From a virus (lineage: Duplodnaviria; Caudoviricetes): 51,227 bases of DNA. Positions 1 through 51,227 of the stretch are shown here, one piece after another. Location: positions 1 to 51,227 of IMG/VR virus record IMGVR_UViG_3300032247_001523, one strand, 5' to 3'. The position numbers were made by a program, and so were the translations under genes. The notes beneath the pieces were generated by a model. The model was given only the letters and a program-made list of their open reading frames with translations, had not been told where the DNA came from and did no database searches. Each line of letters opens with the position of its first letter. Within the stretch, counting starts at the first letter, position 1.

Positions 1-1033
1 CTGTCAGTCTGGTAATCAGTGGCTGTTTGATTTCATCCGGGATGGCTTCTACTGTCAAAAACAATTCTCTAAATACTGGACTGATACAAATCTTGTCAAT
101 GCTGTTGGCTTCAAACCAATCAAACAGTTCATCAATACGCCACACATTGATTGCAGTAAGCACACAGTTTACTACACTTCCGTAGTTCTGGTAAACAAAT
201 AAGGCATTCTTTTTAACCGTTTCCCAATTGGCGCCACGTCGTTGATACTCGATTACGTCTTCGACACCGTCTATGCTGATGGTATAGAACACATCTTTGA
301 ACTGCTCAAATCGTTCCAGCATTTTGCGTGGAATACTGGATGCATTGGTAATCAAGGTGATGCGTACATCCTTGGCACGATCCTGTTCAATCAATTGATC
401 AATCAGTTCTTCCACTTGTGGTTGTAAAATTGTTTCTCCGCCGGTCAAGTTGATGATCTCCACGTTCTTCAACAGTTCGTAGAAGTCAGTGTCGGCGGGA
501 TTCAATTTCAGTGTCTGAGTGCTGTCCAAGAAATTTATTTCAAAAGTATGACGCTTGCTACTGGCACCGCCAGCGCACATCACACATTCATAGTTACAGT
601 AGTTGCTGGGATAATAGTCCACTGTCAACAGTTTGTCAGTTTTGTAATCGTTGGCCACAATCTCTTTGACTTCTTTGACAATGTCGATACTCAAAAAGTC
701 TGCATAAAATTGATTGTTCATCTTGCGTGCCGACACCGCACCAGTGCGATCATTAAATGCACAGGCTTGGCAACCCACTGCGTCTTCTACTGTGCCTTCG
801 ATAAATGCTCGACGCAATGCAATCCATCGCGGACTGTTACGTGCATCTTGTATGTTAGTGTCGATGTCCCACGGTTGCATTTCTGTGCGGTCAAGAATAA
901 CACTACAAGGCCGAATACTATTCTTGGCTTCTGTGGTCCAGTCCACATGGTTGGTTTGATAGAACCCATTGAAGAATGGATACAAGCACACCTGTGGGCC
1001 CAGTTCTTTGTATATTGTGTCGATGTTATTCAT
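1..1033 (-). CDS. Radical SAM protein with N-terminal Twitch-like domain (#6 of array; 3' end runs off the window; absent from the ORF track)
   Basis: Hand translation from ATG at 1033: MNNIDTIYKELGPQVCLYPFFNGF...IRPCS...GCQACAFND...YPSNYCNYECVMCAGGASS...INLTGGETILQP. Contains CxxxCxxC and GGE motifs. The start overlaps the stop of 1026..2234. Confidence 0.9.
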   Translation of the reverse strand, partial: MNNIDTIYKELGPQVCLYPFFNGFYQTNHVDWTTEAKNSIRPCSVILDRTEMQPWDIDTNIQDARNSPRWIALRRAFIEGTVEDAVGCQACAFNDRTGAVSARKMNNQFYADFLSIDIVKEVKEIVANDYKTDKLLTVDYYPSNYCNYECVMCAGGASSKRHTFEINFLDSTQTLKLNPADTDFYELLKNVEIINLTGGETILQPQVEELIDQLIEQDRAKDVRITLITNASSIPRKMLERFEQFKDVFYTISIDGVEDVIEYQRRGANWETVKKNALFVYQNYGSVVNCVLTAINVWRIDELFDWFEANSIDKICISPVFRELFLTVEAIPDEIKQPLITRLT

Positions 1034-2234
1034 AACCCATTGCCTTTGCTATTTCGGGATGTGTGTCTGCAAAATTTTGTTCACGGTACTGATCAGTACG
1101 TTTCATCTTGAACAGAAACTCTGATCCATCACTGCCCGGACCTTGCTCGATAAAAGTTATCAAGGAATTGATTTCTTGCTGATAGTGTGCTGTGGTCCAA
1201 AATGTTGTTTTGAGTTTGTCAAGTACCAATTCTCGAGCAGCCGGGGTCATGTGTTGTACACTCATGTGATCGGGGCTGTGCATCATGTTGAAATAGATGT
1301 CCCCAAATCCTTTTCTGTCTGCCCAGGCCAACAATTCATCTAGATAGTAAACATTCTGTACATTGATGGTAAAGCAAAGCTGTGTTGTGATATTCGGATA
1401 GGTGAGTTTTAATCCGTGTACGCTATCAATGATTTTGTTTGCCTGGGCCCAATCGGCACCGTAGCGTTCGTATTCAAAACGTGGGCCAACATTGTCAATG
1501 CTGAACGCAATATCAACTCGACCCAGATGGCTCAACAACGGTACCAGTTCTGTGGCCGGTTGTGTGGCATTGGTATTGTAGTGTATGTCGATGTTCTTGC
1601 CGTATCCTTGATCAACAGCAAATTTTAACAATTCAAAATGTTCTTGAATCATCCAAGGCTCGCCGCCGGTAAATTCCATGTACTTGATATTGGGCAGTAG
1701 TGTTTTCAAGTTGTCCCAAAACACTTCGCTTTTGCGCGGCCAGGCGCCTTGCTTGAGCCAGGTATAGGCAATGTGTTGTTTCTTGTCGGCTTTTTCCGAG
1801 TATGCCAATTCTTCTTCGGCCCACTTGCTACTTGACCAAGATCCGCAAATACGGCATTTCAAATTGCAGATGTTGCCCAGTTTTAAATCAATGAACCAAA
1901 GTTGATCCGGTTGGTCGTTGGCAAAGTCCACTTCGGGATACAACTCCTTTAGTCTGACCTGTGTATGCATACGTTTGCTGGTACGCCCAGCAGATTCTTC
2001 ATCCCAACAGCGATTACAAGTGGCGGGTTTTTCTCCAGCACGAAACTGTTGGCGCAGGCCCTGCATGTATTTGCTGTTGTAAATTTCTTTGAGAGTGGCG
2101 GTGTTTAAATCGTACTTGTTTCCGCTGTCATCGGTGATTTCTTCATGTGCCATACAGCAAGGCCGGGCCGAGCCAATTGGACTGGTCTCAATGCTGATCC
2201 AAGGCAACATACAAATAGTATTAGGTAGGGTCAT
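1026..2234 (-). CDS. Radical SAM protein with N-terminal Twitch-like domain (#5)
   Basis: CMLPW...RPCC...CNRCW precedes CNLKCRIC and FTGGEP; C-terminal D..R..NF...HPE. Confidence 0.92.
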   Translation of the reverse strand: MTLPNTICMLPWISIETSPIGSARPCCMAHEEITDDSGNKYDLNTATLKEIYNSKYMQGLRQQFRAGEKPATCNRCWDEESAGRTSKRMHTQVRLKELYPEVDFANDQPDQLWFIDLKLGNICNLKCRICGSWSSSKWAEEELAYSEKADKKQHIAYTWLKQGAWPRKSEVFWDNLKTLLPNIKYMEFTGGEPWMIQEHFELLKFAVDQGYGKNIDIHYNTNATQPATELVPLLSHLGRVDIAFSIDNVGPRFEYERYGADWAQANKIIDSVHGLKLTYPNITTQLCFTINVQNVYYLDELLAWADRKGFGDIYFNMMHSPDHMSVQHMTPAARELVLDKLKTTFWTTAHYQQEINSLITFIEQGPGSDGSEFLFKMKRTDQYREQNFADTHPEIAKAMGYE

Positions 2235-3564
2235 ATGTTCTCAACTCTGCAAATTCTGGAAATACTGACCAAAAGTCTTCGCTACGCACTTGATCTAGTT
2301 TGGCTGTTTCTTCAATGAAACGAGGCCAATGTTGAGTGGCATGATTGGCCTTCATCAAACTCAATATACTTTGGTATCCTGTGGTTGCGCGACGCAAATT
2401 ATCCTGCGGATCTAACCAAGCAATGTGTTCTTCGTAAGCAGGATAGATGACCCGTTGTTTGAATTCTTCTGGGAATACATCTGCACGATACCATTCGGGA
2501 CTCTGACAGATGTTCACATTCCAATCTTTGGCCTGTACCAATCCCAACCGTGTCCATTCCTTATGGAAATCCAGCACATGTAACACATTCATAGAACTGA
2601 CGGTACTGCTGACATAAAAATCCACGTGCGGTACTTCTCGCATCATGCGTTCTCTGTTTTCCACTGTCTGTGCCCAATCAGCACCTTTGCGTACCAATTC
2701 GGCCTGCGGACCCATTGCATCTAGGCTGGCACCCACTGACACATTCTTAAAATGCTTCCAGTACTCAAACACATGTTTGTCTTTGAATGCCATCTCACTG
2801 AAATTTGTATTGTACTGAATACGCACATCTGTTTTACCTGCCGCAATTAACTTTTCCAGTAGGTAATAGTGTTCTTTCATGATCAATGGCTCGCCGCCGG
2901 CAAAGTAAACTTGCTCGAGATATGGAATATGTTCTTCCATTTGTGCAATCATTGAATCTTCGTCCCCAGCTGTGTATTCTACACGAGCCATGTCGCGTCC
3001 TAGGACATCGGGAACACGGTTATATAATTTAACGTGGTCGTTGTACCAATTACTACTAAAGATAGGACCACAACTGCGACAACGGAAATTACATAAATTG
3101 CTAAAGCGAATATCCCAGTATCTGATTTTGAATTCATTGTGTGCTCCATCTGCTTGTGTGTTTTTGATTTCTTTGATCATGTGCCCGTAGTTACGATTGG
3201 CATCGTTACGCATACTGAATGCACCGTGTTTCTCTTGCTCATAGCATTTTGTACATTCTTTGCTGGGCTGGTCTTGAAGCATGTTGCTACGCAGGGTCTT
3301 GTACTTGTCCTGGTTCCAAACTTCTCGCATGGTGTTTTTACGCAAGTCCCCAACTGGATGCCAGTAATCGGCTAGACAACACGGGTACACTCGCCCGTCC
3401 GGAAAGGCATGCATGTGCATCCACGGCAACATACAGAATGTTTCACTTTCTGTCAATTTGCGGTACTCTTCTTCGGTCAGCTCGTCTCTTGTGATAAAAT
3501 ACGGAGCACGAGCATTGTAGTCGTAGCCCTTCTTATAAAAACTTTTTACAGTATTGTCTGTCAT
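2221..3564 (-). CDS. Radical SAM protein with N-terminal Twitch-like domain (#4)
   Basis: CMLPW...YPCC...CTKCY, then CNFRCRSC and FAGGEP; C-terminal D..R..DF...FPE. Confidence 0.92.
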   Translation of the reverse strand: MTDNTVKSFYKKGYDYNARAPYFITRDELTEEEYRKLTESETFCMLPWMHMHAFPDGRVYPCCLADYWHPVGDLRKNTMREVWNQDKYKTLRSNMLQDQPSKECTKCYEQEKHGAFSMRNDANRNYGHMIKEIKNTQADGAHNEFKIRYWDIRFSNLCNFRCRSCGPIFSSNWYNDHVKLYNRVPDVLGRDMARVEYTAGDEDSMIAQMEEHIPYLEQVYFAGGEPLIMKEHYYLLEKLIAAGKTDVRIQYNTNFSEMAFKDKHVFEYWKHFKNVSVGASLDAMGPQAELVRKGADWAQTVENRERMMREVPHVDFYVSSTVSSMNVLHVLDFHKEWTRLGLVQAKDWNVNICQSPEWYRADVFPEEFKQRVIYPAYEEHIAWLDPQDNLRRATTGYQSILSLMKANHATQHWPRFIEETAKLDQVRSEDFWSVFPEFAELRTYDPT

Positions 3565-4910
3565 AGTGATTTATACCAGTCTGCCAAATGCGGAAAAGTG
3601 TCAACAAAGTTTTTGCCACGGCGTTGATCGTATTGTTGGTGAAATTGTTTAAAGTCGTTGAGCAAGGATGCACGATCAAATGTTTCGCTGTGCGGTGTTT
3701 TTACCACATCAAGATAATCTATAAGTCGTTGTACCTGATTGCGTTCCATTTGATGCAGGAACTCGTTGTTCCGGTAGTGCATCATCCAACCCATCAGTCT
3801 ATATTTGTATTGTGAACGTAGCTCGTCGGGCAAAACCAACGGTGATTGAAAACTTGGGAACCGCAATATATTTAGCGAGAAATTGGGATAGTCACTGCCG
3901 TACTCCTGTTTCCACTGCATGATGATGTCCAGAAACTGTGGCAGCGATTCCAGGCAGAGTGCATTGATGGTACACATCACATGCAGTCCACGCAGGCTGT
4001 TGCTCTGCATCAGTTTCTCCATGTTGTTGGCCCAATCTTCCCAGTTTAGACCGTCTCGAATATACTCGGCCTGTAGACCCACTGCCTCGTTGCTGGTGTA
4101 CAGATCTACCTCAATACCTTTGACGCTGTCAATGAAACGATCAACATCTACGTCTGTGCCCAAGTTGCTGTTTATGGCCAGTCGTGTGGTACTCTTGCCT
4201 TGATTGTTCTTGAACCAATCAATCAGTTTCCATGTTTCACCCGACATCAAGGGCTCGCCACCTGTTACCCTCAGCTCTTGTAGTGTTCGGTGGAGATCTG
4301 TTTCCCACCATTTGTGGAATGCTTCCACATAAGGATTAGTCTCGCCGAACTTGTACAGTTGACTGCTATCATGAGTGTGAGTAAAATGGTTTCGGCCGTC
4401 GCTGACCAATTGGTTATAGGGTCCATGTTGTTTAAGATCTTTGACCCAAGTGCTAGAGAAAGCAGGATTACAATAACTGCAAGCAAACTGACAGGTACGA
4501 TCAAAGGCAATTTCCAATGTTTGAAGATCAACGTCTTCGCTACTAGGTGTTTGAAAAGCATGTGTCAGGTCCTGATCTGAATATATAACCGTTTTATAAA
4601 CACGGTCACTGATGTTGTCACGGCCGATATCTTCAATTTTCCAGCAGTATTCACAGCCTGCGGGACGTTCGCCTCGTTGCATCTGCTCACGTTCCATCTT
4701 TTTCTTTTGTGTGTTATGCAAGGCCTTGGGATTGGCAATTACATCTTCGACATTGACCTTGTGTGGAAGCGGGTGATGGCAACTGGTGGTCATGCCCGAG
4801 CCCAGCCAGATGGTGGCGTTATACCACTTGGCCCCGCAAAAGCTGTCGCTCTTGATGTCGATTACTCGACGTTTGTATTCTAGGTCTGTTTCGTTAGATA
4901 TGCGCGGCAT
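3561..4910 (-). CDS. Radical SAM protein with N-terminal Twitch-like domain (#3, CxAKW subtype)
   Basis: CGAKW...SCHHP...CEYCW, then CQFACSYC and VTGGEP; C-terminal DQRRGKNFVDTFP. Confidence 0.92.
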   Translation of the reverse strand: MPRISNETDLEYKRRVIDIKSDSFCGAKWYNATIWLGSGMTTSCHHPLPHKVNVEDVIANPKALHNTQKKKMEREQMQRGERPAGCEYCWKIEDIGRDNISDRVYKTVIYSDQDLTHAFQTPSSEDVDLQTLEIAFDRTCQFACSYCNPAFSSTWVKDLKQHGPYNQLVSDGRNHFTHTHDSSQLYKFGETNPYVEAFHKWWETDLHRTLQELRVTGGEPLMSGETWKLIDWFKNNQGKSTTRLAINSNLGTDVDVDRFIDSVKGIEVDLYTSNEAVGLQAEYIRDGLNWEDWANNMEKLMQSNSLRGLHVMCTINALCLESLPQFLDIIMQWKQEYGSDYPNFSLNILRFPSFQSPLVLPDELRSQYKYRLMGWMMHYRNNEFLHQMERNQVQRLIDYLDVVKTPHSETFDRASLLNDFKQFHQQYDQRRGKNFVDTFPHLADWYKSL

Positions 4911-6034
4911 GCATCTAGCTCCGGTATAAAGTCTTTAAGTTCAACACCACGACTTTCGTCCAGGGTATCGTTGTAATCAAAAAATTCTTCTAATGCTGGC
5001 AAGTTGAGAGGTGCTTCTGTTAGTTCGGCAATAAAGTAATCAACCTTGCCACGGAAGCTGTCATCTTGTGCATAGTGGTTACTTTGTTTTAGCAACTCTA
5101 GGTCTGCCAAGGCCAAAGCCTTGTTAGGGAATGTATGGAACATCTGCATGGGCGGATGGAACACACGGTTAAGCAGGATTAGTCCTCCGGGAAATTCTTT
5201 CTCCAAGAAGAATACCAACTTGCTGAGATTTGCAATATTCCAAATGCTCACGGTCACGTTGAATGCCACATTAGGAGTAATGGCTCGCAAGCCGTGTACG
5301 TTTTCAACAATGGTGTCCCAGTCAGCCGGCCAACGAATGTAACGATTGATTTGATCAAATCCATCAATACTGCACACAATGTTGAGTCCGCTGAACTGGC
5401 TCAACATATCTCGGTATTCTTTGTTGAGATTGGTAGCATTGGTATTCATACGAATCTCAATGTCTGTTTTGCCTGCGTCAATGGCCTTCTTCAAGAAGGT
5501 GCGAAACTCGGGCATAAGACTAGGTTCACCGCCGGCCACATAAATCTTTTTACAGGTGTCTAGATCAACCACTTCACTGAAACTAAAGCTCTTGGGTTCT
5601 GGTGTCCAGATCCAACCCAGCATCTTGTATTCTTTGGCCAATTGGCTACTGAATTGTGGGTTACACATACGGCAACTGAGGTTGCACAAATTGTCATTGC
5701 GAATGTCATAGTACATGAGCTCGGTTGGCACATCTTCAACTTTTTCAATACTAAGTTTGCGTACCCATTCGGCAGTATCGCGCAGTCGACTGGAGTCAGC
5801 ACCACGGTCTTCGTAGTTGTAGCATTCTTTGCAGTGAGGTATTCGTTCACCGGCAAGAATTTTAGAACGAATCTCCTGCATGGCAGGATCGTTCTTGAAA
5901 TCAAAATCTTTTGTGTATTTGCCAACCACTTCACCGTCGGCCAAACAACACAGTTTGATATCGTTTTTTTCGTTTACATGTAGATGCACAAATGGCAATA
6001 TACAAAAACTTTTGTTCTCATTGAGATTGAGCAT
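4880..6034 (-). CDS. Radical SAM protein with N-terminal Twitch-like domain (#2)
   Basis: CILPF...KLCC...CKECY, then CNLSCRMC and VAGGEP. Confidence 0.92.
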   Translation of the reverse strand: MLNLNENKSFCILPFVHLHVNEKNDIKLCCLADGEVVGKYTKDFDFKNDPAMQEIRSKILAGERIPHCKECYNYEDRGADSSRLRDTAEWVRKLSIEKVEDVPTELMYYDIRNDNLCNLSCRMCNPQFSSQLAKEYKMLGWIWTPEPKSFSFSEVVDLDTCKKIYVAGGEPSLMPEFRTFLKKAIDAGKTDIEIRMNTNATNLNKEYRDMLSQFSGLNIVCSIDGFDQINRYIRWPADWDTIVENVHGLRAITPNVAFNVTVSIWNIANLSKLVFFLEKEFPGGLILLNRVFHPPMQMFHTFPNKALALADLELLKQSNHYAQDDSFRGKVDYFIAELTEAPLNLPALEEFFDYNDTLDESRGVELKDFIPELDACRAYLTKQT

Positions 6035-7412
6035 GGTATTTACATTCCTTCCAAAATTCGATCATTTCAGGAAAAGTTGCCTGAAAGTCTGTGCCGCGTC
6101 GCTTGTCGTGTTCGTTAAAAAATCTATAAAAGTCTGCACGTTGCAGTTTAACATAAGCAGGATCAAGATTGCGACCTTCTCGCATCCAAGCAATATCGCG
6201 TCGCATACGCTGTACTTCATAGTCTTTGAATCCTCTAAATGGCCTATCTACAGTTTCCAAATTGGCTTCCATCCAATCGGCTATGTCTTCCAATCTGTCG
6301 GCATACACAGGTGGCATGATTTGCAAACTCTGCCACTCGGGTTTACGTAGAATAGGAGTATCAAACCACACACGTTGATATGTTGTGCTGTGCTTGCGTC
6401 TGAGGTCCAGGATCCATTGCAGTTGTTTCTTTAGGCCAACAATGCTGAGATTGTTCATGGTGATAATAAATGTCAGGCTGTTGCGATAGGGAATTTCTGT
6501 TAAAAATCTTTCCACATTGGTGGCCATTCTAGAATAGGTCAGGCCATGTCTGATATATTCTGCTTGTTTGGGTTCGCCTGAATCCAGACTCACATACTGC
6601 ATGAAATGTTCAATTTGAGTATTGCATAACTGTTTGACATAGCCAAGATACTTGTCTAATAGATTTTGTTCTACACTGAAATTACTGGTCACATTCAGGT
6701 GCAATTCAGGATTGGGCAGGGCCAACACATAATCAAATACTCGATAGGTATTTCGATCCATGAGTGGCTCACCACCAGTCATTCTGAAATGTTTTAGTTT
6801 GGGGTAAAGAGTGGGCCACCACTCCCAGAATGCATCTACGTAGGGATTATGTTGGCTTGCGGGTATAGGACGATTCCTACCAACAAAATGACTAGGATCA
6901 TTGTGAACAGTGCTCGTAGGATATCCGCCCCACCGATCGATTTCAGCCTGCCAAGAACTACTAAACTGTGGACTACAATAGCTACAAGACAAATTGCAAG
7001 CATGATTAAAATTGACTTCAACATAACTAGGGACAACATTGTTTTCATCTCCTGTAGAGTTTTTGATTTGTTCGTAGTGTTCGGCGGCCCATCTTTCGCC
7101 TGACCGATAATGCCTGTCACTCAGTTGCCCAAGGTCTTCCATGTTCCAGCAATATTGACACTCGCTTGGACGATCATGTTTGAGCATGATCCGGCGTTGT
7201 TCTTTTTTGTGTGCTGTGTTATGTAGTGCGCCAGGATTTTCTTTTAAGGGTGCCGCATCAATTTGATGCAATGGCGGATGATAGCAACTGTTGTTGAGAC
7301 CGGTGGGCAAGTGCAAGCTGACCTGCTGCCATTTGGCCAAGCACAGGCCTTCGCCAAGATTGTCTTTCATCCATTCAGCATTGGCTTTGAATTTGCTTGA
7401 TTGATCACTCAT
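6018..7412 (-). CDS. Radical SAM protein with N-terminal Twitch-like domain (#1, CxAKW subtype)
   Basis: CLAKW...SCYHP...CQYCW, then CNLSCSYC and MTGGEP; C-terminal DKRRGTDFQATFPE. Confidence 0.92.
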   Translation of the reverse strand: MSDQSSKFKANAEWMKDNLGEGLCLAKWQQVSLHLPTGLNNSCYHPPLHQIDAAPLKENPGALHNTAHKKEQRRIMLKHDRPSECQYCWNMEDLGQLSDRHYRSGERWAAEHYEQIKNSTGDENNVVPSYVEVNFNHACNLSCSYCSPQFSSSWQAEIDRWGGYPTSTVHNDPSHFVGRNRPIPASQHNPYVDAFWEWWPTLYPKLKHFRMTGGEPLMDRNTYRVFDYVLALPNPELHLNVTSNFSVEQNLLDKYLGYVKQLCNTQIEHFMQYVSLDSGEPKQAEYIRHGLTYSRMATNVERFLTEIPYRNSLTFIITMNNLSIVGLKKQLQWILDLRRKHSTTYQRVWFDTPILRKPEWQSLQIMPPVYADRLEDIADWMEANLETVDRPFRGFKDYEVQRMRRDIAWMREGRNLDPAYVKLQRADFYRFFNEHDKRRGTDFQATFPEMIEFWKECKYHAQSQ

Positions 7413-8205
7413 TGGATTTTAAATCACTTCTTTTAAGGGTTTCTTGGTCTATATCATTATACAACAACAAGGAAGATGTGTCAATATTATCGGCTTTCCA
7501 ATTGACTAGCTCGTGCTTATGCTGATTATATAAATCAACAATAGGTGCAGTTTTTCCCAGATCACAATAGGTATTCCAACAGAATTCGAACAACGGATCA
7601 ATATAGCTGTCTAGTTCTGTCTGCATAATTTTGTAAAATTCATTTTCTTTTGCAATTTCAAATTTATCAATAGTTGGCGGGTACAGGGTATAATAGTCAT
7701 GGTGCCATGTAATAGAGGCCCATGCCGAGTTCAGTTCTATCGGGATTGTAATGGTCGACAACTGTTGATAAGTTTCGTTTTTGAGTGCTTCAGGCAAAGC
7801 TTCATACTCGTCAATGGTGGAAATAGTGGGCCAGCCGACATCCTTGATTGAATTGTATGTGAATAACAGTTGACTGTCCTTGTTCTGTAACGGAGTATAT
7901 AATCTAATTCCATCGTGTATCCATTCTCGTCTTAGACTTTTTTGAAAATCAGTATCTAAAAAAATTATACGATCGGGATCAAGCATCTGTTGGATTTGAT
8001 CATGATTAAGGCAATGTGTCAAATAATATTTGCCGGTGTGTACTAGTGGAACAGACCCGTTGAGATATCTAGCTTCAAACGGTTGATTGACAAAATTTTT
8101 ATCGTACGTGATTCCGGGTGTGGAGAATTCTTTATTCGACAGCATGCGAAGATATCTATGTCCGCCGCCGCCAGGATAAAATGCAATTACTGTGATATCA
8201 TTCAC
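7405..8205 (-). CDS. Hypothetical protein, possibly P-loop/sulfotransferase-like
   Basis: 266 aa ORF overlapping both neighbours; N-terminal beta-strand plus Gly loop (VIAFYPGGGGHRY); visibly AT-richer than flanking genes. The fold assignment is weak. Confidence 0.6.
   Translation of the reverse strand: MNDITVIAFYPGGGGHRYLRMLSNKEFSTPGITYDKNFVNQPFEARYLNGSVPLVHTGKYYLTHCLNHDQIQQMLDPDRIIFLDTDFQKSLRREWIHDGIRLYTPLQNKDSQLLFTYNSIKDVGWPTISTIDEYEALPEALKNETYQQLSTITIPIELNSAWASITWHHDYYTLYPPTIDKFEIAKENEFYKIMQTELDSYIDPLFEFCWNTYCDLGKTAPIVDLYNQHKHELVNWKADNIDTSSLLLYNDIDQETLKRSDLKSNE
7456..7484 (-). promoter_or_regulatory. Consensus sigma70-type promoter for the radical SAM array, embedded in the upstream gene
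   Basis: Minus strand reads TTGACA (7484-7479), 17 nt, TATAAT (7461-7456), about 45 nt upstream of the ATG at 7412. Confidence 0.8.
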
Positions 8206-9100
8206 GTACCATCGGTCCTAGATTTTTGTATTGCGATTTGTAGTGATGTTTAAAAAACATACTGGCCTCGGCATCCATGTCCACAATGGGCATGCCCAGT
8301 CTGCGGCGCAGTTGATTGCCCAGGTCCGTGCAGTATTCAGGTTCGGCCTTTGACTCGTACTCGTTCCACAATTGTTTAAGCACATCAAAGTCTTGCACTT
8401 GTGTATGGTCCCAATCACTCAACATGGTCAAGTATGTGCCCAGTCGTGCGCCATATATGGCATAAAAACCATTTTCAACATCGGCACCCACTGTTTGCCA
8501 AATGCACAGGTGATCGTAATTGCGACTGTGTACACGACGTTCAAATTCTTGCAAGGTGGGCCGTGTGCCACGATCCAGACACATTTTGACACCTTCTCTG
8601 AATCCGGCACGCCAGGCTTGAAATGCTGTACCATTGGGATATGTGGTACTGTAGCAGTCGTTCATGGCCCAGTACTTGGGATCAAAACAAAACTCAACAC
8701 TGGTTGCATCTGTGCCATCTGAATTTTCGTGTGTACGCATGTTGTACACAAACTCCTTGCTCCAACAGCTCATACCACCGTTACCGTACATGAGTCCGTT
8801 GATGATGTTGCGAGCTTTCCATCTAAATGCATGGCCTGCATGTTGATCAGTCAGTGTCAATTGTAAATTGAAAAAAGCAGGATCAGGTTTGTTGTCGCCA
8901 TCAATCAGCACAAACCAATCAGTGTCACTGGCATCAGCGGCGGCTTTGTGTGCGGCATCTGATCCCTTGACTCCGTCCACACGTTTGGCCCAAGGCACTG
9001 AATTTTGCAGTTCAATCCAAAACTCTTCTTTCTTGGGCTCGTCGTATGTTAGATAAATGCAGTCCAAGTCTGCTACATCAATGATTTGTTTTTCTGCCAT
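8198..9100 (-). CDS. Glycosyltransferase-like protein (GT-A fold, GT2-like)
   Basis: DCIYLTYDEP start; HKAAA helix followed by FVLIDGDN (DxD after a hydrophobic strand), the GT-A pattern. Confidence 0.65.
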   Translation of the reverse strand: MAEKQIIDVADLDCIYLTYDEPKKEEFWIELQNSVPWAKRVDGVKGSDAAHKAAADASDTDWFVLIDGDNKPDPAFFNLQLTLTDQHAGHAFRWKARNIINGLMYGNGGMSCWSKEFVYNMRTHENSDGTDATSVEFCFDPKYWAMNDCYSTTYPNGTAFQAWRAGFREGVKMCLDRGTRPTLQEFERRVHSRNYDHLCIWQTVGADVENGFYAIYGARLGTYLTMLSDWDHTQVQDFDVLKQLWNEYESKAEPEYCTDLGNQLRRRLGMPIVDMDAEASMFFKHHYKSQYKNLGPMVRE

Positions 9101-9452
9101 AGTGTTCTACGTTTGAATATTTGTCGTTGGGTCCCAATGCAATACTGGCTTTGTTCTTGACCACAGATTGTCCTGCATCGCTTTTTCTAACTCCGCCATA
9201 AATGGGCTGGCGCAAATCTAGCACAACCAGTTTGCCTTCTTTGACTCTCAGGGCTGGAGTACTGTGGCGGTGAAACTCATTGGGATCTTCTAGCACAATG
9301 TAGTTGCCTGCCTCAGGAAAGTCCGACTCCCATAAGCCAATTATAGTACCATCTTCGTGATAATACAAGCGGAATTGTTTGATAATTGTGGGCCTTTGGC
9401 GATCATATTCGGCCACCAACTCTAGTGCTTTAAGAAATTCTGGATCGTTCAT
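9078..9452 (-). CDS. Hypothetical protein
   Basis: 124 aa ORF overlapping both neighbours in the operon; no recognised motif. Confidence 0.7.
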   Translation of the reverse strand: MNDPEFLKALELVAEYDRQRPTIIKQFRLYYHEDGTIIGLWESDFPEAGNYIVLEDPNEFHRHSTPALRVKEGKLVVLDLRQPIYGGVRKSDAGQSVVKNKASIALGPNDKYSNVEHYGRKTNH

Positions 9453-10266
9453 AATATTCTATCATTTCCTCTGTTATAAATTTTTTATCATAGTAATGAA
9501 ACGGATGATATTGGTTGATGTTGTTAACTCTGATCATGCCTTCATCAAACTCTGTGACATATACGTCTTGAAAACTGGCCGATTCGGCAAAGTAATTGAC
9601 AGCCGGCTTCATGTGAATAAAGTTGATATAATCAGCTGAGGGTAGTGTTGTCAGTTCTTGACCTACCAATTTGGATGCCAGTGCAAACACCACATCTGTT
9701 GTTGCTGTGTCTTCTCTGTAATTCTTCAATGCACGGTCACGCACCTCGGTCCAATTTTCAAATATGCGACGAGCTGTGATAAAGAAATCCCTGGCTGTTT
9801 GTGTGTATCTGAAATACATTAGGCCATTATATACATCTGGCAAGTCATTGTCGTCAAACACCTGTCGATATTTCCTAACATCGCTGAGCTCTTGAAGATA
9901 GTTTCTGCAACCGGTACTGAGTACCACGTCACGTAGTCTGAATGCGGCCCACCAATGATCTATACTGCGTGTGAACAATAGGTCTGCTTCAACCTTGATG
10001 GTCTCTTTGAAAGGTGTCAACCAAAAAGCCTGCCATTCGGCATCAAATGGACCTTCACTGTTGGCCACTATGATATAATCAAATACTGCTCTGTGCTGAT
10101 CTGTGATCAACTCATTGGTGTCAGGGTCAACGATGACTGCAACACGATTGATCTTTTGTGTGGACTTGATGCTCAATGCCTGCACATAGGCCAATCGCAG
10201 GTAATCCGTTTCTGCCGTGTTTTTGGCAAAAGTTAAAAATCCCTGTTGTTCTTTATGTTGAGACAT
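9430..10266 (-). CDS. Glycosyltransferase-like protein (GT-A fold, GT8-like)
   Basis: GFLTFA...YLRLAY.QALSIK...TPFKETIKVEADLLF (ExD variant of DxD)...YNGLMYF...HMK; paralog of 10253..11026. Confidence 0.65.
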   Translation of the reverse strand: MSQHKEQQGFLTFAKNTAETDYLRLAYVQALSIKSTQKINRVAVIVDPDTNELITDQHRAVFDYIIVANSEGPFDAEWQAFWLTPFKETIKVEADLLFTRSIDHWWAAFRLRDVVLSTGCRNYLQELSDVRKYRQVFDDNDLPDVYNGLMYFRYTQTARDFFITARRIFENWTEVRDRALKNYREDTATTDVVFALASKLVGQELTTLPSADYINFIHMKPAVNYFAESASFQDVYVTEFDEGMIRVNNINQYHPFHYYDKKFITEEMIEYYERSRIS

Positions 10267-11026
10267 TTCTTATAAACTGTTTAAAATTTTCACTTTGTAA
10301 ATAGCGTTTGCTCATGACATGCATGTTGGTTCTTGGTACCACATAAGCACGAACGGAATCTTTGATCACAAAACTGTTGTTGTTGATTGAAATTGATTCA
10401 ATGGCACGATCAACTGTCAGCATTGACCCCGGAATGGTCTGAGTACCCACTGTAAAGCCATTTAATATTGTGTCAGCTATGGCAAATGCATAATCATTTC
10501 TATAGTTACGTTCCACAATGTTAAATAGTTCTCGGTAGTAATTATAATTATTCTGAATTCGTTCCACTAGATTAAAAAATTGCTCGGCTCGATTGCTACG
10601 TCTAAAAGCAAATACCGTGGCCCAGACAAATGGTAAACTGTGCGGACCCATCACTGCTGGGTATTCAGGATCAGTGGAATGACTGTGCCGTTGCAACATG
10701 TAGTCCCAGGGTTGATCAAATATCTTCAAGATTTCCTTGTCTTGTACAACATAATCAACATCCATCACAATGGTTTCATCGTATGGACTCAATCGATAGG
10801 CCTGGCATCGGCCAAAGTTTCGCCATTCAACGAATTTGCCCAGGTCTGTGTTGTATCGTGTGTTGGACAGCTCAGACTCTGTGGACAATATGGTGTAAGG
10901 CAGTCCCCATACCCGACTGGCCAGCTTTACTGTTTGCTCAGCAATTGCACGATAGTCTGTTTCTGCTGTGTTGTTGGCAAACGCCAATATGCCTCTAGAT
11001 TTTTCTAATTGTTTTGAGTTTTGCAT
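10253..11026 (-). CDS. Glycosyltransferase-like protein (GT-A fold, GT8-like)
   Basis: RGILAFA...SPYDETIVMDVDYVV (DxD)...WATVFAF...RNDYAF...HVMSK. Confidence 0.7.
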   Translation of the reverse strand: MQNSKQLEKSRGILAFANNTAETDYRAIAEQTVKLASRVWGLPYTILSTESELSNTRYNTDLGKFVEWRNFGRCQAYRLSPYDETIVMDVDYVVQDKEILKIFDQPWDYMLQRHSHSTDPEYPAVMGPHSLPFVWATVFAFRRSNRAEQFFNLVERIQNNYNYYRELFNIVERNYRNDYAFAIADTILNGFTVGTQTIPGSMLTVDRAIESISINNNSFVIKDSVRAYVVPRTNMHVMSKRYLQSENFKQFIRNVST

Positions 11027-11309
11027 GTTCTTGATGCCAGCGATTCATAACCACTTGATAGTGTTGTTGTGCTTGTATCAAAAATACATGACGGTCAATG
11101 TGTACTGGGTTACCATACACATCTTCAATATACAGTTCATCAACTGGCCAACCCTGCATGAATGCCAACAACTCGGGTGTGATTTTAAACAGCCCGCCGT
11201 TGTGTGCAAGATGTAGATCCGTTTGAATCTTTTCTCTCAATATGCGTCGATTGGTTTGGTAGTCCGTACTCAAACGGATCTCTTCTAGTAGATTGTCAAT
11301 GTCACTCAT
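10995..11309 (-). CDS. Hypothetical protein, first gene of the modification operon
   Basis: 104 aa ORF just downstream of the promoter at 11337-11365; overlaps the next gene. Confidence 0.7.
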   Translation of the reverse strand: MSDIDNLLEEIRLSTDYQTNRRILREKIQTDLHLAHNGGLFKITPELLAFMQGWPVDELYIEDVYGNPVHIDRHVFLIQAQQHYQVVMNRWHQEHAKLKTIRKI

Positions 11310-11321
11310 GGTATTAGATAT

Positions 11322-11356
11322 AAAAAAGCACAGTCTATAGTAGCAAAGACTGTGCT
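11322..11356 (-). terminator. Intrinsic terminator ending the tail-gene transcript
   Basis: Perfect 10-bp inverted repeat AGCACAGTCT (11327-11336) / AGACTGTGCT (11347-11356) with a 10-nt loop, followed by a T run on the minus strand. Confidence 0.8.
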
Positions 11357-11365
11357 GATTGTCAA
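11337..11365 (-). promoter_or_regulatory. Sigma70-type promoter overlapping the terminator
   Basis: Minus strand reads TTGACA (11365-11360), 17 nt, TACTAT (11342-11337) with a TGn extension. Confidence 0.7.
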
Positions 11366-11378
11366 GACCAAAATGGAA

Positions 11379-12329
11379 TTATAGTGCCGAAATTGTCACT
11401 GTGCCCCAGGTATTGGTCAAGTTGGTTGTTTCTGGGTAGCTGATATCAATGCTACGTACCACGTTGATACCCAAGCTGTCGTCAAAACTGCCACCTGAGT
11501 TGGTGCCAGATGTTGAGTTCAATGTGATCCAAAAGTCAACGTTCAGACCTTTGTCGTTGTTGGAACCCTGTGTGCCGTTGCAACTGACTGTGATGCTGGC
11601 TGTGTCTGATGTGTATGCCGATGTGGTACTAGTAACAGAAACCAATGTCACGTTGGAATTATATGTGCTGGTATGGTATCCAATGTTGGTTGCGTTGGTG
11701 CCCAATGTACCACCTGTACCTGTACGTCCACCATTGGTGTTGGCAGCAAATAAGGCCACTCCACCTAGATATGTACACAGGTTAATGGCAGCATTGGTAC
11801 GAGCTGTTGTACTTGCATTTTGCGATGCTGATGTGTTTAGTTTTAAACGACCACCGGCATTGAAGAAATAACGTGCTTGGTCTGCGCTGGCAAATGCCGC
11901 ACGTACACCAAATGCACGAGACAGTGTTGAAGTGGTTGTTGCACTGGTCCAAGCTGTTGATTGGTTTGTGCCCACTGTGACTGCCGAGTTACTGTTGAAG
12001 TTCAAACGGTTGTTATAACTTGTAGTAATGTTGGTGCTCAGTGCCGACAAATAGTTAATGGTGGTGCCAGCAGTTGGAGCTGAGATACCCGAACCTGAAC
12101 CTGCTTGGTGAGTTAAAATGCTGTTTAGTGTGTTGATCAATGAAGCCCACTGTGTAGCAGTAACAGTATTGGATACTGAAACCTGACTGACTGATGTTTG
12201 CCCGTAACCAGCAGAGCCGCTGCCTACTGCCCACACTGTGTTGATGGTATTGACAGTACTGCTAGGGCTAGTACCAACAAAATTGTTATAATCTGTGGCT
12301 TCAATTAATCCGCCTTGACTGTATGCCAT
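11379..12329 (-). CDS. Putative virion structural (tail-associated) protein
   Basis: 316 aa, very rich in Thr/Ser/Asn/Gly; last gene of the structural block. Confidence 0.65.
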   Translation of the reverse strand: MAYSQGGLIEATDYNNFVGTSPSSTVNTINTVWAVGSGSAGYGQTSVSQVSVSNTVTATQWASLINTLNSILTHQAGSGSGISAPTAGTTINYLSALSTNITTSYNNRLNFNSNSAVTVGTNQSTAWTSATTTSTLSRAFGVRAAFASADQARYFFNAGGRLKLNTSASQNASTTARTNAAINLCTYLGGVALFAANTNGGRTGTGGTLGTNATNIGYHTSTYNSNVTLVSVTSTTSAYTSDTASITVSCNGTQGSNNDKGLNVDFWITLNSTSGTNSGGSFDDSLGINVVRSIDISYPETTNLTNTWGTVTISAL

Positions 12330-12344
12330 ATTCTTTTTATCCTA

Positions 12345-13856
12345 TTACGAATTAAGTTTAACAACGGCTTCGATTGTGCCTACACCGTTGTCTAATTTAT
12401 TTTCTAATGCTCTACCAATAACATTCCAAGTGTTGATCTCGGTTCTGCTACCGGCGCGAGCTAATCCATTTCCGGCACTTACCAGCCGGTCGCCTTTGCG
12501 TATTTTGCCTACTACTTTGACTGGTACTCGTCCTTGAACTGCAATAGGTGGGTGTGTCTGATCTGAACCGGCACTGGAATTCATTAAGTAGGCCGCATTA
12601 GTACTTATGACGCCAAACACGTTTTCGCTTAAATCTTGGGTCGCAGCCGTGATTTCTGCAGGACCACCAATTTCGACCACTGTACCCGGCTCATACACCG
12701 AGTCGGCTTCAAAACGTTCGGCCAAGTCAGCATATAATGCATGAATGGCTGTTCCGTAAATGTTGTTCCACCAAGCAGTAGTACTACCAAGATTATATGA
12801 CAAATTGGCAGTAGGTACAATACTTCCGGTTATCGACAATCCAGCATTTGAACCACCTGACACAATTGTGTTGATGTATGCATTGTTCCACCATGCTGTA
12901 GTGCTACCCAAATTGTATGTGACATTGCTTGAAGGCAGTACATTTCCAGCAACTGTTAGTCTTCCGTTAACTGCCAGATTGCTGTTAAATGTAGTTGTAC
13001 CACCCGAGCCGCCACCGCCGCCAAATGCATTACTGACAGCATTTGTAATTGCGACATCAGTATACTGCTTGGTAGCAATACCAAGATTGGCCGTTGGGTT
13101 GGCAATTACTGTGGCTAGGCCTGTTGCTCCGTTTACCGAAATTACCGGTGTGCTTGTTCCGGCTAGGTTTAACTGTAACGCAAAACCGGTGCCCACTGTG
13201 GTATTTTGAATATAAGAGTTACCACCACTGACACCAACAGTCATATTTGGACTGCTGATCATGGTTGGTTCAATTGCAGTTGGGAAATTGATACCTGGGT
13301 TGATTCTGGTCAATCCAGAAATAGAATTCTGTGGTGTAAAATATGTGCTATCACTGCTGATAACTGCACTCAATTTGTTGTTGACAGTGACGTTACCAAC
13401 AATGTGTGCAATACTGCTTGAATCTGTTACAGTATTTCCGCTGATTGTTGTGATGGCAGTGCCTGGAGGAATACTTGGACCAATAGCCACCCATGTACTA
13501 CCCGACCAAACTTTAAATAAGCTGTTGCCGGTATCCCACCAAAAATCACCAACAACTGGCTGTACAGGAGGATTTGTACCAGTTTGGCTGCTTGAGATAA
13601 CTTTCCAGACTGTGCCTTGGTAAACGCTCAAATGTTTGTTTACAGTATCCCACCATAATTGACCTTGCAACGGATTGCTTGGTGCAGTAGAGCTGGCAAA
13701 GTTTTCTAGAATTTTGATAAAATTCTCATTCAAATATAACCCATAGCCAGCAAAATTCTTACCAATTAGATTGATACTAGTGGTAGTTGTGTCTGAGGAA
13801 CCATCAGCTAGACTTGCTAGTGCTGTTCCATTTGTTAAAGTTAAATTATACGCCAT
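12345..13856 (-). CDS. Tail fibre-like protein with C-terminal YADLAE (putative chaperone-like) domain
   Basis: N-terminus (LIGKN..GYG...NENFIK.L.NF....P..PL.GQLW.D) is shared with 16012..17886; ATKQYTD motif; two PxANxxYNLGSTTAWW repeats; the YADLAE...GRVPVKV...IEAVV end is shared with 18608..19933. Confidence 0.75.
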   Translation of the reverse strand: MAYNLTLTNGTALASLADGSSDTTTTSINLIGKNFAGYGLYLNENFIKILENFASSTAPSNPLQGQLWWDTVNKHLSVYQGTVWKVISSSQTGTNPPVQPVVGDFWWDTGNSLFKVWSGSTWVAIGPSIPPGTAITTISGNTVTDSSSIAHIVGNVTVNNKLSAVISSDSTYFTPQNSISGLTRINPGINFPTAIEPTMISSPNMTVGVSGGNSYIQNTTVGTGFALQLNLAGTSTPVISVNGATGLATVIANPTANLGIATKQYTDVAITNAVSNAFGGGGGSGGTTTFNSNLAVNGRLTVAGNVLPSSNVTYNLGSTTAWWNNAYINTIVSGGSNAGLSITGSIVPTANLSYNLGSTTAWWNNIYGTAIHALYADLAERFEADSVYEPGTVVEIGGPAEITAATQDLSENVFGVISTNAAYLMNSSAGSDQTHPPIAVQGRVPVKVVGKIRKGDRLVSAGNGLARAGSRTEINTWNVIGRALENKLDNGVGTIEAVVKLNS

Positions 13857-13881
13857 GTCTTTGCATCCAATTGATTATAGT

Positions 13882-13888
13882 TATTTAT
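13882..13888 (-). promoter_or_regulatory. Putative gp55-dependent late promoter (ATAAATA)
   Basis: ATAAATA in a short intergenic gap, 25 nt before the ATG at 13856; resembles the T4 late consensus TATAAATA. Confidence 0.65.
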
Positions 13889-13908
13889 GCGTGATTTAAC
13901 CAAATACA

Positions 13909-16002
13909 TTAACCCCATGATATGATCACCACCCCATTTTGTCCAGCATTTCCGGCCCAATTGTATGGTGGAACACGATCTGGTGCATCTGCACCAGCAC
14001 CGCCTGCACCAGCACCGTGGGCGCCGTCTCCCCCTATTCCGCCATATGTGGTTGAATAATCATTGTATCCAGTAGTACCTTCGCTGCCATTGACTCCGTT
14101 TGGAGTCCCGCCTGCGCCACCGCCGCCACCTTGCCACCCTGTACCAGATGCTCCACCGGCACCGCCAGTGGCTGTAACAGTACCAAACGAGCCCGAAACG
14201 CTGGTGTTTTCACCGGATCCGCCGTTGCCACCGCCACCAGTGTATCCTGCATCTCGACCAACATAAGGAGCACCGGCTCCGCCCGCCCCAACTGTGATGG
14301 TTAATTCTTCGCCGGGTGTTACGGATTTGGTGTAGACAACGCTGCCGCCACCGCCGCCACCTCCTCCAGCACCACCATCGCCCACTTCAGTAGATCCACC
14401 ACCACCGCCACCTGCACCCACTAGGGTAATGTCCACCGAATGCACACCGGCCGGCACTGTGAACTTTTGATTACCAGTTGTTCTAACTGTGCCTGCAGGG
14501 GCCAGTGTGTTCCATACTTCGCCGCCACTGGGCGCAACAATCTGTGCCGCAATACCAGCTGGGCCGCCTTGATTGACTGCTGTAATGGTTATATAGTGTA
14601 TGCCGGCTGTTGCATAAAATGTTTCATCTGCCTGTCCGTAAAAACTGTTATATGTGCCGGCAATATATGCTCCATCAAGATAGAAATAGCCGTAGTTGTC
14701 AATTGACCAATTGAGTGTGTATGTGCCAGTTTCTGGAAATGACAACATGGCTTGGTATGAATAAGGGCCGCCACTGTATGCACCACCTTGCCAAATTGAG
14801 TATGTGGCCATAAAATCAGACCATGCCCATGGTGCTTCGTTGCTGGTAGCATACCATCCCGACGGTATCACTCGTGTGGCTGCCGAAGTTCCGCTGAAAG
14901 TTATGCTTCCGCTGGGCTTTTTCACATTGTAGGACAAAGTTATTCCAATATTGGTCACATTGCCGGCATCACTGATCACATTCACTGTGTCTGTGTATGT
15001 TCGGTTGTTCTGTGCAGTGATTGTGAATGTGGCTGACGATCCTGCTGAAATAGAACTGGGAGCGCCACTTATGGTTGATCCGTTTTTGGACCTGATGCTA
15101 GAAATGTTCAGTGTATTGACACCATCGTTATATATGGTAACAGTGTCAGACGGTGCGCCGTCGTCAAAATTGTATGAATGGCTGATGTCTGTGGTACTTA
15201 AACGAATTGCTCCGTAAGTTCTGTTCACCGTCAAGGTCACAGGTATCACTGCTTGGCCCTGTGACGAATCTGAGTTAATGGTTACATTTTGTCTGTATGT
15301 GCCTGGAGTAGTCTGACTTGGAGGCTGTACATTAAAACTGGCACTGCTACCAAACGCAACGCTGGAAGGAACTCCGCTGATAGCTGTACCCGACTGATCT
15401 GACACCACCGAACTGATATACAAAGTGGCTCCGTTTCCGCTGTTGGAGATATTGATCACTGCGGCTGGTGTATTATCAATGTCTCGCTGTGTTAACGATA
15501 TTGATGAGGGTGCGCTTAAAGTTGCATAACGTGCCAGTACTGTTACTGAGTAGGGCACACTGAATGTGGTACTGCCCAACAATCCGGTGTTGACTGTCAA
15601 ATCAATGGTACCAGTGTATGTGCCGGTACTGCTGCCAGTCAGTGTGTACCTGAACGAGGTTGATGAGCCCGGTGACAATGTGATTGGAATAGCTAAATTT
15701 ATACCAGTACAATTGGCATTGCTGGCGCTGACTGCTGTTACTGTTAAAGAATCTTCGCCATCGTTGGTCAGAGTCACTACGCCGTTTGTACTATCTCCTG
15801 TATAAACTGACCCGCTAAGAGAAGTTGGACTAAATGTTGCATGGCCTGCTTGTGTGGGATAGATTCTGCGCCAACCGGTGGCTGTCTTGACCCATGCAGT
15901 TTTAACTGGTTGCCAAGATCCGTCTGCGGCCTTGCGCCATAGTCCTTTGAGTGGGGCCCAAGATCCATCGTCTTTCTTGATTCGTGTAACGCCGTAGGCC
16001 AT
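13909..16002 (-). CDS. Putative receptor-binding/adhesin protein: three Ig-like repeats, a PA14/lectin-like segment and a Gly-rich C-terminus
   Basis: Three repeats of (V/I)x(L/I)xNxGxxxLx(V/I)...F.....GTY...; aromatic WSIDNYGYFYLDG segment; FTVPAGV...LVGAGGGGG...GQNGVVIISW Gly-rich end. Confidence 0.65.
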   Translation of the reverse strand: MAYGVTRIKKDDGSWAPLKGLWRKAADGSWQPVKTAWVKTATGWRRIYPTQAGHATFSPTSLSGSVYTGDSTNGVVTLTNDGEDSLTVTAVSASNANCTGINLAIPITLSPGSSTSFRYTLTGSSTGTYTGTIDLTVNTGLLGSTTFSVPYSVTVLARYATLSAPSSISLTQRDIDNTPAAVINISNSGNGATLYISSVVSDQSGTAISGVPSSVAFGSSASFNVQPPSQTTPGTYRQNVTINSDSSQGQAVIPVTLTVNRTYGAIRLSTTDISHSYNFDDGAPSDTVTIYNDGVNTLNISSIRSKNGSTISGAPSSISAGSSATFTITAQNNRTYTDTVNVISDAGNVTNIGITLSYNVKKPSGSITFSGTSAATRVIPSGWYATSNEAPWAWSDFMATYSIWQGGAYSGGPYSYQAMLSFPETGTYTLNWSIDNYGYFYLDGAYIAGTYNSFYGQADETFYATAGIHYITITAVNQGGPAGIAAQIVAPSGGEVWNTLAPAGTVRTTGNQKFTVPAGVHSVDITLVGAGGGGGGSTEVGDGGAGGGGGGGGSVVYTKSVTPGEELTITVGAGGAGAPYVGRDAGYTGGGGNGGSGENTSVSGSFGTVTATGGAGGASGTGWQGGGGGAGGTPNGVNGSEGTTGYNDYSTTYGGIGGDGAHGAGAGGAGADAPDRVPPYNWAGNAGQNGVVIISWG

Positions 16003-16011
16003 TTATTATCC

Positions 16012-17886
16012 TTAGATCTGGAACCAGAAGTCACCAGGGTTTGTACCGCCGTCATTGACCCCTGTTTGAGGAACTTGAGTGTTAACTACTTTTTTACTAC
16101 CTTGCCATAATGCTGATGTGGAATTGCCAATAGCCGTTTGCACAAAAGCAGTAGTAGCAATCATGGTACTACTATTGCCTGTGGTTGCTGTAACTGATCG
16201 AGGAATACCAGTCAATGTTGGACTGTTGATTGGTGCATACAGAGTCAGTGCTGAATTCAAATCTGTAGAGGTAACATAGCCAGTTAGAGTACTACTGATA
16301 GTTGACCCTAGACTAGACATGGCAACATTGGCAGCATTGATATTGGCTCGTAAGCCTGCAATTGCACCTTCTTGTACCGTGGCATTACCGTACAAGTTTG
16401 CCACGGCAGCATCAACATAGACTTTCATGGCGCTGTTGGCCGTAACAATGGCTGTATTGGCACTGGTAATGTCTGCCACTCGTGAGCTGTTTAATGTGTC
16501 AACATAGACCTTTAATCCAACATTGGCAGTGACGATGGCGGCATTGGCAGCTTGAACATTTGCAGCCATGGCCGCATTTAACCCATCCACATAAGTGCTG
16601 AGTGCGTTTGTGCTACCGCCTAGATTGGACACAGCGGCATCAACGTAGACCTTCATGGCACTGTTGGACGTAACAATTGCGGAATTGGCGCCAGTAATGT
16701 CTGCGGTTCGTGCGCTATTCAAGGTGTCAACATAAGCCTTTAATCCAATGTTGGCTGTGACAATGGCAGCGTTGGCGCCAGTAATGTCTGCTATTCGTGC
16801 GCTGTTTAGTGTGTCAACATAAGATTGTAGTCCAACGTTGGCTGTGACTATTGCGCTGTTGGCTGCGGCCACGTTACTGCTGATTGCAGACATTACGGCA
16901 GCATTTTGCAAACTGTTTTGATCAATGGTGTATGCACGTAAACTGACATTGGCCAAAGATACTGCATTGTCAACATAATTTTTTGTGGCCACACCCAGTG
17001 ATGTGGCAGGATCGCCCGACACATAGGCTAACCCAGTCTGTCCGTCAATGTAAAGACTTCTGACCAGTTGATTGTTTACCACATTGAAAATATTAAAATC
17101 GCCGCCAGAAACGGTGTTGGTGATAGAATTATCACCGCCTGTACTGGTAATGGTCAATGCCCCATTGGCTACACTGACATTGTTGGTAAATGTAGTGGCA
17201 ATGTCTGTTCTTGCATAGACCGTGGGCGATAAACCATTTAACTTTTGACTGTCAGTGGCTGTGCCTGTGAATACTGCGCCTGTAACTGTACTGCTCAATG
17301 ATATGCCAGTGGCAACTGTACCAAATCCTGTAATGGCCACATTGGGAACAAATGCCGGATCAGAGTTAACCACTGCAACCAATTGACTGTTGGCATAGAG
17401 TCCAAGCAATTTGTGTGGTGCACCGCTTACATCAAATGTAGATATCAGCTGAGCTGAATTGATACCATCATATATTCCAGCTTGGGGACCAATTACCTGC
17501 CAGGCCGACCCATTGTAGACCTTGAATTGATAGTTGTAGGAATCCCACCATGTGTCGCCTAGGGTAGCAGTGGGCGGAGTTCCTACACTGATTGAGGTGC
17601 CGGACACTTTGGTAAAAGCAGTTCCGTTGTAGACCTTTAAGAATCCCACTTGAGAATCATACCAAAGCTGTCCTGTCAGGGGCCTGCTGGGGTTGATTGC
17701 ACCGGAGAAGTTCTGCAACAACTTGATGAAGTTTTCGTTTTGATATTCACCATAGTTGGGATAGTTTTTACCAAACAGGTTAATGTCGCAAATGTTTTGA
17801 CCTGGGTTGATCTGTGGGCCATTGGCTGTACCATCTGCCAGTGTGATCAGTAACTGTCCGTTGAATTCATTAATATTGTATGCCAC
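16012..17886 (-). CDS. Tail fibre-like protein with coiled-coil stalk repeats
   Basis: Paralogous N-terminus to 12345..13856; ATKNYVD; 29-aa repeats; SPTLTGIP...IATTAFVQ; ends GDFWFQI. Confidence 0.75.
   Translation of the reverse strand: MAYNINEFNGQLLITLADGTANGPQINPGQNICDINLFGKNYPNYGEYQNENFIKLLQNFSGAINPSRPLTGQLWYDSQVGFLKVYNGTAFTKVSGTSISVGTPPTATLGDTWWDSYNYQFKVYNGSAWQVIGPQAGIYDGINSAQLISTFDVSGAPHKLLGLYANSQLVAVVNSDPAFVPNVAITGFGTVATGISLSSTVTGAVFTGTATDSQKLNGLSPTVYARTDIATTFTNNVSVANGALTITSTGGDNSITNTVSGGDFNIFNVVNNQLVRSLYIDGQTGLAYVSGDPATSLGVATKNYVDNAVSLANVSLRAYTIDQNSLQNAAVMSAISSNVAAANSAIVTANVGLQSYVDTLNSARIADITGANAAIVTANIGLKAYVDTLNSARTADITGANSAIVTSNSAMKVYVDAAVSNLGGSTNALSTYVDGLNAAMAANVQAANAAIVTANVGLKVYVDTLNSSRVADITSANTAIVTANSAMKVYVDAAVANLYGNATVQEGAIAGLRANINAANVAMSSLGSTISSTLTGYVTSTDLNSALTLYAPINSPTLTGIPRSVTATTGNSSTMIATTAFVQTAIGNSTSALWQGSKKVVNTQVPQTGVNDGGTNPGDFWFQI
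16395..16865 (-). repeat. Intragenic 87-nt (29-aa) imperfect tandem repeats
   Basis: ANSAIVTANVGLQSYVDTLNSARIADITG / ANAAIVTANIGLKAYVDTLNSARTADITG / ANAAIVTANVGLKVYVDTLNSSRVADITS, plus two AIVTxNSAMKVYVDAAVxNL units. Boundaries are approximate. Confidence 0.85.
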
Positions 17887-17890
17887 GATT

Positions 17891-18583
17891 TTATCCTATG
17901 CTAGAAAGGTTTGTTAGTGTTTGAATTCGCACAGTATAGTCAATTTGAATAAGTCTGTTTAGTGATTTTTGCACCGGGTGGAAAACCACGTGTGTCAGTA
18001 ATGGTCCAGTTGTGGTCAACCCGCTGGTGCCGTCCGTGCTTCGACCTTTAAGACCCAGTTCGTCAAATGTGAACTGATCGTTCAGGTTTTGACTGTTATC
18101 AAATACTGACTGAGTGGCCGGTTCTCCGTAATCCAGCAAACAGGTCACCAGGATGTCTGTGTAAACTTGCCCAGGCACATGTCGTATCTCCATGTAGTTG
18201 CGTAAAGGATCGCTGTTGCTGGGTGTGGTGTTGTCCACAATCTTGGCATAAGTTGGGTTATACAAGTTGGCATTTTGTGTGTTGGTGTTGCTGGGCAAAT
18301 AGTTGATAACACCAGTAGGGTCAACACTGGTACCACCGTTTCCAAAATGCATTTCATATATGAAGTTTTGTCCTTTATTGGCCAAACTGTAAGCAATGGC
18401 CGCGCTGATATTTTCGTAATGGATAGCATTACGCTTGTTAACATAAACTTGGCCGGACTCAGGATCAAATATTTTGATGTGACCCTGTACGTGAACACCA
18501 CCGTGTTCGTCTGGTTTACGTTCTGCTGTTTGATTGTGTTCCATTTTTTCTTTATCCTGCGGTTTGTTTTGTTCTGTGTTCAT
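17891..18583 (-). CDS. Putative baseplate/tail structural protein
   Basis: GHIKIFD...KRNAIHYEN...MHFGNGG...FTFDELGL...LTHVVFHPVQKSLNR.IQIDYTVRI; located between fibre genes. The true start may be the second Met. Confidence 0.65.
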   Translation of the reverse strand: MNTEQNKPQDKEKMEHNQTAERKPDEHGGVHVQGHIKIFDPESGQVYVNKRNAIHYENISAAIAYSLANKGQNFIYEMHFGNGGTSVDPTGVINYLPSNTNTQNANLYNPTYAKIVDNTTPSNSDPLRNYMEIRHVPGQVYTDILVTCLLDYGEPATQSVFDNSQNLNDQFTFDELGLKGRSTDGTSGLTTTGPLLTHVVFHPVQKSLNRLIQIDYTVRIQTLTNLSSIG

Positions 18584-18589
18584 ATTTAT
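18583..18589 (-). promoter_or_regulatory. Putative late promoter (ATAAATA)
   Basis: ATAAATA whose last base is the A of the annotated ATG at 18583. Confidence 0.55.
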
Positions 18590-18607
18590 GGCCTATAATG
18601 TTGGGTT

Positions 18608-19933
18608 TTATAGTATTATGGCTTCAATCAAATTGATCCCAGCATCTGGTGTATTCTCCAGAGCCACAGCAAATACTCGATCCCCATTACGTGCCGCAAC
18701 TGCCGCACCATTTGGTCCTGTGGTCAATTCTGTACCCTTGTTAACAATGCCCAACACAGATACCGGAATACGTCCTTTGAGTGCAACATACACACCGTCT
18801 ACCAAGCCGGCATTCATTTTAACTGCTGGGTTTGCGCTTATGGCTCCAATGGCCCGCATACCTGGCTGACATGCTGTCACTTCAGCAGATCCGCCTACTA
18901 CCATCACTGTGCCGGCTGGATAATCTGCGTCGGCCAAATATTTTTCTGCCAAGTCAGCATATAGTGCATGTACCGCAGTACCGTAAATGTTGTTCCACCA
19001 GTGTGTGCTGTCGCCTAGACTATATGTCAAATTGGCACTGGGCACAATGTTACTGTTAACACTACCTACGTTGATAGTGCCCTGTGCTGTGATATTCTGT
19101 GCGTAAACTGTGCTCCACCAATTGGTTGTACTACCCAAATTGTATGTTAGGTTGGCACTAGGAGTAACACTACCGCTTTGTACTGTGTTGGCCACCACTG
19201 ACCCGATATAACCTGTACCAAACCAATATGAAGAATTACCCAGGTTATATGTCAAATTTGCAGTGGGCAAAAGACTGCCACTAACACCACCGCCAACACT
19301 GATTGTGATATCTTGTGTACCGTCAAATGCCACGCCGTTGATGTTACGTGCAGTTTGTAATTTTGTAGCCGATGCGGCAATGCCATCAATACTGACGCCA
19401 GTCAAGGTCAATTGAGCACTTTGTCTGTTTAACGCAATACCTGTGGTACCTATGTATACTGTACTTTGTGCCAATACTGCTGCCGGAACAATACCCGATA
19501 ACTGTGCGGCATTCAAGTTTGTAATTTTACTGCCGTTTACTGCACCAATATTGGCAGACCATGTGCCAACAGTAACGTTGCCAACACCAATTATGTTTGG
19601 CTGGCTGGTAGTAAGTATTGTACCGTAAAAACCGCCACTGGCGGTAATGTTAACGCCAGATAAGTTATTGGATGCTGACACGTTGTAGGCATTGACGTTG
19701 CCTCCGAGCACAGCATCTGCTCCCACTGCCAACGCACCAACTGTAGCACCCGATGTTACTGTAATAGTGTTAAACGTACCCGACGTAATATTCAAGCTAG
19801 AAATAGAACCAAAATAGTTCTTTAAGGACAGTCCTGATATTTTCTGTGTTACGTTTGCGGTTTCAGCAGGAAAAAACGTAGTGTCAAGTACGCTAGTTTG
19901 GGTAGGTAATCCTGTGATGGTTATCTGTGACAT
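18608..19933 (-). CDS. Tail fibre-like protein with C-terminal YADLAE domain
   Basis: ATKLQTARNINGVAFDGTQDITI fibre motif; three P(S/T)ANLTY(N/S)LG repeats; YADLAEKY...KGRIPV C-terminus. Confidence 0.75.
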   Translation of the reverse strand: MSQITITGLPTQTSVLDTTFFPAETANVTQKISGLSLKNYFGSISSLNITSGTFNTITVTSGATVGALAVGADAVLGGNVNAYNVSASNNLSGVNITASGGFYGTILTTSQPNIIGVGNVTVGTWSANIGAVNGSKITNLNAAQLSGIVPAAVLAQSTVYIGTTGIALNRQSAQLTLTGVSIDGIAASATKLQTARNINGVAFDGTQDITISVGGGVSGSLLPTANLTYNLGNSSYWFGTGYIGSVVANTVQSGSVTPSANLTYNLGSTTNWWSTVYAQNITAQGTINVGSVNSNIVPSANLTYSLGDSTHWWNNIYGTAVHALYADLAEKYLADADYPAGTVMVVGGSAEVTACQPGMRAIGAISANPAVKMNAGLVDGVYVALKGRIPVSVLGIVNKGTELTTGPNGAAVAARNGDRVFAVALENTPDAGINLIEAIIL

Positions 19934-19963
19934 ATCGTGTTTTCCAATTTACTTGTATTTTTA

Positions 19964-19970
19964 TATTTAT
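19964..19970 (-). promoter_or_regulatory. Putative late promoter (ATAAATA)
   Basis: ATAAATA in the intergenic gap, 30 nt before the ATG at 19933. Confidence 0.65.
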
Positions 19971-19977
19971 CGCTCAT

Positions 19978-22104
19978 TTACACTTGACCTTTGATGAACA
20001 ATGCTTGAATAGTGTCTGACCCTTCTAGTCCGCGTCCGTCTGACACAGCACCAACATTGGCACCAGTTGTGATCAATTCGACGTTGCCTAATCCGGTTAC
20101 ATTGGCAATAAACAAGTGAGAATAATTGTCAATGAAGTTTTTCGGTGCATCAATTGGCTGATTTAGCCAAGTGGTTCTGTGTACCACATTGCCGCCTGGC
20201 AATAGCAGTCCTGAGCTAGAATCCAGTAGCAAAGTACCCACAGTGTGAGATGTTGCGGCACCTGTGCCGTCAACTCCTCTGCGAATTTGTCCCAGAACGT
20301 TATTTGCAGTATCAACGGTATAATATGTGATCTTTTCACCGTTGATATACACTACACCAGGAATTCCGTAAGCTGGATTTGGTGTGGTCAATGCTGCCGC
20401 ATTTGACACATGAATGTTAGCATCACTTAGTCCCAAATTGGCTGTTAGTACTACATTTGCAGTTGTATTGATTCGGTAATACTGTGGGAAAATATTGTAG
20501 TTGACATTGGCCTGCATGGTGATAACGTCTGTGGCATCGGCCCAGCTGTTGGCAGTCATGTTAGACTCAATGCGATAGCCAACAATGTCTGCATTACCGT
20601 GTATTTTGGTCAGCACAGTCATATTCAAGCTGTCGCGAATATATCCAGGTACCAGCTCTTCTGGTGCATGACTTGAATACTGATCAATGTAGGCGCCGCC
20701 GTCAACGTTGATATCTTCGGGACGCAGTCCAAGGTTGGTATCTTGGTAAGAACTGCTGATTGTGCTGTCAAAATATGCAGGATTATTGTAATCGTAATAT
20801 TCTAACTTTAAATTAGAGCCAAACGGAATATTTTCACTCTGACCGTTTAGAATCATTGCGTTGGCAGTGATGTCAACGATATTAAAATCTATACGCTGTG
20901 ATCTAACGCTGACTGGATAAATCCCAGCATATGGTACAGCGTTGCCAATGCTGCCGTAAACGTCAACCACACTCAGTCGTATGTTGCCCACATTGGCAAC
21001 ATTGCCAGCAGTGTCGTTCAGACTACGGATGTTTCCAGACTGCACAGTTATCACATTACCAGAGTATGTATCTGCCAGAACTGCCACATTCACTGAGCTA
21101 TTTTCTTGTGTCAAATACATCTGTACTTGGTTGGTTTGTCTGTTTGGACCGTAAACTGCAATAGGTCTGCTCAATGTAATCAATGTGATATCTTGGTTGG
21201 TAAGTCTGATTGGAGTTGATGGAGCATATCCAGTTTTAGTAAAGTCTAGCGAGTTGCCCCACGCCACAGCATTAGAAACTGTGACATGCAAGTTGGCACT
21301 TTGAGTTCTCACATAATCTGAAGTAAATGTTCCTCCGAACACGTTTCTAACAATGACCACATTACCGGTAGTTGGCAAGTAAACTGTAGAAGTAACTGTT
21401 TGTCCTGTTTGCTCTTGATATAAAACATTTCCAGGATACAGTGTAACAGGGCCAGTCAAGGTCAACTGAACAAATTCAGTGCTGTGCAGTGTGGCACCTG
21501 AAAAGTATAAATTGGCTGTAGTAATGCTTGAAGTATTGGCATTGAATCCAACTCCAGTTACTTTAACGCCTGGATAGTCAATTCCTTTTACCAATTTCTT
21601 CAGGTCACGTGCAGGCATGTTGCCAGCTGGCTGATAGTGTGCCCAAATACGTTGATTGGCCGACGACAATGTGCCGGCATCTACTAGATCAAAACTGTTG
21701 TAATCAAACTGTGCGCCTGTCACATTGGCAGTTGCACGGTATGCGGCCCCATCATGTACCACAATGGTGTTGGCAGTGTAAACAACATTGGCTTGCCAAT
21801 CTGTCAACGAATAATCGGCAGGTCTGACTGTGTTATAAGTTCGTGTCCCCCACTTGGTGGTATAAGAAACTGTGTCATAAATTACATTACCGTTGGCATA
21901 GGTGGCCGGTTGTGCAATGGTAGTACCGTAATCAATACGATCAAACTTCATGTGAGTTTCTACATTACGGATAGTATTGTAACTCTTGTTGTTTGTAACA
22001 GTGTATGAATTTACGTTGGTCACAGTCACATGTAGATTTGTATAGTCGGCAAAAATATAATCGCCAACGCCAAAAGTGCCAGTTGGGTTTACCACGGTGA
22101 TCAC
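19978..22104 (-). CDS. C-terminal part of the giant baseplate/tail protein (in frame with 22111..32610 across one TAG)
   Basis: Junction reads ACC AAT GTG TAG GGC AAT GTG ATC: same frame, only two codons between the stop and a GTG with a weak RBS. Confidence 0.7.
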   Translation of the reverse strand: MITVVNPTGTFGVGDYIFADYTNLHVTVTNVNSYTVTNNKSYNTIRNVETHMKFDRIDYGTTIAQPATYANGNVIYDTVSYTTKWGTRTYNTVRPADYSLTDWQANVVYTANTIVVHDGAAYRATANVTGAQFDYNSFDLVDAGTLSSANQRIWAHYQPAGNMPARDLKKLVKGIDYPGVKVTGVGFNANTSSITTANLYFSGATLHSTEFVQLTLTGPVTLYPGNVLYQEQTGQTVTSTVYLPTTGNVVIVRNVFGGTFTSDYVRTQSANLHVTVSNAVAWGNSLDFTKTGYAPSTPIRLTNQDITLITLSRPIAVYGPNRQTNQVQMYLTQENSSVNVAVLADTYSGNVITVQSGNIRSLNDTAGNVANVGNIRLSVVDVYGSIGNAVPYAGIYPVSVRSQRIDFNIVDITANAMILNGQSENIPFGSNLKLEYYDYNNPAYFDSTISSSYQDTNLGLRPEDINVDGGAYIDQYSSHAPEELVPGYIRDSLNMTVLTKIHGNADIVGYRIESNMTANSWADATDVITMQANVNYNIFPQYYRINTTANVVLTANLGLSDANIHVSNAAALTTPNPAYGIPGVVYINGEKITYYTVDTANNVLGQIRRGVDGTGAATSHTVGTLLLDSSSGLLLPGGNVVHRTTWLNQPIDAPKNFIDNYSHLFIANVTGLGNVELITTGANVGAVSDGRGLEGSDTIQALFIKGQV

Positions 22105-22110
22105 ATTGCC

Positions 22111-25100
22111 CTACACATTGGTATAAGACGACCCTTCCACATTTGTGTTGGGCTGGATGATTAGATTTGCAGTATAAACAGTTACGTTGCTTGATAAAGT
22201 TAATTCTTGAATGACTTCGGTTTCATTGTAGTATTCGTTGGCCAATCTTGCTGTGCCAATGGCGCCAGTACCAACACCGTTGATGAATATCGAAGGCGTT
22301 GATGTATATCCTGTGCCTGGCTTGACTACCACAAATTCCTTGATGGTACGTGTAGAAAGATCAACAATGGCTTGCACATTGGCTCCAGTGCCACCGCCAC
22401 CAATCACAGTGACAGCTGGTTCTAGGTAGTAACCAATACCGGCATTGCTGACAATTACATCTCTGATACCGTGCTTGTGATTCAAATTCCATTCACGATA
22501 TGCAAGATTATTAGACAATGTTGTACTGTCGTAGGTCTTGGTACCATCTGGGCTACGATAAGTCTTGGATCTTGCATCATATGCGGCCGGCAAATCAAAG
22601 TCGGTCACATCACCGCCAAACACGTCTGTGCCTTGATAGTCCAGCAGATACTCGCGCAAGCTGGTACGATAAGGTTTAACTTCGTCAATGTAGTTTACAT
22701 AGTAAGTTTGGTTGTCTTTGATGTAGTTGGGGAACTGCTCCAATTTACGCAACTGGTGTAACACACTGACAAAACTGGTTTTAACTGCCCAGTCCAGGCT
22801 TGGCTGTTCAGTCAACACATAGTTGATCATATAGAATACTAAAGAATTAAATTTGTCCTTTAGTGTATCTATAAAGATATACTGCTCCAGTGTGTCCAAA
22901 ATTATACGCATCTCTGTGCTATTGGCAGCACCGTCGGCATACAAGTTTGAATTAAACTGTATAGTACCGTTCTCAATGCCCACCAAGGTCTTGGCAGTGG
23001 CGCTGGTATAGCGATACACTTCAAACTGACCACGGCCGTTGTTTAGCACTTTGGCCACTTTGCCGGCAGCAAACTTGTACTTTTGTAAGTCTTTGGTTGT
23101 TGCAACCACATAGTCAGGTTTGACTGTTGGGTCGTATGTGCTGTCATACCAGTCAATTGTTGACCAGTAGAATGGAGTATAGTAACTTTGTTTGCGTGTC
23201 AAAGCAAATGTGGAACCATTGTACAAATAAATGGTCCATAAATTACTTTGGCTTTCGTCGTTGATGACCAAGAAATATTGTCCTGCACGGCCAGTCAAAT
23301 CCACATAGCCGAGTTCAAGTTTGGTATTAACTGTATAATCAAATCCTGTTGTAGGAACAGCTTCTGCAGAATATAGATTCTGAATATTAAATTCCTCAAC
23401 AATAGGAACTGTAACAAATACATTGTTACAGAACTCTACAAAGTTCTTAACTGCGGCCAGTCGGTTGACGAACACTGTTTGACGTGGACGCACATCAATG
23501 CCAATGCGAGATTGAATTGGTAGAGCAGGATCCGGCACAGGATTATTTTGTGCATCTATTCCAGCTAGACTGTCTTTGATCTTGTTCACAATGCGTGTGG
23601 GTACCAGACTGTTGCTGTTGCCTTCTTGCACCAATTGGTATTCGCTGTGAATAATATTTGTATTACGTATGGTATCATAGTGCATGTTCAACACTATGCT
23701 GTTACCTGTCAGCATATCAGTCACACCATGCAGGCTCACAGTATCCGATCTAAGAACTGCCGCATATGGAATTGCCTGTGCTTGCGGATTCAGGATCATG
23801 TCTTGTATTGTACTGACAGTGTTCAAGCGATTGGTTTTATCTGTGTCCACCGTGGTGCGGTCTTTGACCCAAAAGTAGTAGCGACTGCGTACCAACTTGG
23901 TACTTGTGTCAATGTAGCTTTCTACATTAAATGCTTCGTCGTTGGGATACTTAGGAACACCGTCCCCAGTGTACTCACTTGGCGGAACTGCACTTTCAAC
24001 CCATTCACATACTTCAACAATACTGCCTGGGAATGGGCGGCCCCAATGGGTTGATCTATAAGTCAAATTGCCTTGCTCGTAGTCGATATAACGAACGCTG
24101 TCAAGATTCCACCAAGTTTTGCCAACTTGGGTGGCACCCCAGTGATAGTCTGTGCTGACACTGACGTCCATGGTGTAATTATCTATGCCGGTTGCTGAAT
24201 TGTATACCGCTGGATCATAGTTGGTTTTATAATCGATGTCTTGTTCGGCTGCGCCTAGAATCTTGCCTTTGGCAGGATCAATGAAATCCAAATTGGTTAA
24301 AATAACCTGTGTGTTGGCATTGTAGACAAACATGCGTGTGACTGAATCAATGTCAACTTTTGGTTCTTGGTGTCTGATCACATCCCAGCCAACATTGCCT
24401 GAGAAGTTGTTGTATGTGTAGTATGTGCCAGCATTTCTAATTGGCACAGCACGACCATTGGCATCTTGAACCAGTTGTCCGTTGCCGTAAAATTGATAAT
24501 TGCCACTGTCGCCAGGAGCCCCAACCAACAATGTTTGTGCATTCATGGACATGCCAGCACCAAATTCGTCATTTGTACTCAGGCTGGTATTTTCTAGTTG
24601 CTGTACCAATACATATTGATCAAGTTCTGTTCCGGTCAAAGCACTGCCTACCAGTCCATACACATAGGCAACACCAGACCCGGCAATGGCACCATAGAAC
24701 GTGGTACTACCATTTTCAAACAGTGTGGTGATATTGTCAAATGTTGTGCCATTATAAGTGGTACCACCTGATGCACCAATTACCAGTGTACGACCATCGG
24801 CACTGCTGATAACTTGACTACCAAATTGGTCAACTTGATCCCGCGCCGGATGCTTTAGTGTTTGTCCCAGGCTGTAAACAGACAGTCCAAGGTCTCTCAA
24901 TGCTGTGCCCGGACCAGGTGTGATTACCAATCGGCTGTAAGATGTGCTCACGTTGCTGGTAATTGTTAATACATTGGCAAAATCAATTGCGGCACTAACA
25001 CCACTGATATTGGCAGAATTGATATCGGCTACCACATTGGCCACTGTGGTGCCAGTGAATGTAATTTTACGTCCGTTGATTCGGACACTGTCTCCCACTG

Positions 25101-28100
25101 TGACTGTGGGGCTGTAAACTGTGCTGGTAATTGTGCCGTATGCGGCACCTTGGTTTGTGTAACGATATACAACACCGCTGTGATATCCCGGCTCACTGTA
25201 TCCTGGACTGCTGATGTAAACATCGGCATCGTTGCCCGAAATGTGTGCGGCAATACCAAACATGGCACCACTGGTCGGTGTATCTGCTGTTATCTTTTCT
25301 AGCAATTGAAATTTGCTAGATTCAATGTTGATGATACTGCCATATGCTGGCACGTTGTTAACTGTGAACACAATGGCATTTGCGTTTGGTGCAGTCCAAT
25401 TGGTGTTGATGATGCCATTGACTGTGACTGGAGTTTCAGTTGACACCGGATACTGTGTTATATAAACATTACCATTGGCTCGGAATGTTTCAATACTGCG
25501 GTCATACACATAAACTGCACCTGCACCTGCAACACCATTGATTTGTTCGTATGGTGCGCTGATAATAGTTTGGCTGGCATCTGTTGTGGTTTTTATAGTC
25601 AGACCAAAGTTGGCTGTTATATTGCCCACAATGGTATTGGCCAAATTGTAGTAACCTGATGTGTTGGCCTGGTATACATATACATTGCCTGCAAACGGTG
25701 CACCAACCATTAGCCACTCACCGTCGGCGCTGGCGCTGATACTGCTACCAAATTTATCGCCGGTGGTGCTGTGTGTGATTGATTGACGCCACTGCATGGT
25801 GGTATTACCGTTATATGAATAAATGTGTACACGACCAGCTTCGGTTGAGCCGTCGCCTGGGTTGCCCACATACAACAAATTACCAGCTGTATCCAGGCTG
25901 GCACCGTACAGGGAAACACTACTGTGAGTTGCACCAAGATTGGCCACTGCTGTCAATGTATTGTGGTTGGCTGTGTTGGCCACAAATACTACGACATTGC
26001 CTCGGTTAAGATTTGGCATGCCGGCAGCGGCAAATGTTCCAGTGTTGTTAATTGCAGATACTGTGCCAAATCCTGAATAACTGGCATAGCCATTGCCCAA
26101 TTGCATACTGGGGTTAAACGGACTCAAGTTTGCAGACCAAGGTGTAGACTTGTTAAATACTGCCCACTGGCCATTTCCGGCATCGTCAACCCAAATTTTA
26201 TCGCTGTCGTGCCAACCAGTGGCTGGAGTAATGGTGTTAATATCGGTTGGCTGTGTTAATCGTACACTTTGCAAATGATATATCGGTGCTAGCCCTGTAA
26301 TCGTTTTGGCCTGTCGGATGGCTTCAAAATTCTGATAAAGAACAATCTCTACTCGGAAAGCATCAACAACATTGTATACTTGATATACTCCATCCACCCG
26401 TGGATCAAATCCTTTGATTACCAATAGATCTCCGTAACCCAGGTTGTGTGTTCGTGCCAGTGTTGCTGTACCGACGATGTCAATTGTGTAATCCAATTGT
26501 TTGATTTGGTTGCCAATATCAGTTACACGGAACACATTCCAATCACCTAGTGTGGCTTTGGCTGACCAGATTTTATATCCAGACTTCATTACATCTAGGT
26601 GTTGATTCAGTGATGCATAGTTGCCTGTGTCAAAAATTGTAGTGTCAACATCGTCTAGATAAACATACCCGGCCGAAGGAATATCATTGTTTACAACACT
26701 CTTGGCATCTCTATTTTTATAAATGTTGGGCTGGTAACCTGGACTGGTTTTGTATAACTTGTCAGGGGTAACACCAATCACTCGATCTGTGGCCACACCG
26801 TTATTGGGTAGCAATGTAAATGTCACAGGGTCGCTGTTAAATAACCCTTCGTTGAGTACAACCTCAACGTTTTTGTTGTTGTCCAGGGCACCATATTCAC
26901 CCACACGCATGGCCCACTCTTCGTACATGTTGATAGTAGAAGTAACTCCGTTAAAGCCTGCCGCCGTAAAGGCTTTGATAGCATTCAGTGTGCCTTTTTC
27001 TTTAATGAAGCCTTGATAGAATTTGACCTGTGTTTGTGTGTCAATACCAAAGTCTGTCAAATATTGACGTGGTCGGAATCCAATCAGTCCAAGACTGTAA
27101 CGATCAAAATTTCCTTCAACTTCTAGATTGTCGGGGTCGTTGAATCGTTTGAACTTTTCAGCATTGTAACTGAAGTTTGGCAATAGGCCTGTTTTGATTT
27201 CAGACGACGGAATTTGACGCCATTGACTAGGCTTGAACTCAATTGTGGCCGACAAGTCAGATGTGGCCGCATAGTACAAGTCTTTGTATATTACCAAGCT
27301 ACCCTTGGCATAATCGGTACCCGACACCCAATCAGCCACCCGAGGACTGTTGTAAATAAATCCAGGAGGATTTAAATTACCGGTCCAAGAGCCAGTCTTG
27401 CTGCCAATCAGTTTTAATCGATATTGTCTATTACCCAGCTCAGGTTTGTACACAATGTCATTGAAAACTGTTACATTGTCAAAAATCATCACATGTTCGT
27501 ATTCAACAATGTTAAACACTGCCAACGCAATGGTCTGCCCCAGATTGGCTTCAACACTGAATCTATTGTCGCTACGAACCACACTGAACTGTGTGTTCTT
27601 GATAACATTAAAGTTGATATCCAAGATACGTGTGGCGCCTGGTCTATTTTCAATAGCATCAACCACGCCAGACTTGGTGTTGACTACCAATCTGTTTAGC
27701 ACTGGGCTCAGCACTAGAATATTACCCGGTGCCCATCCTTGCTCGCTCCAGCCCAAGAATTCGCGCACACTCAATTTAAAATCTCGCTGTATTTGTAAAT
27801 CAGTGTCCATCTCGGTCATGGTAATACCACGAGCACGTAGGTGGCGCTCATAACTGATCAAGAAGTCGACCACTTGTTGTTTGTTGTTAAACTCATGACC
27901 GTACGGAACTGTGACTTTGTATTTTTGATAGTCTTTGTAGATCACTGCACGGCTGTTGCCAGATGTAATAGTATATGCCTGATTATTGGCCAGACTTGGA
28001 ATAATAGTAAAGTACGGATTGTCTACATCGTATCCGCTGACTGTGTATCCGTTTTCGCTTTTCTCAACAATCACAGCTGAATAAGTCACATTGGTAGTCG

Positions 28101-31100
28101 GGGTCGATTTGTGTAAATTGATGCTGTAGCTTTCGTTGGGCAACACAACACCTTGGTTGGTACTGGTTGGACTACTTTGTTCTGCAACCACTTCTACCAG
28201 AGTTTTGTCCGAGTATCCAGCCATTTTATATGCCAGCTGAACTTTCAGCTTGCTCAAATAGTTGTTAATTTTGGTATCAGGATCAACACCTTGACTGCGT
28301 AGATATTCTGCTACCCAATTGGTATATCCTGCAACACGAGCATTTGGTCCATTGATGGTAAAGGCCGCAGGAGTAATACGTTGTAGTGTGTCCGACAGCA
28401 CATATTGATCTAGGTCAGTGTTCTTGTAGTAACGCCCCACATTCATCAAGGTACCAAAATAAAATGCAGGATGACTCAATGCAATGGCACGTTGAACTGC
28501 ATAAGCATAATCACTACTACGGCGCCATGCTGTTTCTACAGGACCTTGATCGCCAACACCAAAACTGCCATTGGCTTGATTGCTGTTGAAGTTTTTGACC
28601 AAAAACTGCTCGGGGCTACGTAACAGTCCGTATTCGTCAACTGGCAATATCTTGCTCAAGCCCGGACGTGCAAAACGACTGTCTATGCCGGCACGATCTC
28701 CGCTGTAGATATAACCTTTCTCAAGATCAGTCCATAGTACACCGTTGCCGCCGGTGTAGGGCGCAGGGCCGTAACGATCTTGCCACCAGTCGGGTTGAAC
28801 AGTGAAGCCCAGCATTTCCCAAGGATGAGTGTGCGGTCTGTCAGTGTCAAAGAAAAATTTAAAAATGGCACGCCATGCACCAGGCAGTCTTTGACCATTT
28901 ACAGTATCAAAAAATCTCTTGTAGTTCCAGGTCCACGGATTGCCAGCTTCAAAATATGTGTTATTGGTAAAATCCACACGATTGCCACCCACCCAGCGCA
29001 AGAAACTCTTGGTCAAAAGTCTATCAAATTCTGCACGAACATAATCAGTCTTGCGGAACTTGCCTGGCAAGAAGTTGTACAAGTCAAACACGTTTTTGGC
29101 ATAATCAACTTTGATATTGTTGTAGATACGCAATTCAAATTCTAATAGAACATCGTCTCGGAAGTCACCAAACACTGGAGTAATTGATCCGTCGTGACCC
29201 TGAATTACTTCAACTGGGGTCTGATATGTGGTGTCAACAAATCTACTGGGAGTAAATTTGGGATATAGACCCAGCTTGGTCGGAGTTTCAGGTATGTAAT
29301 TACCGTCGGTATTTGAGTACTCGTTGATGATAATGGTGTCACCGGCCAACAACGGATAGGCTGAGTTGATTGTGATGCCGGCGCGAGTTGTATCAAACAC
29401 ATAATCAACGTCTTTGACCAATTGCTTGTTGTTTACATAAATCAGCACGGCTGTGTTGCTCAATGTGGTGCTTGAGAATATTGAGCTTATTTCATAATCT
29501 CTAATTTCCGCATTGATCACAGTATAGGTAATGGTATTTTTAATATCTCCGTATGGTACCATGTCTGAATAATACCAAGGAAATGTTTTATTTTTTACAG
29601 CATTGATATTTTTTAGTATGTTGTCTACTATGCCAGGAATGTTGGTCAAATCAATACTGGATAACTTGCTGGCAGTTTCTAGTATTTTGTTTTTGATCTT
29701 GCCATACTCGTGGCTGGCCAATTCCAGACCCTTGACAAAATTAACTTCAGGATCTACTAGAAATAGCTCACTGTAAATGACTGGGCTGGCATGCTGAATA
29801 ATACTGCCGCCCTGTCCTTTGACTTGTAAATCACGTAGGTTACTATCGCCGGGTACAACACCGGATACACGATTACTGTTGTTGGTCATTGTGACCAAGT
29901 GGTTACGTAATTGTCCCAGTGTCAGACTACTGAAGTTAACGTTCTCGGTATTCAGATCCAAGTTTTGCGGAATCTCATAATAGCCCAATTTGCTGACTGA
30001 GTCACTGTACACCAAGATATCAATTCTGTCACCTTTGGTCAGCACCGGACCGTCGGGGTTAGATGACGAGTAAGTTAGTATTTGTACAAATGTTTTTACA
30101 CCAACTGTTTTAATAGAGTAATACGTTGTTTGAAGGCTGTTGATATAAACACGGAAGTAAGGAATTGTACTTTCCGTGGCCGCAGTGATATCAATTTCAA
30201 AGAATACATTACGTCCATTGAATGTGTGACTGATAATTTGATTTTGGCGTGTTTTTTCTACATTTTTACGCCATACATTACGCAGGTTATATGCGGTCAG
30301 TCCGGTATTTTGACGCAATAGTTTATTGCCCAGGCCTTCAGTTTCAATGTTGTTGGTAAATTGAATATCGCCAATTTGATTAAAGTTACGATAACTCAAC
30401 GGAAATCCCAGCACCGAGTCTGCTGTGCCTGTGCCTCGGGTATAGCTAAAAATCTTGGTGCCAACAAACCCAGTGGGTGCAGTTCCGGTTTTGGTGTCAA
30501 CAACATTAAACAGTGGGTCGACCACTAGGCCATCGGCGCCCAATGTTTTTTGTTGCCCCACAACCCAACGGTACCCATCATACCAATATTGAACACCTTT
30601 GTTTGTGCCCTTGGTCACAATAATATTATTGTATGTGTTAACCGATGAATCATCAGCTGGTACCAGATTGATTTTGAATACCTGATTTCCAGTATTGGCA
30701 TCTATCAGAGAAATAACATCAACAACAAACACCTGATTGCGTACAGTTGGGTCTGTGTCGCTGGCAAAGATAATTCTTGTATCTTGTACCAGTGGCACAC
30801 CTTGCAACATGGCAGAAGTGGCATCCATTAATTCAATTGTGGATCTTGCATCAAGAACATCAAAGTCTAATATGTCCACCGGACGTTTGGCCAGGCGGCC
30901 AAAATTATGTAATTGTAAATTGGCTTCAAATTCTATAATAGGGCGGCTGGCACGTTGTGTCTGATTAAACAGTGGAATAGTATTGTTATACAATGCCGCG
31001 GCTTTGATAACATCAATGTGGAACCAACGATTGCTACGTGTCCAAGGGTTTAAATCTTGACTGGCGCGGTTAATGGTCACATAATCAGGGTTACTGTTGC

Positions 31101-32610
31101 CACGGGTTGAGTAAATTGGCTCGGGTGTAATAAACTTGTCAACTGGTATCAGTGTAATACCTGTTCCCACCCCTTCAACATAATAACTGTTGCCGGCATA
31201 AGTGCTGGGATTGGCTGTGGTGTCGAATTGAATTTTTAAACCATTGGTAAACACAACACCATTGGGGCTGGTATATTCTTGACGGCCCACAATGTCAATA
31301 TCAACATTGATCTTGGAATCAGTCACATCCAGAAGACTGATTTGTCCAACAAAACTTGAAGTGACTCCGTCTTGATAATACACAGCTGGCAAAATACTGG
31401 TCAAGTCTGGAATCTGTGTGTACAGTCCTGTGTCGTTGTTGATGTAAAAACTCAGTTCACCACGAGACGACCCGCCTTGCACATACACTTTTTGATTGGT
31501 GATGACCTGTGTTGACGGAACCAGTACAAATGTATAGTCTCCGTTACCATCTGCAACCAATTGAATTTTCCAAACATTTCTACGGATATCTCTAGGCACT
31601 ACTAGCCCGGTGCCAAACAAGCTAGAAAACAAGGTGTTGTATTGGGTCAGTGCCGATGTTGCAAACACATCCGGGGTTGTCCATTGAATATCGTCAATTG
31701 ACGAGTTGACAAATATTATTGTTTTGTTGTTTAGTTGGCTACGAACGCTGTCAATGCCGTCGTATGTGCCAATCACCTGACTGAGCAGTTGTCCTTGCAA
31801 TTGAGCATAGTCAAGATCTGTACTCAAATCTACTGTGATCAAGGGGTTGGTAGCTGTGACCATACGCACAAAAAAATCCTGTGCGTCGGGCAGTGGAACC
31901 TTGAATGTGATTTCGCCCACGTCAATACCGTTGTTGATCACACCGTAAATGTCTCGGCTGGAAGTGTTGGCGCGATTGGCTTTTAGTCCCGAAGTTCCAG
32001 GCTCAGTCTGAATCCAAAACGGATGCCCTGGTTGGTTAACAATAAATTTGTATGTGCCGCCGTGTGCCAAACGCAGAGTCGGGTTGGCACTTTGTCCTTG
32101 TCCGGTAAAGTAATAAGCGCCCGTGGTAGTATTACGTGTTACAGTATATGTTTCGCTTTTGCTGATTTGACTGCCAAACACTTCAACTTGGTCCGGGCCG
32201 TTGTCCAGCCAATAGTATTGGTTGAAATTAACAAACTTGTCAAAATCAAACAGTCCGTCAAAGCTGTAGCTTTCTCCGGTAAACATACGACTGTGATTTG
32301 TGGTATTGCCACCATAGTGCTCAATTTGTTGTAGTAGGTCGATGTAACTGGAAAAGAATTCCAAGTTGCCCTGTGCATCTTTGACCACTGCACCAGGCTC
32401 TAACTGATATTGTTGGCGACGAGCAGTAGGCTCAGGCTGATAGTTATCTGTGCTTTTGTATGTGGGGGCCACTGTGCGACCCACATAGGCGTTAATCTTG
32501 CGTAGGTCAGGCGGAGTTACCAGCTGATCAATAGTGGCATTTAAAAATTTCTGATTGGTATCAGTTCTAAATACCTGTGGTAAAAAATTAATACTTTTAA
32601 TTGCAGCCAT
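22111..32610 (-). CDS. Giant baseplate wedge/tail structural protein (3499 aa; 4210 codons if the TAG is read through)
   Basis: Directly downstream of gp6, the gp7 position in T4-like order; seven FG-GAP-like repeats; YIDEVKPYRT and NAGIGY..P.V...GGGGTGA motifs. Confidence 0.75.
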   Translation of the reverse strand: MAAIKSINFLPQVFRTDTNQKFLNATIDQLVTPPDLRKINAYVGRTVAPTYKSTDNYQPEPTARRQQYQLEPGAVVKDAQGNLEFFSSYIDLLQQIEHYGGNTTNHSRMFTGESYSFDGLFDFDKFVNFNQYYWLDNGPDQVEVFGSQISKSETYTVTRNTTTGAYYFTGQGQSANPTLRLAHGGTYKFIVNQPGHPFWIQTEPGTSGLKANRANTSSRDIYGVINNGIDVGEITFKVPLPDAQDFFVRMVTATNPLITVDLSTDLDYAQLQGQLLSQVIGTYDGIDSVRSQLNNKTIIFVNSSIDDIQWTTPDVFATSALTQYNTLFSSLFGTGLVVPRDIRRNVWKIQLVADGNGDYTFVLVPSTQVITNQKVYVQGGSSRGELSFYINNDTGLYTQIPDLTSILPAVYYQDGVTSSFVGQISLLDVTDSKINVDIDIVGRQEYTSPNGVVFTNGLKIQFDTTANPSTYAGNSYYVEGVGTGITLIPVDKFITPEPIYSTRGNSNPDYVTINRASQDLNPWTRSNRWFHIDVIKAAALYNNTIPLFNQTQRASRPIIEFEANLQLHNFGRLAKRPVDILDFDVLDARSTIELMDATSAMLQGVPLVQDTRIIFASDTDPTVRNQVFVVDVISLIDANTGNQVFKINLVPADDSSVNTYNNIIVTKGTNKGVQYWYDGYRWVVGQQKTLGADGLVVDPLFNVVDTKTGTAPTGFVGTKIFSYTRGTGTADSVLGFPLSYRNFNQIGDIQFTNNIETEGLGNKLLRQNTGLTAYNLRNVWRKNVEKTRQNQIISHTFNGRNVFFEIDITAATESTIPYFRVYINSLQTTYYSIKTVGVKTFVQILTYSSSNPDGPVLTKGDRIDILVYSDSVSKLGYYEIPQNLDLNTENVNFSSLTLGQLRNHLVTMTNNSNRVSGVVPGDSNLRDLQVKGQGGSIIQHASPVIYSELFLVDPEVNFVKGLELASHEYGKIKNKILETASKLSSIDLTNIPGIVDNILKNINAVKNKTFPWYYSDMVPYGDIKNTITYTVINAEIRDYEISSIFSSTTLSNTAVLIYVNNKQLVKDVDYVFDTTRAGITINSAYPLLAGDTIIINEYSNTDGNYIPETPTKLGLYPKFTPSRFVDTTYQTPVEVIQGHDGSITPVFGDFRDDVLLEFELRIYNNIKVDYAKNVFDLYNFLPGKFRKTDYVRAEFDRLLTKSFLRWVGGNRVDFTNNTYFEAGNPWTWNYKRFFDTVNGQRLPGAWRAIFKFFFDTDRPHTHPWEMLGFTVQPDWWQDRYGPAPYTGGNGVLWTDLEKGYIYSGDRAGIDSRFARPGLSKILPVDEYGLLRSPEQFLVKNFNSNQANGSFGVGDQGPVETAWRRSSDYAYAVQRAIALSHPAFYFGTLMNVGRYYKNTDLDQYVLSDTLQRITPAAFTINGPNARVAGYTNWVAEYLRSQGVDPDTKINNYLSKLKVQLAYKMAGYSDKTLVEVVAEQSSPTSTNQGVVLPNESYSINLHKSTPTTNVTYSAVIVEKSENGYTVSGYDVDNPYFTIIPSLANNQAYTITSGNSRAVIYKDYQKYKVTVPYGHEFNNKQQVVDFLISYERHLRARGITMTEMDTDLQIQRDFKLSVREFLGWSEQGWAPGNILVLSPVLNRLVVNTKSGVVDAIENRPGATRILDINFNVIKNTQFSVVRSDNRFSVEANLGQTIALAVFNIVEYEHVMIFDNVTVFNDIVYKPELGNRQYRLKLIGSKTGSWTGNLNPPGFIYNSPRVADWVSGTDYAKGSLVIYKDLYYAATSDLSATIEFKPSQWRQIPSSEIKTGLLPNFSYNAEKFKRFNDPDNLEVEGNFDRYSLGLIGFRPRQYLTDFGIDTQTQVKFYQGFIKEKGTLNAIKAFTAAGFNGVTSTINMYEEWAMRVGEYGALDNNKNVEVVLNEGLFNSDPVTFTLLPNNGVATDRVIGVTPDKLYKTSPGYQPNIYKNRDAKSVVNNDIPSAGYVYLDDVDTTIFDTGNYASLNQHLDVMKSGYKIWSAKATLGDWNVFRVTDIGNQIKQLDYTIDIVGTATLARTHNLGYGDLLVIKGFDPRVDGVYQVYNVVDAFRVEIVLYQNFEAIRQAKTITGLAPIYHLQSVRLTQPTDINTITPATGWHDSDKIWVDDAGNGQWAVFNKSTPWSANLSPFNPSMQLGNGYASYSGFGTVSAINNTGTFAAAGMPNLNRGNVVVFVANTANHNTLTAVANLGATHSSVSLYGASLDTAGNLLYVGNPGDGSTEAGRVHIYSYNGNTTMQWRQSITHSTTGDKFGSSISASADGEWLMVGAPFAGNVYVYQANTSGYYNLANTIVGNITANFGLTIKTTTDASQTIISAPYEQINGVAGAGAVYVYDRSIETFRANGNVYITQYPVSTETPVTVNGIINTNWTAPNANAIVFTVNNVPAYGSIINIESSKFQLLEKITADTPTSGAMFGIAAHISGNDADVYISSPGYSEPGYHSGVVYRYTNQGAAYGTITSTVYSPTVTVGDSVRINGRKITFTGTTVANVVADINSANISGVSAAIDFANVLTITSNVSTSYSRLVITPGPGTALRDLGLSVYSLGQTLKHPARDQVDQFGSQVISSADGRTLVIGASGGTTYNGTTFDNITTLFENGSTTFYGAIAGSGVAYVYGLVGSALTGTELDQYVLVQQLENTSLSTNDEFGAGMSMNAQTLLVGAPGDSGNYQFYGNGQLVQDANGRAVPIRNAGTYYTYNNFSGNVGWDVIRHQEPKVDIDSVTRMFVYNANTQVILTNLDFIDPAKGKILGAAEQDIDYKTNYDPAVYNSATGIDNYTMDVSVSTDYHWGATQVGKTWWNLDSVRYIDYEQGNLTYRSTHWGRPFPGSIVEVCEWVESAVPPSEYTGDGVPKYPNDEAFNVESYIDTSTKLVRSRYYFWVKDRTTVDTDKTNRLNTVSTIQDMILNPQAQAIPYAAVLRSDTVSLHGVTDMLTGNSIVLNMHYDTIRNTNIIHSEYQLVQEGNSNSLVPTRIVNKIKDSLAGIDAQNNPVPDPALPIQSRIGIDVRPRQTVFVNRLAAVKNFVEFCNNVFVTVPIVEEFNIQNLYSAEAVPTTGFDYTVNTKLELGYVDLTGRAGQYFLVINDESQSNLWTIYLYNGSTFALTRKQSYYTPFYWSTIDWYDSTYDPTVKPDYVVATTKDLQKYKFAAGKVAKVLNNGRGQFEVYRYTSATAKTLVGIENGTIQFNSNLYADGAANSTEMRIILDTLEQYIFIDTLKDKFNSLVFYMINYVLTEQPSLDWAVKTSFVSVLHQLRKLEQFPNYIKDNQTYYVNYIDEVKPYRTSLREYLLDYQGTDVFGGDVTDFDLPAAYDARSKTYRSPDGTKTYDSTTLSNNLAYREWNLNHKHGIRDVIVSNAGIGYYLEPAVTVIGGGGTGANVQAIVDLSTRTIKEFVVVKPGTGYTSTPSIFINGVGTGAIGTARLANEYYNETEVIQELTLSSNVTVYTANLIIQPNTNVEGSSYTNV

Positions 32611-32612
32611 TG

Positions 32613-35600
32613 TTAGTTAACGATTCCAGTTAAATTTTGATTTAATTGTGCGGCAGTGATAGCTGAGATAATTTCAACATTATCAACTGTGGCGGCACTT
32701 ACAATAACTTCGTCGGGGTTGGCATTGATCTGCATCAAGCTACCAAATGCAATATCTGTGCTGGACGGCACAATAATAATGCTGGCAATGTTGGGAGTCA
32801 ATGCATTGTGCAGATAAGTTGACAACTCTGAAAAATAGAATGTTTCACCAAAGTCCCAGTTTGCACTGTCAAAGTATGTGTTGATTGCACTGATCACAGA
32901 TGTTTTGATATCGTTGTCACTGACAGTGACATTGGGGTTCTTGACAACTTTAAATGTTGCCTGCAGATTCAAAGGTACCTTGTTGAGATCCAGACCAAAC
33001 ACAGGTTTAAATTTGCCTGAATTGTACACAATGGTATCACTCAATGCTTTGTAGTTTTCAAGACTGGTAGCGCCTGACCCGTATGCCTGTTTTAATTCTT
33101 CGTTGGTAGGCAAAGTTGGTGCTGTCAATGTGTTGCTAGTATCACGGATCCAGGCCATATAATCGGTTGCATACTGTTTGGTCAATATATACAGGTCCAT
33201 GATATTGTTTGGACTAGGATCAATGCGTCGATTATTTGGACTATTGTGTCTATACTGGAACCCCAGCATCTGACGACCCACTCGCGCAATATAGTCTGTT
33301 AGTTCTGTCAAACTGTTATTCACCAATTGGTAAAACTTATTTGCTGTGGTAGCATAAAAAATCTGGCCAGCGGTGTATAAACTGATGTCTGCATTGATGG
33401 CAGTAGCAGTGGCATACTTGGTCACAATTAATTTATTGTCAACTGGTACAAAATTTGTAAAGTTGCCACTGTTGGTAACACTCTGAAAAAATACATATTG
33501 ACGTACAACATCTGTGGTTACCAAATTGGTAAAGATGTCCGGGTTATCAGGAATTCCGTCGTTGTTGCTGTCAGGGAACGTGATCAATACTTTGGTGTTG
33601 TTTGCAAATCCATCGTTTTCTACCCAACGATCGTAAATGAACCATTTTTGTTCTTGTCCCAATGGCAAGGCTGAATCGGGTTGGCTGTTACTGCGTAACA
33701 CATTGATTTGATCGTGTAAAGTCAATCCAGTTTTGCTATCATAAACTTTGGCTTCTGGGTCAAAATAGAATCGTGTTTCTGCCAGGCTTTCAAACACATA
33801 ACGCTGACTGCGCCATACTAGATTATAACTGCTGCCGTTGTAGGTAAAAGCAACTACCCAACTGCTGTCAAGTCCTGTGTTGGACACATCGCCTTGATGT
33901 GCCAGGCTGAATGCACCTGTATTTAGATCCTGAGGCTGAATAATTTTCCAGCTTTGATAGAATGTGTCGTAGCGTAAGCCAAAGTTTTTGTAACTCTTGA
34001 TCAATGCCACAATCTGATCTGTGAATGTGGTATTTGGAATATCATTCTTGAACACAGGTATAATTTCTACCAGCTCAGGATATGCAGTTGCACCTGTCAT
34101 GGGTACCGGCATGGCTTCATTGAGTTTGATAATATTACCGCCGTTGTTGGTAATCACGGTGGCATAGATATAGCTACGATCGCCTTCGCCTGCCGGAGTG
34201 CCTGTACGAATAATATTTTGACTGTCAAAGTATCTGCTGGTTGAATCATTGGGCCCGGCACGGAATTTTAATATTGCACCCGGTGCAATATATTTTAAAT
34301 CATTATTGGTCAGCAGTCCCAAGCTATAAATTGTGGCCGATGCATTCATCAAATACCCATTCTGATTTGTTGGATACAGATTGGGAATCCAGCGCACAGT
34401 TCCTGGCCATGTTGGGCTGGCGCTGTTGTAGCGTGTGAAATTGGCATAATAGAACTGTTTGGTTTCTATGCTACTCAATATGGGTTTTAGCTGGCTGTAG
34501 ATGATGTTGTTGATATCGTTTACGGTGCTGAATGTAAATGTAGTACTATTCTGAGGAGTTTCTTTATAAATCCAGCCGTCGGCAGAAAATACATTGGTAC
34601 TAGAATATTTGCCAGTGGCATCTAATACATCTAGGTAGCGGCTAATGCCCGAGCTGGTACGGTTGACTGCCTTGACCTTCAGGATACTGTTAAAGTTGGT
34701 GTACGGGAAAAGATTGTAATCTTCTCCGGTGATCATACGGTTTTGAGTATAATATTGTTGTGGGGCTTTGGTTCGTATGTCGTTGATCAATTCACGAACA
34801 TCGGCATTGGCCACTGTGTAATGTAGGCTGGCACGAATTGTAATGGTTTCAATTCTGTTGTTACGGCTTACATAGCTTAGGGGAATCACAATGCCCTGCA
34901 TTTCGTCAGGAGTAATCTTGTATCTGCGACCATTGCTGTTGCGATAATAAACTCTAAAATTGCCTTGTGGCACATTTGAGAAAGACCCGTCGCCAAACAC
35001 CAGGTCCACTTGATCATTGGCACGAGTGTTAACTTGGAAAAGATTACGCTGGCTTTGTTTGTTGTAGATGATGTTTAGGCCCGACACCGCAGGAACCTGT
35101 GTCCACTGATTGTTGACTGTGCCATTGGTGTTTAGTTCATACAACCAAAGGTCTGAATTGTTGATGTTGTCGTGGTTTACGTTAACCACACGATTGGGCA
35201 AACTCTGTTGCAGATTCAAGGGCTGACTAGACAACGAGCCTTGTTTGAAGTACAAGAAATAACCGGTATTGTTGCTACCGTTGCCCAGATTATCGTTACG
35301 ATATAGAATATTGAAGCGTCCTTTTGGTGTGGGATCTGCTTCATAGATATAGTTTTGTCCACTAGTGGTTGCACTGACTGCTTCAAAAGCTGTTTTATTG
35401 CCTTCAATGATTGAAGAAAAACTGTAAGTGGCCACAACACCACGCACCAGGTTGACTGCATATTCGTCCGTTTGAATATTGTTTATTGATTGGCTGTTGC
35501 CGGGATTGCCAATCACTTGACTGGCCACAAGGCTGGCATTGAGAATAGCAGTCATTTGCTCTTGCCAGTCTGGGTTGGCAGTATCATTCCAGTTGATTAC

Positions 35601-36020
35601 CAAATTGGCTAGATTTAGGCCGTTGCTGTCAAATACCGATTCGCTGGTACTAACACTGTCAATTTTTAAAAGACCGCTGGCCGGAACATTTCGCTTGGGG
35701 TTATAGCTGATTAGTCGTGCCAATTTGAGGATACTGTCGCGACGCTCGGCTGTGTCCAAGAAATTTTCACGTGCATTTAAATCTGTACGGAAGGCCAGAC
35801 TTTGACCCAAGAAAGCAATGAGGTCAATTAGAGCAATGTACTCGCTGGATTCAGTAAAGTCGTTGAAATCTTCAGGGTAGTAGGTACGCAAATAGTCAAT
35901 CATGCTCTTGCGTAGCGTTTCAAAGTCGTAACTTTGGAAGTCAGCCTCACGGAAAGTCTGATAAAGTGTCTTCCAGTCCTGGTTTACTAATAGATTAGTC
36001 TGACGTGTAGTTATGGCCAT
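32613..36020 (-). CDS. gp6: Baseplate wedge subunit, T4 gp6-like
   Basis: DFETLRKSMIDYL...DFNDF.ESS...LIDLIAF...ENFLDTAERRDSILKLARLISYNPKR and AP..Y.TQNRMITGEDY; follows gp25. Confidence 0.85.
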   Translation of the reverse strand: MAITTRQTNLLVNQDWKTLYQTFREADFQSYDFETLRKSMIDYLRTYYPEDFNDFTESSEYIALIDLIAFLGQSLAFRTDLNARENFLDTAERRDSILKLARLISYNPKRNVPASGLLKIDSVSTSESVFDSNGLNLANLVINWNDTANPDWQEQMTAILNASLVASQVIGNPGNSQSINNIQTDEYAVNLVRGVVATYSFSSIIEGNKTAFEAVSATTSGQNYIYEADPTPKGRFNILYRNDNLGNGSNNTGYFLYFKQGSLSSQPLNLQQSLPNRVVNVNHDNINNSDLWLYELNTNGTVNNQWTQVPAVSGLNIIYNKQSQRNLFQVNTRANDQVDLVFGDGSFSNVPQGNFRVYYRNSNGRRYKITPDEMQGIVIPLSYVSRNNRIETITIRASLHYTVANADVRELINDIRTKAPQQYYTQNRMITGEDYNLFPYTNFNSILKVKAVNRTSSGISRYLDVLDATGKYSSTNVFSADGWIYKETPQNSTTFTFSTVNDINNIIYSQLKPILSSIETKQFYYANFTRYNSASPTWPGTVRWIPNLYPTNQNGYLMNASATIYSLGLLTNNDLKYIAPGAILKFRAGPNDSTSRYFDSQNIIRTGTPAGEGDRSYIYATVITNNGGNIIKLNEAMPVPMTGATAYPELVEIIPVFKNDIPNTTFTDQIVALIKSYKNFGLRYDTFYQSWKIIQPQDLNTGAFSLAHQGDVSNTGLDSSWVVAFTYNGSSYNLVWRSQRYVFESLAETRFYFDPEAKVYDSKTGLTLHDQINVLRSNSQPDSALPLGQEQKWFIYDRWVENDGFANNTKVLITFPDSNNDGIPDNPDIFTNLVTTDVVRQYVFFQSVTNSGNFTNFVPVDNKLIVTKYATATAINADISLYTAGQIFYATTANKFYQLVNNSLTELTDYIARVGRQMLGFQYRHNSPNNRRIDPSPNNIMDLYILTKQYATDYMAWIRDTSNTLTAPTLPTNEELKQAYGSGATSLENYKALSDTIVYNSGKFKPVFGLDLNKVPLNLQATFKVVKNPNVTVSDNDIKTSVISAINTYFDSANWDFGETFYFSELSTYLHNALTPNIASIIIVPSSTDIAFGSLMQINANPDEVIVSAATVDNVEIISAITAAQLNQNLTGIVN

Positions 36021-36044
36021 AGCTTAATTTTTACCCTTGTTTTG

Positions 36045-36051
36045 TATTTAT
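36045..36051 (-). promoter_or_regulatory. Putative late promoter (ATAAATA)
   Basis: ATAAATA in the intergenic gap, 24 nt before the gp6 ATG. Confidence 0.65.
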
Positions 36052-36075
36052 TCGGAAATAAAACTGGGTATATTA

Positions 36076-36453
36076 TTAAGCAGTGGTCAGTGTCTGACTG
36101 TTCTTGTCAAAGGATAATTTAAGTTGACCTGATTGATTTGATGGAATGTAAGTCAAATCCAACTCAATTTGTATGCCATGTTGGAAATCGGTCACGGTAA
36201 TATTGGTCAAGCGCAGCCGCGGATCAGATGATGCAATGGTAGTGATGTCCGTGATCACTGTTTGTTTCAGTGTGTCGGTCAATTGCTCAAACAACAGACT
36301 CCATATCACAGTTCCGTAATTGGGTTGCATGAGTTTCTCGCCTTTGCGAATGCTGAATTGATTGATCAAATCTTGTTTGACCAAGTCAAAATCCGTCACA
36401 CGAAATTTTTTCTTGCGTCCGTTTGTACTGAAACCTTTGTATAGTGTTGGCAT
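36076..36453 (-). CDS. gp25: Baseplate wedge subunit, T4 gp25-like
   Basis: DLVKQDLINQFSIRKGEKLMQPNYGTVIWSLLFE...DPRL; ATG at 36453 is the likely start, preceded by GTAAATA (36466-36460). Confidence 0.88.
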   Translation of the reverse strand: MPTLYKGFSTNGRKKKFRVTDFDLVKQDLINQFSIRKGEKLMQPNYGTVIWSLLFEQLTDTLKQTVITDITTIASSDPRLRLTNITVTDFQHGIQIELDLTYIPSNQSGQLKLSFDKNSQTLTTA

Positions 36454-36469
36454 AGTCAATATTTACCTA

Positions 36470-39400
36470 TTATTTTGGACCAGCTTGTCCCGGAGCCCAG
36501 GCTTTCCATTGGATGTGTACAGGATCGTTGAACTCGCCGCCCCAGCGTAGTCCATAACTGGCCAAGTCAACTGTGTTCTTGATTGTGGTTGCTTGAGATC
36601 CACAGTCCAGTGCAATACCCAAATTATGACTGTCTGGTCTGTTAGGATTGCCCGGAGGCGGTTGGTTCAAACCAGCCACAGGATTTGGACTTGGCAAGTG
36701 TCCGCCTGCGGCCTTCCAACGTTCGTACAGCGCCTGCTGTTCTTCGACGCTACGCTGTGCGCTGGACACAGTGACTTTGACACCTGTTTTGGCTTTGAAG
36801 TCGCGAGCCATTTTCAAGAATGCTGCCTTGCAAGTCGGATTCAATCTGTCAAAGTGAGCACGATCGCCGCTTCCACCGGTGAATGTAAACACATCACTTG
36901 GATTGATATCTGTGGTATTGTCTGTGGCCGGTGAATTGGCAGCGGCAGTGGTGTTGGTATTGTTGCTGAATGTGCCCAGACTGTCTATGGCATAGCGACC
37001 ATGATTGAAGTATACCCATGCTTCAACGTCCAGCTCATCTCTACCTTCGCCGGTACTGCGCCATTTTTTGGCTTTGTCGGCATCTCTGAATTGATGTGCC
37101 ACCAACAGCATGCCTGCTAATGTACACACATCATCAGTGGACTTGACACCTTGGTTGGCTACCAGTTTGTCATAGTAGGCCTGGAATTCTTCGTACTGTA
37201 TCTTGTCCTGTATGTTTCTATTGCCCAAGAACGCTTCAATATTTTTAATATTGTCTTTGCCGGTCCAGCTGGCTTCTTGAGCTGCCGCAGTAGCACCATA
37301 TTGGCCTACAGCATCAGGTTTGATGTAGCCGCGAGTGCTGTCAGCCAAGTACTTGGCATCTATCTGATACTTGCCAAAACGGTTCTTGTGTACTTTTTTA
37401 TAGTCCCAGCCCGACTGCATGAAGCCCAGTTCAGCATGCAAGCACTGAGCTTGTTTTTGTGTCAACTTGGGCGAGCCCGATCCAATGCCGCCAGGTGGTA
37501 TATATGCCTCAGTACTGTTTAGTTTTTCATTGGGGCAGGTGTTGCTGATGCTCTTGCCCTTGGCTCCGTTGATTCCAGCTTCGCCTGCGTCAGCTGGTGC
37601 TGAACCTGATCTAACTGGGTTACCCGACCCATCTGTGACCACTCCGCCCGATCCATCGGTGACCACCCCTTCGCCACCCGACGTTTTGGCGGCACCAGGC
37701 AGGGTATTGCCGTATTTTTGTTTGTATTCGGTAAAGTAGCGTTGGCGTTCACTGAGTCCATTGGTACCACCGTTGACAATTCTGGTAACGGCTGTGCAAT
37801 CGTTCCAATCTACTTTGGCAGTACGAGATGCTTTGTAGTTAAAAAAGAAGAAAACCACAATCTTGGCAGCATTCTTGGGATCTTCGCCTAGAGCCGGATT
37901 GCCGATCAAGTCTAGGCCCAGGAACGAACCAGCTTTGTTGTACACATCACGGCCAGTGATTTGAATAAAACCACGTCCTTTGTATTTTAGACCGTCGCCA
38001 GGCTGTGTATTGCCTAGATCTTTACGTCCTTCATACTTCTGGAAGTAACTGTCTTGACCAAGTTCTTTTAAGTATCTAAAGTTGCCAGACTCTAGTTTAC
38101 ATTGGGCCATGCAAGCTGCCAACATGGTGGTATCTTTGATATAGCCCGAACTCATCAAGGCACTTTGAACCAATTGTTCGTTATCGCCGCCCTTGGGCTC
38201 GATACCCTGTATATTGCCAGCACTTTGAGTTGCGGGTTTACAAGCATTGTCTGATTCTTGCTGTATTGCCGGATTGTCTGATGCGGCCTTGGAACGAGAC
38301 CAAGGTTCGTGTGCTGGTTTTGTAGACACAATACTTTCGTTTGCACCAGCCACACTTTCCCACAGTGGGTCAGCATAATTGGTATCTGCATGAGATACTT
38401 TTGTTGGTTTGTAGTCGGTGGCAGTATATGCACCGCCTCCGTCCAGTGCAACTGCGCTGCCTTTGATTGTTACTTCGCCGCTGGCACCAATGCCAATGGT
38501 TTGTGCGCCAATAGTCATATTTGATGCATTTTGATCTAGTGCGCCACCGGCGTGTATCAACAGGTTATCACTGACACTGATTTTTCCTGCTTGTGATGTC
38601 AGGAAAAACCCTTTGGTTGCATCCATGTGCAGTTCTTCGTTGGCCTGTATGTTGACATTCTTGTCGGCATGTATGTTGAAATCACCGCGGGCTCGCATGT
38701 TGATGTCTTGATTGGAAAAAACATTGATATCACCGTTTTTACATAGCTCAACCCAGGCACTGCCCTTGCTGTTAATAATATACAGAATGTCTTCTGTATC
38801 ATTCATTAGTAGTGTATGACCGCCACTGCTACGTAAGCGTAGTAATCTATCAGTGCCTCGTACATCTCCGTCGTCCATGACAAATGAGTGCCCACCTCGT
38901 CGTGAGTTTACTCTATTCCAATCAGACTCTGTGCCCTTGGCCAGTTTGTCTTCGTAGTTGGGATCATCAGCTGGGTCGTTTTTTAGTGGGCGTCCCGGTG
39001 TACTGATACCAAACACATGGCTAGGTGTTTCTCGTTGACTGCTGGAAGTTACTGCACCGCGAACAGGATCTCGATCTGTGCCTTGATGGTAAAGTATTTT
39101 TGTTTGAACTGTATGTACCGGTTTGGGATTTGCATAAAAATCTGTGGAGTACGCATCTGCTTTGTCGTTTTCGTTGTATTCTGCTACCGGCAAGAATTGT
39201 GCTTTTGGATCGTTCTTGAATCCTTTTTTGACGCTTTCATCTACAGTTTTGTCATCTACCACATTTCCCGCGGCCAAGCCTGGTACCATGTAGTGACTCA
39301 GTGTGGGGTTAACGCAGGCAAACCAATAGCCACGATCTGGATCTCCGTTGACAAACGTACACAACACTTGATTGCCGATGTCTGGAGTTACCATCCACAT

Positions 39401-39688
39401 ACCATATGTGTGATTTACTTGGTCAAATTTGTTGTCTTTGGCTTTGTTGTTGTCAACATTGGTTGCACCAAAATACGGGCTGGCATAGGCCATCGATCTC
39501 CAGTTTTGTTCTTGGTCGTCGCTGTCGCCCATGTCAGGAATCCAAACACGAATACGTCCACTGCGAGTTGGGTCTTTGTTGTCTTTGACCACACCAATGA
39601 ATGTGGCTGTATCATAACGTATGCCTTCGGGAGCATCACGCTTGTACGACCTTGATATTTGATTTCCTACACGTCTATTTGTTGTCAT
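36470..39688 (-). CDS. gp5: Baseplate hub spike, gp5/VgrG-like, fused to GH19, a lysozyme-like domain and an M15 peptidase
   Basis: OB-fold DPTRSGRIRVWIP...PDIGNQVLCTFVNGD; beta-helix GHSFVMDD...GHTLLMND; GH19 ESGNFRYLKE...YKGRGFIQITGR..Y...INGG-like VNGGTNGL; GKYQI domain; M15 SAQRS...SHNLGIALD...DPVHIQ. Confidence 0.85.
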   Translation of the reverse strand: MTTNRRVGNQISRSYKRDAPEGIRYDTATFIGVVKDNKDPTRSGRIRVWIPDMGDSDDQEQNWRSMAYASPYFGATNVDNNKAKDNKFDQVNHTYGMWMVTPDIGNQVLCTFVNGDPDRGYWFACVNPTLSHYMVPGLAAGNVVDDKTVDESVKKGFKNDPKAQFLPVAEYNENDKADAYSTDFYANPKPVHTVQTKILYHQGTDRDPVRGAVTSSSQRETPSHVFGISTPGRPLKNDPADDPNYEDKLAKGTESDWNRVNSRRGGHSFVMDDGDVRGTDRLLRLRSSGGHTLLMNDTEDILYIINSKGSAWVELCKNGDINVFSNQDINMRARGDFNIHADKNVNIQANEELHMDATKGFFLTSQAGKISVSDNLLIHAGGALDQNASNMTIGAQTIGIGASGEVTIKGSAVALDGGGAYTATDYKPTKVSHADTNYADPLWESVAGANESIVSTKPAHEPWSRSKAASDNPAIQQESDNACKPATQSAGNIQGIEPKGGDNEQLVQSALMSSGYIKDTTMLAACMAQCKLESGNFRYLKELGQDSYFQKYEGRKDLGNTQPGDGLKYKGRGFIQITGRDVYNKAGSFLGLDLIGNPALGEDPKNAAKIVVFFFFNYKASRTAKVDWNDCTAVTRIVNGGTNGLSERQRYFTEYKQKYGNTLPGAAKTSGGEGVVTDGSGGVVTDGSGNPVRSGSAPADAGEAGINGAKGKSISNTCPNEKLNSTEAYIPPGGIGSGSPKLTQKQAQCLHAELGFMQSGWDYKKVHKNRFGKYQIDAKYLADSTRGYIKPDAVGQYGATAAAQEASWTGKDNIKNIEAFLGNRNIQDKIQYEEFQAYYDKLVANQGVKSTDDVCTLAGMLLVAHQFRDADKAKKWRSTGEGRDELDVEAWVYFNHGRYAIDSLGTFSNNTNTTAAANSPATDNTTDINPSDVFTFTGGSGDRAHFDRLNPTCKAAFLKMARDFKAKTGVKVTVSSAQRSVEEQQALYERWKAAGGHLPSPNPVAGLNQPPPGNPNRPDSHNLGIALDCGSQATTIKNTVDLASYGLRWGGEFNDPVHIQWKAWAPGQAGPK

Positions 39689-39700
39689 GTTGTTGTTCCG

Positions 39701-42700
39701 TTAGTCTCTTGGAGTGTTATCTACCGGCGGAGGAGGCGGATTTCTGATAGTTGAAATTTCTGCACGGGCCTGGGCAAATTTTGTTTGTAGCTCACCTTGC
39801 CGCACTCGGGCGTCGGCAGCCTGTTGTTTAAAGGTGTCTGCAACATCTTGTCCATCGGCTTTTTCCTTGTCCGACAATGCTTCGTACTCGGGTGTGCCTT
39901 TGAAGTTTTCCCAAGTGGTGCTGACTTTTTCTGAGTCGATCAAGAAGTTGTTCATGCTTGTAGCACTTTCTTCAACTTGAGTTAGTAGTTTTTCGGCAGC
40001 AGCCGCTTTACGCACCGGATCGTCGCTGGTCAAATCTGCTGTCATTGCTTCAGCTTGTGCGTGTACTTTGTCCAATTCTTCTTTAGAAAGTCCTGCGGTC
40101 AGTTCTGCTTCAGACATGGCTTCAGATTCAGCAGTCAAGGCCTGTTGCTCTTCGCCCAGTGCTATAGCTTCTGGTATGTCTTGTCCAATCACCACATCTT
40201 CACCATCAGGGTTGATGTCATCGTCGATGTCGTACTCGTCGCCAAAGTCGTCAATCTCTGTCAAATCATCATCTGCGTCATCTTCGCCAAATATTTCATT
40301 GCCAAGATCTTCGTCCTCGTAGTCCTCATCGGTTGGCAAATCATCCTCTGGGGCATCATCCTCTGCCAGATTAGGATCGTCTGGCACGTCTGAATTGTTA
40401 TCGCCCGGGTCATCTTCTTCATCACCAAATCCAACTGCTGTGGGTTCGCCCACTGATTTACTACCCAAATCGTCCAACTGCAATGCACCGTCGTTGCGTT
40501 CAGCTCGGTTATTCTTGGCTGGGTCTTTGTTGGAAGGATCGTCGCCGGGCAAGTTGTGCTGTCTAATCAGATCTAGTGACTGTATGAACTTGCCGCCAGC
40601 AAGTTCGCTTTCAACTTTTAACACTTGGAATATTCCGCTGAAGTTACTGATAGAGTAGTCAGAATCATTTCGCATCAGACCTGTTTCTTCGTCAATGTCC
40701 GCATAGGTTCTAAAAGCCAAACTACAGTAAACTTGACTGTTATCCATAGCAAGAGTTTCTGGATCATCCGGCAGGTACATTTCGTCGTTTTCCAGTCCCA
40801 TTGTGGCTGGACTATGGAACATGTCGTCTTGTTTGATAAATGCAGGATCGCCAACAATTTTCAAATTGACATTCAACATGTCGCCTGCGGCACCACTGTA
40901 GATACTTTTTGCCACACTCTGAGCATTTTGTTTTTCAGATGCAGCCGATGTTCCGCCACTGCGGCTGGCATTGGCACCTTCAGGCTCACTGCGAGTATTG
41001 GCCACTGTATTTGCAGGTTGCTTTTTGCCAGGACTGTTTTTGTCCGTGTTGTCTGCATCGGGTGCTTTCTGTATGGCCTCAGTATTTTTGGTATTGGCAT
41101 GAATGGCCGTATAAAATAGTGCATCAAAGTCTAGATTAAATTCTAATATATCTTTGTTGAGTCCAGTATATAGATAGTTGTATTCTTTAACTATTGGTGG
41201 AGGACTGGACTTGTCCATACGAGGATCTTTGCTGTTGTAATACTTGTAGGGTATCACATAGTAGGTGATCTTTTTGCCATAGGTATTGCGTATTTTGTCA
41301 TATGCAGATCCGTTGGGACCTTTTTTAAGGCTAACTTTGGGTACCACTCGATACCAATTGATGTATGTGTCTTTGTTTTTGACCTGTTCAACCAAGGTAG
41401 CGGCTGTGGATCCTGTCAGGTCCGTGCTGGGGTCAGTGACCTGGTCACGTATGTAACTGCTGTTTACAATCACTTGATCTAGCAATGCATTGATGTTTGT
41501 ACCAGCATTGATACTGAATACCTGTTTGTTTCTGTCCGGCCCCTCGGCTTTGGTTTTCATGTTGGGGTCGTTGCCGCGATCCACTACACCTTTATCTTTG
41601 GCCTGTGGCGATTTTTCTACTGGAGTTTTACCAGGTATGACTACACTGGCTCCTCGAATGTCTGGGTGAAATATAAATTCAATTTCGTCAGCAATTTCAA
41701 TTGCTTTTTTCTTCACTTGTTTTTCATTCCAGGCATTGTATGCCGCTGTGTAACTTTTTGTTTTTACAGTGGGATTTTTGTCTTGTGCAGTATTGGCATT
41801 GGCTGGCTTTTCAGGCTTGTCATTGGTGGTTTTGGTGGTGGGAGCGGCATCTGTGTTACCACTGGATGCGGTAGAGTCTACTCCGTCACTGATCTGTTTG
41901 TCTGTGTCGGCTGGCACTGTGTCGTTCTTGAAAAAGTCGGCCACTGTGGTTGCTGTAACTTCAAAGTTGGCTTTGGTATCTTGTACAGTACTAAAATATC
42001 CTTGATGGTTATAAGGTACTGCTTCAAAGTCATACACGGTACCTTTGACGTCGGCTTTGATCTTGGCTCCCGTAAACTTGATTGGTATAAATTTGGTCAA
42101 GTTTGAAAGGTTGTGTGTTTCACCTGCATCGTCTGTGCCGTAAAAATTAATCTCCAACAAGTACGGCATCTCTAGATAATTTTTTCCGTTTAGTTCTTCA
42201 AAGTTTAATTTTCTCAGTCGATCTATCAGTGTTAGCCCGTAAGGCTCAATGATACTGAAACTGATGTCAATGGCATTGGTTGCCTTGGTATTGGCATTGG
42301 GCCCAATGATTGTGGTCATTTTTAAACTGTTAAAGTAAAAGTCCTGTCTGAACGCAGGATCTCTTGTATCTTTATAACCAATTGCTGTGGCAATTAGTGT
42401 TTTGTTGGGTCTAAAGTTTTTGGGATTGTTGTTTAAATCTTCGTAGTCTTTGATACTCAACGCATGTAATGCCATACCATAGGTATAGGTAGCAAACTGG
42501 TGTAGTATGTTTGGTCTTACTGTGCCGCCATCGACTGCATTGTCAGACGCCTCTGACATCTGCTCAACTCCATCTTCGTCGTTGGGCGCTCGTGCGGCTG
42601 CTTGCCTTGCTGCCAATGATCGACTGGTAGGTGCTTCGAAGTCCATTGCATCAGGATCAAGTTCATCTTCCTGATTGTCGCTGTCTTCCTCTTCGTAGTC

Positions 42701-42892
42701 GCTGTCGTCGGGCTCAAAAGGATCTTCTTCGTCCTGCTCAGGAGGATCTGGATCCACCTCGTCTTCGGTGTACGGGTCGCTATCTGTGCCGGTAAAGTCT
42801 GATGTATCAGATTCTACGTCATCTGCGGCTATGTCAGAGCTGGCTTCCTCAATTGCCAACTCGTCATCGGTTAAGGTTCCAAAGTCTGGCAT
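39701..42892 (-). CDS. Putative baseplate hub protein (gp27-like position) with long acidic tracts
   Basis: Core NILHQFATYTY...IIEPYG..L...PYLLEINF.G...KEYNYLYTG.N.DIL.F...IVGDP...FSGIFQVLKVES...GKFIQSLDL; lies between the gp53-like and gp5-like genes. Confidence 0.6.
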   Translation of the reverse strand: MPDFGTLTDDELAIEEASSDIAADDVESDTSDFTGTDSDPYTEDEVDPDPPEQDEEDPFEPDDSDYEEEDSDNQEDELDPDAMDFEAPTSRSLAARQAAARAPNDEDGVEQMSEASDNAVDGGTVRPNILHQFATYTYGMALHALSIKDYEDLNNNPKNFRPNKTLIATAIGYKDTRDPAFRQDFYFNSLKMTTIIGPNANTKATNAIDISFSIIEPYGLTLIDRLRKLNFEELNGKNYLEMPYLLEINFYGTDDAGETHNLSNLTKFIPIKFTGAKIKADVKGTVYDFEAVPYNHQGYFSTVQDTKANFEVTATTVADFFKNDTVPADTDKQISDGVDSTASSGNTDAAPTTKTTNDKPEKPANANTAQDKNPTVKTKSYTAAYNAWNEKQVKKKAIEIADEIEFIFHPDIRGASVVIPGKTPVEKSPQAKDKGVVDRGNDPNMKTKAEGPDRNKQVFSINAGTNINALLDQVIVNSSYIRDQVTDPSTDLTGSTAATLVEQVKNKDTYINWYRVVPKVSLKKGPNGSAYDKIRNTYGKKITYYVIPYKYYNSKDPRMDKSSPPPIVKEYNYLYTGLNKDILEFNLDFDALFYTAIHANTKNTEAIQKAPDADNTDKNSPGKKQPANTVANTRSEPEGANASRSGGTSAASEKQNAQSVAKSIYSGAAGDMLNVNLKIVGDPAFIKQDDMFHSPATMGLENDEMYLPDDPETLAMDNSQVYCSLAFRTYADIDEETGLMRNDSDYSISNFSGIFQVLKVESELAGGKFIQSLDLIRQHNLPGDDPSNKDPAKNNRAERNDGALQLDDLGSKSVGEPTAVGFGDEEDDPGDNNSDVPDDPNLAEDDAPEDDLPTDEDYEDEDLGNEIFGEDDADDDLTEIDDFGDEYDIDDDINPDGEDVVIGQDIPEAIALGEEQQALTAESEAMSEAELTAGLSKEELDKVHAQAEAMTADLTSDDPVRKAAAAEKLLTQVEESATSMNNFLIDSEKVSTTWENFKGTPEYEALSDKEKADGQDVADTFKQQAADARVRQGELQTKFAQARAEISTIRNPPPPPVDNTPRD

Positions 42893-42895
42893 CTA

Positions 42896-43201
42896 TTACA
42901 CTCCAAGGTCTTTGGCTAGGTGTTCTTTTTTTGGAATATAAATTGTTACCCCGGCACGAAAATCCAATAGCGGATCTTCCAAGGTGTTTGGATTACGGGC
43001 ACGGAATACCCACCAAAGCCCAGAATCTTTGTACAAGTCATAGGCCAATAGATCAGGGCGGTGTTCGTATATCTTGTCAATCTTGTATGCCACATCATCC
43101 GAGTACTTGGAAATAGAACGATAATTTAGTACGTCAAGAAACGGGCCCACAGTTTGTGTGGACCAGTAAGGACTGTTCTTTTTATAGGTAACTTTGGCCA
43201 T
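42896..43201 (-). CDS. Baseplate wedge protein, gp53/LysM-like
   Basis: YEHRPDLLAYDLYKDSGLWWVF..RN.......DF..G..IYIP pattern. Confidence 0.75.
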   Translation of the reverse strand: MAKVTYKKNSPYWSTQTVGPFLDVLNYRSISKYSDDVAYKIDKIYEHRPDLLAYDLYKDSGLWWVFRARNPNTLEDPLLDFRAGVTIYIPKKEHLAKDLGV

Positions 43202-44058
43202 TAGATGAATCCTCCGTTGCCTTTGAGCATTTTGCCTGCGGCAAAATCAGTAAGAGTAAAGTTATTGAACATGTTGGTACGACTGTAGACCGGCTGTAGT
43301 GTCACAGTCAGTTGACTAGATGTAGGTAATCTGACACTTTTGCCTGACGAAGTACTGACCACTTCAGTTGGATTATTGCTGAACGGGATATCCACGTAAT
43401 CTACGTCGGCTGGCATGGTATGCTGGAAACTGGTAATCACGCAAGATACATTGGGGAAATAGTAATCGCCGTAGCCGTTCAAGTATACCAACGGTGGCGG
43501 ATTACCTTGTAGCGCATCGTTGCCCACAAACATCTTGGTGCTGGTGCGGAAAAAGTATATGCAGGCCAACAGATACTGACCTTCTTCCAATGTCTGTACT
43601 GTGAAATCCCCTGTGATGCTGATGCTGGCCACATCTGAGCCTTCGTAGAAATAATTCTTATAATTACTATGTGTAAGTGCCTGTTCGCTATAACGTGCAT
43701 TATGAGTTACACTAATAGCAGGAGTATAAGGAAATATTACACCATCTGTTTTTTGCAACGGAGCAAACAAAGGATTACCAAGTTGATTGACAATAGCATC
43801 AGGCCAGCTGATACGCACACGCCAGTCCTGTTCGTTGGCAACTTCTGTACTGAACCAACTCCAGTTTTGATTTTGACCCAGCATTTGTGTGCTTTTGTCA
43901 ACACTGTTTGCTCCACCAGAAAACAGTCCAGCAACCTTCAATCTGATACCGCTGGGGTCTACTGCATTCAACACAGCATCCAACATGCCGCCTCCGGACT
44001 TTCCTCCGGCAGATGGAATAGGTGTTGGTGCTTGTCCTCGGGTGTTGTTCAATGGCAT
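43201..44058 (-). CDS. Putative tail tube initiator/baseplate cap (gp48/gp54-like)
   Basis: GVIFPYTP.I...ISITGDFTVQ...GNPPPLVYLNGYG...V.CVITSF...DVDY; tube-fold pattern and gene position. Confidence 0.6.
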   Translation of the reverse strand: MPLNNTRGQAPTPIPSAGGKSGGGMLDAVLNAVDPSGIRLKVAGLFSGGANSVDKSTQMLGQNQNWSWFSTEVANEQDWRVRISWPDAIVNQLGNPLFAPLQKTDGVIFPYTPAISVTHNARYSEQALTHSNYKNYFYEGSDVASISITGDFTVQTLEEGQYLLACIYFFRTSTKMFVGNDALQGNPPPLVYLNGYGDYYFPNVSCVITSFQHTMPADVDYVDIPFSNNPTEVVSTSSGKSVRLPTSSQLTVTLQPVYSRTNMFNNFTLTDFAAGKMLKGNGGFI

Positions 44059-44076
44059 GGTGTCTGACCTTTTAAG

Positions 44077-44083
44077 TATTTAT
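44077..44083 (-). promoter_or_regulatory. Putative late promoter (ATAAATA) at the head of the baseplate operon
   Basis: ATAAATA 18 nt before the ATG at 44058, in the divergent intergenic region. Confidence 0.65.
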
Positions 44084-44111
44084 TTAGAAAATAAACGGCA
44101 AATATAATTGG

Positions 44112-44158
44112 TTGACTTTTGCCGAAACATTATGTTAGTATAGACTAACTTGCAGGAG
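44112..44158 (+). promoter_or_regulatory. Sigma70-type promoter and RBS of gp55
   Basis: TTGACT (44112-44117), 18 nt, TGn-TAGTAT (44136-44141); AGGAG at 44154-44158. Confidence 0.6.
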
Positions 44159-44166
44159 ACAAGAAA

Positions 44167-45045
44167 ATTAAACACAATTACTTAAACAACAAGGATATCC
44201 TCAAAGAGATCCACAAGAGCAAAACCACTTACTGCACCTACATTGACCCAAAATATGCCGATTACGACATGATTGTTGCCAGTGTGTCCAAGATAAACAA
44301 GAAAAATATCCTAGACGCACGTAAAGCAAGAGCAGAACGCCTGGCCAAGTTGGCACACGAAACTGCTACTGCCGACGGAGTCAAGCGCAAACTGGACGAA
44401 TTTGAAGTAAAACTCAAAGATGTAGCAGATACAGATGTGGTTTTTCGTGTTATGACTTGGGATCATGTGCCAGTGGACGATGCCAAAACCAAAAAAGCAC
44501 GTATGGCCGCACTGGAAATTGAAGATGATGAAGATCCATTGCTGACCGAATACAACGAAGCCGACACTACCCACAACAAGTATGTCAAATGCAACTTTCC
44601 ACCGTTTCAGCATTGGGTGGTCAACGACGCAGGTGATCTGGTTTGCGTGGGCAAAAGTCACTGGAAGGGCGATTTAGAAACTGGCAACTTCAGTCGAGAT
44701 CACGGAAAAATGACCAACAAGCTGGCTCACATGTTCATGAAGCTGTGCGAACGCTATGCCACACGTAGCAATTGGCGAGGCTACACTTACAATGACGAAA
44801 TGCGAAGTCAAGCATTGTTGCAGTTGAGTCAAATTGGATTGCAGTTCGATGAGTCCAAAAGTCAAAACCCATTTGCTTATTATACCGCTGCCATTACCAA
44901 CAGTTTTACTCGTGTGCTGAACATTGAAAAGCGCAATCAAAACCTGCGAGATGACATACTAGAAGCTAACGGACTAACTCCTAGCTTTACTCGCCAAGGA
45001 TTGGGCGGCAGTTGGGGAGGCGGTGGCGGTGGCGACGACGAGTAA
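44167..45045 (+). CDS. gp55: Late-transcription sigma factor, T4 gp55-like; probable ATT start at 44167 (track start is 44269)
   Basis: RYATRSNWRGYTYNDEM...FDESKSQNPFAYYT....NSF.RVLNIEKR; the in-frame upstream extension (I)KHNYLNNKDILKEIHKSK resembles the gp55 N-terminal YVNNKEL motif; upstream of gp47/gp46 as in T4. Confidence 0.88.
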   Translation: MKHNYLNNKDILKEIHKSKTTYCTYIDPKYADYDMIVASVSKINKKNILDARKARAERLAKLAHETATADGVKRKLDEFEVKLKDVADTDVVFRVMTWDHVPVDDAKTKKARMAALEIEDDEDPLLTEYNEADTTHNKYVKCNFPPFQHWVVNDAGDLVCVGKSHWKGDLETGNFSRDHGKMTNKLAHMFMKLCERYATRSNWRGYTYNDEMRSQALLQLSQIGLQFDESKSQNPFAYYTAAITNSFTRVLNIEKRNQNLRDDILEANGLTPSFTRQGLGGSWGGGGGGDDE

Positions 45046-45904
45046 CAGTGCTGTAATACCAGTTGTGTTCAACGGGGGCGCATACGGAAATTTTGTTCGA
45101 TGGTGTTTGTTACATTTTTCCGGGCAAACAGATGGTATAACCTTACCGTTTACACCCACCGGAAGTAGCCATGCTCCTGGATTTTCAGAAAAAAAATTTC
45201 CAGGTGTTGTGTTAATTCACCCAAAGAACACCGGGGACCTGCATAACGACTCAATTTTAATAGAAAGACTTGAATCTATTGTTTCTCAATTTGGTTGTGC
45301 AATTCTATTGTACGCCAATACTGATAGATTTATTCTCAACTTAAATAACAAATTTGAAAAAATTTTTGAAAAAGGTTTTTTGCATCAAACCGAGAGCATT
45401 GATGCTGAAATGGCCAATAATTTAAAACAATGGGGTTGCAACAATTTGGACGAGATGCAACGATGGCAAGTAAGAGAATTTTTATCTATATTTTTATGGC
45501 AACAACACCTGGCAGAAACTGAACTAGAGAATTTACTAAAGTTCAATCACCCACAAATCCTCAAAGTTGACATCAACAATTTAATTGTGGACTTTGAAAA
45601 CACAATCAAATCTCTTTTAAATTTTTCAAATTTCAAATTGATTAGATCAAATTTTGAGGAGATACATCAAGCATGGCTGGCCTGTCAGTATCATCTGAAC
45701 AAAGATCAGCTGGTGTCTGACATTGTGGATAGCGTTGTACATAATAAAAATTTAGATTGGTCAGAAAAAAATTTAACAGTGGTTGACGAAGGAATTGTCC
45801 AGATGAAGCTAAGAGACTTGCATAGACTTGACTTATTATGCTACAATCTTAACGAGTTTCCTACAAACACAATCGAACTTAGAAAATTGTTAATTGATGT
45901 CTAA
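45029..45904 (+). CDS. Hypothetical protein, possibly P-loop/sulfotransferase-like
   Basis: About 290 aa, AT-rich; IPVVFNGGAYGNFVRWCL...GSSH. GGAGG at 45016-45020 favours the GTG at 45029 over 45023. Confidence 0.6.
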   Translation: MATTSNSAVIPVVFNGGAYGNFVRWCLLHFSGQTDGITLPFTPTGSSHAPGFSEKKFPGVVLIHPKNTGDLHNDSILIERLESIVSQFGCAILLYANTDRFILNLNNKFEKIFEKGFLHQTESIDAEMANNLKQWGCNNLDEMQRWQVREFLSIFLWQQHLAETELENLLKFNHPQILKVDINNLIVDFENTIKSLLNFSNFKLIRSNFEEIHQAWLACQYHLNKDQLVSDIVDSVVHNKNLDWSEKNLTVVDEGIVQMKLRDLHRLDLLCYNLNEFPTNTIELRKLLIDV

Positions 45905-46913
45905 CCTATTTAAAAAAGCCGCGGTATTTACTGACATTCACTTTGGACTCAAGTCAAACAGTATCCTGCACAATGAGGATTGCCTGAACTTTGTCAAGTG
46001 GGCCACTGCCCGGGCCCGACAAGAAGGCTGTGAAACAGCCATGTTCTTGGGCGACTGGCATAACAATCGTGCCAGTATCAATATTTTAACTCTGGGCTAT
46101 AGCCTACAGGCACTAGAGCACCTAAATGCCAACTTTGACGCTGTGTACTTTATTCCTGGCAACCACGATCTGTATTATCGTGACAAGCGAGATGTACAAA
46201 GTGTTGAATGGGCCAAACACCTCCCCAACATCCATATATGTAATGACTGGTTTACTAGTGGCAATGTAGTCATTGCCCCTTGGTTGGTCGGCGACGATCA
46301 CAAAAGAATCTCTAAGCTGGCCGGCAAGTACATGTTTGGGCACTTTGAACTGCCCGGATACTTGATGAATGCCATGGTGGCCATGCCCGAGCACGGCGAA
46401 CTGCGTGGTACTCACTTTGGTGGGTTTGATCATGTGTTTACTGGTCACTTTCATAAACGACAGACACAACGCAACATCACCTATATCGGCAATTGTTTCC
46501 CGCATAACTATGCCGATGCCGGCGACGATGACCGAGGCATGATGATCTTGGAATGGGGCCAGGAGCCTGAATTCCATGCATGGCCCGATCAACCCCGGTA
46601 TCGTGTGTTTCAGCTGAGTGATGTACTCAAGCACACCGAAGCCATGTTACAGCCCAACATGCATGTTAGAGTCAACTTGGACATTGACATCAGCTATGAA
46701 GAAGCCACATTTATTAAGGAAACGTTTATCAATACATATGGTCTACGTGAAATTACCTTGATACCAGCCAAACTAACTGAGCTTACTGAGTACGAAATTC
46801 AGGGCAATATAGAATTTGAAAGTGTGGATCAGATCGTGTATAGTCAATTGAGCAACATTGACAGTAACCAGTATAATCCAAACCTGTTACTTGAAATTTA
46901 TAAGAATCTCTGA
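45897..46913 (+). CDS. gp47: Recombination endonuclease, T4 gp47 / Mre11-SbcD family
   Basis: Metallophosphoesterase motifs DIHFG, GDW, GNHD, GHFE, GHFH. Confidence 0.93.
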   Translation: MSNLFKKAAVFTDIHFGLKSNSILHNEDCLNFVKWATARARQEGCETAMFLGDWHNNRASINILTLGYSLQALEHLNANFDAVYFIPGNHDLYYRDKRDVQSVEWAKHLPNIHICNDWFTSGNVVIAPWLVGDDHKRISKLAGKYMFGHFELPGYLMNAMVAMPEHGELRGTHFGGFDHVFTGHFHKRQTQRNITYIGNCFPHNYADAGDDDRGMMILEWGQEPEFHAWPDQPRYRVFQLSDVLKHTEAMLQPNMHVRVNLDIDISYEEATFIKETFINTYGLREITLIPAKLTELTEYEIQGNIEFESVDQIVYSQLSNIDSNQYNPNLLLEIYKNL

Positions 46914-48682
46914 TGTTTAAAATAAAAAATTTGACTGTTCGTAACTTCATGAGTGTAGGAAACACCACGCAGGCTGTTAACTTTGATCGTAGAGACCTTA
47001 CCTTGGTGCTGGGCGAGAACCTGGACTTGGGTGGCGACGATTCGGGTGCTCGTAACGGAACAGGCAAGACCACTATCATCAATGCCCTGAGCTACGCCCT
47101 GTATGGCAATGCGCTGACCAATATCAAGAAAGACAACTTGATCAACAAGACCAACGGTAAAGGCATGATGGTCACTATTGATTTTGAAAAAGACGGGCAG
47201 AGCTATCGCATCGAACGTGGCCGCAAGCCCGGAGTCATGAAGTTCTGGGTAGGCGACACCGAACGAGAGATCACCGACGATGCACAGGGCGACTCAAGAG
47301 AAACGCAGGCCGACATTGAACGCATGCTGGGAATGAGTCACGACATGTTCAAACACATTGTGGCGCTCAACACTTACACAGAACCTTTTCTAGCACTAAA
47401 AGCCAACGAGCAACGACTCATGATCGAGCAGTTGTTGGGCATCACCTTGCTCAGTGAAAAAGCCGATCGTCTCAAAGAGCTGATCAAAGCCACCAAAGAT
47501 GCCATAACCAAAGAAGAATTTCGTATCAAGGCCGTAACTGATGCCAACAAGAGAATCGAAGAGCAGATTGAAAATCTTCGTCGCAGACAAACCCTGTGGA
47601 AGACACGGCACAGCGAAGAATTGGCCAAGTTTGAAATATCATTGGGCCAACTGTTGGAAATTGACATCACAGCAGAAATTGCCGCACACCAAGCACTGGC
47701 CGAATACAATCAAAAGAAAAAAGACATCAACGATTTGAAATCGTTTGTGGCTCGTTGTGAGCAAGATGAGGCCCGAGAAAACAAACTGATTGAACGTCTC
47801 AAGAAAGAAATTGCCGCTCTGGAAGATCACCGATGTCATGCATGCGGGCAAGATCTGCACGACGAAAAGCATGAAAGTGTATTGGATGCCAAAAAGAAAG
47901 AGCTACAAGAAGCTTCATTGCAAGCATTGAGTACCAACACACAATACATTGAACTGACCGATGCACTGGCTGAACTGGGCGAGTTGGGTGATCGGCCCAA
48001 AACATTCTACAATACCGAAGCTGATGCAATTCATCATCGTTCGTCTGTTAACAGTTTACAAGAACAGTTGGTGGCCAAGTACAACGAAGTTGATCCTTAC
48101 GAAGATCAAATCAACGACATGAGCAGTCAAGCCATTGAAGAAATAGTGTACGACACCATCAATGAGTTGACCAGTATGCGTGAGCATCAGGACTTTTTGT
48201 TAAAGCTGTTGACCAACAAAGACAGTTTTATCCGCAAGCGAATAATTGATCAAAACTTGAGCTACCTGAATGCCAGACTGGGACAGTACCTGGATCGTAT
48301 TGGTTTGCCACACACTGTCAAATTCAACAACGACCTAACTGTGAGCATTACCGAGTTGGGCAGAGACCTGGACTTTGACAACTTGAGTCGCGGCGAGCGC
48401 AACCGACTGATCCTATCATTGAGCTGGGCTTTCCGCGACGTGTGGGAAAGTTTATACCAACCCATCAACCTGCTGTTTATTGACGAGCTGGTAGATTCAG
48501 GCATGGACTCGAGTGGTGTTGAAAATTCCTTGGCCATCCTCAAGAAGATGAGCCGAGATCACAACAAGAGTATTTGGCTGGTTAGTCACAAGGATGAACT
48601 GGCTGGTCGAGTCAACAACACCCTGCATGTGGTCAAAGAAAACGGTTTTACCAGTTACAATACCGATGTTGAAATTACTTAA
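46913..48682 (+). CDS. gp46: Recombination ATPase, T4 gp46 / Rad50-SbcC family
   Basis: NFMSVG, Walker A NGTGKTT, coiled coil with CHAC zinc hook, LSRGE signature, FIDE Walker B, VSH. Confidence 0.95.
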   Translation: MFKIKNLTVRNFMSVGNTTQAVNFDRRDLTLVLGENLDLGGDDSGARNGTGKTTIINALSYALYGNALTNIKKDNLINKTNGKGMMVTIDFEKDGQSYRIERGRKPGVMKFWVGDTEREITDDAQGDSRETQADIERMLGMSHDMFKHIVALNTYTEPFLALKANEQRLMIEQLLGITLLSEKADRLKELIKATKDAITKEEFRIKAVTDANKRIEEQIENLRRRQTLWKTRHSEELAKFEISLGQLLEIDITAEIAAHQALAEYNQKKKDINDLKSFVARCEQDEARENKLIERLKKEIAALEDHRCHACGQDLHDEKHESVLDAKKKELQEASLQALSTNTQYIELTDALAELGELGDRPKTFYNTEADAIHHRSSVNSLQEQLVAKYNEVDPYEDQINDMSSQAIEEIVYDTINELTSMREHQDFLLKLLTNKDSFIRKRIIDQNLSYLNARLGQYLDRIGLPHTVKFNNDLTVSITELGRDLDFDNLSRGERNRLILSLSWAFRDVWESLYQPINLLFIDELVDSGMDSSGVENSLAILKKMSRDHNKSIWLVSHKDELAGRVNNTLHVVKENGFTSYNTDVEIT

Positions 48683-49538
48683 CTCTGCCAAGGTACTGCA
48701 CCTAGAGCCCACTGATGTTTGTCAGGCAGCTTGCCCCTTGTGTGCCCGAGAAACTGATATCAACTTTGACATAACCAAACAACACCATTTGTCCATGTTT
48801 GATGTGATCCAGGCTGTGGGTGTCAATGTGATTGAACAGCTGGATAAAATGTTCATGTGCGGCAACTACGGAGATCCTGCTGCCGGCCGACACACACTGG
48901 ACATTTACAAAAAAGTCAGGACAATCAATCCTGATATAACCTTGGGTATGAATACCAATGGTGCCCTACGCAATGCCAATTGGTGGACAGAGTTGGCAAA
49001 TATTTTTAATCAACCCCGGGACTATGTGGTATTCAGCATAGACGGGCTAGAGGATACCAATCATGTTTATCGCAAGAACGTGGATTGGAAAACGCTAATG
49101 GCCAACGTCGAAAGTTTTATCTTGGCTGGCGGGCATGCACATTGGGACATGCTGGTATATCGACACAATGAACATCAAGTAGATCAGTGTGCAGAACTGG
49201 CCAAGTCCATGGGATTTAAGTGGTTTCGTGCCAAAGTCAGTAAACGTGCATTGGTTGAACCTCTGGAAGCGCCCGTGACATGGCAACCAAAGATCGTATC
49301 AGACGGACAAATTGTGTGTCACGCAGAACAAGAAAATAGCGTATACTTAGATGCACAACGTCGTCTTAGTCCTTGCTGTTGGTTGGCACACAGCCAGCCA
49401 ATTGACAGGTTTGACAGTATCCGGGCCAGTTGGACATCAGCGTCGCCTAACCCGATGTGCAGTCAAACCTGTAGACAAAGCAATTCTGTGTCATCTTTTA
49501 CCGGGCAGTGGCAAAAAAATATAGAATTTGAGATTTGA
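48666..49538 (+). CDS. Radical SAM protein with C-terminal Twitch/SPASM-like domain
   Basis: EPTDVCQAACPLC, CGNYGDP, NTNG, FSIDG; C-terminal C...SPCCW...CSQTC. The ATG at 48666 overlapping the gp46 end is more plausible than 48594. Confidence 0.88.
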   Translation: MLKLLNSAKVLHLEPTDVCQAACPLCARETDINFDITKQHHLSMFDVIQAVGVNVIEQLDKMFMCGNYGDPAAGRHTLDIYKKVRTINPDITLGMNTNGALRNANWWTELANIFNQPRDYVVFSIDGLEDTNHVYRKNVDWKTLMANVESFILAGGHAHWDMLVYRHNEHQVDQCAELAKSMGFKWFRAKVSKRALVEPLEAPVTWQPKIVSDGQIVCHAEQENSVYLDAQRRLSPCCWLAHSQPIDRFDSIRASWTSASPNPMCSQTCRQSNSVSSFTGQWQKNIEFEI

Positions 49539-49583
49539 TCAAGAACATGCAACATAATTGTAATACAATGATAACTACACAAT

Positions 49584-50018
49584 ATGTCCTGGTACTACCA
49601 AAATTCCCTTGTGGAGCAACTGCCCGATGATTGTGTTGGATTCGTTTACATGATTACCAATGCTGTGTCAGGACGCAAATACATAGGCAAAAAACTAGCA
49701 AAATTCGCAAAAACCACATACAAGACAGTAAAACTCAAAAACGGCACCAAAAAGAAAAAAAAGATTCGCAGTAAAATCGACTCTGATTGGCAAGAATATT
49801 ATGGCTCAAACATTGAACTAAACAAAGACGTAGAAACACTTGGACGAGAAAACTTCAAACGCGAAATACTTTACTATTGTCAATCTAAATCAGAATGCAG
49901 TTACATTGAGGCCCGCGAACAATTCACACACAAAGTCTTAGAATCAGCAGATTACTACAACGGACACATACAAGTCCGTGTCCATGGCTCCCACATTAAA
50001 GACAAGTTAAACGGTTAA
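49584..50018 (+). CDS. Small stand-alone GIY-YIG endonuclease
   Basis: GFVYMITN..SGRKYIGKK...WQEYYGS...FKREIL...E...YYN; Lys-rich insert KTVKLKNGTKKKKKIRSK; ATAACTA (late-promoter variant) at 49571-49577. Confidence 0.85.
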   Translation: MSWYYQNSLVEQLPDDCVGFVYMITNAVSGRKYIGKKLAKFAKTTYKTVKLKNGTKKKKKIRSKIDSDWQEYYGSNIELNKDVETLGRENFKREILYYCQSKSECSYIEAREQFTHKVLESADYYNGHIQVRVHGSHIKDKLNG

Positions 50019-50020
50019 CG

Positions 50021-50447
50021 ACTCGCACAGGTCTAAAAACGTGTGCCTAGCGACAACTCGATAAAAAGAGGGACGGAAATCTCTGCGCCGTACAGAGTAC
50101 TTAGCAACTATCCTTGACAGGACGACGATCGCTTAAATGCCGCGATTTTGCTATTTGAATGGAATTTAAGGCTGAAAAGACGCTCTAGCGATAGAGCACG
50201 GTTAATATATGTGTTAGCGTATGTGTATTAATCCGCCGTTGTGATAAAGACGCAACTCGAGGTACCGGACAACCGCCTCTGTAATGTTGTAACGCTATGT
50301 GGCTGTGCTACTCGGATGATGCCAAACTTTGCCCTGAGCGGGCAAAGTGTGACCGATTAATCTGGATGATACTAGTTTCGCTGGTGCGTGAAGAAAGAAG
50401 AAAACAGTTGTGAGCGCAAGCGAAACAACAGATCTCGTTAGAGATCT
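50021..50447 (+). ncRNA. Candidate large structured non-coding RNA, family not recognised
   Basis: No ORF; about 11 hairpins, nested long-range helices, GCGA and GCAA tetraloops, many G-U pairs in the + orientation. Confidence 0.65.
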
Positions 50448-50665
50448 TAAATGAATGCTACCCCTGACTTCTTGGTATTCTCAAAGTTATCTGAAATGAT
50501 TTTCCCAATTATGTCTTTGTCTTGTTGCCCCAACAGCATGGCATCGTCATAAGAAATACTGCCACGCATGTACCAACACAATCTTAATACTTCTTCTCTT
50601 ATGGCTTTTGACTCTCTTTGATATGAGTCAAGTAAACTGATAATTTCGTCAGATTTCAGAGTCAA
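50447..50665 (-). CDS. Small baseplate hub assembly protein (gp51-like)
   Basis: LCWYMRGSISYDDAMLL...KDII; coupled to the gp26-like gene by a 4-nt overlap. Confidence 0.55.
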   Translation of the reverse strand: MTLKSDEIISLLDSYQRESKAIREEVLRLCWYMRGSISYDDAMLLGQQDKDIIGKIISDNFENTKKSGVAFI

Positions 50666-51227
50666 AAGCCTTGAGCGAAAAAACTTGCGTAATCAAATTC
50701 AACATTCAATTTGAATTCTTTTCCGCAATCAGTACATGCTGTGTCCACTGGTTTGATGTTGACATCGTCGGCAAACTTTCTAATTTGTTCCTGTACTTGA
50801 CGCAAGATACTGCTTTCGGCATTGGCATAAAACTCACTGATAAATTTTGAGTCTCGTACCACGGTACCATCTGCTGTGGTAATACTGTCTGTGCAACCGG
50901 TTACATTTTCGTTCTGTAACTCAATCATCTTTTTGACGTGCTGTTCATATTGAACTTTGCGTTCTTCTTCTGACAAGTCTTCGTTGGCCAACAATTGGAT
51001 CAGTTTTTCTTCTTCGAATGTCACACTGCCTGCACGACTGACTTGACGATAATCAAGAGGTTTCAGCTTGATAGTTAGCTCGCCGTGTGCTTTTACTGTT
51101 TTGCTGTAATCGGGTGCTGAAATACGATCCAACACAGATTGCAAGGGAATATCGTAATCATGCTCTGTTTTGCAATGCGGACACTCGGAACTCACGGTCA
51201 TAGCCGGACCGTAACTGGCAATACGTA
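50662..51227 (-). CDS. Baseplate hub subunit, gp26-like (5' end outside the window)
   Basis: The frame stays open to the window edge (..RIASYGPAMTVSSECPHC); two CxxC pairs; ends ASFFAQGF. Confidence 0.7.
   Translation of the reverse strand, partial: RIASYGPAMTVSSECPHCKTEHDYDIPLQSVLDRISAPDYSKTVKAHGELTIKLKPLDYRQVSRAGSVTFEEEKLIQLLANEDLSEEERKVQYEQHVKKMIELQNENVTGCTDSITTADGTVVRDSKFISEFYANAESSILRQVQEQIRKFADDVNIKPVDTACTDCGKEFKLNVEFDYASFFAQGF

Follow-up and report, generated by a model that had tools for sequence, protein, structure and literature searches.

In ColE1 plasmids, the rG tract of the transcript lies far upstream of the dC tract. The available parts of two sources describe how this rG stretch pairs with the template dC stretch to give a persistent hybrid, which primes DNA synthesis and displaces the other strand (PMC4412123, PMC11012335). 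At the phage T4 origins oriF and oriG, a persistent promoter-driven RNA–DNA hybrid is likewise reported, in the available part of one of these sources, to form in a downstream unwinding element (PMC4412123). Initiation sites of G4, RSF1010 ssiA and N4 carry DNA mini-hairpins whose RNA form is much less stable, according to the accessible sections of a further study (PMC13037366). Among structured RNAs, the motif Polynucleobacter-1 appears in the accessible part of its source as a table entry, which rates both its RNA nature and a cis-regulatory role as probable and gives Burkholderiales and fresh water as its origin (Weinberg et al. 2010, PMC2864571).

Here, we describe an element of ~440 bases in a T4-related jumbo phage that we interpret, with a probability of about 0.5, as a ColE1-like, transcription-driven R-loop primer origin. 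The likeness to ColE1 RNA II would lie in a long folded transcript, a segment of which is predicted from comparison of relatives to pair with the template. The differences are considerable: there is no sequence or Rfam similarity (no RNA I/RNA II match at E up to 10), the grip would be a freely varying 7-9-mer (GGATGAT here) rather than a G tract, its two copies lie ~50 nt apart across a hairpin, and the host is a 350-kb phage. With T4 oriF and oriG, the element shares an AT-rich tail downstream that is predicted to unwind (71% AT in the tail vs 54% in the body, 171 loci). The T4 origins use a middle promoter; for the element, both a late-like motif and sigma-70-like boxes are candidates. We know of no large folded RNA or matched repeats at the T4 origins. 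The tail also shares C-GNA-G and C-GNNA-G loops with the G4, St-1 and alpha3 origins, RSF1010 ssiA and the N4 promoters (PMC13037366, available part); unlike in these, the mini-hairpins of the element follow a large RNA-type domain, occur on both strands and belong to a double-stranded genome. Finally, the Polynucleobacter-1 model (RF01718) covers about a third of the element, without its pseudoknots, and omits its central domain, repeats and tail. The RF01718 part was already catalogued; a corrected fold, a longer extent and a striking repeat rule are described here.

Genomic setting and conserved fold

The window, a 51,227-nt stretch of a virus record (IMGVR_UViG_3300032247_001523; Caudoviricetes), is a piece of a T4-related jumbo phage, with tail and baseplate genes on the minus strand and, on the plus strand, in this order, genes for a late sigma factor (44269-45045; PHROGs), gp47, gp46, a radical SAM protein and a SegE-like GIY-YIG protein. 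The last of these genes (49584..50018) encodes a 144-aa single-domain protein (PF19835, E 6e-33) consisting of the bare catalytic domain with a basic insert, and the stretch described in the earlier note lies in the 430-base gap 3' of it. Beyond the gap lie two minus-strand neighbours, a convergent 72-aa ORF (50447-50665) and a T4 baseplate-family gene (50662-51225). The convergent junction at which the earlier note placed its structure is not a conserved arrangement, the next downstream gene being co-directional in many relatives. Relatives lie on contigs of up to 355 kb, and the element is single-copy in five of five large genomes.

Of 70 phage loci that were anchored on the element and extend at least 1.2 kb upstream of it, 68 contain the GIY-YIG gene. 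Conversely, among 80 loci retrieved via the GIY-YIG protein, the central motif lies within 1.5 kb in 70 and at 2 kb in one; of the remaining nine, six are too short, two carry another 5' type and one lacks the motif within 2 kb. We regard the gene as the usual upstream neighbour of the element and not as an obligate partner, because the element occurs without it in bacterial islands and at sites in cultured phages (see below). Genes of ~1 kb are inserted between the two in 12 of 145 loci (L011, L016, L041, L062, L070, L087, L092, L116, L142, L160, L243 and L271), where the element retains its own 5' pseudoknot strand.

A late-promoter-like ATAACTA (49571..49577, plus strand) stands 13 nt ahead of the GIY-YIG start. 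TAANTA occurs at −20 to −4 of 84/137 GIY-YIG genes, compared with 29/272 ORFs of one relative (genome G004), in which the annotated TAANTA-preceded ORFs include those for terminase, tail tube, baseplate and endolysin. A sigma-70-like match on the plus strand (TTGACT-18-TG-TAGTAT, 44112..44141), ahead of the late-sigma/gp47/gp46 run, is a possible distant source of transcript, although it is weak alone, such sites numbering 13 against 13.2 expected in shuffles.

Conservation extends from the end of the GIY-YIG gene to a terminal hairpin at 50447, so that the element spans 50011-50447 and the boundaries first proposed (50021..50310) were too short. The Rfam search suggested in the earlier note returns a known family for one part, with the remainder outside the model: 50020-50156 matches RF01718, which Rfam classes as sRNA, at 80.9 bits (gathering cut-off 37; model positions 1-141 complete). 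In phages, the repeat module and tail also occur with two further types of 5' domain, neither of which has an Rfam match; loci of type B are L011, L014, L021 and L074, and those of type C are L010, L080, L213, L217 and L275. The repeat module is estimated to be held by ~2900 viral stretches. No description of the full element or of the repeat rule was found in a literature search that covered few subscription papers, and the available text of PMC12595487 makes no mention of such an element.

Of 173 anchored loci, 143 were left after removal of near-duplicates, and 124 of type A were aligned; mutual information was calculated from these 124 sequences and pair counts from 141. An independent tool alignment comprised 31 of 55 non-redundant loci plus the window (32 sequences). 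In the latter, 78 pairs in 16 helices have 94.8% of 2426 cells paired and a covariation of 0.452 vs 0.170 in shuffles, none of 500 of which reached the score, with both-sided changes in 52 of the 78 pairs; slid controls reach 43% paired at most, a contrast that overstates the support somewhat, the structure having been drawn from overlapping sequences. The helices of the RF01718 model, numbers 3-8 of these 16, are kept by compensatory change in this alignment (94.8-100% paired). Comparison thus shows the element to be a conserved multi-pseudoknot fold of the plus strand.

The predicted 5' domain (50011..50156) comprises a pseudoknot that overlaps the end of the GIY-YIG gene (50011-14/50088-91), an H-type knot (50020-23/50030-33 with 50025-29/50042-46) and helices 50057-59/50068-70, 50079-85/50093-98, 50102-07/50148-53, 50112-13/50120-21 and 50128-32/50142-46, all by covariation. 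The central domain (50182..50298), outside the Rfam model, has a GNRA hairpin (50182-97), a G-U-rich stem (50203-12/50221-30) whose loop forms a pseudoknot (50215-20/50292-97), another pseudoknot at 50238-42/50269-73 (its pairs formed in 63, 61, 63, 62 and 58 of 63), and helices 50252-56/50286-90 and 50259-62/50276-79. The supported pseudoknots number four: 50011-14/50088-91, 50020-23/50030-33, 50215-20/50292-97 and 50238-42/50269-73. A CGG/CCG pairing that shares C50273 with the last of them is nearly invariant (409/423 cells paired), which makes covariation uninformative. Loops in the body are of RNA type, with GNRA outnumbering GNYA by 96 to 6 on the plus strand against 17 to 65 on the minus strand, and invariant unpaired motifs occur within the conserved fold.

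Every complementarity that the earlier note had listed is present where it was placed, and most also appear in the MFE fold. Homologs back CTCTG/CAGAG, TAGCAA/TTGCTA, GATCGC/GCGATT, GCTCTA/TAGAGC and GAGG/CCTC; for TCCT/AGGA they back the CC/GG core only, and the G-U-rich stem proposed at 50199-50235 holds in the register given above. The nested long-range helices fared differently: GCACAG/CTGTGC, TAGCG-ACAAC/GTTGT-CGCTA and GTTGTG/CGCAAC are jointly 67.0% paired vs 67.2% in shuffles (347/500 as high), and their strands pair elsewhere, three of them in pseudoknots. Folding energy, the check proposed there, is no better than in shuffles (−77.4 vs −76.0±4.8 kcal/mol, z −0.29, 70/200 as good), and the minus strand gives no signal either (z 0.20). 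The broader proposal of a large structured non-coding RNA on the plus strand is supported by covariation and the GNRA bias of the body loops. That of a ribozyme gained no support, as no known ribozyme or intron family among curated Rfam covariance models matched at E up to 10; RNase P and tmRNA likewise gave no match with curated covariance models or as ARAGORN genes.

Two smaller features concern the 5' domain. Positions 50111/50123 covary as T-C or C-T (37 and 25 of 63), a conserved non-canonical contact by this comparison, and 50108/50124 covary as a lone C-G/G-C pair.

Two matched repeats and an AT-rich tail

Downstream of the central domain, the plus strand carries two repeats, copy 1 at 50310..50322 (ACTC, GGATGAT at 50314-20, GC) and copy 2 at 50360..50372 (ATCT, GGATGAT at 50364-70, AC), with a hairpin TTTGCCC/GGGCAAA (50328..50346) between them; the spacing of the copies is 47-68 nt in relatives and, in a wider comparison, varies continuously from 47 to 72 nt. 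Among 320 loci examined, 272 bear the module, in 218 distinct versions. The 7-mers of the two copies are identical in 214 of these 218 phage modules though four positions vary, the search pattern having fixed the letter classes of both copies and not their identity. On a tree built from 141 sequences of the RNA body, repeats excluded, we counted at least 55 changes, each hitting both copies (24+2+9+20 in copy 1), a rate like that of stem columns (11-33 changes). Mutual information between the copies is 1.0-1.12 bits, against 0.22-0.55 for the next best partner. As far as comparison can show, then, the copies must match, whatever their sequence.

The exceptions are directional. All four mismatches in the 218 modules are G in copy 1 and A in copy 2. 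At position +7 (copy 1/copy 2), GA was found 166 times, GG 32 times and AG never, a bias that is largely one inherited difference; at +8, TC (26) exceeds CT (3), with at most 11 vs 2 origins. Copy 1 is pairable at +7 with the complement of copy 2 in 93% of modules (15/218 are not pairable), compared with 17% in the opposite direction. By this comparison, mismatches mostly follow the G·T/U·G wobble that copy 1 would form against the opposite strand of copy 2.

Other partners for the repeats were sought. No third complementary site is consistent within 1.5 kb, mutual information reveals no alignment columns complementary to the repeats, and no GIY-YIG residue tracks the fast-switching repeat letters (normalised mutual information at most 0.24); at the level of clades, a G/C repeat letter and a GIY-YIG residue reach 0.73. 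The frequent co-directionality of the gene downstream makes a conserved antisense transcript unlikely, and the simplest candidate for the partner is then the template DNA strand. Copy 1 is therefore predicted to act as RNA and to base-pair with the strand opposite copy 2, and copy 2 to act as DNA, through its minus strand.

The AT-rich tail (50373..50447), predicted to be unwound DNA, holds DNA-type mini-hairpins, namely a tandem-GA hairpin (GAGC-GCAA-GCGA, 50412-23) and the terminal hairpin with a C-GTTA-G loop (50430-36/50441-47). GNA triloops are found in this tail on the plus strand of 134/201 loci and on the minus strand of 84/201, and its tetraloops have no GNRA preference (79 vs 71). 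A single-stranded replication-origin structure had been named in the earlier note as the main alternative to an RNA; this is probably half right, in that the 3' tail, beyond the stretch then described, resembles single-stranded DNA, and the interpretation we favour combines the RNA and the origin proposals.

Copies in bacterial islands and look-alikes in cultured phages

RF01718 scores above its cut-off in 17 of 151 Polynucleobacter genomes, which carry the whole element. The GIY-YIG gene is absent by tblastn from 20/21 Polynucleobacter loci, the exception (L422) having the phage layout. The island repeats are identical in 12/17 cases, in five variants (e.g. AGCGAAA, ATCAAAA and GGAGAAA), differ as G/A in two and are otherwise mismatched in three; the direction of mismatch recurs at +7 (GA 6, AG 0) and +8 (TC 6, CT 0), with counter-examples to the wobble in L435 (A/T) and in L438 and L442 (two mismatches each). 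CTAAATA or ATAAATA lies 340-395 bases upstream of all 18 Polynucleobacter copies scored. For the phage group in question, the accessible part of PMC5259590 predicts ATAAATA to be the late promoter. The copies lie between a DUF6641 gene and, in many cases, a gene for a 188-aa tyrosine recombinase; genes for an AAA ATPase and an integrase are found nearby, in some cases along with a tRNA. Among the island proteins scanned, no Pfam-recognised Rep, primase, helicase or relaxase was found, blastn of an island copy against plasmids gave no match, and DUF6641 has no similarity to the GIY-YIG protein.

A related form occurs in islands of Rhodobacteraceae (3 of 401 genomes sampled), with covariance-model E values of 1e-7 to 4e-5 that are partly circular, the loci having been found by their repeat pattern; nine chance or repeat-array matches among 31 genome hits were set aside by eye. 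Seven of nine of these loci have identical copies, L371 (A/G) and L393 (C/T) oppose the wobble direction, and the loci lack an adjoining GIY-YIG gene. We consider the DUF6641 islands candidate satellites of T4-related jumbo phages. The island family (L423-L443 in Polynucleobacter; L357-L393 and L398-L403 in Rhodobacteraceae) mostly carries the element behind a CTAAATA/ATAAATA motif, also encodes an unknown 260-aa protein, sits near tRNA-Phe, -Met or -Cys and reaches three copies per genome.

At the same genomic site, beside endonuclease VII, 121Q, CBB and other cultured jumbo phages of enterobacteria have a conserved, gene-free and unannotated element of ~550 bases (L405:13400-14080, L407:14100-14800, L408-L415); 61 records cover at least 80% of it, and phages that grow on laboratory E. 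coli are among its carriers. It has the same motif order, a covarying GTTRC/GYAAC pair and 6-mer repeats identical in 10/10 cases, in three variants, and by pattern an extended −10 sigma-70-like box in 5/10; homology by covariance model is not significant (best E 0.81), and blastn of the element against cultured phages gave no match. In cultured relatives, the syntenic element adjoins endonuclease VII or a RusA-like resolvase, and the GIY-YIG gene is absent at this site in four cultured phages. In the 378-kb record of CBB, whose terminal repeats are 22 kb long, the look-alike stands at ~174.5 kb and so well away from either end. Searches of RsoM2USA, XacN1, Atu_ph07, SCTP-2, PA5oct and Phosso with the covariance model and RF01718 gave nothing significant. 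At the corresponding site, phages Phosso (L406:16319-17340) and PA5oct (L404:13700-15100) have gaps that are free of genes or carry few annotations; the Phosso gap contains CTTCGCTATTC twice and is followed by an RNase HI gene, and the four ncRNAs reported for PA5oct in the accessible part of PMC7318152 do not include the syntenic gap at ~76 kb.

A possible R-loop replication origin and its rivals

In the mechanism that we envisage, RNA polymerase would pass copy 2, and the hairpin between the copies would place copy 1, now part of the nascent RNA, next to the opened template. A 7-9-bp RNA–DNA helix of copy 1 with the template at copy 2 could then hold the bubble open, allowing a persistent R-loop to spread into the tail. 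The mini-hairpins that this AT-rich stretch can form on either DNA strand would resist re-annealing and might act as loading or priming sites. Lastly, the end of the RNA would prime one-directional replication, and islands with the element behind a late-promoter-like motif would be replicated during infection; this last step is the weakest. From the repeat comparison, we consider the RNA–DNA hybrid at copy 2 likely, and priming from it a weaker proposition than the hybrid itself. An RNase H domain (PF00075) was found in none of five phage records, which counts against this mechanism, as do the counter-examples to the wobble direction; the host enzyme could serve.

It is possible, at decidedly less than even odds, that this is the common origin of the T4-related jumbo-phage clade, from uncultured lake phages to E. 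coli phage 121Q, and that the islands captured a late-promoter-controlled origin that fires only on infection. If so, a 7-9-base self-guide of free sequence within a knotted RNA would lock that RNA onto its own template DNA. What had been catalogued as an orphan RNA motif makes up one third of a larger element, whose repeat rule is sharp and open to test: two same-sense repeats act like a helix, each with the opposite strand of the other. An origin would explain how replication starts in this jumbo-phage clade, none of the papers retrieved for which contains the phrase 'replication origin'. It would also carry the RNA-primer principle of ColE1 over to phages of 350 kb, in a form whose grip sequence can change, and would account for replication of helper-dependent islands that have no Rep gene.

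All of the repeat evidence would suit any R-loop, including one that controls transcription by pausing, termination or antitermination, or that marks a recombination hotspot serving the neighbouring gp46/gp47 and junction-cutting enzymes, with no priming of a fork. Such a role would fit the place of the element at the end of the late-sigma/gp47/gp46 run and, in cultured relatives, beside a gene for endonuclease VII or for a RusA-like resolvase; we nevertheless find it unlikely, as tail mini-hairpins on both strands, and stand-alone island copies near no recognised Rep, primase, helicase or relaxase, are more easily explained by an origin. The late-type promoter motifs, on the other hand, count against an origin in that a late function would account for them just as well as a first origin would. 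A late transcript could instead open the DNA for a terminase or nuclease, as a packaging or concatemer-cutting signal that islands copy in order to be packaged. The motif ahead of 84/137 upstream genes and 18/18 Polynucleobacter copies, and its match to the late promoter predicted for the group (PMC5259590, accessible part), speak for this reading, as does a jumbo phage that packages an island ~1000-fold above the chromosome, according to the available part of PMC12772148; the position of the CBB look-alike, far from the terminal repeats, and the sigma-70-like box in half of the ten cultured look-alikes speak against it. We hold it to be somewhat more doubtful than a regulatory or recombinational R-loop.

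The remaining explanations we hold to be improbable. A nascent minus strand might jump from copy 2 to copy 1, skipping the hairpin, or a tyrosine recombinase might swap 7-bp cores. Such a skip would use pairing of copy 1 with the copy 2 complement and so fits the wobble direction, a 188-aa tyrosine recombinase flanks island copies, and identical overlaps of 6-8 bp are typical of these enzymes; yet the spacing is continuous, the cores of the window lack flanking inverted arms, recombination would give both G·T and A·C heteroduplexes and thus no directional bias, and reverse transcriptase (PF00078) is found in 0/4 near-complete genomes. No RNA run was among the sequencing runs listed as carrying the element, and DNA contigs of four runs contain no joint between the copies among the matches listed, an uninformative result. 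Slightly less probable again is a role as RNA partner or guide of the GIY-YIG nuclease, which copy 1 would direct to nick copy 2. In TnpB systems, a nuclease gene is overlapped by its RNA, and the element resembles OMEGA and HEARO in its layout, the nuclease gene leading directly into a pseudoknotted RNA whose start overlaps the end of the gene; the gene's frequency at phage loci (68/70) and its bare catalytic domain with a basic insert would suit this arrangement. The nuclease fold is a different one, however, linkage is not obligate (the gene is missing from 20/21 Polynucleobacter loci, the Rhodobacteraceae loci and four cultured-phage sites, and is separated by ~1-kb inserts in 12/145), there is no variable external guide, and no residue tracks the fast-switching letters. 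Least probable, in our view, is a trans-acting RNA or ribozyme in which a dimeric protein or a second RNA binds the repeats: the complex conserved fold, its invariant unpaired motifs and the Rfam sRNA type of the 5' part would agree with it, but it belongs to no known ribozyme family, the DNA-type tail would go unexplained, and a fixed ligand would neither accept GGATGAT, ACATGAA, ATCAAAA and GGAGAAA alike nor favour exact complementarity to copy 2.

A repeat-adding template of the DRT2 or telomerase type was rejected: PF00078 is found in 0/5 records and 0/4 near-complete genomes, where divergent enzymes could be missed, and re-annealing of an upstream-repeat copy downstream would rely on the direction in which +7 can pair in 17% of modules, against 93% in the reverse direction.

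The GC-skew check proposed for an origin shows no switch at the locus, the skew following the coding strand. In two near-complete genomes, the skew is one-signed in 31/35 and 33/36 windows, with the element on the G-rich strand; together with the single copy, this fits one-directional replication, without locating the origin.

As to individual genes of the window, many phage records annotate the GIY-YIG family (PHROG 447; 49584-50018) as 'NAD synthetase', apparently an error that has spread from record to record. Positions 22111-32610 encode a 3499-aa protein with FG-GAP repeats, and 36470-39688 a 1072-aa baseplate-hub protein with chitinase-like and VanY peptidase-like domains.
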